IMG/VR virus record: IMGVR_UViG_3300033076_000347 | Coordinates: 1-37,105 of that record | DNA: 37,105 nt | Strand: one strand, 5' to 3' | Origin: a virus | Lineage: Duplodnaviria; Caudoviricetes | Shown: piece by piece, positions 1 to 37,105 of the stretch | Layout: the number at the start of each line of letters is the position of its first letter | Numbering within the stretch: position 1 is the first letter of the stretch | The notes under the pieces: model-generated | The model's input: only the letters and a program-made list of their open reading frames with translations | What the model was told of the DNA's origin: nothing | The model's database searches: none | Position numbers and translations under genes: made by a program

Positions 1-249
1 ATTGCCGTCATTGACGAAAATCAGGAAGCATTTACTAAAGATGGATTCTTTGCAAGTAGCAGAGAAGAATGTGAATCTGACTTATTCATGAAGCCTAAAG
101 TTGTTGAAGGGTGGTTCAATGTTTATGTTTCTCTAAGCAATCAGATATTCATTAGTCATACTTATTCTTCAGAAGAAAAAGCAAAATCAAGTATTATTGA
201 ACCTTCTGCATACATCAAAACCATTAAAATAACTAACGAGATGAAATAG
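1..249 (+). CDS. 3' part of a small phage hypothetical protein (5'-truncated by window edge)
   Basis: Frame +1 is open from base 1 (IAVIDENQEAFTKDG...SDLFMKPKVVEGWFNVY...IKITNEMK) to TAG 247-249; absent from the ORF track at full length because no start is in the window. Confidence 0.75.
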   Translation: MAVIDENQEAFTKDGFFASSREECESDLFMKPKVVEGWFNVYVSLSNQIFISHTYSSEEKAKSSIIEPSAYIKTIKITNEMK

Positions 250-261
250 TAATTAGTCATT

Positions 262-451
262 GAACCTCCAAGCCTCTTAACAATGCACACCGTGGAGAGT
301 ACCTTGCAGACGAAGTACAAGTCATTGCAAGTAGCTAACACCAAGCTAAAGTCGGGTGTATGTGTTGTTCCCTTGAGAAAGGAATAGATAAAGGAGGATA
401 AGCTGCTTTCAAAAGCATTGTATCTCACAACACAGGGGACTTCTCATCCTC
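262..451 (+). ncRNA. candidate multi-helix structured RNA upstream of the tRNA-like array
   Basis: Non-coding; helices CTCCA 266-270/TGGAG 293-297, CTTGCA 303-308/TGCAAG 326-331, TAGCT 332-336/AGCTA 344-348, TGTGTTGT 361-368/ACAACACA 427-434 enclosing TGCTTT/AAAGCA. Confidence 0.45.
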
Positions 452-457
452 AAACAT

Positions 458-570
458 AGTCAGGTGGCGGAATTGGTAGACGCACCAATGAACAAGGGTG
501 GTAACTCGCAGCCGGAAGCGATGTTCTCAGTTCGTTATCACAAATACAGGTTCGAATCCTGTCCTGACTG
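458..570 (+). ncRNA. tRNA-like RNA 1 (113 nt; 62-nt insert in place of anticodon/variable arms)
   Basis: Acceptor AGTCAGG/CCTGACT, D arm GCG-GAATTGGTAGA-CGC, T arm ACAGG-TTCGAAT-CCTGT; insert folds GTGGTAAC 498-505/GTTATCAC 534-541 and TCGC/GCGA; no canonical anticodon loop; no encoded CCA. Confidence 0.8.
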
Positions 571-720
571 CACTTATACATGGCTATTATTTACCTTGTA
601 CCGTGGCCTCGCGGTTGGGATAGACACAGCTTGAATGATTTTGGTTAGCCATGTACACGTGTGTAACATACGCCATAATTCAAGCAGGGGCGTTGGTGAC
701 TGACGAGATAGTCACAACAT

Positions 721-816
721 AGTCAGGTGGCGGAATGGTAGACGCAGGAGCGGATTGGTTAAACCGTAGTCCTCGAGGTAAGCTCCTCATTACAGGTTCG
801 AATCCTGTCCTGACTA
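721..816 (+). ncRNA. tRNA-like RNA 2 (96 nt; anticodon loop expanded to 30 nt)
   Basis: Same scaffold; anticodon-position stem GGAGC 747-751/GCTCC 782-786, 5-nt variable loop TCATT, loop 752-781 is 30 nt with an internal hairpin GGATT/AGTCC. Confidence 0.8.
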
Positions 817-874
817 CAACCTTTTCATGCATGGACCTCTCGATATAAATGCATGCGGTAGGATGATAAATCGA

Positions 875-894
875 TGACAGCTCGGAAAGACGGC
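875..894 (+). promoter_or_regulatory. TGACA + GAAAGA-loop hairpin motif, copy 1
   Basis: TGACAGCTCGGAAAGACGGC just 5' of unit 3; near-identical copy at 1013-1033. Confidence 0.5.
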
Positions 895-900
895 AAACAT

Positions 901-972
901 AGTCAGGTGGCGAAATTGGCACGCATCCATGAACAACGCGGAAGATTGCAGGTTCGAATCCTGCCCTGACTA
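901..972 (+). ncRNA. tRNA-like RNA 3 (72 nt; canonical size, degenerate anticodon arm)
   Basis: Same scaffold with T stem GCAGG/CCTGC; anticodon stem TCCAT/GCGGA has an A-C mismatch and loop GAACAAC lacks U33 (nominal anticodon ACA). Confidence 0.75.
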
Positions 973-1012
973 CTAAAGGTGCCAACCCCGAAACATTGAA
1001 AGAAAAAGTTGG

Positions 1013-1033
1013 TGACACCTCGGAAAGACGGGG
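1013..1033 (+). promoter_or_regulatory. TGACA + GAAAGA-loop hairpin motif, copy 2
   Basis: TGACACCTCGGAAAGACGGGG; stem CCTCG/CGGGG, outer pairs differ from copy 1 while pairing is kept. Confidence 0.5.
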
Positions 1034-1038
1034 AACAT

Positions 1039-1197
1039 AGTCAGGTGGCGGAATTGGTTAGACGCTTAATGATACGCACGGCAACCGAAACGTAACAGTA
1101 CTCAATGGTTAGGCAATGCGAATAATGAAGGACAATACCTCACAGTGCGTAGGTAAATTTTAAAGTGTTCATGCAGGTTCGAATCCTGCCCTGACTG
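1039..1197 (+). ncRNA. tRNA-like RNA 4 (159 nt; 107-nt insert)
   Basis: Same scaffold with T stem GCAGG/CCTGC; insert 1066-1172 contains helix TACGCAC 1073-1079/GTGCGTA 1145-1151. Confidence 0.8.
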
Positions 1198-1218
1198 CAA
1201 ATTTTTAAATCAAATCAA

Positions 1219-1482
1219 ATGGAAAACAATCCACAACAAAAGTTGACACTCGGGGAGTCGAGATGTCATATCAATTTCAATCCATCTTCAGATGATAAGA
1301 TTGGAGCATTCAAACGTATGATGGCTGATGCCATTGACTATTGCAATCAAGAAGCAAGAAGCTCAACATTATCAAATGTAGATTTTAGCGAGCAAGTAAG
1401 ATGTTTTGAAATCGCAATGGAACATTTAGAAACCGCACAGATGTATGCAGTAAAGGGCATTGCCAAGGGGTTAAAGAAATGA
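1219..1482 (+). CDS. Acb2/Tad1-hairpin-like protein, putative immune-signal sponge
   Basis: 87 aa; TLGESR..INFNPS.DDKI..FK..MADAID and AMEHLETAQMYAVKGI resemble the helical-hairpin pattern of Acb2/Tad1-like phage proteins. Confidence 0.55.
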   Translation: MENNPQQKLTLGESRCHINFNPSSDDKIGAFKRMMADAIDYCNQEARSSTLSNVDFSEQVRCFEIAMEHLETAQMYAVKGIAKGLKK

Positions 1483-1820
1483 AAAGAATAATTAAATTAG
1501 ACCTTCTACAACAAGAGGTTTTGTTGTTGGAGAATGAGGTAAGTATTGCTTCTCAAATCGATTTCTTCCTGAGTGATTCAGAAGCAGAAGCTTCTGCTCA
1601 AGAGTTGAGAAGATTGCCCGTTGCGTTTAGGCAGTGGCACACAAAAAGCGGTGTGAAAAACCTAATGGTAATCCACGGTGAACGAGACTTGGCTATGATT
1701 TCAAGGGTAGTTACGCTTGCTGCTTTTGATATTCTGAGACATAAAAATGTTGAGTCAGAAGAAATGGTAGCACTGCTTGTACAACTATTGATGGATAACA
1801 TTTACGAAAAACAGAAATAA
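1479..1820 (+). CDS. hypothetical protein
   Basis: 113-aa ORF, ATGA overlap with the upstream stop and TAATG coupling with the downstream gene. Confidence 0.7.
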   Translation: MKRIIKLDLLQQEVLLLENEVSIASQIDFFLSDSEAEASAQELRRLPVAFRQWHTKSGVKNLMVIHGERDLAMISRVVTLAAFDILRHKNVESEEMVALLVQLLMDNIYEKQK

Positions 1821-2437
1821 TGAAAAGAGTTAGAGTAAATCAAATAGCTGAGATGTGTCATCAAGTGAACAAAGCTTGGTGCAAGATTACGGGTGATGAT
1901 TCTCAAGTTGATTGGGACTTAGCTCCTGAGTGGCAAAAACAATCAGCTACAGAAGGAGTCTTGTTTATATTAGCAAATCCAAACGCAAAGGAAGATGCTC
2001 AGCACAATGCTTGGATGGCAAGTAAAATAGCTGACGGTTGGGTATACGGAGAGGTGAAAGATGCAGAGAAGAAGACCCACCCTTGTATTGTCCCATTCAA
2101 TGAGCTTCCTTGGGAACAACAAATGAAAGACAAGTTGTTCTGCATTATCGCTGATTCACTTGCAGACATACCCAATCTTATGACATTCGGCCAAGCTATT
2201 GAGCACGCCAAGAGAGGTAAGAAGGTAGCCCGTGCAGGGTGGAATGGTCAAGGTATGTATGCGTACATTGTGCCGGCCAATAGCTACCCCGCTCAGACTG
2301 ACGTAGCTCGTAAAGAGTTTGGTGAAATGGTTCCTTACCGTACCTATTGGGCGCTGAAGACCGCACAGAATAACATAGCAACTTGGGCTCCAAGCGGTAG
2401 CGACTCACTTGCTGAAGATTGGATGGTTGTAGAATAA
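1820..2437 (+). CDS. RyR-domain / DUF2829 (Tad2-like) fusion protein
   Basis: N-terminal RyR motif HNAWM..KIADGWVYG..KDAEKKTHPCIVPFNELP..QQMKD; C-terminal MTFGQAIE..KRGKKVARAGWNG.GMY...WAPSGSDSLAEDWMVV typical of DUF2829/Thoeris anti-defence 2. Confidence 0.85.
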   Translation: MKRVRVNQIAEMCHQVNKAWCKITGDDSQVDWDLAPEWQKQSATEGVLFILANPNAKEDAQHNAWMASKIADGWVYGEVKDAEKKTHPCIVPFNELPWEQQMKDKLFCIIADSLADIPNLMTFGQAIEHAKRGKKVARAGWNGQGMYAYIVPANSYPAQTDVARKEFGEMVPYRTYWALKTAQNNIATWAPSGSDSLAEDWMVVE

Positions 2438-2441
2438 GCGT

Positions 2442-2687
2442 ATGAGAAATCTTTTAAAAAGCAAGATAGAGCTTGTCAATACCAAGCTATCTGAAATCAC
2501 GGGTACAGACCAAACTATGATGGCCGAGATTATCGTAGACCTTAACGATATAGTTGCGGTTCGAGAACACGCTCCTGACAATGAGTCTGAGATAAATCCG
2601 AATACTTGTGCCATTTATTTAAACAATGGAGATTACTTTTGTCTGTTCACACCTTACTCAGAAGTAGTCAGAAGATTGGGTTGGTAA
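2442..2687 (+). CDS. hypothetical protein
   Basis: 81-aa ORF 4 bp after the previous stop, same operon. Confidence 0.7.
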   Translation: MRNLLKSKIELVNTKLSEITGTDQTMMAEIIVDLNDIVAVREHAPDNESEINPNTCAIYLNNGDYFCLFTPYSEVVRRLGW

Positions 2688-2713
2688 AAGCAATGTGTCT
2701 TCAAAGACACACC

Positions 2714-2771
2714 ACTGAGCGTAGCGTTTAGCCCTAAAGATTCTGCGCTCAGTTAACAAATAGATTAGGGC
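2714..2771 (+). promoter_or_regulatory. H-type pseudoknot in the leader of the SSB-like gene
   Basis: Stem ACTGAGCGTAG 2714-2724/CTGCGCTCAGT 2743-2753; loop GCCCTAA 2731-2737 pairs with TTAGGGC 2765-2771; A-rich unstructured tract up to ATG 2789. Confidence 0.6.
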
Positions 2772-2788
2772 ATATAAAACAAATCAAA

Positions 2789-3067
2789 ATGGCAGAAGAA
2801 AAAATCTTTGCTGATGGTTTCTCTTTCAAGAGAAACGAAAACGCTCCTGACTTTGTTGTCGGTCGAGTAAGTATTAAAGTTGAAGACGCAGTTGCGTTCA
2901 TGAAACAAAATGCTAAGAACGGATGGGTCAACCTTGACGTTAAGCAAGCACGTAGTGGTAACTACTACATGGAGCTCGACACCTTTGAACCAAAGGGTAG
3001 TGGCAAGGCGTCAGCCCCCGCTAAATCAGATGCTCCCGCAGAAGAGGATGATGACATCCCGTTCTAA
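2789..3067 (+). CDS. putative single-stranded DNA-binding protein
   Basis: 92 aa, beta-rich N-terminus with aromatics, low-complexity linker and acidic tail EEDDDIPF; next to the primase-helicase. Confidence 0.7.
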   Translation: MAEEKIFADGFSFKRNENAPDFVVGRVSIKVEDAVAFMKQNAKNGWVNLDVKQARSGNYYMELDTFEPKGSGKASAPAKSDAPAEEDDDIPF

Positions 3068-3083
3068 TCCATTGAACCTATAA

Positions 3084-3110
3084 AGAGGGGGATTAATTCC
3101 CCCTTTTTTT
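3084..3110 (+). terminator. intrinsic terminator
   Basis: AGGGGGA-TTAAT-TCCCCCT followed by a T-run, downstream of the SSB-like gene. Confidence 0.8.
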
Positions 3111-3124
3111 AGCTCAATACCATG

Positions 3125-3281
3125 GCAGAAATGTCAAACAATTCCACCCTTTATCTCTATATATATAGTTCTATTCTTTTCTTTTTTTATTATTTTAAAT
3201 TAAAGAAAAAAATCGACATAAAAGACATAGTATAGATATACCAAGGGATCCAAGTAAAAAAATCTATCATAAAAACGACAC
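3125..3281. other. AT-rich intergenic region, candidate replication origin
   Basis: CTATATATATAG palindrome, long T and A tracts, repeated GACAT/GACAC and AAAAAAATC...CATAAAA, directly upstream of the primase-helicase. Confidence 0.35.
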
Positions 3282-5696
3282 ATGAACGTCACTATATTTA
3301 AAAACATAAGAGATACGGACACTCCGTTCTTCCGTCCCGTTCATAAGATCCTTGACAGGATAAAGAATGGGGCATCAAAAGACCTCGTCAGAAGAGTTCG
3401 TGATGAGAAAGGAAAGACTGAGCGCAATGAGATGAAGAAGCAGTTGCCTGCCATTTGTTTCAGTGGTTCATTCAACAAGCGTGCTGACAACTCAATCGTT
3501 GAGCATAGCGGTCTCATCTGCTTGGACTTTGATGGCTACGTAAAGCAGAAAGAACTTCTGCAAGACAAAGAGAACTTCACCAAGAACAAGTACGTGTTCA
3601 GCGTGTTCATCTCACCTTCAGGCAATGGTCTGAAAGTATTGGTTAAGATTCCGGCTGATCCGGACAACCATGTTAACTACTTCAATAGCTTAGAAAGGCA
3701 CTTTAATTCGCCTTATTTCGATAAGACGAGTAAGAACCTCAGCCGAGTTTGTTATGAGTCCTATGACCCTCTATTGTACGTTAACGACAACTCATCAGTA
3801 TGGGATACCATTGAAGAGATTCAGTACACTGAGGTTAGTAAGATCCGGGACGCTCCAACTATTCCAATCACTGACGAGAATAAGATTGTGGAGATACTCG
3901 TTAAGTGGTGGACAAAGAAGTATCCAATGGTTGAAGGTCAGCGCAATCAGAACTGCTACATCTTAGCTATGGCAATGAATGACTTTGGAATTAACCGTAG
4001 CTTAGCTGAGTACATCCTTAAGCAGTATGCCAACGATAGCTTCACGCTTCAGGAGATTGGCGTTACTATATCATCAGCCTATTCCAATGTCGCTAACTTT
4101 GGTACCAAATACTATGAGGATGAGGAGCGCATCAATCAAATCAAAGCAAAGCTTAGGAGAGGTGTACCAAAAAAAGAGATCCGTTCCCAACTACACGACT
4201 CCAACTTGGAAACGGAGGTTATCGAATCGGTGCTTAACAAAGTTGAAGAGGAGAATGCTAAGCAGATATTTTGGAGCAAGAATGATAAGGGTGCCATTAG
4301 AATTATTCACATCCTATTCAAACAATTCTTAGAGGACAATGGGTTCTACAAGTACTGTCCTGAGGGTAGTAAGAACTATGTCTTTGTCAAGGTGACCAAC
4401 AATCTCATTGACCATACGTCAGAGAAAGAGATCAAGGACTTTGTACTTCACCATCTTCTTGAGCTTGACGATGTGTCAGTGTACAATTACTTCGCTGACA
4501 ATACTCGATTCTTTAAGGAGGAGTTCTTGTCAATGCTATCAACGATTGACATCTACTTCATTGCAGATTCAAAAGAGTCAGCCTATCTTTACTACAAGAA
4601 CTGTGCGGTCAAGATTAGCAAGGATGGTGTAACGATCATTGATTACTTAGACCTTGGCGGGTACGTTTGGAAAGACCATGTCATTGACCGGGTCTTCACT
4701 CAGTGTAGTGTGACTGACCGATGTGACTTCAAGAAGTTCATATCCAACATCAATGGCTCTGACCCTGAGCGTGTCAAGTCTATGGAGAGTACGATAGGGT
4801 TCTTGATGCACGGTTATAAGAACCTATCCTTCTGCCCTGCAGTCATCTTAAATGACGAGGTGATCAGTGACAATCCTGAGGGAGGTACCGGTAAAGGATT
4901 GCTGATGAGTGCGCTTAGCCAACTCAAGAAGCTTGTGGTTATCGATGGTAAGTCATTCACCTTTGAACGTAGCTTCGCTTATCAATTGGTGTCAGCAGAC
5001 ACGCAGATACTTTGCTTTGATGACGTGAAGAAACACTTTGACTTTGAGCGGTTGTTCTCTGTGGTTACTGAAGGGTTGACGCTTGAGAAGAAGAACAAGG
5101 ACGCTATCAAGATACCATTCAGCAAGTCACCCAAGATTGCCATCACTACCAACTACGCTATCAAGGGAGCGGGTAATTCATTCGCCCGTAGGAAGTGGGA
5201 GCTTGAGCTACATCAGTACTACAACAAAGCTTTCACTCCTCTTGATGAGTTTGGTAAGTTGATGTTCGGTGATTGGAACGATGACGATTGGTGTGAGTTT
5301 GACAACTATATGATCGGATGCCTTAAGAATTATTTGCGTACAGGACTTGTGAAGAGTAAGTTTGTTAACCTTAAGATTCGTCAGCTGTCAGCAGAGACAT
5401 GCCATGAGTTCATCGAGTGGTGTGGTTTGGTACATGGCCAAGATAGAAGTGCGAACCTTGATGTAGGTGTAAGGCTTTACAAGAATGACCTGTACTTTGC
5501 TTTCATTGATGAGTATCCGGACTACGGGCCCAAGTCAAAGATGACAATCAGCAGGACGCGATTCTACAAATGGCTTGTTGCTTACGCGATGTTCAAAGAG
5601 GGAGTGATGCCTGAGGAAGGAAGAGATCAGTCGGGAAGATGGATCATCATTAGAAAGAAACCGGAGGTTGATTTACAAACACAAATAAAAATATGA
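3282..5696 (+). CDS. primase-helicase (BT4734/VirE-N-type N-terminus, PriCT-like domain, C-terminal P-loop helicase)
   Basis: KKQLPAICFSGSF, HSGLICLDFD, FISPSGNGLKVLV, SRVCYESYDP; GQRNQ PriCT-like; Walker A PEGGTGKG, Walker B ILCFDDV, ITTN motif. Confidence 0.9.
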   Translation: MNVTIFKNIRDTDTPFFRPVHKILDRIKNGASKDLVRRVRDEKGKTERNEMKKQLPAICFSGSFNKRADNSIVEHSGLICLDFDGYVKQKELLQDKENFTKNKYVFSVFISPSGNGLKVLVKIPADPDNHVNYFNSLERHFNSPYFDKTSKNLSRVCYESYDPLLYVNDNSSVWDTIEEIQYTEVSKIRDAPTIPITDENKIVEILVKWWTKKYPMVEGQRNQNCYILAMAMNDFGINRSLAEYILKQYANDSFTLQEIGVTISSAYSNVANFGTKYYEDEERINQIKAKLRRGVPKKEIRSQLHDSNLETEVIESVLNKVEEENAKQIFWSKNDKGAIRIIHILFKQFLEDNGFYKYCPEGSKNYVFVKVTNNLIDHTSEKEIKDFVLHHLLELDDVSVYNYFADNTRFFKEEFLSMLSTIDIYFIADSKESAYLYYKNCAVKISKDGVTIIDYLDLGGYVWKDHVIDRVFTQCSVTDRCDFKKFISNINGSDPERVKSMESTIGFLMHGYKNLSFCPAVILNDEVISDNPEGGTGKGLLMSALSQLKKLVVIDGKSFTFERSFAYQLVSADTQILCFDDVKKHFDFERLFSVVTEGLTLEKKNKDAIKIPFSKSPKIAITTNYAIKGAGNSFARRKWELELHQYYNKAFTPLDEFGKLMFGDWNDDDWCEFDNYMIGCLKNYLRTGLVKSKFVNLKIRQLSAETCHEFIEWCGLVHGQDRSANLDVGVRLYKNDLYFAFIDEYPDYGPKSKMTISRTRFYKWLVAYAMFKEGVMPEEGRDQSGRWIIIRKKPEVDLQTQIKI

Positions 5697-6028
5697 CAGA
5701 GCAACAGAAAATTCACATCGCAATGATCAACTCTTACAATGTAATTGTTGGAAACGTAGAGATAGATGACGTGTTGGATTCAAACGTATCACTATTCTCT
5801 CATGACTTTGAGGAGGAGCTTCAGTATGACAACATGGTATTCATACTCAATTACTTTGAGCAGATTGAGATGTTTGATAAGTGCATTATACTAAGTGCAT
5901 TTATTGACAAGACATTCGACAAGACAGGCAAGCATAAGGAGAAAGCATGCGAGTGTCCTTATCCTGAGATTGAATTGTATGAAGCCAAAACAAAATGCAG
6001 CACATGCAAAAGGAAACTGAAACGTTAG
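5693..6028 (+). CDS. hypothetical protein with C-terminal CxC...CxxC putative zinc ribbon
   Basis: 111-aa ORF, ATGA overlap, CECP...KCSTC. Confidence 0.7.
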   Translation: MTEQQKIHIAMINSYNVIVGNVEIDDVLDSNVSLFSHDFEEELQYDNMVFILNYFEQIEMFDKCIILSAFIDKTFDKTGKHKEKACECPYPEIELYEAKTKCSTCKRKLKR

Positions 6029-7515
6029 ATATTATAGAGCGAACACCGTTCTATACGAACAAGATGATGGTCGAGAGCATATCCCTTATTAGGGATGTGG
6101 TTCTCGCCACCAAGACTGTTAAAGAGAAGATCAAGAATAAAAACGTAGATCGAATTGTCCCTAAGTTCAAGACCGATCCTGATGTGATTGACCGGATACT
6201 TAGAAGCTTGGAGTATTATTCAGATCCAAACACTGAAGAGATGAAAGACAAAAGAGTATCAACAGAAGTGATTAGTAATACTGTTCAGTTCAGGGATTAT
6301 CAAACCAAGATCATCCATCAGGGATCTGAGATCCTTAACAAGCATGGGTTCCTTTACCTTGCGATGGAGGTCCGAACCGGCAAGACGCTTACGAGCCTTG
6401 GAATATGCAACAAGATTTCAATCGGCAATGTTCTTTTTTTAACAAAGAAGAAAGCGATTAGCAGTATTGAAGCGGATTACAAGATGCTTGCCCCAATGTA
6501 TGATTTAACAATCATCAACTACGAGAGTTTACATCACGTGATGAATGACAAAAAATGGGACGTCATCATCTGTGATGAAGCTCATAGTATGGGCGCGTTT
6601 CCAAAGCCAAGTAAAAGAGCAGTACAAGTTAAAGACTTAATCAAGAAGCACAATCCAAAAGTGATATTACTTTCGGGAACACCAACGCCTGAGAGTTATT
6701 CTCAGATATATCACCAAGTGTATGGCATACCACCAAATCCATTTAAACATTGTGCAAATTTCTACAAATTTGCCGCAGCTTATGTGGATGTGAAGCAGAA
6801 AAAAGTAAACGGTATGTTCATCAACGATTACTCAAGAGGTAAGGATGTCATATTGGATATCATGAGGCCATATACCATCAGCTACACGCAGTCAGAAGCA
6901 GGCTTCACTACTGAGGTTATTGAGGATGTTCTTTACGTAGACATGAAGCCTTCGACTTACAGTATGTGTAAGCGATTACAGAAAGACTTGGTCATTGAGG
7001 GAAAGGAAGAGGTGATACTTGCTGACACTCCGGTGAAGTTAATGATGAAGCTTCATCAGATGTACTCCGGCACCATCAAGTTTGAGAGCGGTAACTCAAT
7101 GATCATTGACGACAGCAAGGCTCAGTTTATTAAGGAGAAGTTTGAGGGGTGTAAGATTGGCATCTTCTATAAGTTCAAGGAAGAATACAATGTTTTGAAG
7201 CAGGTGTTTGGTGATGACTTAACTACTGAATTGAGTGTCTTCAAAGACACTGACAAAAACATTGCTCTGCAGATCGTCTCCGGTAGGGAGGGTATATCAC
7301 TTAAGGAGGCTGAGTACTTAGTCTTCTACAACATTGACTTCAGCGCTACGAGCTATTGGCAGGCCAAGGATAGGATGACCACTAAGGATAGGCCGGAGAA
7401 CAATATCTATTGGATATTCACACGAGGAGGGATTGAGAGTGACATTTACGATGCGGTCACTAAGAAAAAAGATTACACAGTAAATCACTTTAAAAAACGA
7501 ATAGAAAATGGGTAG
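5995..7515 (+). CDS. SF2 (SNF2/DEAD-like) helicase; start codon uncertain
   Basis: FRDYQ Q-motif, MEVRTGKT, IICDEAH, LSGTP, SGREGISL, QAKDR. Confidence 0.9.
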   Translation: MQHMQKETETLDIIERTPFYTNKMMVESISLIRDVVLATKTVKEKIKNKNVDRIVPKFKTDPDVIDRILRSLEYYSDPNTEEMKDKRVSTEVISNTVQFRDYQTKIIHQGSEILNKHGFLYLAMEVRTGKTLTSLGICNKISIGNVLFLTKKKAISSIEADYKMLAPMYDLTIINYESLHHVMNDKKWDVIICDEAHSMGAFPKPSKRAVQVKDLIKKHNPKVILLSGTPTPESYSQIYHQVYGIPPNPFKHCANFYKFAAAYVDVKQKKVNGMFINDYSRGKDVILDIMRPYTISYTQSEAGFTTEVIEDVLYVDMKPSTYSMCKRLQKDLVIEGKEEVILADTPVKLMMKLHQMYSGTIKFESGNSMIIDDSKAQFIKEKFEGCKIGIFYKFKEEYNVLKQVFGDDLTTELSVFKDTDKNIALQIVSGREGISLKEAEYLVFYNIDFSATSYWQAKDRMTTKDRPENNIYWIFTRGGIESDIYDAVTKKKDYTVNHFKKRIENG

Positions 7516-7804
7516 ACCAAAACAAGTGTACGCTCAGGTCATGATCGACTTGAGAGACAGAGAAAAAATGGGAATCGAAAAGTACGGAGTCAGCGTAGAT
7601 AAAGCTGAGCTTGATACTCTTCAGTGGATGCAACACGCATACGAGGAGTCACTCGACCACGCCATCTATATGAAGAAGCTAATCCTTGAGGCGCATCGTG
7701 AGATAGCGAGAGCCAAGGGGAAAGAGCACGCTCCAAACGTCCACGAGATTCAAGGAAAGGTGGATGAGTATGTATCAAAGAACCAACTAAAATTATTCGT
7801 ATGA
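7508..7804 (+). CDS. conserved phage protein, possibly all-alpha NTP pyrophosphatase-like
   Basis: R...GIEKYG....WMQHAYEESLDHAIY with an EExxD motif. Confidence 0.55.
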   Translation: MGRPKQVYAQVMIDLRDREKMGIEKYGVSVDKAELDTLQWMQHAYEESLDHAIYMKKLILEAHREIARAKGKEHAPNVHEIQGKVDEYVSKNQLKLFV

Positions 7805-8112
7805 GTAAACTATACACAGAAGAACAAGTTAGGAAAGCGTATTCTGCAGGAGCTATTGACTGTGAATATAAATGCACCAAAGTAACCTTGGAAGGTTTTG
7901 AACCCATAGTAAATATGGAGCATCTTAAAGTATTGATGGATGGCTTTGTCAAAACTCTAACCCCAATCCAACTACCAACGGATGAGGAGTTGGAAAAGAT
8001 TGCTAAAGAAAAACACATAGGTCTCTCAATAGATGTACAAAATTATAGAAGATGTTTTGTGCAAGGTGCTAAATGGATGAGAGATAAAATACAAGGAGGT
8101 CAAGATGAGTAG
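7801..8112 (+). CDS. hypothetical protein, paralog A1
   Basis: MSKLYTEEQVR...TPIQLPTDEE...WMRDKIQGGQDE; paralog at 8909-9190. Confidence 0.8.
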   Translation: MSKLYTEEQVRKAYSAGAIDCEYKCTKVTLEGFEPIVNMEHLKVLMDGFVKTLTPIQLPTDEELEKIAKEKHIGLSIDVQNYRRCFVQGAKWMRDKIQGGQDE

Positions 8113-8338
8113 CGATAGAGAAAAATGGTTTATTGACCGAGTAGGTAAAGTCATTTGGAGAAATAAAACCACTTGCAAGTGTGGCGTATGTGAAAGTGTT
8201 TACCAAAATGGGTTATTGTTATCCGATGAAGGTCATGCAATGTATGTTTGTATTTGTGAATCCGATGTTAGTGTAGAAGGCGGTACATTAAGATATTTTG
8301 ATAGTAAAGAAGAACGAGATGAATTTGAAAATAAATGA
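8105..8338 (+). CDS. small CxCxxC protein, paralog B1
   Basis: WF..VGK.IWR.KT.C.C..CES.Y.NG...RYFDSKEERDEFE; paralog at 9183-9410. Confidence 0.8.
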   Translation: MSSDREKWFIDRVGKVIWRNKTTCKCGVCESVYQNGLLLSDEGHAMYVCICESDVSVEGGTLRYFDSKEERDEFENK

Positions 8339-8469
8339 TTAAGGTCTTATTGTATCCTTTGAAAATCATTTGGCGCATATTCGATAATGATGCTCATAAC
8401 ATCGTTTCAAAAAGAGGTTGGGAAATATTAAATCAAGAGCAAAATGGAAAAGAAACAAAGCAGTATTGA
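8335..8469 (+). CDS. small hypothetical protein (44 aa, not in ORF track)
   Basis: ATG 8335 overlaps the upstream TGA; MIKVLLYPLKIIWRIFDNDAHNIVSKRGWEILNQEQNGKETKQY; fills the operon gap. Confidence 0.6.
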   Translation: MIKVLLYPLKIIWRIFDNDAHNIVSKRGWEILNQEQNGKETKQY

Positions 8470-8671
8470 ATGGTTGAAAGAAGTTTATATAAATCAAGGT
8501 AGAATTTTGAACTCTCAATTTGAACAAGCCAAAGCAATGCACAAGGAGGAGATTACAGATACTTATCACGATGGTAAGACAAACGGAATGAATATTTCCC
8601 ACGATTTATCTTTAACAAAAGAAATTTCATCAACTGAATACTATAACGAAACATTTGGAGGTGACAAATGA
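8444..8671 (+). CDS. hypothetical protein
   Basis: KQSSIEWL...FEQAKAMHKEEI...YYNETFGGDK; coupled to the next gene by ATGA. Confidence 0.75.
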   Translation: MEKKQSSIEWLKEVYINQGRILNSQFEQAKAMHKEEITDTYHDGKTNGMNISHDLSLTKEISSTEYYNETFGGDK

Positions 8672-8916
8672 TAAACGGAAATGAACCAATTAATTCTATA
8701 CCTGATTTAAATAATCATCCATCAGATTGGTATGGTCTAACCAAACGTGAATACTTTGCTTCTATGGCTATGCAAGGATTGTTAACAAGAGTTCCTAAAA
8801 GATTAGATGGTGAAACTGATTTAGGTATTCTTGAATCAAAAAGAATAGCAGAAGAATCAGTTATAATGGCTGATTTACTTATCAAAGCATTAAACAAAGG
8901 AGGTGACAATGAGTAA
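8668..8916 (+). CDS. conserved phage protein (GLTKREYFA family)
   Basis: GLTKREYFASMAMQGLL...MADLLIKALNK motif. Confidence 0.8.
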   Translation: MINGNEPINSIPDLNNHPSDWYGLTKREYFASMAMQGLLTRVPKRLDGETDLGILESKRIAEESVIMADLLIKALNKGGDNE

Positions 8917-9190
8917 ACTATTTACAGAAGAACAAGTAAGAATAATGCTTGGTAAAGCAAGATTGCTTAATATGGATGATACAGAAATGTTCACTGATGA
9001 TTATTTAATTGAGCAACAAACCCCAATCCAACTACCAACGGATGAGGAGATAGAAGGTTTTGCAAAAGACAAAATAAATTTGTCAAACGATTGTTTTGGT
9101 CAATATGATTTTACATCGGGTAAACAGGACGGATTTATAGATGGTGCTATTTGGATGAGAGATAAAATCAAAGGAGGTCAAGGTGAGTGA
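8909..9190 (+). CDS. hypothetical protein, paralog A2
   Basis: Start moved to ATG 8909 by alignment with A1 (MSKLFTEEQVR) and the upstream GGAGG. Confidence 0.8.
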   Translation: MSKLFTEEQVRIMLGKARLLNMDDTEMFTDDYLIEQQTPIQLPTDEEIEGFAKDKINLSNDCFGQYDFTSGKQDGFIDGAIWMRDKIKGGQGE

Positions 9191-9410
9191 CGACAGAATG
9201 GAATGGTTCAAGAGTCAAGTTGGTAAAACAATTTGGCGTACTAAAACAAGTTGTGATTGTGCTATCTGTGAATCGACTTATACAAACGGCGTTTATGTAT
9301 CAAATGAAGCGCACGCGAGTTTTATATACGTCTTTGAAGATGATCGAGTAGTCGATAGATACTTCGCGACAAAAGAAGAACGAGACGAATTTGAAAAAAC
9401 AAAGCTATGA
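9183..9410 (+). CDS. small CxCxxC protein, paralog B2
   Basis: GTG start at the same junction position as the ATG of B1; CDCAIC; RYFATKEERDEFE. Confidence 0.8.
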   Translation: MSDDRMEWFKSQVGKTIWRTKTSCDCAICESTYTNGVYVSNEAHASFIYVFEDDRVVDRYFATKEERDEFEKTKL

Positions 9411-9781
9411 AAAAACAAATTGAGCAGGTAAGGGAATTCAGAAAGAAGTTTAACCTACCTATTGATTCAGGAATGGATCATTGTGACCACCGCCTTCATG
9501 AGCACCTTGTACATGAGGAGCTTGCTGAAATGAAAGAAGCTACGGACGTCATTGAAACATCTGACGCTATCGTCGATCAGATGTATCTACTGATTGGATA
9601 CGCATTAGACCTTGGAGTAGCTGACAAGTTAGAGGATATGTTTGACGAGGTGCATGCATCCAACATGAGCAAACTCGGGGAAGATGGCAAACCTATTTAC
9701 CGGGAAGATGGCAAAGTTCTTAAGGGCCCTGACTATTTCAGACCAAATCTTGACAAGATATTATGGACGAGTCAATCTTAA
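9407..9781 (+). CDS. MazG-like / PRA-PH family nucleoside triphosphate pyrophosphohydrolase
   Basis: LVHEELAE, DAIVDQMY, FDEVHASNMSKL..DGKPIYREDGKVLKGPDYF.P. Confidence 0.85.
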   Translation: MKKQIEQVREFRKKFNLPIDSGMDHCDHRLHEHLVHEELAEMKEATDVIETSDAIVDQMYLLIGYALDLGVADKLEDMFDEVHASNMSKLGEDGKPIYREDGKVLKGPDYFRPNLDKILWTSQS

Positions 9782-9867
9782 TTATCTTAGCGTTCTACGT
9801 TGTGGCCTCAGTAATTGGCTACATCATTCACTTAATAGAGTTCAAATTCTTCAAAGACGATGATTAA
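9763..9867 (+). CDS. small single-pass membrane protein (34 aa, not in ORF track)
   Basis: MDESILIILAFYVVASVIGYIIHLIEFKFFKDDD; fills the gap and overlaps both neighbours. Confidence 0.55.
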   Translation: MDESILIILAFYVVASVIGYIIHLIEFKFFKDDD

Positions 9868-10174
9868 ATGTATATGCATTGACGACTCAAACAGACCAAC
9901 GTCAATACCACCTGAGAAGTGGATCGAGAAAGGTAAGGAATACCACATCATATCCGCAAGGATTGTCAATCCTCAGAAGCAGATGGCTGTTCAACTCCTC
10001 GAGATAAACCTCGATGATTCATGCGCTCCATTCACCTACTTCCTTGGTAAGCGATTCATGATAAAGGAAGATGTACTGAAAGATCTTTTGATGTTGATCA
10101 GTGCTACAATCAATCATGACAATGAGATCAAGGAATTGATATCCATTCAGAATGAACATATCTATTGGAACTGA
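9860..10174 (+). CDS. hypothetical protein
   Basis: 104-aa ORF in the operon. Confidence 0.7.
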   Translation: MIKCICIDDSNRPTSIPPEKWIEKGKEYHIISARIVNPQKQMAVQLLEINLDDSCAPFTYFLGKRFMIKEDVLKDLLMLISATINHDNEIKELISIQNEHIYWN

Positions 10175-10419
10175 TGGCCACTGAGCAGCAAATACAATCA
10201 AAGCTTATTAAGAAGCTTGAGTCCGAAGGGTACTACGTAATCAAGTTAGTGAAGACCAATAAGAATGGTATCCCTGACTTGATTGCTATCCCTCCGGGAT
10301 CTGATGTGTTACTAATAGAGGTTAAGCGACCTGACGGAAGACTGTCAAAGCTACAAGAATTTAGAATCAAAGAATTAAAATCACACGGGGTAAATGCCTC
10401 AGTGTATAAAGGAGAATAG
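10174..10419 (+). CDS. VRR-NUC domain nuclease
   Basis: EQQIQ..., GIPDLIA, LLIEVKRPDGRLSKLQ; start at ATG 10174 coupled to the upstream TGA. Confidence 0.85.
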   Translation: MATEQQIQSKLIKKLESEGYYVIKLVKTNKNGIPDLIAIPPGSDVLLIEVKRPDGRLSKLQEFRIKELKSHGVNASVYKGE

Positions 10420-10420
10420 T

Positions 10421-10963
10421 ATGGTATTAGAAATTAAAGTCGCAGAGAAATTAAAAGCATTGGTAGATCAATGCCTTCAGGTATCCATAATGGAGGACAC
10501 AAGAAAGAGAGATACAGTTGAAGCGAGAATGATCTTCTCAAAGATATTAAGAGAAGATTTCTCATACTCCTATCAATCAATAGGAAGGTATCTAAGCAAA
10601 GACCATGCTACAATACTTCATTACGTTAGGAGTATAAATCAAATCAGCAGGTACGATAAAGTACTTTATGATAAATACGTAAAGATTAAATCACTATTTT
10701 TGGAAGATGAAAGTGATGAGGTAATAAATCAAGACCAACTCAAATACAAAATAGTTTTTTTAGAAGAGTCGCTGAATGAAGTGATGAAGCATAGAAACGA
10801 TCTTATCGATTTCAAAGAGAAGTTACACAGGATTATGCCCATCGTTAATTTAGTTCTTGAAAGAACACCCCACGGATTAGAAGGGGAAGTGGAAAGAAAG
10901 ATGCGCACCATGTTTAACGGGTTGGATGTATCTAAAATTCACAAAATAAATGAGCTCGAATAA
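10421..10963 (+). CDS. DnaA C-terminal (domain IV)-like HTH protein with coiled coil
   Basis: TRKR..VEARMI...SYQSIGRYL.KDHATILH resembles the Bac_DnaA_C signature; ATG 10421 follows the previous stop (alternative start 10394). Confidence 0.75.
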   Translation: MVLEIKVAEKLKALVDQCLQVSIMEDTRKRDTVEARMIFSKILREDFSYSYQSIGRYLSKDHATILHYVRSINQISRYDKVLYDKYVKIKSLFLEDESDEVINQDQLKYKIVFLEESLNEVMKHRNDLIDFKEKLHRIMPIVNLVLERTPHGLEGEVERKMRTMFNGLDVSKIHKINELE

Positions 10964-11138
10964 AGAAAGCGAGAGAGCTGAAAGAATAGCACTCAGGATA
11001 AATGGATACCATAAACTATTGGCAGATACCTATGACAATATTGTTGATAGGGATTTTGAAAAGGTTCAGGTTGATGTTAAGTTCCTTATTATGGATCTTC
11101 GTTGCATATTAAAATCAATCGAGGAAGATGATTTTTGA
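10950..11138 (+). CDS. hypothetical protein
   Basis: 62-aa ORF overlapping both neighbours. Confidence 0.65.
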   Translation: MSSNKESERAERIALRINGYHKLLADTYDNIVDRDFEKVQVDVKFLIMDLRCILKSIEEDDF

Positions 11139-11541
11139 AAAAGAGGAAGACTTAATCAGGGAGAAGAAAGCTATTGAAGCTTTCGTCAAAGTATTCGGTG
11201 GCTCCTATCAGAAGCTCGACCCGTTTGATATTGACTTCAAGATCTTTGATAAAGACAGAAACTTAATTGCATACGCAGAAGTAAAAGGCAGATCAAGACT
11301 AATGAGAGATGCCTATCCATTACCAATCGCTATTCGAAAGCTATCAAAGCTACAGGACAAACGATTGAATCCTGTAATCATTTGGTGTTGTGATGACGGT
11401 ATTATCTATGGCCGTCCTGAAAAATTGCATGGTGAAATAATGTACGGCGGAAGAAAGCCAAGGCTCGGATCAGTAAATGATGACGAGCTAATGGCTTACT
11501 ATAACAAACAGAAGGGATTAAAGTATGTGCGGTTCGAGTAA
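11128..11541 (+). CDS. PD-(D/E)XK nuclease-like protein
   Basis: DIDF...AYAEVKGR catalytic-type motif. Confidence 0.6.
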   Translation: MIFEKEEDLIREKKAIEAFVKVFGGSYQKLDPFDIDFKIFDKDRNLIAYAEVKGRSRLMRDAYPLPIAIRKLSKLQDKRLNPVIIWCCDDGIIYGRPEKLHGEIMYGGRKPRLGSVNDDELMAYYNKQKGLKYVRFE

Positions 11542-11552
11542 CCGCACTTTTT
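11527..11552 (+). terminator. intrinsic terminator where the two gene blocks converge
   Basis: GTGCGGTT-CGAGT-AACCGCAC followed by TTTTT. Confidence 0.75.
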
Positions 11553-14500
11553 ATTTCCCTCCCGATCCGAATCCTCCTTCAGATCCGAACCCACCTTTCT
11601 TCTTGCTCTTACCTGAGCTTGATCCTGATCCGAATCCTCCTTCAGATCCGAAACCTCCCTTCTTCTTAGGAACGTAGTCGTAGAACTCATCCTTCATTCT
11701 TCTCTCAAGAGAATCCATCTCATGCTTTAATTTTTTCTTAGCTTGTTCAGCGTCATACCCCGGTGAGTTCTTTCCGAATACCTCCTCATACAACTCAGGA
11801 TCGTAGCGCTTCATATCCTCTCTGTTCTCGTACCCGTGAAGCATCTCCTTCTCAGCCTGCTTTTTATCAGCGGCTTTCTTGTCAGCATCGCGAAGGTCTT
11901 TGTAAATCTCTTTCATCACTTCCTTCTTCACGTCTTTGTAAAGAGGGATCATTCCCATATTACCCAAGACTTCAAGAGGGATTCTGATTGTATTCTCCTT
12001 CTCTCTTCTCTCGATAGCATCCTCTTCTTTCTTTTCCTTAGAGGCAATATTATTGATGATAAGGTCAGTTGTCTTTAGCGCAGGAGAGAATGCTCCGGTC
12101 ATGTTTAACATAAAGTCACCAATACCTGTATCACCAAACTTCTTTTCTTTTGGTACAGCAGAGAATGAGATGGCGTCTGTATACGGATCGTAATCACCGT
12201 TTCTTAAGTCAGTCAAAAACTCCTCATTCACTTCTTCAACTCCAAGGCTTATCAAGCTCTTTGTGAAGTTACCAAAGTTTCTTCCGAGAGCTAATGATGT
12301 AAATGTGGACGTGAATGCCTGACCAAGTTTTTGCATCAATGTCTTCTCATCCTCTTCCTCCTCATCACCAAGAAGACCACCCAATCCTTGAGCAAACATG
12401 TTAGTCATCAATGTATACACAGTCATACGTGTGGTTACTGCAGCAAGCAAAGCAATACCTTCCTTCCTTGATATAGAGCCATTACCAACCGCCGCATAAA
12501 TACCTTGACGAGCAGTGGTGTATTCGTATATCGCGAATCGAGTCATATAGTTATTGAAGTTATTGAAAATCTTGGTAATAACTCCCTGATTTGCTTTAGA
12601 AGTACCTTTAAGTATACCCATAAATGAGTTGTCAGTAGCTCCGGCAAGTACAGACATCTCGTCAGCGCGTAGTTTAGACGCATTGATCGCATCCTTATAC
12701 TGCCTCATATAAGCCTCATTACCTTCAGCAATCTTCTTGAAGTCAACCTCAACGCCTGATTGTTTTTTAAACTCAGTAGCAAACTGACCAAACCAAATCG
12801 GTCTCATTATAACCCTATCAGGAGTAGAGATTAGCGTATCAGCAATAAGCTCAACACCATTCTTGTACTTCTTCAAGGACATATTATAAATCTGATTGGC
12901 TTTATTAGCAATAACACCCTTGGCTGTGGTTGATTTAATACCACTCGTCTGACTAAGAACGGATTGATCAATGAATCTTCCGCTCAATGTATCGCCGTGA
13001 TACAATCGAGTTATCTGCTTACTCTTCACATTCTCCATGATCTTTACAGCATCAGGAGATGATATGATGTTAAAGTACTTTAGACCGGCAGTAAACGCTT
13101 CTCTCCCTGCTATTAAAGCAAATCCTACGTTGGATGACACTTCCGCAATAAACCTTAACGATCCCGCAAGTACAGCTCTATAACCCTGCTTTGAAATAAA
13201 GTCAACAACAGCATCGCCAAATGATGTGGCAACGAAGTTGTTGGTCAATACATTTGAAACAGACTCTTCAAAACCATTTCTAATAGCGTTGAAGATTTCG
13301 CGTTGCTGTTTTGTAAAGTCATCACCATATCTATTCTCGACCTCATTAAGCGTCTTTCTCGCCGTTCTGATAGGAGAAGTCATATGGTAGTCTAAGAGTG
13401 TAAATTTAGCCCCTCTCTGAGCCGATGCGAAGACGTCAAAGTTAATTGCCTTTGCACCCTGTGTTCTTTCAACAAGGTTCTTACCTTTTGAAGATGGTTG
13501 CAATGCGGCATTGTAGTTATTTGAAAGCTGTGTTGCAGTTACGCTATCGTCCGGATTGTATTCAGCCATTACAGGTAAGTGGATGTAGTTATTAAGTACA
13601 TCGATTCTCTGACCTCTGATTACAGCGGCTGTGAACATAGCCTTCTCAGTTAAACCATCATTGATTTCTCTGATTGTTTGGATGGCATTCTTCTCAGCAT
13701 TGTTGAACGACTTGTAAAGCGCGTCCTTATCCACATCTCCATTCTCATTAAGAATTCTTTGAAGCATCTCAATCTCAGCATCACCATATTTAGTGCTATC
13801 TTTCTTGATTGACTTAATTGTTTCTTTAATGTAGGCAGATGCAGGATTCACTTGCTTGCTTCCGGGATTGCTCTCGTATTCAAGTTGGATCATGTAAGCC
13901 ATCATCCTGAAAGAAGACTCTAATTTTTTATTAGCGTCGTAAGAGAATGATTTAGCGACAGCATCTTGAGCGGCATCCAATTTTTTATTTACTTGACCGA
14001 GTGATGATTGGAATGAAGCCTGTGCTTCTGATATTTTCTCCCACAATGCATTGAAGATTGGCTTTGATTTAAAGTTGCCAAGCACCTGATCAATGAAGAA
14101 TAAACCACCACCTCTGATCATCTCAGAAGTACCTGACCTGTTGGTCCATCTTCCAAAAAGTTTAGCCTTCAAGTTATTGTAAGCCTTAGAGACTGACAAC
14201 GGAGAAGCGTTAGAAACAGAGTCACCAACAGGAGTTGATTCCTTGACAGCGTTTAATTTCTCAAACATCAACTCACCATAGTGAGGCATGTATCCATTGT
14301 TGATATTGTCAATAAGCTTGATCAAGTTGTTAAGCTGAGCAGTAGTCAACTGACTTAGTAGCTCAGGCTTTAGTAGTCTTCTGATATTATCAGCCAACTC
14401 TCTCTCATCAGCAAATTGCAAACCATCCAAGTTCACCTTGGTGTTATTGATGGCGTCTATAAGTAATGCATTCTCAGCCTTCACCTCAGCCTCAGTCTTC

Positions 14501-17500
14501 TCTTGCTTTTCTTCCTTAGGGAAGATGACAGACTTGAACTTCTTCATGAGTTCAGCTTCTTCTGCAGTGATGACATCTTCTTTTGCCATTCTATTCACCG
14601 TCTCAGCATACTGAACTTTACCGGTTTCTTCGTCAACTACCTTGTTATCGTAGTTCTCGAATCGAATAGATAGCTCTTGGCTTTTTGAAACCTGCTCATC
14701 CAATGCTTGAAGTATTTTATTGATGTCCTGAGCTACTTGATTCACCTCATTCAATGGAAGGACGGCGCCGCTTGCAGAGAACATGTCAATGATCTCAACA
14801 TACTTATCGAATACTTCATCAGGGATTAGCATTGGATTTACTGCCAATAACTTTCTCATCGGATCAGCAATAGCGTTAGCGATACCGATCTTTGACTTCA
14901 AGTTCTTTCTTGCCTTAACAATCTTACCTCTGATACCTTGAATCTTCTCAGCGTACTCAGCATCATTGAATACTTTAGTCATGTAGTCAACGAATCGATC
15001 CACTGATTCCTCGTTAAGCATGTCCACTTTACTGAACCTGCGAACAACATCAGCCAATTGCTTTGTTGATATCTTACCTGACTTCTTAAGTTCCTTTATG
15101 GCCTCAGATAACTGATCGCTTGCAATCATGAAAGCTTTCTTCGCGTCACGAGCACCCTTAGCCAAATCTTTGAAGTGTAGTTTAAGCAATTCCTTTTCAG
15201 ACAGGGTGATGTTCTTTGGATCGGGTAGCTTCTTGAATAAGTCAACAAGCATTTTACCCACAGATGGAGCAGACTTCTCACGCTTACCAAACTCGGCACG
15301 TACATTACGAACCAACTGCTCACGTTGTGAGTCATTGGCTCTCTCGTAAACCTTAGACTTCATGACATAGTTCATCACGTTGTCCATAATCTTGTCGTAA
15401 GGCACACCTCTTCTCATTGATTTCTCAATGATGTTATTTGCCTCCTCCAACATCCGGTCGTATCCTTCGATTATAGTCACGCTCTCCTTAAGTCTACCTC
15501 CACCCAAGTCAATGCGTTGCATTTTAACATTGAATGGATTAAACTTCTTTCCTCTCGGATCAACAATGTAGATACCACCACCATATCCTTCAGGAGTTGG
15601 CTTAGATCTCTTAGCACTGAAACCAAATCGAGCAAGCTCGCGTGCCAATGCCTGCTCATTCGCAGTCTTCGGACCGAAACCTCTGTCATTGATATTGTAT
15701 CGCTGAGCAATCTTCTTAATCTCTTGTAGAGTGGCAGCATCCGGGCGTTGGAATTTAAGCTTGTTCTTTACAGTAACAGCATTCTCATCAAATACAACAT
15801 AGTTAAATCCTCTTGCTGTTTCTGATGTTGCCCCACGAGAAATACTTTCAGCAGGGTATTTTACTCCATCAATGCCGTTTTCAAGAAGGAATAATGAAGC
15901 GTTTTTAGCACCCCCCATTGATCTGCCGCCTAAAGCATTAGCAAGTTTTCTATAAAATTCACCTTCTGTATTTATGCCGCTTAATCCATAGCCAAACGCT
16001 TGTTCTCTTTGAGCTTCTGTAAGTTTTGATATTAACTCATACGCTCTTTGTTTATTTAAAGGCTTATCCCATTCTAACCAATTGTATTGGTCAGGAGTTT
16101 TACCCTCATGAAGAGAGACTTCATATAATTTCCCGGTACTTCTTTTGGTTATTTTTTTACCCTTTAACTCATCAATATAAGTCAGCATTTCTTTTTCTGC
16201 CTGCTCTGAATAATATTCTCCGGGCAAAGAAAGTCTACGAACAATTTCATCGTATCCGTTTTCGTAAATACTTGCTAAAGTTGCAAAATAAAACTGACCC
16301 TTATCTTTTATATTAGTGTTCAGGCCGACCTCATTTCCATCTACTATAAAATACGTATCACCTAATTGCTTAGCATATGACTCGGCAATACTTTTTAAAT
16401 CAGTAAAGTATAATCCCCATCCAAAAGATTGATTACCTTCACCTGTTCCAATCTTTTCAGTTGTGAACCTATCGAAATCATGAGGGCTACCATGGAATGC
16501 GTTAACTTGCTTCTTAACTTTCTGAGTAAGTATCTGTTTATCGCGGCTAATATCTTCAGTCTTAGAAAAAGGAGTTTGACGACGAGCTTCAGCATTCATT
16601 CTTTTTCGAGTTTCAACATTACGAGATTCTACCTCTCCGGCAAATCTTTCGTAAACATCGAAGAAGTTTTGCTCTCCATATGTATACCTAACTATCTCAT
16701 TTAACCTATTTCGAATTGCTTGTATTTGTTTTTCAATTTTAGCCTGCTCTGCTGAATCTTTAGCTTTATTAAATTGAATCTGAAGATCTAATCCTTTCTT
16801 GAATAAATTATTAAAGTTTTCATTGTTATTCATTAACTCATCATACATTTCATCTACCCTGTATGACTCAGCTTGGTATAAATTAGCACCTCTTTCAAAC
16901 CCTTCTATATCTTGTATAGCATGTTGAACTTCATGAAGCAGTGTGCCAATACTGTCCATTGTTCTAACACTAAGATCGACCTCTATGGTGTTTGTATTCG
17001 GATTCCAACTTCCTTCGCCATTTCCTTCATTGCTAAATATTATATTAATATCAGCTAACTGAGGATACATTTTAATCAAATCATTAGATAGGATATCGAC
17101 AGCTTTTGCTCGCGCTCCTTTAGCTTTATTTTTTAAAATAATTTCCTTAACTAATCGAATAGTATTTTGAAATAAAGGTATATCATCTACGGTCTCATAC
17201 CTCCATTTGCCATCAATACCTTTTTCCCATCCTGTAGCGATTCTTATGGTTTCAGGATCCTTACCGGAATCTTCCATCTGTTTAGCTACATCTAAGTCAG
17301 CTTTAACTTCCTGACTTAATGAGGCTTTTTCACCAACGATTTGCGTTCTCGTCCCTGCGCTACCTGTTCTTCCCTTACCTTCTCTGAAAAACTTTGAAAG
17401 GTCTTCACCTCGAGCCATTGAATCTGAGATGGTGACCATGAACTCAAGGATGTCCTCAGGAGTTGCGTCCTCTAAGAAGATCGGCTGACCGGTGATCTTG

Positions 17501-20500
17501 ACTGCAACAGCGTTAAATACTGCCTTGATTTGAGTAAGTAAACTCTTCGCTTTTGGTGTAAGATTATCATAGGTAATTCCTGAAGCTGTAAGCAATCCTC
17601 CAAGCTGAACCATCCACTCTTCTGCCTGTACATTTGAAGCGGCGTACTCAGGTGTATTTGCAAAAGCATCAAGCTCATTGATGATAGCAGTCATTCCATT
17701 ATCTCGAAGCGCTTTCTCAATTCCTTTTTTGAATTCTTCAAACAGCTCAGGGTTATCACCAAATGCTTTTATCAATATACCATGCCATACCTCGTGAGGT
17801 AGAGTAGTAGTGTCAGCTACTTCCTCATTAACGAATATAGCAATTGGATTATCTGATTCATCATTAATGATGGCACCACCTTCGCTACCAACAAATGAGT
17901 TAGCTACGTCCTCGTTAAAGTTTTCGCGAGCATGAGCTATCATTTCATCCGCATTAACAAATGACAATACTTGAACATCAGGGAATATTGACGCTAATGA
18001 TTTGGCTGTATTTCTAAATACCTCAGCTTTATTGGCTGCTCTTCTCGGCTGTAGTTTCAACTTCTTAGCGTCAGCTCCGGAGATCTTTACGCGGTATACC
18101 TTGTCCTTAAGAACCTCAGTCTTACTAAGGCCAATAGGAATACCAAATACCTTACGTGGCACATCTCCCTCAACAGCCGGAATCTCCTGTACTTGATTTC
18201 TATATTGATCAGGCACATCCTCCATCGATGCAAAGTCAAACGTGTAGGTTTTATTATTATCAAATACCATATCAGCCTGTTCTTTGAAGGCTTCTTTAAC
18301 CTGTCTTCCTGTAGCTTTTACAGTAACTGAATTATCTTCATTTCTCTGTATTTGGTATCCACTAAAATCTAATGGTACACCTATTGAATTTTCAAAGTTT
18401 AATTCGTATTCAGTATTATCATCTAAGTCATTAGCCCAAGACGCATCCGTAGTTCGCATAGCTCTTTCACCAAAAATTTTATCAATTATTTTTTTAGCGT
18501 CTCGTTGATTTTCTGATAGATCGTTAAAGTAATCCTGAGCTATAGTGCTTTCATTTCCTTTTAATTCACTATAAGTTGTTTGATCTGCATCAACATACAT
18601 CGATTGAACATTATCATTCTCTCGATCACTAACCTGAGAAAGAGCTTCAGCCAAAGTCTCCTCGTCATTGAACAAGTCAGTAGCTCTTTCAGGAGGGGCT
18701 ACTTGAATCTTATTACCTCTGATAACAGTTTTCTTTTTGCGATCAGCCTCCTCTCTTAACTTCTTGTTTGGAAGCTCCTTAAGCTCTTCATTAATCGCAT
18801 CAATTCTTTCTCTCTGCTTCGCTGTTAATGACTGATCTTTTCCATCAACCTGACGCTGCAAATCTTTTCTCTCTTTCAATAGATTCATCGCCTCCTTCTT
18901 TCCTTCCAAGCTTAAGTTATCAGGCAACTCTCTGAATAAACCAACAGAAGCTCTGTAGTTATCCAACATATCTTTACCTTCCTTACGCGTCATCAATCCT
19001 GACGCTATCTTTCCATTAAGCTCAGCCACGAAAGCTGACTGAAGATTACTATCGTTTGCATATGACTCAAATGCCTTGAAGATATTATCATCCATACCTA
19101 AGTAACCTTTCTTTGTATAGGCTGCGCTAACAGCAGATGGCATACCAAGAAGGAAACCACCTACAGCCTCTTGCGCTCCGGCTTTGGCTACGTCTTTTAC
19201 ATACTCAGCTGTAAGGAAGTCAGGATTCTTAAACATATCCTTCTCCTTAGCCAAGTTGTAAATATCTTTTATCGCATACTCAGCCACCTGTTGAGCAGCA
19301 CCGGTCTCAGCCTCAGCAAGAGCGGCACCTGCCAATGTCAAAGCACCTCTTGCAGCCATACTATTCACCTCGTTCTTTACGAGTTCACCAAAAGTCTTAG
19401 CAGTTGTTGTAGCTCCGGCTTTACCCATGGCGCCAAGGATCACCTTATTCATCAATCCTTTATTGGCAATGATGTTTCTAAAACCAATCTCCTCAAGCGC
19501 AGCTGTAGCTAAACCAATAGGGATAGCAATCGACTGCTTTTCAGCTTCTGATATATCTGCAAAATCAGGATTATTCTCCATCTCTTGATATACAGCGTCA
19601 GTTGACTGAGCGTACATCTGAGCTGTTCTTTGCGCCCATCCCATTGGACTTGTGCTACCAATCATAGCGGGCAAAGATTTAACTACACCGGCATATACAC
19701 CTCCCCAAAATCCTTCCTCCTTGAGATTTCTAAATTCTACAGTGGTATCATCATCACCCCAAACAATCTCATTTCCGGCACGAACCGCAGGCAATAATGT
19801 CTTCTTTACATCTTTCTTGATATCATCATTTGACTTGTCAACGATAGCTGTCTTTTGATCAGAACTCAAGCTATTCCACCAATCCTTATAGGACTGACCG
19901 GCAGCAGGCATTGGAATAGCGTCAGGAGTTCCTATAGGAACAGTCTTAGTATTTCCTTTAGCCCTCTCTTCTTCAATAGCTTTATTTCTTCTTTCATTGA
20001 TCCTGTACGCATTTGAAACAGCTACGTTATCCTTAGCGTCCTGTTCTAAATTACCTGTAGCCTTGTTGTCAGTAACCTGTTGAGTCATTTCTTCCTCATC
20101 CATACCGGTAACATACTTACTAAACATCAGATCAACTGCGTTATTTACAAATCCGGCACTTATGTTTGCAAATCCTTCAGCCAACCAATCATTGGTTGCT
20201 CCGATCCAAGTACCCTGCTCCTTCTTCATAGCATCGTAAGCACCCATTGATCGCTTGAGAATGGTATATCTTGAGTCAAGCATAGTTTGCTTCGCTTCCA
20301 ATTCTCCTTGCTTCTTTGCAAGATCAGCCTTCTTAGCTATTGCATTGTTATATTGCTGCTTAAACTCAGGAGTATTTTTATTCTTTTGAGAATTGAGAGT
20401 AGCCAACTCAGCCTCAAGATTTTTTCTTTCTTGCAAGAAAACATTGGTCTCTGATTTAAATGAATTGGCGTCAGTGTTAAACTTACCCAAAGCATCTTCA

Positions 20501-21483
20501 ACATCCTTCTCGGTAGTGAATATCTTATCTCTTTTTCTGTACTCTTGCTCAAGTGCTGCTAAGCCTGTAGCCTTAGAATTTTCCCTTATGAAGTTTTTTA
20601 ACTTCTCAGCCTCAACACTTGTATTGCCCGGAGAAAAGAAGTCGATATCTAAAGACACTTCCAATTCTTTCCCATTGGGTGCAGTGACAGTCATCCAATC
20701 TCCTGTAGCTCCGGACTCTTCAAACTTGAATCCCATTGGACCAAACTGATAGTTCATCTTTGGAACAACAAACTCTTCGTTCTTCTCTATAAGATCAGGA
20801 GTAATGGTGCCGAGTAGTTTCTCTACAGTTGGTGCCTCAGGTTTTTGCTCTTGTTTCTTTGGTGTTTTTTCCTCAAGTGGAGTACCTTTCTTGTAACCAC
20901 CTGAAGCCCACCACTCAGCATCCTTGGCTGCGCCGAACTGAGCGTACTCATTGTTAGCCAAAGCATAGTCAATGGCCTCATTAACAGGAAGCTCTACGAG
21001 CTTGCCATCTTTCTCAACGATTGTTGGGAATGCAATGTATTTACCATCCACTTCAGCGGACGCCATCTTGTGGGTAGAGAATGATCCATCAGGATTAGCG
21101 ATGGACTTCTCAGGATTGTACATCCTTTGAACAAAGTTCTTCCCTAATAACTCTTCTTGATAAGACTTGCCGGCTCCTGCAATATTAGCGGGAGACTGCG
21201 AAGCCGAAGAAGAAGCGACCGAAGGTGATGCCGTAGTACCTGACTGTTCTTTTTTTTTTAATGGCTCTTGAGTTTCAACTTGCGGAGTCAATTGATTATT
21301 CGCGCCTGTAAGTTGAAGAAATTCATTCATCGACTTTCTATACCCTTGGCTTTTAACGTAAGAGAAATTGTCTTCCTGAACACTTAAATCAGTATGCAAT
21401 AAATTTATGAAATCCTGTTTTGATTTCTTATAACCTAAAGATACCGCTCTATCGTAAAGATCTTGTATTACCTGCTCGTCCAT
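11551..21483 (-). CDS. giant (3310 aa) polyvalent virion/ejection protein with two HExxH zincin domains, LPD23 and ADP-ribosyltransferase-like domains
   Basis: TLPHEVWH; AKQME..GKDPETIRIATGWEKGIDGKWRYE (LPD23-like); TLLHEVQHAIQ..EGF; AFHGSPHDFDRF....IGTGEG.QSFGWGLYFT...NYVVFD (ART-like); last gene of the virion operon. Confidence 0.85.
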   Translation of the reverse strand: MDEQVIQDLYDRAVSLGYKKSKQDFINLLHTDLSVQEDNFSYVKSQGYRKSMNEFLQLTGANNQLTPQVETQEPLKKKEQSGTTASPSVASSSASQSPANIAGAGKSYQEELLGKNFVQRMYNPEKSIANPDGSFSTHKMASAEVDGKYIAFPTIVEKDGKLVELPVNEAIDYALANNEYAQFGAAKDAEWWASGGYKKGTPLEEKTPKKQEQKPEAPTVEKLLGTITPDLIEKNEEFVVPKMNYQFGPMGFKFEESGATGDWMTVTAPNGKELEVSLDIDFFSPGNTSVEAEKLKNFIRENSKATGLAALEQEYRKRDKIFTTEKDVEDALGKFNTDANSFKSETNVFLQERKNLEAELATLNSQKNKNTPEFKQQYNNAIAKKADLAKKQGELEAKQTMLDSRYTILKRSMGAYDAMKKEQGTWIGATNDWLAEGFANISAGFVNNAVDLMFSKYVTGMDEEEMTQQVTDNKATGNLEQDAKDNVAVSNAYRINERRNKAIEEERAKGNTKTVPIGTPDAIPMPAAGQSYKDWWNSLSSDQKTAIVDKSNDDIKKDVKKTLLPAVRAGNEIVWGDDDTTVEFRNLKEEGFWGGVYAGVVKSLPAMIGSTSPMGWAQRTAQMYAQSTDAVYQEMENNPDFADISEAEKQSIAIPIGLATAALEEIGFRNIIANKGLMNKVILGAMGKAGATTTAKTFGELVKNEVNSMAARGALTLAGAALAEAETGAAQQVAEYAIKDIYNLAKEKDMFKNPDFLTAEYVKDVAKAGAQEAVGGFLLGMPSAVSAAYTKKGYLGMDDNIFKAFESYANDSNLQSAFVAELNGKIASGLMTRKEGKDMLDNYRASVGLFRELPDNLSLEGKKEAMNLLKERKDLQRQVDGKDQSLTAKQRERIDAINEELKELPNKKLREEADRKKKTVIRGNKIQVAPPERATDLFNDEETLAEALSQVSDRENDNVQSMYVDADQTTYSELKGNESTIAQDYFNDLSENQRDAKKIIDKIFGERAMRTTDASWANDLDDNTEYELNFENSIGVPLDFSGYQIQRNEDNSVTVKATGRQVKEAFKEQADMVFDNNKTYTFDFASMEDVPDQYRNQVQEIPAVEGDVPRKVFGIPIGLSKTEVLKDKVYRVKISGADAKKLKLQPRRAANKAEVFRNTAKSLASIFPDVQVLSFVNADEMIAHARENFNEDVANSFVGSEGGAIINDESDNPIAIFVNEEVADTTTLPHEVWHGILIKAFGDNPELFEEFKKGIEKALRDNGMTAIINELDAFANTPEYAASNVQAEEWMVQLGGLLTASGITYDNLTPKAKSLLTQIKAVFNAVAVKITGQPIFLEDATPEDILEFMVTISDSMARGEDLSKFFREGKGRTGSAGTRTQIVGEKASLSQEVKADLDVAKQMEDSGKDPETIRIATGWEKGIDGKWRYETVDDIPLFQNTIRLVKEIILKNKAKGARAKAVDILSNDLIKMYPQLADINIIFSNEGNGEGSWNPNTNTIEVDLSVRTMDSIGTLLHEVQHAIQDIEGFERGANLYQAESYRVDEMYDELMNNNENFNNLFKKGLDLQIQFNKAKDSAEQAKIEKQIQAIRNRLNEIVRYTYGEQNFFDVYERFAGEVESRNVETRKRMNAEARRQTPFSKTEDISRDKQILTQKVKKQVNAFHGSPHDFDRFTTEKIGTGEGNQSFGWGLYFTDLKSIAESYAKQLGDTYFIVDGNEVGLNTNIKDKGQFYFATLASIYENGYDEIVRRLSLPGEYYSEQAEKEMLTYIDELKGKKITKRSTGKLYEVSLHEGKTPDQYNWLEWDKPLNKQRAYELISKLTEAQREQAFGYGLSGINTEGEFYRKLANALGGRSMGGAKNASLFLLENGIDGVKYPAESISRGATSETARGFNYVVFDENAVTVKNKLKFQRPDAATLQEIKKIAQRYNINDRGFGPKTANEQALARELARFGFSAKRSKPTPEGYGGGIYIVDPRGKKFNPFNVKMQRIDLGGGRLKESVTIIEGYDRMLEEANNIIEKSMRRGVPYDKIMDNVMNYVMKSKVYERANDSQREQLVRNVRAEFGKREKSAPSVGKMLVDLFKKLPDPKNITLSEKELLKLHFKDLAKGARDAKKAFMIASDQLSEAIKELKKSGKISTKQLADVVRRFSKVDMLNEESVDRFVDYMTKVFNDAEYAEKIQGIRGKIVKARKNLKSKIGIANAIADPMRKLLAVNPMLIPDEVFDKYVEIIDMFSASGAVLPLNEVNQVAQDINKILQALDEQVSKSQELSIRFENYDNKVVDEETGKVQYAETVNRMAKEDVITAEEAELMKKFKSVIFPKEEKQEKTEAEVKAENALLIDAINNTKVNLDGLQFADERELADNIRRLLKPELLSQLTTAQLNNLIKLIDNINNGYMPHYGELMFEKLNAVKESTPVGDSVSNASPLSVSKAYNNLKAKLFGRWTNRSGTSEMIRGGGLFFIDQVLGNFKSKPIFNALWEKISEAQASFQSSLGQVNKKLDAAQDAVAKSFSYDANKKLESSFRMMAYMIQLEYESNPGSKQVNPASAYIKETIKSIKKDSTKYGDAEIEMLQRILNENGDVDKDALYKSFNNAEKNAIQTIREINDGLTEKAMFTAAVIRGQRIDVLNNYIHLPVMAEYNPDDSVTATQLSNNYNAALQPSSKGKNLVERTQGAKAINFDVFASAQRGAKFTLLDYHMTSPIRTARKTLNEVENRYGDDFTKQQREIFNAIRNGFEESVSNVLTNNFVATSFGDAVVDFISKQGYRAVLAGSLRFIAEVSSNVGFALIAGREAFTAGLKYFNIISSPDAVKIMENVKSKQITRLYHGDTLSGRFIDQSVLSQTSGIKSTTAKGVIANKANQIYNMSLKKYKNGVELIADTLISTPDRVIMRPIWFGQFATEFKKQSGVEVDFKKIAEGNEAYMRQYKDAINASKLRADEMSVLAGATDNSFMGILKGTSKANQGVITKIFNNFNNYMTRFAIYEYTTARQGIYAAVGNGSISRKEGIALLAAVTTRMTVYTLMTNMFAQGLGGLLGDEEEEDEKTLMQKLGQAFTSTFTSLALGRNFGNFTKSLISLGVEEVNEEFLTDLRNGDYDPYTDAISFSAVPKEKKFGDTGIGDFMLNMTGAFSPALKTTDLIINNIASKEKKEEDAIERREKENTIRIPLEVLGNMGMIPLYKDVKKEVMKEIYKDLRDADKKAADKKQAEKEMLHGYENREDMKRYDPELYEEVFGKNSPGYDAEQAKKKLKHEMDSLERRMKDEFYDYVPKKKGGFGSEGGFGSGSSSGKSKKKGGFGSEGGFGSGGK
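11564..11652 (-). repeat. 26-bp exact direct repeat within two KKKGGFGSEGGFGSG units
   Basis: GATCCGAATCCTCCTTCAGATCCGAA at 11564-11589 and 11627-11652. Confidence 0.9.
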
Positions 21484-21492
21484 TTTAATATT

Positions 21493-23340
21493 TTATTTTG
21501 TTTCGTAATTTACTTTTGATCCACCTTTATTTCCTAACCAATCTTTTGTTGCTGATTCTGTTGAATTTGCTTTAATCCATTCCATCATTTGTGAAGATAC
21601 AGATTTATTTGAAGATGGATCACTATTTGTTCCATAGTTTACCGGAAAATCTCTTGTGGCTCCCGGTGTGCCATCAGGTTTATTAGGAGCTGTTATGGTA
21701 ACATTATTACCCACTCCCGATTCTTCGAATGTGAATCCTGAATTTGCAAACAAATCGGTAAGAATAGGGACAGCGGCTTCTTCTGTAGACCCTACAGCAT
21801 CCTCTATCTTTTTCGCGTTGTTACTTACGTATGATTTAAACGCAGCTTGAGGGTTGGCCGTTTGAGCAGGCGTTGGATTTTCAACATCTACTGTAGCCGA
21901 CAATCCACCTCCTCCAAGTTGACGTTTGCCTTTAGCCCATCTATTAACATCTTCTTGAGTGAAATCACCAAATATTTCAGTACCCTGCTCAAACCAATCG
22001 ACAGGGTTATCTCTCATTGGTATTGGTGATGGAGATATAGTTTGGCCTTGATCATTCTTATACTTGATTATCAGATTTTCTCCTGTATTATCAAATCCAA
22101 TATAGACAAGACCTTTTTTCCTCGCTAATGGAGAGCCTTTAATTGATTGAAGAGCTGCATCTTTTTGAGCATCATCTCCATTTCTTAACTGCTGCCAAAC
22201 ATCAAACAATTTCTCCTTTTCTCTTTTTAGAGCTTCAGCATTGAGTGTGGCTTCTGTTTTTTGAGGCACCTCATTAGCCGCAACAACACTAACAGATTCT
22301 TTCTTGTCGTACATTAAGCGAGCTTTTACTCTCAAGCTTTCCAATGCAGCCTTCTCTTGCTCAGGAGAAGGGAAAGGAACAGGACGACCGGCGCTATTGT
22401 TTTTAAGAAGGATCATCTCAGGATTAGCCTTAGCCACCTTCTCATCCCAAGTGTAGTCGTATGGCTTTCCATTCGGAGCCATCTTAATATCCTCAGTAAG
22501 GATTGAAGTGACATGAAGTTCATCAGATAAAAATCCGCTTAACCATTTTGTTTCAGCTTCTTCAAACTTCATTACCACACCTTTAGCGTCAGCAGGTAAA
22601 TTTTCTCTTTGAGTAATATCAAGAATCTCAGTAATAGTACCTCTTTGGTATTTGTTTTTAATACTTGTAATCACATCAATCTGCTGTCCCAATCCATCAA
22701 CGTATCCCGCAACAGCCTCAGTTGATTTGAATCTGTCATAGTTATCCTTTATTGAATTGCCAAGGGCTACAACTGACATGAAATCATTGGGATTGTCGCT
22801 CATCTTCTTGACACCATCAGGTCCTGTGACCATCTTACCAATAGAAACAGTTCCATCGGTTGGATTGATGTACGCCTTTGTGTTCATGAAGTTTGCAAGA
22901 CCCTCAGCATCTGCCATAAGCTTCATCTCAAGCAATTGATTATCACCGGCACCGCGTCTATCCATCTTAGTCTTGTATACCTCTTGGTATTGCTTTGACA
23001 AATCAAACAACTGATTGGTTCCATCAGTTGAGTTTTGTCTCATTATCATGTAATCCCTTACCTTGAGCTGACCTGATTTAAGTAGCTTGTCCTGCATCAA
23101 TCGATTCTGTTGATAGTCATTGGCATACTCAATCGTCCATTGGTTCATTGCCTTGAACTCACCCTGAGGCGGGTTTGAAAGCAACTCGCCATACTCTTGC
23201 GAAGCTTTATCTATCTCAGCTTTTTTCTCTTCTCTAATCCGGTTCTGCTCCGCGAGCATATCGGACATATTCTTGCCAATCTCAGCCCAATTTATTTGAC
23301 TGTCGGCTTCTCTCTCTGCGTACTTAAAATATGTTGCCAT
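21493..23340 (-). CDS. putative internal virion (ejection) protein
   Basis: 615 aa, helical N-terminus, located between the small Ala/Gln-rich gene and the giant gene as in podovirus core-protein clusters. Confidence 0.6.
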   Translation of the reverse strand: MATYFKYAEREADSQINWAEIGKNMSDMLAEQNRIREEKKAEIDKASQEYGELLSNPPQGEFKAMNQWTIEYANDYQQNRLMQDKLLKSGQLKVRDYMIMRQNSTDGTNQLFDLSKQYQEVYKTKMDRRGAGDNQLLEMKLMADAEGLANFMNTKAYINPTDGTVSIGKMVTGPDGVKKMSDNPNDFMSVVALGNSIKDNYDRFKSTEAVAGYVDGLGQQIDVITSIKNKYQRGTITEILDITQRENLPADAKGVVMKFEEAETKWLSGFLSDELHVTSILTEDIKMAPNGKPYDYTWDEKVAKANPEMILLKNNSAGRPVPFPSPEQEKAALESLRVKARLMYDKKESVSVVAANEVPQKTEATLNAEALKREKEKLFDVWQQLRNGDDAQKDAALQSIKGSPLARKKGLVYIGFDNTGENLIIKYKNDQGQTISPSPIPMRDNPVDWFEQGTEIFGDFTQEDVNRWAKGKRQLGGGGLSATVDVENPTPAQTANPQAAFKSYVSNNAKKIEDAVGSTEEAAVPILTDLFANSGFTFEESGVGNNVTITAPNKPDGTPGATRDFPVNYGTNSDPSSNKSVSSQMMEWIKANSTESATKDWLGNKGGSKVNYETK

Positions 23341-23343
23341 TGA

Positions 23344-24135
23344 TTAGAAAGGTTGAAATGGGTTGTAGTTCTGTAAATAATTTTGATTCTGAAACAAAGT
23401 CTGTCTCTGTTCAGGACCCAACCATTTTTTAAAATCTCTAAACTCAGAATTTGACATCTTATTAAAGTCAATAAGACCAACTTGCTGACCATTATATTCT
23501 TGTTGGCGAAGCTTTATCATAGCCGGATCATCCTTGCCTATAGCTGCATAAGTTGCGGATTTCTGAGCATTCAAATCTTGACCATATAAAGGGGCTAACT
23601 CCATACCTGTCTGAGCGAGACTTGTAATTCCCTGCATACCTTGTTGCATTGCAGCTGTTCTTGCTTCTTGAGCATCACGAGCGGCGAGCTGAGCACCCTC
23701 AACTTCACCCAAGTCCAACTGAACACCAATATCACGCAAGCGTGAATCTTCCTCAGCGCTTAACTTCTGCAGATCAGAAAGCTCTTTAGCCATGTCAGTT
23801 CTTACTGCTGACTGAGCTTCATTCATACCTGCTTGAACACGACCCACGGTTGCGGCAGCGCCTCTTGATTGACCTTCAACGCCGGCTTGTATAGCTTGAG
23901 CTCCGGATGAAAGTAAAGCTTCTCTTTCGCGCTCGTATGCCTCCATTGGCACGTTCAATTGATCGTATGTATTTACCTCAAGCTTCTTTCGAGCTTCCTC
24001 CATTGCCTGACGAGCTTCTGATTGAGCTTGAGTCTGAAGCTTTCTTTGCTTATTTGCCTGAGCAAATGACATTCCTGTAGTGGTTGCTGTTGCGGCTATG
24101 CCCACTCCTGCTGCTATTGTTGTAAGTGCTGCCAT
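23344..24135 (-). CDS. putative internal virion (ejection/pilot) protein
   Basis: Hydrophobic Ala/Gly N-terminus (MAALTTIAAGVGIAA) followed by an Ala/Gln-rich coiled coil. Confidence 0.65.
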   Translation of the reverse strand: MAALTTIAAGVGIAATATTTGMSFAQANKQRKLQTQAQSEARQAMEEARKKLEVNTYDQLNVPMEAYEREREALLSSGAQAIQAGVEGQSRGAAATVGRVQAGMNEAQSAVRTDMAKELSDLQKLSAEEDSRLRDIGVQLDLGEVEGAQLAARDAQEARTAAMQQGMQGITSLAQTGMELAPLYGQDLNAQKSATYAAIGKDDPAMIKLRQQEYNGQQVGLIDFNKMSNSEFRDFKKWLGPEQRQTLFQNQNYLQNYNPFQPF

Positions 24136-24136
24136 G

Positions 24137-24550
24137 TTATAGAATTTTAATCATCTCACTTTGATATGAGTCTCCCTTTATATATCCGAGATGCTCGTAA
24201 GTTTTGATTAGATTTTGGTGTTTAATAAGTGCGTATGCATACTTGTTTCCCAATCCTTTACCGAGCTCTGTAAGTTGCTCAATAAGAAGACTGATAGCGT
24301 ACTTTCTTTTCTCTCGGTCAGTGTATGTCTTGCTTGAAATAATCCAATCAATCCACGCTACCTTTGAGTTTGTCATGTACAGAAACCCGGCGCATATCGG
24401 CGTATCTCCATCAAATACAATGGCGCCACCTTTACCGTCATTTGGAAGAAAGTCCTTTGTTGGAGCTTCCCATCCCCACTCTTTCCACCATCCTACAAGG
24501 ATGGTGTCATAGTCTGTCTCGTTTAAGTGGCGTATATTGATTGATTCCAT
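24137..24550 (-). CDS. GNAT-fold acetyltransferase-like protein
   Basis: IRHL..DY, PICAGFLY, LLIEQL...GK.LG, LIKTYEHLGY pattern; usual position before ejection genes. Confidence 0.7.
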   Translation of the reverse strand: MESINIRHLNETDYDTILVGWWKEWGWEAPTKDFLPNDGKGGAIVFDGDTPICAGFLYMTNSKVAWIDWIISSKTYTDREKRKYAISLLIEQLTELGKGLGNKYAYALIKHQNLIKTYEHLGYIKGDSYQSEMIKIL

Positions 24551-24557
24551 ACACCTA

Positions 24558-24565
24558 CAAAGGTA
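24558..24565 (-). promoter_or_regulatory. Bacteroidota-type -7 promoter element TACCTTTG
   Basis: Matches TAnnTTTG in the short intergenic gap just upstream of the GNAT gene. Confidence 0.55.
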
Positions 24566-24572
24566 TAAAAAA

Positions 24573-25388
24573 TTATGGGAAACTTTTCATCACTTCAGAC
24601 TCAGCCGCAAAAAGTTCAATCTTCTGATCCATAGCGTTCTCAAGAGTGAATACACAGTAGTGACCCAATACTCCGTGAGACTCAGCGACTGAGTTCTTGA
24701 TGTATAGGAAAAACTCCGTATCGCTTGGTATTGGAACTGTTAATGGGTTGATCATATTGTTATTCACCTCAATCTCATTAATGCCTGCAGGTAAGTTAAC
24801 ATTGACAGACAATACCGGCCCGGCAAGTTCGGGAACAGGATACCCGAAATACAGGTAATCACCAACACTAATAATGTTCCCAATATCTACAAGAGGATTG
24901 ATGCTGAACTTTACAATCGCATTATTGGTCCCGGGATTTTCAACTAAGTAGCTTCTTCCAATACCATTCAAACTGCGGAGGTATGTTTCTCCGAGACTAT
25001 TGTTTCTAATGAAAGCGTAGTATGATTGCTCTTTCTTCTCAAACCAAGGGGCTGATATGAATCCTGACAGTTGAAGATCGGTAATCATGGTAGCACTCCA
25101 TGCGGCGTCACCTTCTAAATTGAGTGTCTTGAATAGTTTATTCTCAAGAGGCACATCATTGAATACACTCTTCAGTGTCGTTGGAACGAACGCAGCTTGA
25201 GGATTTTCATTCTTCAACCAATAGTCATAGTAAAAAGTATTCCTAAGCGGATTGGTATTGTGCTTATATAGATTCCCTCCCTTGAATGTGTACAGGAAAT
25301 TATTCATTCCGGTAATCCAATCAGGATGGTAAGAATAAAAGGACACCCATCCTTTTACCTGCTCTGAGTATGTAAGTGTATTGTTCAT
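24573..25388 (-). CDS. tail structural protein resembling the C-terminal part of a stabilization/nozzle protein
   Basis: TLTYSEQVKGWVSFYSY.PD, YTFKGGNLYKHN, VFND.PLENKLFKTL.LEG, FEKKE. Confidence 0.65.
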   Translation of the reverse strand: MNNTLTYSEQVKGWVSFYSYHPDWITGMNNFLYTFKGGNLYKHNTNPLRNTFYYDYWLKNENPQAAFVPTTLKSVFNDVPLENKLFKTLNLEGDAAWSATMITDLQLSGFISAPWFEKKEQSYYAFIRNNSLGETYLRSLNGIGRSYLVENPGTNNAIVKFSINPLVDIGNIISVGDYLYFGYPVPELAGPVLSVNVNLPAGINEIEVNNNMINPLTVPIPSDTEFFLYIKNSVAESHGVLGHYCVFTLENAMDQKIELFAAESEVMKSFP

Positions 25389-25389
25389 C

Positions 25390-26340
25390 TTATAAGCACG
25401 CGTCTAATATAGCAATAATGACACCATTCTGTACTTGAATACCATCGTTTGGAGCTTCCACAAAGTTTGTTCTGTAGTATCCGTCAGGCATTTTATTCTG
25501 ACCAAATGAGTCCGTGAACACCATGTCGTACAAGCCCAAGTATGGAGCCGTAGCATTTCCAACACGAGCCACAAAATAGTTCTGACTTATTGCCGCGTCA
25601 CAGAAAATAGGATCCTCAGGTTCAATTGTAATAAACCTCACTGATGCTTTAAACTTGTCTAAAGCGGCAGGGCATTTAACCTCATATTGAAACTCTGTTC
25701 CTGAGCAAGCTCCGTAAAACTTAAGAGTAAGTGTTGATGGTGATGCACTAAGCTTAGGGATAACCATTTTGCAATACCCGGGATCTGATGGCGATAACAC
25801 CACCTGACCGGGAGTTATCGTTACCGTTTCAGTAGCCCCTGTTGCGACAAACGTACCACCTTCTCTATTGTAGACAGGCAAGCTAACAACCGTTGTGTTT
25901 CCATTCAATCCGCAATCATTGGCGATATTACCTGTAAACGTAGGAAGCCCTGAAGTCCCGGCAATATATCCAAATGCCTGAGAGCTAAGCTCATTGTAGA
26001 TAACGCCATCTAATTCAGCTTGAATTCCATCAGGAACGCTAAAAGGATCAAATGTTATTACGATAGCTCCAACACTTGACGGCAATGATCCTGTATCAAT
26101 TTGGGCTACATACAATCCCTGACCTCCTGATCCAAATGAGAAGCCATCTCTACAAGATTCTCCACATGTAGGACATGGTTGAACGGGCTCCAATACTCCG
26201 CCTACCAATCTACGGATATTAAGGCCATCAGAATAATATCCATCCGGGGCCGGTATGGATAATCCTGAGTTGGTATACACAGACGTTGAGTCAACCAATG
26301 ACGTTCCGTCTAAGAAAAAGGGTTCTGCGTATGTCGGCAT
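25390..26340 (-). CDS. putative tail/structural protein
   Basis: 316 aa beta-rich; related APDGYYSDG and MPDGYYRT motifs at both ends; CPTC. Confidence 0.65.
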   Translation of the reverse strand: MPTYAEPFFLDGTSLVDSTSVYTNSGLSIPAPDGYYSDGLNIRRLVGGVLEPVQPCPTCGESCRDGFSFGSGGQGLYVAQIDTGSLPSSVGAIVITFDPFSVPDGIQAELDGVIYNELSSQAFGYIAGTSGLPTFTGNIANDCGLNGNTTVVSLPVYNREGGTFVATGATETVTITPGQVVLSPSDPGYCKMVIPKLSASPSTLTLKFYGACSGTEFQYEVKCPAALDKFKASVRFITIEPEDPIFCDAAISQNYFVARVGNATAPYLGLYDMVFTDSFGQNKMPDGYYRTNFVEAPNDGIQVQNGVIIAILDACL

Positions 26341-26352
26341 TTTTGTTTTTTA

Positions 26353-29300
26353 TTAAGGCGCACCACAGGTTCCTGTGAATACATTAATCGTTACAGTTCC
26401 ATTATACCCTGATCCATTAGGTAGATTGGATCCAATTTTACCAAACCAACCTTTTACTCCTGTTCCTCCTGATTCATTAAATGGATTCCAAGTTAACCAA
26501 GCGCTTATTGAAAGTTGATTTGGAGGCAGTGTAAGATCAGGAGTTCCTCCAACATTCGTGTTAAGTCTTCCAAACCAAAGACCTATTTCGCGAGGGAAGG
26601 CTGACGAAACTTCGATGGTTACATAATAACTTACACCTGTTGTTAGTCCTGTTGGATCAGAAGGTAGGTTATTTACGTTCCTGAATCTTCCAAAGTAATT
26701 TATACCACCATTGGTACCCCAATCAACACCTTGCCATACAGCAGGGAAAAAGTCCTGAGCGGGTGGGATAGCTGTAATCTCACTTCCTGATTCTGTGTGA
26801 ATGGCCTGAATCTGAGTACATGGATATGGAATACTACATCCGCAAGATGATACGATGCTAAATATAAGCTTTGAAACATTGGCGTTAACAGGAGCAGCTC
26901 CAACAATACCGCAGAATTGAATGGTCTCAAGAGCTTGAAGTGTGTATGTATACATCACATTATCGCAACCTCTCATTTCAAAACTAAGTGGTCCGGTTGC
27001 TGTATTCTCTACTTGCCAAGTAATACAATCACTATTACAACATCCGCAATCGTTGGTTAAGAATACTTCAGCTGTGCCGACAGAAACATTGATAGTCTCT
27101 GCTATTGGTGTGCATGCTACAAATGATGATTGAGGATCCATCACATGAACAGTTGATAGTCCGGTTGAGCAGTCAATGTAATTCAATGTAGCTCCATCGT
27201 TTGACCAAACTGAGAATTGATGACAGTCATCTAAGCAAGCTGTGCATCCACACTCAAACAAAGACACTGTTACATTGCCTGAAGTGACGTAATACTCTTG
27301 ATTGTTTACACACACACGACCTGATTCTCCGGGTCCAAATGTAACCGTAGCAGGAGTTGATGACCCGCATAATCCTAATGGGAAATAAACCTCAGCAGGA
27401 TTCGCTTCATCGAGATTTACAAACGTGTATGCAACGCATGCTTCATTACATATAGAGCAATCACAACACAATGCTTTTAACTCTTCCTCAGTAGCGGGGT
27501 ATGGAACATAGCACAAATTCGATATTCCCGAATTTCTAAGATCCCAAACCAAGTACAAGAAATTACCATCAACTGTTGGAGGTACTGTAAACGAAGCTTG
27601 ATATTGAGTAGGACCGCCTGTTATTGGTGACGCCACAGCGCTTGCCGCCAATAGGTCAGCTATACCCATTGATGTGTTTGGATAGTAAGTCGTAGTTCTT
27701 AAGTACCTCAGTTTATTGCCAAGAGGGTTGAAATCGTAAGTATCGGGCGTGATTTTATTCGTTCCGAATATCAGCGTACTACCCTGAGGTGGTATAGAAC
27801 CACTTCCTGCAGGACCGATAACAGAGTTATATCTTGACACCACAGGGTCAGTTCCTGTTTGAAATACCACAGCATCCGACTGAAGAGGCCCAATGTAAGC
27901 GCCATCCACATATCTATACTGAGTATGAATGGTCTCACTTGAGTTTTGATTACTTGTAATAACCACTTCGATGATTGTGACCTCATCAACAACAGGGCAT
28001 TTTGCCATCACTGACAGTACAACATTTCCATTGTTAGCTGTAATTACAATACCCGCATTGGTTTCTGATATTGAGTTCTTGTTAAATTCAATATCACCAC
28101 TAATGTTTGTATCCTCTACAACGTATGAGTTAGAATTGTAGGATACATTAACGCTAAATGAAGCTCCTTCACTTATGTTGAGCACAGACCAAGAAACAGT
28201 TGTGTTTCCTACTGCACTTCCTAAGTCTACGCAGAAGTTTGCTAAATCAGCTTTCCCTCCTTCCTCAAGTGATATTGAAAAAGTTTGAGATATTCCACAA
28301 GCCAAGCACTGAGGATTTCCGGGCAATTGACGCTCGTTTGACGATAACACATACTCATTCATGTATGGATCATAACCGCCAAGCTTTTGAGTATTTGAAG
28401 AATTAATGAACTCATCTCTAAACCAAGTGCGCATATTGGCTTCAGAAATTACAGCCAATTGATCCTGAGATACCGAATCACCTTTAAGTTGAATAACAGC
28501 ACCACGCTTTACGTCTGTAAAGAATCTATCATATCCCCATTGCACATAACTCTCAGGATTGAAACTAATGCCGTACTTTTCTACACGGGCGATCTGCGTT
28601 CCTAATACCTCAGGCACAGATGTCAATGCGCTACCTGCTCCGGCATCTGACAATAGATTCTTTCCTGCCAATACGTATGAAACTTTATCCTCTTGCAAAA
28701 CAAGAATATCCGTCTCTCTTCCATCCAAAACTTGAATATCACCGAAAGAAGTCTCTAAGTTCTTGAAATTAAGAAGGCCAAGATTGAATTCGTTCAATCT
28801 GTTTACATTCGTCTCCTGATTGTAAACACCGCTGTAAGTGATGTCAGCAAATCTTCTTGCTTCTTTATAATCTTGAGAAGCAACTGTAGTTACGCGCTCA
28901 CCTAAATTAAATGTCTTCCCAACTAAAGAGTCTCTAACCTTATAACTTTCAACACCATTACCAAAGCTAAAGCAATTGAAGAAACCTGTTCGTATTGTAC
29001 CGGGGATATCACTTGCAATATTTTGACTAATGTCACCCTGATCTCCATTTGACAAATGGTTACCATTTGAGTCAATAGGAAATGATAAGTTATTCTCAAA
29101 GAATACGTCAGGCAAAGTATCGCTTGGCAATGTTTCAAAGACCATTAAAGAATCAGCCCTAAACACTGTAATCTTCGTAGTGATTGACGACCGTCTTCTT
29201 TCAGCGCCTGTAGCTCCGGGGCATCTTTGGGTTCCTGTTATCTTGAGGACCAATTGATTGTTTGCGTATCTGTAGAACTGATACTTGTTATTACAAACAT

Positions 29301-31929
29301 CACCGCTTGGGATTCCAAATCCTGAATAAAAAGTATTTAGTATAGGACAGTTTCCTGATCCTCCTACATCTTGAGTTCCTTCATTAAGAACAGCCGCTAC
29401 ATTATCTCCAATCCACCAATCGTACATGTTGTCATAGTTGGCTGATGAAACAAGGGTGACGTTGTTAGTGTATATCCTTCTTTCGCAACTATTGTTTCCG
29501 TCTCCGGCTCCCAATCTTTGAAACTTAAACTTCATTTGAATAATACTTCCGGCGGGGACTGTATAGTCAGTCCAAACTCCGGGAGCTGTTTCAATATTCA
29601 TAGGGTAATCCTGCAATGGGTAATCTCCACTATTGTTTTCGTTAGTAGTGATTGACCCCGGATTTATGATAGCATTGGCAGGAGTATATACCTGAAAATT
29701 TTCAGGTGACATCTTCATGTAAACACCCGCAGGAGGAACAGCCCCTGATGATGTGGTAATAAACCCTTCCTGCTGAGCTTTCTTTTCAAGTACAGTAGCA
29801 TAAACACAACCTAAGATTGGTCCGCTTGAGTCCCTCTTGACTATGTATCGAGCGCCCTCTTCTACCTTTCTCATATTCTCACCTTCAAGTAAAAAATAAA
29901 CATCACTTGATCCGGCTTCATGAAAGAAGATGTTGGAGTAAATAGTTTCGTAATTCTCAGCATCAGCCTTACATACAAACTTGTATCTCTTAGCCCAAAA
30001 TGGAGCTCTCTGCGAAGTTGGTATATTTACTGTTATTGAGTTTTGATTTACAGAAAAGGCGCAAGGAACATGCTCCGTATTATATGGGCTTACCAATGCT
30101 GTTGTTGATCTGTTGAATTCATCCATGTAGACAATACCAATCTCATATCCCCTATTACTATGTAAGCTTCGAGGTGATGATGACTTTTGGAAATAAGCCT
30201 TACTATCGATTATAGTGAAGAATGAATAAGTGCTATCTGTTATAGCCGCAGGATTGTCAACATATTTCATTGCCAATAACTGAATACTAAAATATCCGTT
30301 AGTTGGGGAAACGTCCAACAACGCAATAGGTTGATTGACAGCAGTAACGCCACTCTCATACTTTTCATACTCAACAGAAGTTGACGTATTGGTTACGGTA
30401 TCCTGAATTATGCAGTTAAGCGAATCAGTAAATGTGATTCCATCGCAAGATGTATTATCCCCTACGATTGGTGAGTAAACAGGAAGAATATTAAACGCTG
30501 TTCCTATAGCGTTTTGAAACTCAGCACTTGTAACCATCGCATAAACAGATGGATAGTCAGTAGGTAGAGTAAATGAAAAGCTAATATCTGTAGGTGCTTG
30601 AGGAGATGCAAACCCGGTAAGAAGAACCCCCTCTATTGTCATGTCAATATTCAAGGAAGATCCGGCTGTTAACGGAACACCAACCAATACAACTCTAAGT
30701 ACTGAATCGGGAACACCTATCGTTGGAGTAATAATAGGGTAAGCCCCATTAAGCGTTTCCGTTATCAATGTTTCAAATCCTATGCTATTACTAATCAGCT
30801 TTGTCGAATACTCTAATCGCGTAGGATTGCCGAACTTATCAATCAAGTTGTATCCATCAATGTAATTTCCGTACATCAATCGATTCCCCATAATTGTCTG
30901 AGCCTTTGCAAATCTTGGCACATTGTCATACAATCTCAAGATTTCACTATCAGGAAGAACGGTGAATATTTTGCTGTTGTTAAATGTAAAAGAATAGAAA
31001 GAGTTATCAGGTATACCCAATAAGTCTTTGTCGAGTTTTTCAATAACCTTTATGATGTTATTGTTCGCCTGTTTAAAAAGAAGATCAATACCAACGACAA
31101 GAGATCCGCCCGTTTCACATGTTACAACCGCAGCGTTGTATCGATTGGTCATGCCTTCGTTCATGTAGCTCTCAGGACTAAACTCAAAAGTGTTTGGAGA
31201 GAATGCAATATCAGACCACTGAGATGTGGCTGAGTACTCACCATTGGCGTACTTATATCTATAAGCAAATGAAATAAATCTTTCGTCAAGATAATTATTC
31301 TCATTTCCTTGATTAATCAACTGAACAGTTGGAGATTGAGCAGGCGGTCTTTTTACCACAAGCAACGACTCTTTCAAAAGATCGGGATCCCCGTTATAGT
31401 CAATATTAAAAGCATTCGGTAGGGCATAGCTTTTTGTTACATCAATAAACCTTGGAGGGTTGTAGTTATCTGTAAAGAAAAGCATATTTCCAATCTTATC
31501 CACGCCTGTAATCAGATTAGATGGATTGAAATTTAAAGTGGTTGCGAACCCTGTTCCGTCGTCAATACTTACGACATGATAGGTCAATATGTTTGATAGC
31601 ACATTGAAAGAAACAATCATGTCAAGAAGCCCCGGCTCTCCTACCGTAAAGCTTGAGTCGTGAATAAACCAATAAATAGTGTCTGTTGAGCTATCTGAAT
31701 ACGCCCCAATGCAAAGAGCATCTGTGCTTATATAGTCTCCCGTAACAGGGTACATAAGATCTGTAAGCGCAGTATTACCTTTGGTATTCTCAATGACGCC
31801 AATTTCTGAATTCTCCGTAGAGCCCATGCGGATATTCATAGCATCAATGTACTCGCCATCAGGAACAATACGCTCATCATACGTCTTGTTCATTCTGCCC
31901 GCAGAAAAATTCCTTGTAATATTCGCCAT
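26353..31929 (-). CDS. tail stabilization/nozzle protein (P22 gp10-like role) with Cys-rich C-terminal extension
   Basis: F.AGRMNK..DER.VP.GEYIDAMN, LFFTDNYNPPRFI, FAYRYKY..GEYS, GNRLMYGNY, YSGVYN..TNVN.LNEFN, FFTDVKRGAVIQL, GGYDPY. Confidence 0.75.
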   Translation of the reverse strand: MANITRNFSAGRMNKTYDERIVPDGEYIDAMNIRMGSTENSEIGVIENTKGNTALTDLMYPVTGDYISTDALCIGAYSDSSTDTIYWFIHDSSFTVGEPGLLDMIVSFNVLSNILTYHVVSIDDGTGFATTLNFNPSNLITGVDKIGNMLFFTDNYNPPRFIDVTKSYALPNAFNIDYNGDPDLLKESLLVVKRPPAQSPTVQLINQGNENNYLDERFISFAYRYKYANGEYSATSQWSDIAFSPNTFEFSPESYMNEGMTNRYNAAVVTCETGGSLVVGIDLLFKQANNNIIKVIEKLDKDLLGIPDNSFYSFTFNNSKIFTVLPDSEILRLYDNVPRFAKAQTIMGNRLMYGNYIDGYNLIDKFGNPTRLEYSTKLISNSIGFETLITETLNGAYPIITPTIGVPDSVLRVVLVGVPLTAGSSLNIDMTIEGVLLTGFASPQAPTDISFSFTLPTDYPSVYAMVTSAEFQNAIGTAFNILPVYSPIVGDNTSCDGITFTDSLNCIIQDTVTNTSTSVEYEKYESGVTAVNQPIALLDVSPTNGYFSIQLLAMKYVDNPAAITDSTYSFFTIIDSKAYFQKSSSPRSLHSNRGYEIGIVYMDEFNRSTTALVSPYNTEHVPCAFSVNQNSITVNIPTSQRAPFWAKRYKFVCKADAENYETIYSNIFFHEAGSSDVYFLLEGENMRKVEEGARYIVKRDSSGPILGCVYATVLEKKAQQEGFITTSSGAVPPAGVYMKMSPENFQVYTPANAIINPGSITTNENNSGDYPLQDYPMNIETAPGVWTDYTVPAGSIIQMKFKFQRLGAGDGNNSCERRIYTNNVTLVSSANYDNMYDWWIGDNVAAVLNEGTQDVGGSGNCPILNTFYSGFGIPSGDVCNNKYQFYRYANNQLVLKITGTQRCPGATGAERRRSSITTKITVFRADSLMVFETLPSDTLPDVFFENNLSFPIDSNGNHLSNGDQGDISQNIASDIPGTIRTGFFNCFSFGNGVESYKVRDSLVGKTFNLGERVTTVASQDYKEARRFADITYSGVYNQETNVNRLNEFNLGLLNFKNLETSFGDIQVLDGRETDILVLQEDKVSYVLAGKNLLSDAGAGSALTSVPEVLGTQIARVEKYGISFNPESYVQWGYDRFFTDVKRGAVIQLKGDSVSQDQLAVISEANMRTWFRDEFINSSNTQKLGGYDPYMNEYVLSSNERQLPGNPQCLACGISQTFSISLEEGGKADLANFCVDLGSAVGNTTVSWSVLNISEGASFSVNVSYNSNSYVVEDTNISGDIEFNKNSISETNAGIVITANNGNVVLSVMAKCPVVDEVTIIEVVITSNQNSSETIHTQYRYVDGAYIGPLQSDAVVFQTGTDPVVSRYNSVIGPAGSGSIPPQGSTLIFGTNKITPDTYDFNPLGNKLRYLRTTTYYPNTSMGIADLLAASAVASPITGGPTQYQASFTVPPTVDGNFLYLVWDLRNSGISNLCYVPYPATEEELKALCCDCSICNEACVAYTFVNLDEANPAEVYFPLGLCGSSTPATVTFGPGESGRVCVNNQEYYVTSGNVTVSLFECGCTACLDDCHQFSVWSNDGATLNYIDCSTGLSTVHVMDPQSSFVACTPIAETINVSVGTAEVFLTNDCGCCNSDCITWQVENTATGPLSFEMRGCDNVMYTYTLQALETIQFCGIVGAAPVNANVSKLIFSIVSSCGCSIPYPCTQIQAIHTESGSEITAIPPAQDFFPAVWQGVDWGTNGGINYFGRFRNVNNLPSDPTGLTTGVSYYVTIEVSSAFPREIGLWFGRLNTNVGGTPDLTLPPNQLSISAWLTWNPFNESGGTGVKGWFGKIGSNLPNGSGYNGTVTINVFTGTCGAP

Positions 31930-31930
31930 G

Positions 31931-32854
31931 TTATTTAATCATCTTATCCATACCACGGAGATTCATAAGCAATCTGCCGGGATGTATATTACTCATTCTG
32001 ATCTTAGCATTTCTAAGCAATGCCATTCGCTCTTTCCTCGCTCTTGCTACAACATACTCCTGAACACCGAGCTTAGAGTTAAGTATTTCATACTTGATTG
32101 CAGCGTAAATGTACTGCTCAAAAAGCTTGTTTACACTTATAAGTGAATTATCTCCGCCCTCCATTCCATCAGAGATGTACTCAAGGACACAAAGCTCACC
32201 CATCATCAACGAATCAAAGTTAATGACACCGGCTTTCTTGTCGATATTGAAGGTTGGATTTTTATTAGCAGTCTCGGTATTCAATCCGTAACGGGCCCCG
32301 ACTCTGTAGTTGAAGTACCACTCTCCATCTACACACCATCCCCAATGATTGTTGTATATGCTGTTTCTATTCAAGTAAAGACTCTTCTCAAGATTGTTCA
32401 ATCTATTATAATCAAGAGTTGATGTCTCAGGCTTAAGGATATTCCCGTTGATATCAAATAGTATATCGCCGGCATTATCTTGAAGGTAGGCATTTGACGA
32501 CATCACCTGAATGTTTTCAGTTAATGGCCTAAGAACACCGTCTTTAAGCATAGATATGCGCACCCAATTCACAAAGTCTGAAGGTAAAACAAATCGAAGG
32601 GAATCAGCTACACTAAGCTCCAACACCTTAACCTCTTTGAATGCATCGTAATTCAATTCCTGTATCGCTCTCTTAGCGTGAAACAAGACCTTGTATCGCT
32701 CTTCGTTATTTACCAAAGAGTGATTACCCGTGTGGATTAACATGAAGTTGTTGACAATATCAAACAAACTTACATACTGATACGACCCCCAATTTGCGTC
32801 CTTGGGATTGCTTCCATTGTTTTCGTAATATTCGTACTGAGAAATATAAGCCAT
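31931..32854 (-). CDS. head-tail connector / ring protein
   Basis: VLFHAKRAIQELNYD, LPSDFVNWVRIS, LEYISDG; position in the structural operon. Confidence 0.65.
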   Translation of the reverse strand: MAYISQYEYYENNGSNPKDANWGSYQYVSLFDIVNNFMLIHTGNHSLVNNEERYKVLFHAKRAIQELNYDAFKEVKVLELSVADSLRFVLPSDFVNWVRISMLKDGVLRPLTENIQVMSSNAYLQDNAGDILFDINGNILKPETSTLDYNRLNNLEKSLYLNRNSIYNNHWGWCVDGEWYFNYRVGARYGLNTETANKNPTFNIDKKAGVINFDSLMMGELCVLEYISDGMEGGDNSLISVNKLFEQYIYAAIKYEILNSKLGVQEYVVARARKERMALLRNAKIRMSNIHPGRLLMNLRGMDKMIK

Positions 32855-32856
32855 TG

Positions 32857-33828
32857 TTATTGTTGTTGACTAAATGTAGGTTGTTCGTGTTGTTCTTGCG
32901 CCATAGCAAATTGAACAACTTGTTGCTCTCTGATTGATATACCGCAGTACTGAAGAATCTTCATAGCTAACTTGTACTCATCCTCAAGAGGCATCTCAAA
33001 GTCTTGATAGTCAGGCTGAGATTGGTCAAACACAGGCTCTCCATTTGCAAGTGAAATGTACGTCCATTTAGGCGCTTTAGGATATCTAAAGTATGTCGCG
33101 TTAACAGCGCCGTACCCTTTGATTGAGTTTGGATACAGTGTCATTATACCATCAGACTGAGTATAGGCCGGAAACATTATTGATGGAGCTGTAAGCATCG
33201 ACATGTTTAATGACGAAATCTTCCCATTCGATATTCTTTCGGCCTCAGAATAAGTTGCGTATGAGTATATGGAATACCCTTCAGAAGGATTTAAAAATAT
33301 ATCATCTACCAATCCTAAGGCAAATGAAGCCAATATGGCATCAACAGTCGTTGACTGATTTGTTGTTGTATTAACGACAATGTCCCCGGGAACAACACCC
33401 AAGTTGTTGAAGTTAACCGCTGAATCAATAAGCTGATTTACATTGACAGAAGTATTTAATCCTGAGATTTTTTTATTCGTGTAGCAAATTACCTTATTGA
33501 CCATGTATGCTTCATCTCCTGTTGTTACAATAGATGGGTTGTAGAAATTGTTAGTATCAGCACCTAATGTATTGGGCTTGGGGTATAGATTCTTGGACAC
33601 AATAAACACATCCAAAACTTCAGCTATCGGCTTTGATAAATCAGCATAATCAGTACCTGACTGTCTTGAGTTTTCAAAATTAGTAGCCTTATTGAAATTA
33701 CTAAAATACTCCTCAAACAATTCCATCTGCGCTTGTTGCGCAAATAGATTGAAATCAGATGGAGAAATATATCCGTAATTGTTTTTATTGAGAACGGACA
33801 ATACGGTATTTCTTACTGAATTGATCAT
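32857..33828 (-). CDS. head-tail connector / ring protein
   Basis: LNKNNYGYISPSDFNLFA.QAQ.E.F, YFRYPKAPKW.Y, DFEMP; position after the capsid genes. Confidence 0.65.
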   Translation of the reverse strand: MINSVRNTVLSVLNKNNYGYISPSDFNLFAQQAQMELFEEYFSNFNKATNFENSRQSGTDYADLSKPIAEVLDVFIVSKNLYPKPNTLGADTNNFYNPSIVTTGDEAYMVNKVICYTNKKISGLNTSVNVNQLIDSAVNFNNLGVVPGDIVVNTTTNQSTTVDAILASFALGLVDDIFLNPSEGYSIYSYATYSEAERISNGKISSLNMSMLTAPSIMFPAYTQSDGIMTLYPNSIKGYGAVNATYFRYPKAPKWTYISLANGEPVFDQSQPDYQDFEMPLEDEYKLAMKILQYCGISIREQQVVQFAMAQEQHEQPTFSQQQ

Positions 33829-33841
33829 GGCTTATTTTTTA

Positions 33842-33849
33842 CAAATATA
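33842..33849 (-). promoter_or_regulatory. Bacteroidota-type -7 promoter element TATATTTG
   Basis: Matches TAnnTTTG directly after a terminator and 13 bp upstream of the start at 33828. Confidence 0.55.
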
Positions 33850-33852
33850 GTC

Positions 33853-33881
33853 AAAAAAAATAGGGGCTAATTAAGCCCCTA
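33853..33881 (-). terminator. intrinsic terminator
   Basis: TAGGGGCT-TAATT-AGCCCCTA followed by T8 on the minus strand. Confidence 0.85.
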
Positions 33882-33902
33882 CCTTTTTAATCAATCATCA
33901 AA

Positions 33903-34649
33903 TCAATCCTCAGAGAGGATAGTCTCTAACATTTTCAATGCATCGATTCCATCGTCGCTTTGAAGATAGGCCAAGGCCATATCAAACGCATCGCTTCCGA
34001 ACGCGATTGAACACATCTTCTTCTTTGACGTTGGGGTGTTGAAATAAATATCCTTGTTGTTTTTCACAACCAACAATCCGCTGTCAAAAAACATTCTGAC
34101 TTTGGCTTGGAACTTGAGCTCAGGATCTTTTACAATCTCCATGAATGTTTCAGGATCCTGTCTTGCGAACACCAACAAATCACGCTTCATCTCAGCGGTA
34201 GATATAGTTGATGGATCCTTTCCGAAGATGACACGAGTCAACATTTCCATTTGACTAATCTCAAGACTTCTTGCTTCAATCAATGCATCTACTTCAAGAT
34301 TCAAGTAGTTTACATCCTCATAAGCTTCTTTCTCTTTATCCAACTCAGCGAATACGCTTCCATTCTGTGGGTGGTAGTGCAAAAACTCCTGCAATACAGG
34401 ATTGGTTTTTGGAACGTGCAACATACCATCCTCAAATACGATTGGCTCCAAGATTGGGTTATTGTCCTGCTCATCCTCAAAAGGTGACTTTTGATTGATA
34501 GCGTATCGTAAGATTCTGTTTTGATTTTTCTTTTCGTCAAACCACATCAACGGGAATCGAGGGTGGTTACGAGATGCTAACAGATAAGTTAGCGGAGATC
34601 CGTTTAACAAACGGTAAGTTTTGTCCTTAAGGATTTTTTCTTTTGACAT
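33903..34649 (-). CDS. conserved virion-associated protein downstream of the major capsid gene
   Basis: Start reassigned to MSKEKILKDK (34649) because the longer start 34694 lies within the terminator; RILRYA.NQKSPF.DEQ, LQEFLHYHP. Confidence 0.75.
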   Translation of the reverse strand: MSKEKILKDKTYRLLNGSPLTYLLASRNHPRFPLMWFDEKKNQNRILRYAINQKSPFEDEQDNNPILEPIVFEDGMLHVPKTNPVLQEFLHYHPQNGSVFAELDKEKEAYEDVNYLNLEVDALIEARSLEISQMEMLTRVIFGKDPSTISTAEMKRDLLVFARQDPETFMEIVKDPELKFQAKVRMFFDSGLLVVKNNKDIYFNTPTSKKKMCSIAFGSDAFDMALAYLQSDDGIDALKMLETILSED

Positions 34650-34678
34650 GATTTTATTGGATTTAGAATTAAAAGAAT

Positions 34679-34711
34679 AAAAGGAAGTGCCCATGTGGAC
34701 ACCTCCTTTTT
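34679..34711 (-). terminator. intrinsic terminator after the major capsid gene
   Basis: AAGGAGGTGTCC-ACAT-GGGCACTTCCTT followed by TT and an AT-rich tail on the minus strand. Confidence 0.8.
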
Positions 34712-34722
34712 AGTTTTAATGA

Positions 34723-36135
34723 TTACGCACCGTAACGGAACAAGAAGAAGTTATTAGCTCCTAATGTACAAACGCAACGCTCAGACAAGAAGTTAACCTC
34801 CATTGCATCAAGATCGCTTGTAGCAGCACCTCCGGCAGAACCTGTGATCCAAGTTTTGAAACGACGATTCTCTGTTTCAGAAGCGCGGTAACGAACGTGC
34901 AAGAATGGACGCTTAGCGTTCTTACCCATTACTTGATCATACACAGTGGTTGATCCGGCAGGAACCAACATACCTGTGATGGTTGAAGAAGCAGCGCCTG
35001 ATGTATTCAAATCACCACGCATTGTGGGATCATTCAAATACTTCCAATCAGACTTGTAGAAGTCATAACCACGACGGAAACCGCTGAAACCTAAGTTCAA
35101 TGCCATCTCAACATCATTGTCAAACAATCCGAAAGAAGCGGCATTAGCAGCACCTGAAGCGCTGTAACCGTTCAAGGTTGCCAACATGTTATCGATAGCG
35201 AAACTGAAGTCACGGTTAACGAAGATTACGTTCTCTTCGATAGCGCCTTGCTTGTCCAAACGGCCAACGATAGTGTCCCATTCTGCCAATGTAGTTGGAT
35301 TACCACCGCCCCATACGTTACCACGGTTGCCAACAACGTAGAATACCCCTTCAGAACCTTTCAATCCTGTAGAAGAAGCGTTGGTTGTGTTTGCCATTGG
35401 AACAGCCTCGATCATTGAAGTCTCAATGTAGTCTTCAAAACGAAGGCGAGTCTCGTGCTCAGACTTCAAGTACCACAAATAACCGGTAGCACCGTTCTCT
35501 GTAGTTACTTCAACCCAACCGATCTGAGCCATGTCAGAACCGTTAACAGCATACTTATCCTTAAGGATAATTGGGCTGTTAGAGAAGATTGAATCTTCAG
35601 CTTCCAAAGAACCTTGCATTCCGTTGGTTCCTTTCTTGAACTCAGAACCGTAAATGAATACAGTAAATGTAGCTCCTGAACCTGCAGATGTTTGACCACC
35701 TACCTCATAGTAAGCTACAGTGAAAGTAAGACCTGAAACACCTGTTACAACTGCCTTGTTGCTTCCACCTGTTGTGTTTTGCTGAATGTAAACAGTCTGA
35801 CCAATACGGATAGCAGATGTAGCAACACCTGAATCAGTGATTGTGAAAGTTGCTGTATTAGCATTAGCGGCTGCGGAAGTAGTACAAGCTTTGTACTTGA
35901 TATGCAAACGACCTTGTTCTGCCCATTTGATTTGGTCAGAGGTAGAAGGCATCTCAGCACCTACCATTCTCAAGAATGATGATACTGTACGGTTACCGTA
36001 ACGCTCGAATTCCTTCTCGTAAGTATCAGGAAGATACTGATTCAAGAAGTCAAAGTTGGTGATGTAGTTTGTCTCCAAAGCTACGCGCTCAGCAGCGGGC
36101 TGAAGAGCAAATGTTGGGCTTGATAAAATAGCCAT
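34723..36135 (-). CDS. major capsid protein
   Basis: 470 aa; QYLPD.YEKEFERYGNRT, IKWAEQGRLH, YGSEFKKGT, GSDMAQIGWVEV, LGFSGFRRG.DFYK; codon usage typical of a highly expressed gene; follows a scaffold-like gene and precedes a strong terminator. Confidence 0.85.
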   Translation of the reverse strand: MAILSSPTFALQPAAERVALETNYITNFDFLNQYLPDTYEKEFERYGNRTVSSFLRMVGAEMPSTSDQIKWAEQGRLHIKYKACTTSAAANANTATFTITDSGVATSAIRIGQTVYIQQNTTGGSNKAVVTGVSGLTFTVAYYEVGGQTSAGSGATFTVFIYGSEFKKGTNGMQGSLEAEDSIFSNSPIILKDKYAVNGSDMAQIGWVEVTTENGATGYLWYLKSEHETRLRFEDYIETSMIEAVPMANTTNASSTGLKGSEGVFYVVGNRGNVWGGGNPTTLAEWDTIVGRLDKQGAIEENVIFVNRDFSFAIDNMLATLNGYSASGAANAASFGLFDNDVEMALNLGFSGFRRGYDFYKSDWKYLNDPTMRGDLNTSGAASSTITGMLVPAGSTTVYDQVMGKNAKRPFLHVRYRASETENRRFKTWITGSAGGAATSDLDAMEVNFLSERCVCTLGANNFFLFRYGA

Positions 36136-36154
36136 GTTTTTTAGTTTTTAGTTT

Positions 36155-37105
36155 TTATATTCTTTTTGCGCTGCGAATTTTTAATCCCCTTCCGGATTCA
36201 GGATTCACTGCTTTAACCTGAAAAGAATCTGTCCTTGTCACCTCAGGAGCTCTTCGCTCAGACATGTTGACGTTTTTAATTTTACGTGCAACATCATCAG
36301 TAGCTGAAGCCAACCCTTGTTCATAAAAGAACTTGGCGAACTTGTCCGGATTCATAGCAATTGATAGAGCCTTGTGATATCCAACTGCGTCTTTGATCAT
36401 TCCATTCTCATCCAAGAACTTCTGAATGAAATTCTGTGGAGTTGATTGGTTTCTCTTCAACTCAGCCGCATCTCCCGGAGAGAATGTAATTTTTCTGTCA
36501 TTAACATCGAACTCAAAACCTTTGAACTCATTGCTAAAAACTTCATTCGTCTTTTGGTCAAACCATTGACGCTTACGATTCGACTCCTCTTCGAGCGTTT
36601 TCGCTTGCTGTATATATTGTTTGTAAGCATTGAACTCTTCTTTCTCCTGATCAGAGATGGATGCCGATCTTGACTCAAGTGGCACCTTGTATTTCTCCTT
36701 TTGGTCATTGAAGAATTTCTTTGCTTCCGCAACAATTTTCTTTTTTGCAATCTTTACTTTCTTGATGGTAGACTCATCATCCATGTCTTCGTCATAACTG
36801 TAGTCAGACATAAGAACATCAATGTCATCTTCATCAAGGCCTTCTTGAGTTGTTCTCAAGTAGTTTCTTAAAAGACTGTCAGGATTCATGGAATCTACAT
36901 CCTCCTTAAGTTTTAAGAAGTCTTCAAATCCACGTCCCGTTTCTTTGCGATACTTCATATAAGCGGCGACATCCTCAGGTATTTCCTCAGATTCGTTTCG
37001 CTCAGCCATCAATTCATCAAATGAGTTGATTTGCTTATTGTATCTTTTTCCAATATATGAAAGAACGTCTTCTTCTTTTAATTCCTCACTTAATCCCTCA
37101 CTTAA
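36155..37105 (-). CDS. putative capsid scaffolding protein (5'-truncated)
   Basis: Frame stays open to the window end (LSEGLSEELKEEDVLSYIGKRYNKQINSFDELMAER...); acidic helical protein directly upstream of the major capsid gene. Confidence 0.7.
   Translation of the reverse strand, partial: LSEGLSEELKEEDVLSYIGKRYNKQINSFDELMAERNESEEIPEDVAAYMKYRKETGRGFEDFLKLKEDVDSMNPDSLLRNYLRTTQEGLDEDDIDVLMSDYSYDEDMDDESTIKKVKIAKKKIVAEAKKFFNDQKEKYKVPLESRSASISDQEKEEFNAYKQYIQQAKTLEEESNRKRQWFDQKTNEVFSNEFKGFEFDVNDRKITFSPGDAAELKRNQSTPQNFIQKFLDENGMIKDAVGYHKALSIAMNPDKFAKFFYEQGLASATDDVARKIKNVNMSERRAPEVTRTDSFQVKAVNPESGRGLKIRSAKRI

Follow-up and report, generated by a model that had tools for sequence, protein, structure and literature searches.

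A family of tRNA-Leu-like shells with constant frames and exchangeable inserts in phage genomes

A virus record of 37,105 bases, hereafter called the window, carries four leucine-tRNA-like units in which a constant shell encloses a variable insert. Comparison of these units with related viral loci shows that the cargo turns over at fixed slots while the shell stays constant, and that one cargo, insert 4, occurs both free and within shells and is a selected RNA in its own right. We tentatively read the units as leucine shells with exchanged cargo which the host would cut into stable, non-decoding RNAs, the cargo probably acting on host proteins in the conflict between phage and host; taken as a whole, we hold this explanation at slightly less than an even chance.

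The four shells and the RNA elements around them

Table 1 Features of the array region in the window
Feature	Position	Strand	Details
Second constant-end element	362-451	+	5' part 362-384, 3' part 427-451, 42-nt variable middle
Shell unit 1	458-570	+	Insert 484-545, 62 nt; G73
Conserved spacer RNA	571-716	+	Ends in leader hairpin 696-715 before unit 2
Shell unit 2	721-816	+	Insert 746-791, 46 nt; A73
Leader hairpin before unit 3	875-894	+	TGAC, stem, GGAAAGAC-type loop; family D3
Shell unit 3	901-972	+	Insert 925-947, 23 nt; A73; tRNA-sized
Leader hairpin before unit 4	1013-1033	+	
Shell unit 4	1039-1197	+	Insert 1066-1172, 107 nt; G73
Cargo-4 RNA	1070-1170	+	62 viral loci; covariation; no Rfam family
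Cargo-4 pseudoknot	1074-1079 with 1145-1150	+	
Cargo-4 palindromic loop	1097-1102	+	
Cargo-4 closing helix	1130-1134 with 1166-1170	+	Variable-arm position
Cargo-4 hairpin	1136-1140 with 1151-1155	+	
Acb2/Tad1-family gene	1219-1482	+	PF24729, 32.8 bits (cut-off 27); directly behind unit 4
RyR-domain and Tad2 gene	1820-2437	+	PF11195, 79.4 bits

The original prediction described an array of four tRNA scaffolds, and both the unit coordinates and the four insert lengths were re-derived as claimed (Table 1). The identical 7-bp acceptor stem and the perfect 5-bp T stem are found in all four units, which also have a U at position -1 in common, and the cloverleaf frame is in each case the minimum-energy fold or lies no more than 1.1 kcal/mol above it. 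A leucine-like D arm is likewise present throughout, but it is not identical between units: relative to the others, unit 2 has one U fewer, unit 4 one U more and unit 3 several differences. The change at pair 49:65, from A-U in units 1 and 2 to G-C in units 3 and 4, had been taken as covariation; the pairs are as described, but may reflect one inherited event, and among the 318 distinct units of the family (see below) this pair is A-U in 255, G-U in 37 and G-C in 25. The middles of the four units are mutually unrelated and, as predicted, none forms an anticodon loop with U33; the combination of a 5-bp anticodon stem with a 7-nt loop, U33 and a leucine anticodon is found in none of them. No unit has an encoded CCA.

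Inserts 1, 2 and 4 had been said to form helices of their own in place of the anticodon arm. Taken singly, inserts 1-4 are no more stable than their shuffles (folding z of -0.55, -0.88, -0.70 and +0.21, respectively), and the claim is carried instead by evidence from the family, which is strong only in the case of insert 4; homologues of inserts 1-3 are too scarce for an analysis of covariation. The cargo does stand in the place of the anticodon arm, but in many family members it fills the variable arm too. Insert 2 is predicted to form an extended stem at the anticodon position and a variable-arm hairpin, and the last helix stops 2 nt short of the T stem in the case of unit 4 and 3-4 nt short of it in units 1 and 2. 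Unit 3 has no variable-arm helix before its T stem; given its tRNA size, an anticodon stem with four of five base pairs and a 7-nt loop (with G32 and A33), we regard it as a minimal shell rather than a cargo carrier. ARAGORN, expected to return pseudo or undetermined calls, gave tRNA-??? for unit 2, in keeping with that expectation, and tRNA-Cys for unit 3, and left units 1 and 4 uncalled, while Rfam matched units 1 and 3 to its generic tRNA model only (RF00005). A contig of an RNA run covers 456-564 with one difference. The RNA runs are kept as contigs that carry neither ends nor strand and may contain DNA, and they are silent on processing; runs with small shares hold shell pieces with other inserts, from other phages.

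The shells are flanked by further elements. That at 362-451, which has complementary hairpin loops in its constant ends and abuts the leader of unit 1, belongs to a family in which, across the fetched loci, the same ends enclose 15 distinct middles of 25-76 nt; contigs of one RNA run cover its constant parts deeply, and it is absent at this place in the sister contig L167. The spacer at 571-716 is identical to L167 over 139 nt, has relatives in L084, L140, L156 and L172-L175, and is kept at the same place even in relatives with one shell only. It has no Rfam match, and double changes at 3 of 30 pairs in six sequences hint weakly at a consensus fold. The leader-hairpin motif precedes 47 of the 318 units. 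An antisense promoter lying over this leader, sought with a Bacteroidota promoter motif, was rejected, as it accompanies 12 of the 318 units only. The spacer between units 3 and 4 (973-1030) recurs before other units in L024, L045, L057 and L126/L127, and so is likely to be another small RNA module. Upstream, 266-300 together with 337-360 weakly match the abiF RNA motif (21.9 bits against a gathering score of 37, E 2.3), and in L167 the stretch behind this match carries an additional module. Within the window, no promoter was detected ahead of the array; sigma-70 sites occur at chance level, and a terminator-like site lies at 3087.

Constant frame and exchanged cargo across viral loci

A 29-nt pattern retrieved 119 viral stretches and a 20-nt pattern at least 119, with an estimate of about 230, while a scan of 185,579 species genomes yielded 16 stretches, all in records titled MAG or uncultured. 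From 294 loci (T5 excluded) and the window, 422 units were extracted, 318 of them distinct; these come from 256 sources, some of whose loci overlap, so that the figure is not one of 256 phages. Single-linkage BLAST groups the inserts into 244 families, and seven of the 318 units proved to be mis-parsed and were excluded from later counts. The phage records matched by the shell halves hold ordinary tRNA-Leu and other tRNAs, and the one further match is the uncultured podovirus MW202828, a public complete genome with an unannotated shell at 523-629 that overlaps no tRNA annotation and has a compensated acceptor stem. Among 50,697 phage records, blastn of 400-1210 gave no match and no cultured member with the common acceptor stem was found.

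The patterns selected the 5' half of the shell, and C74 and the purine at 73 lay outside them. C74 is nonetheless present in 308 of the 318 units, a purine at 73 in 309 (A73 in 279, G73 in 30) and U48 in 287. In a set of 97 loci, reached through cargo, protein or flank queries (four of them by a pattern ending in the first seven bases of the shell), 30 of 31 shells have U-1 and all 31 have purine 73, C74 and U48; the acceptor stem is the same within one change in 29. Other, fully paired acceptor stems are found in 8 of 227 shells, some with cargo families of the common shell, and a compensated stem also occurs in L344. Compensated stems beside a dominant acceptor sequence indicate that the fold is selected and that one sequence lineage dominates. 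The canonical tRNAs of the same loci are mostly without an encoded CCA, having C74 in 164 of 191 and C75 in 31 of 191.

Insert lengths range from 20 to over 150 nt, with a median of 59 nt. The 223 inserts with a standard D arm and a length of at most 160 nt have a mean folding z of -0.80, with 30 below -2; that the inserts beat their shuffles as a set, and that insert 4 covaries, bears out the earlier proposal of selection on the fold. Three of these 223 pass even a loose test for a canonical-type anticodon arm. In 88 of them, against 22.6 in shuffles, exactly 2 nt separate the end of the last helix from the T stem; when one insert per family is taken, this holds for 68 of 172 against 13.4. 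The helix is an internal one, and hence a variable arm, in 86 of the 88. No sequence motif shared among the inserts stands out, and 6-mer palindromes are not a general cargo feature (89 of 223 against 135 in shuffles). A general pseudoknot between a strand at the anticodon position and the interior of the variable arm is suggestive only, with a mean score of 9.82 against 8.87 (maximum 9.47 in 300 permutations) and 31 strong cases among 88 against 23.1 expected (maximum 33). Over 20 unit-rich loci, RF00005 was the only Rfam family to reach the gathering score. Outside full shells, hits were obtained for 19 of 233 cargo families, mostly in truncated or variant shells, and clearly free-standing homologues were seen for insert 4 alone.

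The exchange of cargo is seen most directly in L167, which is 100% identical to the window over 1-336, 578-716 and 817-867. Its slot 1 holds insert 2 of the window, identical in slot 1 of L167 and L090, and its slot 2 an unrelated insert, and between the two contigs positions 73-76 stay with the slot rather than with the insert. The slot behind the spacer RNA contains six different inserts in six phage types (the window; L167; L172/L173/L175; L174; L084/L140; L156), and insert 1 occurs twice in L374, with unrelated flanks. Across the family, 63 of 65 insert pairs that are at least 85% alike share neither flank, while of the four pairs with both flanks alike three differ in the insert, a ratio in which unchanged slots are undercounted because identical units were collapsed beforehand. 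The swaps are read from assembled contigs, and any single case may be an assembly chimera. Slot exchange and the recurrence of cargo families in shells with compensated stems uphold the view with which the analysis began, that of a constant scaffold with variable structured cargo.

A recombinase gene of the Sak type is found in L167, two genes before the counterpart of the window's first gene. Proteins of the Sak type are described as promoters of recombination where sequences are short or diverged (PMC5499656, PMC8093625), so that exchange by way of the shell halves is plausible. At about 2883-3600 in L140, an HNH-like ORF, recognised by eye, stands where a shell has its 3' end, and the final bases of that shell are repeated behind the ORF; homing by way of this ORF could aid exchange. 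Some shells (in L098, L103, L084, L140, L078, L081, L041 and L339) have a second insert inside the D loop, and in L098 and L084 this insert bears its own T-arm-like hairpin. In L144, a shell of another kind, whose D arm is reduced and whose T stem differs, houses the cargo family of L035/L074/L075.

The frame itself is that of a leucine tRNA. The D arm is identical, and the T arm nearly identical, to that of Bacteroidota tRNA-Leu(CAA) from MAGs fetched via the scan matches, with which the shells also share A15:U48, A73 and the absence of an encoded CCA, whereas acceptor pairs 1-3 and 7 differ and the U33 anticodon arm is missing. Kept from the decoding tRNA-Leu are thus the 7-bp acceptor stem, the D and T arms and the elbow contacts, and the core bases U8-A14, G18-U55 and G19-C56 are present. 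RNase P and the CCA-adding enzyme recognise coaxially stacked acceptor and T stems, U-1, a purine at 73 and C74. The shells carry all of these, and we infer from these marks that they go through the same maturation as host tRNAs. The determinants of bacterial LeuRS are A73, the D/T core contacts and how the variable arm is oriented, and leucylation does not require the anticodon arm, as far as the available text of PMC2377443 goes. Since LeuRS has no need of that arm, units with A73 may be chargeable and leucylated, which would explain the leucine frame; G73 in units 1 and 4 counts against their own leucylation.

Cargo 4 inside and outside shells

The loci of the cargo-4 RNA were retrieved with a 20-nt pattern taken from insert 4. 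In the 61 scorable loci and the window, 45 matches are free, 15 lie in a shell and two in a degenerate shell. The closing helix, with 21 variants in 44 distinct sequences, is paired in 94% against 53% with shuffled partners (maximum 71% in 2000), and a 6-mer palindrome, in ten different sequences, is present in the loop region in 32 of the 44, against 10.3 when shuffled (maximum 22 in 1000). Pairing is also complete in two short helices, whose three variants apiece are too few for a test. One side of the pseudoknot and of the inner hairpin was fixed by the search pattern; in L026, from a model search of 100 sources, the pseudoknot is changed on both sides. Within shells the closing helix takes the place of the variable arm, and shell-borne copies keep the helices and the palindromic loop, through which dimerisation is predicted.

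Proposed mechanism, alternative readings and genome setting

In the explanation that we favour, the island would be transcribed as one message from which RNase P, 3' trimming and the CCA-adding enzyme would release the units, with the spacer RNAs as a by-product, and the A73 units could then be leucylated. Cargo would move by single-strand-annealing recombination in the 25-30-nt identical halves of the shells, with the Sak recombinase as encoded in L167. The least certain steps are that the cargos would serve as protein-binding decoys or inhibitors, diversifying like protein anti-defence genes, and that cargo 4 would work as a loop-loop homodimer. A counter-defence role is suggested by the two sponge genes behind the array, by the variability of the island and by a diversity and turnover like those of anti-defence genes. 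In a bolder form, which we think possible but unlikely as a whole, phages would share hundreds of folded RNA effectors in the manner of an RNA integron, housed in leucine shells, matured by the host, leucylated and directed against defence; free-standing RNAs would be captured into the shell and swapped between slots via its identical halves, and some cargos would multimerise through palindromic loops.

An alternative that we consider improbable would make the shell itself the effector, a charged or chargeable mimic of leucine tRNA that soaks up factors reading its acceptor end or its elbow (toxins that acetylate tRNA or modify its 3' end, LeuRS or EF-Tu), with the inserts as tolerated passengers that need only fold. 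Such a mimic would account for LeuRS determinants kept beyond what cutting alone needs, for a unit 3 almost without cargo, and for the dominance of one acceptor sequence (29 of 31 within one change) where the acceptors of canonical phage tRNA-Leu vary widely. However, cargo 4 is conserved and covaries with or without the shell, the same cargo families occur in shells with other acceptor stems, and G73 stands in 30 of 318 units; sequence uniformity would, moreover, also be expected from repeated recombination. We rate just as low the idea that the shells are punctuation or recombination repeats, that is, sites at which RNase P would mature the RNAs and messages next to them and repeats by which small modules would be shuffled, the inserts having fallen in by recombination. 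Such a role would suit the spacers, which are conserved RNAs or small ORFs in their own right, the gain and loss of modules between sister phages, and the 34 distinct contexts of free cargo 4, in six of which the RNA begins no more than 12 nt from a tRNA or shell 3' end and in 19 of which it stops at a leader hairpin. A minimal 72-nt shell would nevertheless be enough for it, the variable-arm geometry and the bias to A73 point to synthetase recognition, and cargo inside shells retains its helices and palindromic loop. Punctuation can also be compatible with our preferred explanation of exchanged, host-cut cargo.

The specific targets first proposed for the array fare less well. The shells had been suggested as decoys for PrrC, RloC or PARIS, enzymes that, in the available text of the sources, act on the anticodon arm of particular tRNAs (PMC12409363, PMC12445682, PMC2610378); a canonical anticodon arm is absent from the shells. 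According to PMC12409363 and PMC12445682, particular tRNAs are the targets of AriB and OLD, and the known phage answer is a functional tRNA that replaces the one attacked, which makes a decoy role against anticodon nucleases unlikely. The suggestion that the cargos target host or phage sequences as antisense or guide RNAs, for which hypervariable middles in a constant frame recall repeat-spacer logic, drew no support from searches of genomes and window, and we give it very little credence: against the rest of the window, the four inserts have longest matches no different from those of shuffles; in searches without positive control, insert 1 matches none of 401 genomes from the phylum of a Flavobacterium MAG, which may not be that of the host, and insert 4 has three short matches (E 0.003-0.01); and the conservation of cargo 4 is structural. 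With respect to a CRISPR-like array, insert lengths are uneven, these searches give no foreign match in its support and no effector gene was seen among the scanned ORFs of the window.

Two further origins appear to us the least credible; they cover the refuting cases of the original prediction, spliced inserts and evenly decaying tRNAs, neither of which was encountered. Were the inserts introns whose splicing gives ordinary tRNAs, as proposed for Lak megaphages, the 265 calls that ARAGORN makes on the 318 units when introns are allowed might be counted in favour, but these spread over 23 labels with Leu in 36 only, as by chance, no conserved exon remainder of the anticodon stem or loop that would rebuild the arm is found across the 244 insert families, canonical arms number 3 in 223, the median insert has 59 nt, and no intron family or known intron fold was matched in Rfam. 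Evenly decaying tRNA pseudogenes or selfish repeats at the DNA level (MITE-like, with 8-bp terminal inverted ends) would fit the inverted repeats flanked by TA in most units and the HNH-like gene at the 3' end of one shell (L140), but decay is uneven, a nearly invariant frame enclosing unrelated middles, the tertiary-contact bases, C74 and G-U wobble variants are kept, and acceptor changes are compensated.

The closest precedent of the shells is RNA1 of phage T5, which together with RNA2 (AY543070: 30501-30644 and 32959-33083) is annotated as 'tRNA-like stable RNA with unknown functions'. RNA1 shares with them U-1, a Leu-type D arm, the T arm, an insert where the anticodon would be, a helix in the variable arm that ends 2 nt before the T stem and a place among tRNAs and other small RNAs; it differs in having another acceptor stem, one copy and a retained stem at the anticodon position. 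We know it from its GenBank annotation, and our literature search returned no paper on it and no record of cargo exchange. In tmRNA, a chargeable tRNA top half, served by a synthetase that ignores the anticodon, likewise bears a folded domain on a variable-arm-like helix. The shells differ from it in having U3-A70 in 301 of 318 units, an intact D stem and far shorter cargo; they show neither the G3-U70 alanine identity, nor a stemless D loop, nor a tag frame, and ARAGORN finds no tmRNA in the window.

Other comparisons rest on sources of which parts were available. The engineered tRNA scaffold (PMC3753655), as presented there, keeps the acceptor, T and D arms, takes up foreign RNA at the anticodon position and is recognised by cell factors, just as proposed here; the shells differ from it in being natural, arrayed and exchanged, and their cargo often closes as a variable arm. 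Allo-tRNA polycistrons, in the accessible text of PMC5389517, are irregular tRNA-like arrays near toxin-antitoxin genes, some of whose RNAs are charged yet unused in translation, but have 8/4 or 9/3 stems and anticodons in contrast to the 7/5 architecture of the shells without a canonical arm. The 'introns' in tRNA-like genes of Lak megaphages are identical across samples, as far as described in the text available (10.1101/356790), and differ in having intron-less versions and assignable anticodons, whereas removal of a shell insert leaves no conserved tRNA. GOLLD, ROOL and manA are orphan structured multimeric RNAs in the part seen of 10.1101/2024.12.08.627333, and kissing loops have been shown for manA (10.64898/2026.07.01.735769, likewise in part), to which the covarying self-complementary loop of cargo 4 is akin; cargo 4 has no Rfam match to any of them, is about 100 nt long and rides in a tRNA shell. 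The word 'phage' is absent from the available main text of a review of non-canonical tRNAs (PMC7609411), and a literature search that left most subscription papers and supplements outside its reach found no description of the shell family. As far as these searches reach, the system of exchangeable cargo and the capture of a free RNA are undescribed, while the type of molecule has precedent.

With the family, the curiosity of T5 RNA1 becomes a system open to testing, in which one part is constant, another varies and near-identical phages offer natural swaps. Should the cargos be effectors, the tRNA regions of phages would hold a large unannotated reservoir of functional RNAs, which gene callers would miss or mislabel as pseudo-tRNAs and whose logic would resemble that of anti-defence protein islands. 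The shells would be a natural version of the engineered tRNA scaffold, and their design rules, a leucine frame with cargo closed as a variable arm, would be useful for RNA expression in Bacteroidota.

The window also encodes virion proteins, a primase and a helicase. The primase shares 77% identity with that of MW202828 and finds its cultured matches mostly in phages of Bacteroidota, from which we infer a host in that phylum. In relatives, the array region is of variable content and is bounded by an exonuclease gene and a homologue of ORF 2789-3067; in L167, the Sak recombinase and this exonuclease are encoded just upstream of the array. The product of the Acb2/Tad1-family gene is predicted to be a signal-sponge anti-defence protein and has no significant match among PDB sequences. 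That of the RyR-Tad2 gene, also a predicted anti-defence sponge, matches the Tad2 structures 9eib and 8v3e (E 1.3e-30) and is close to ModTad2; ORF 1479-1820 has no relative in viral contigs. Among 150 nearest ORFs, drawn from 289 non-redundant neighbours of family members, one belongs to a known anti-defence family (Tad6), 124 have no Pfam match, and two RNA ligases and one CCA/poly(A) polymerase head domain are also found. Since a shell is present in only 6 of 30 loci with an Acb2-like gene, the link to anti-defence appears to be local. In the virion region, a single ORF of 3310 aa extends over 11551-21483 on the minus strand.
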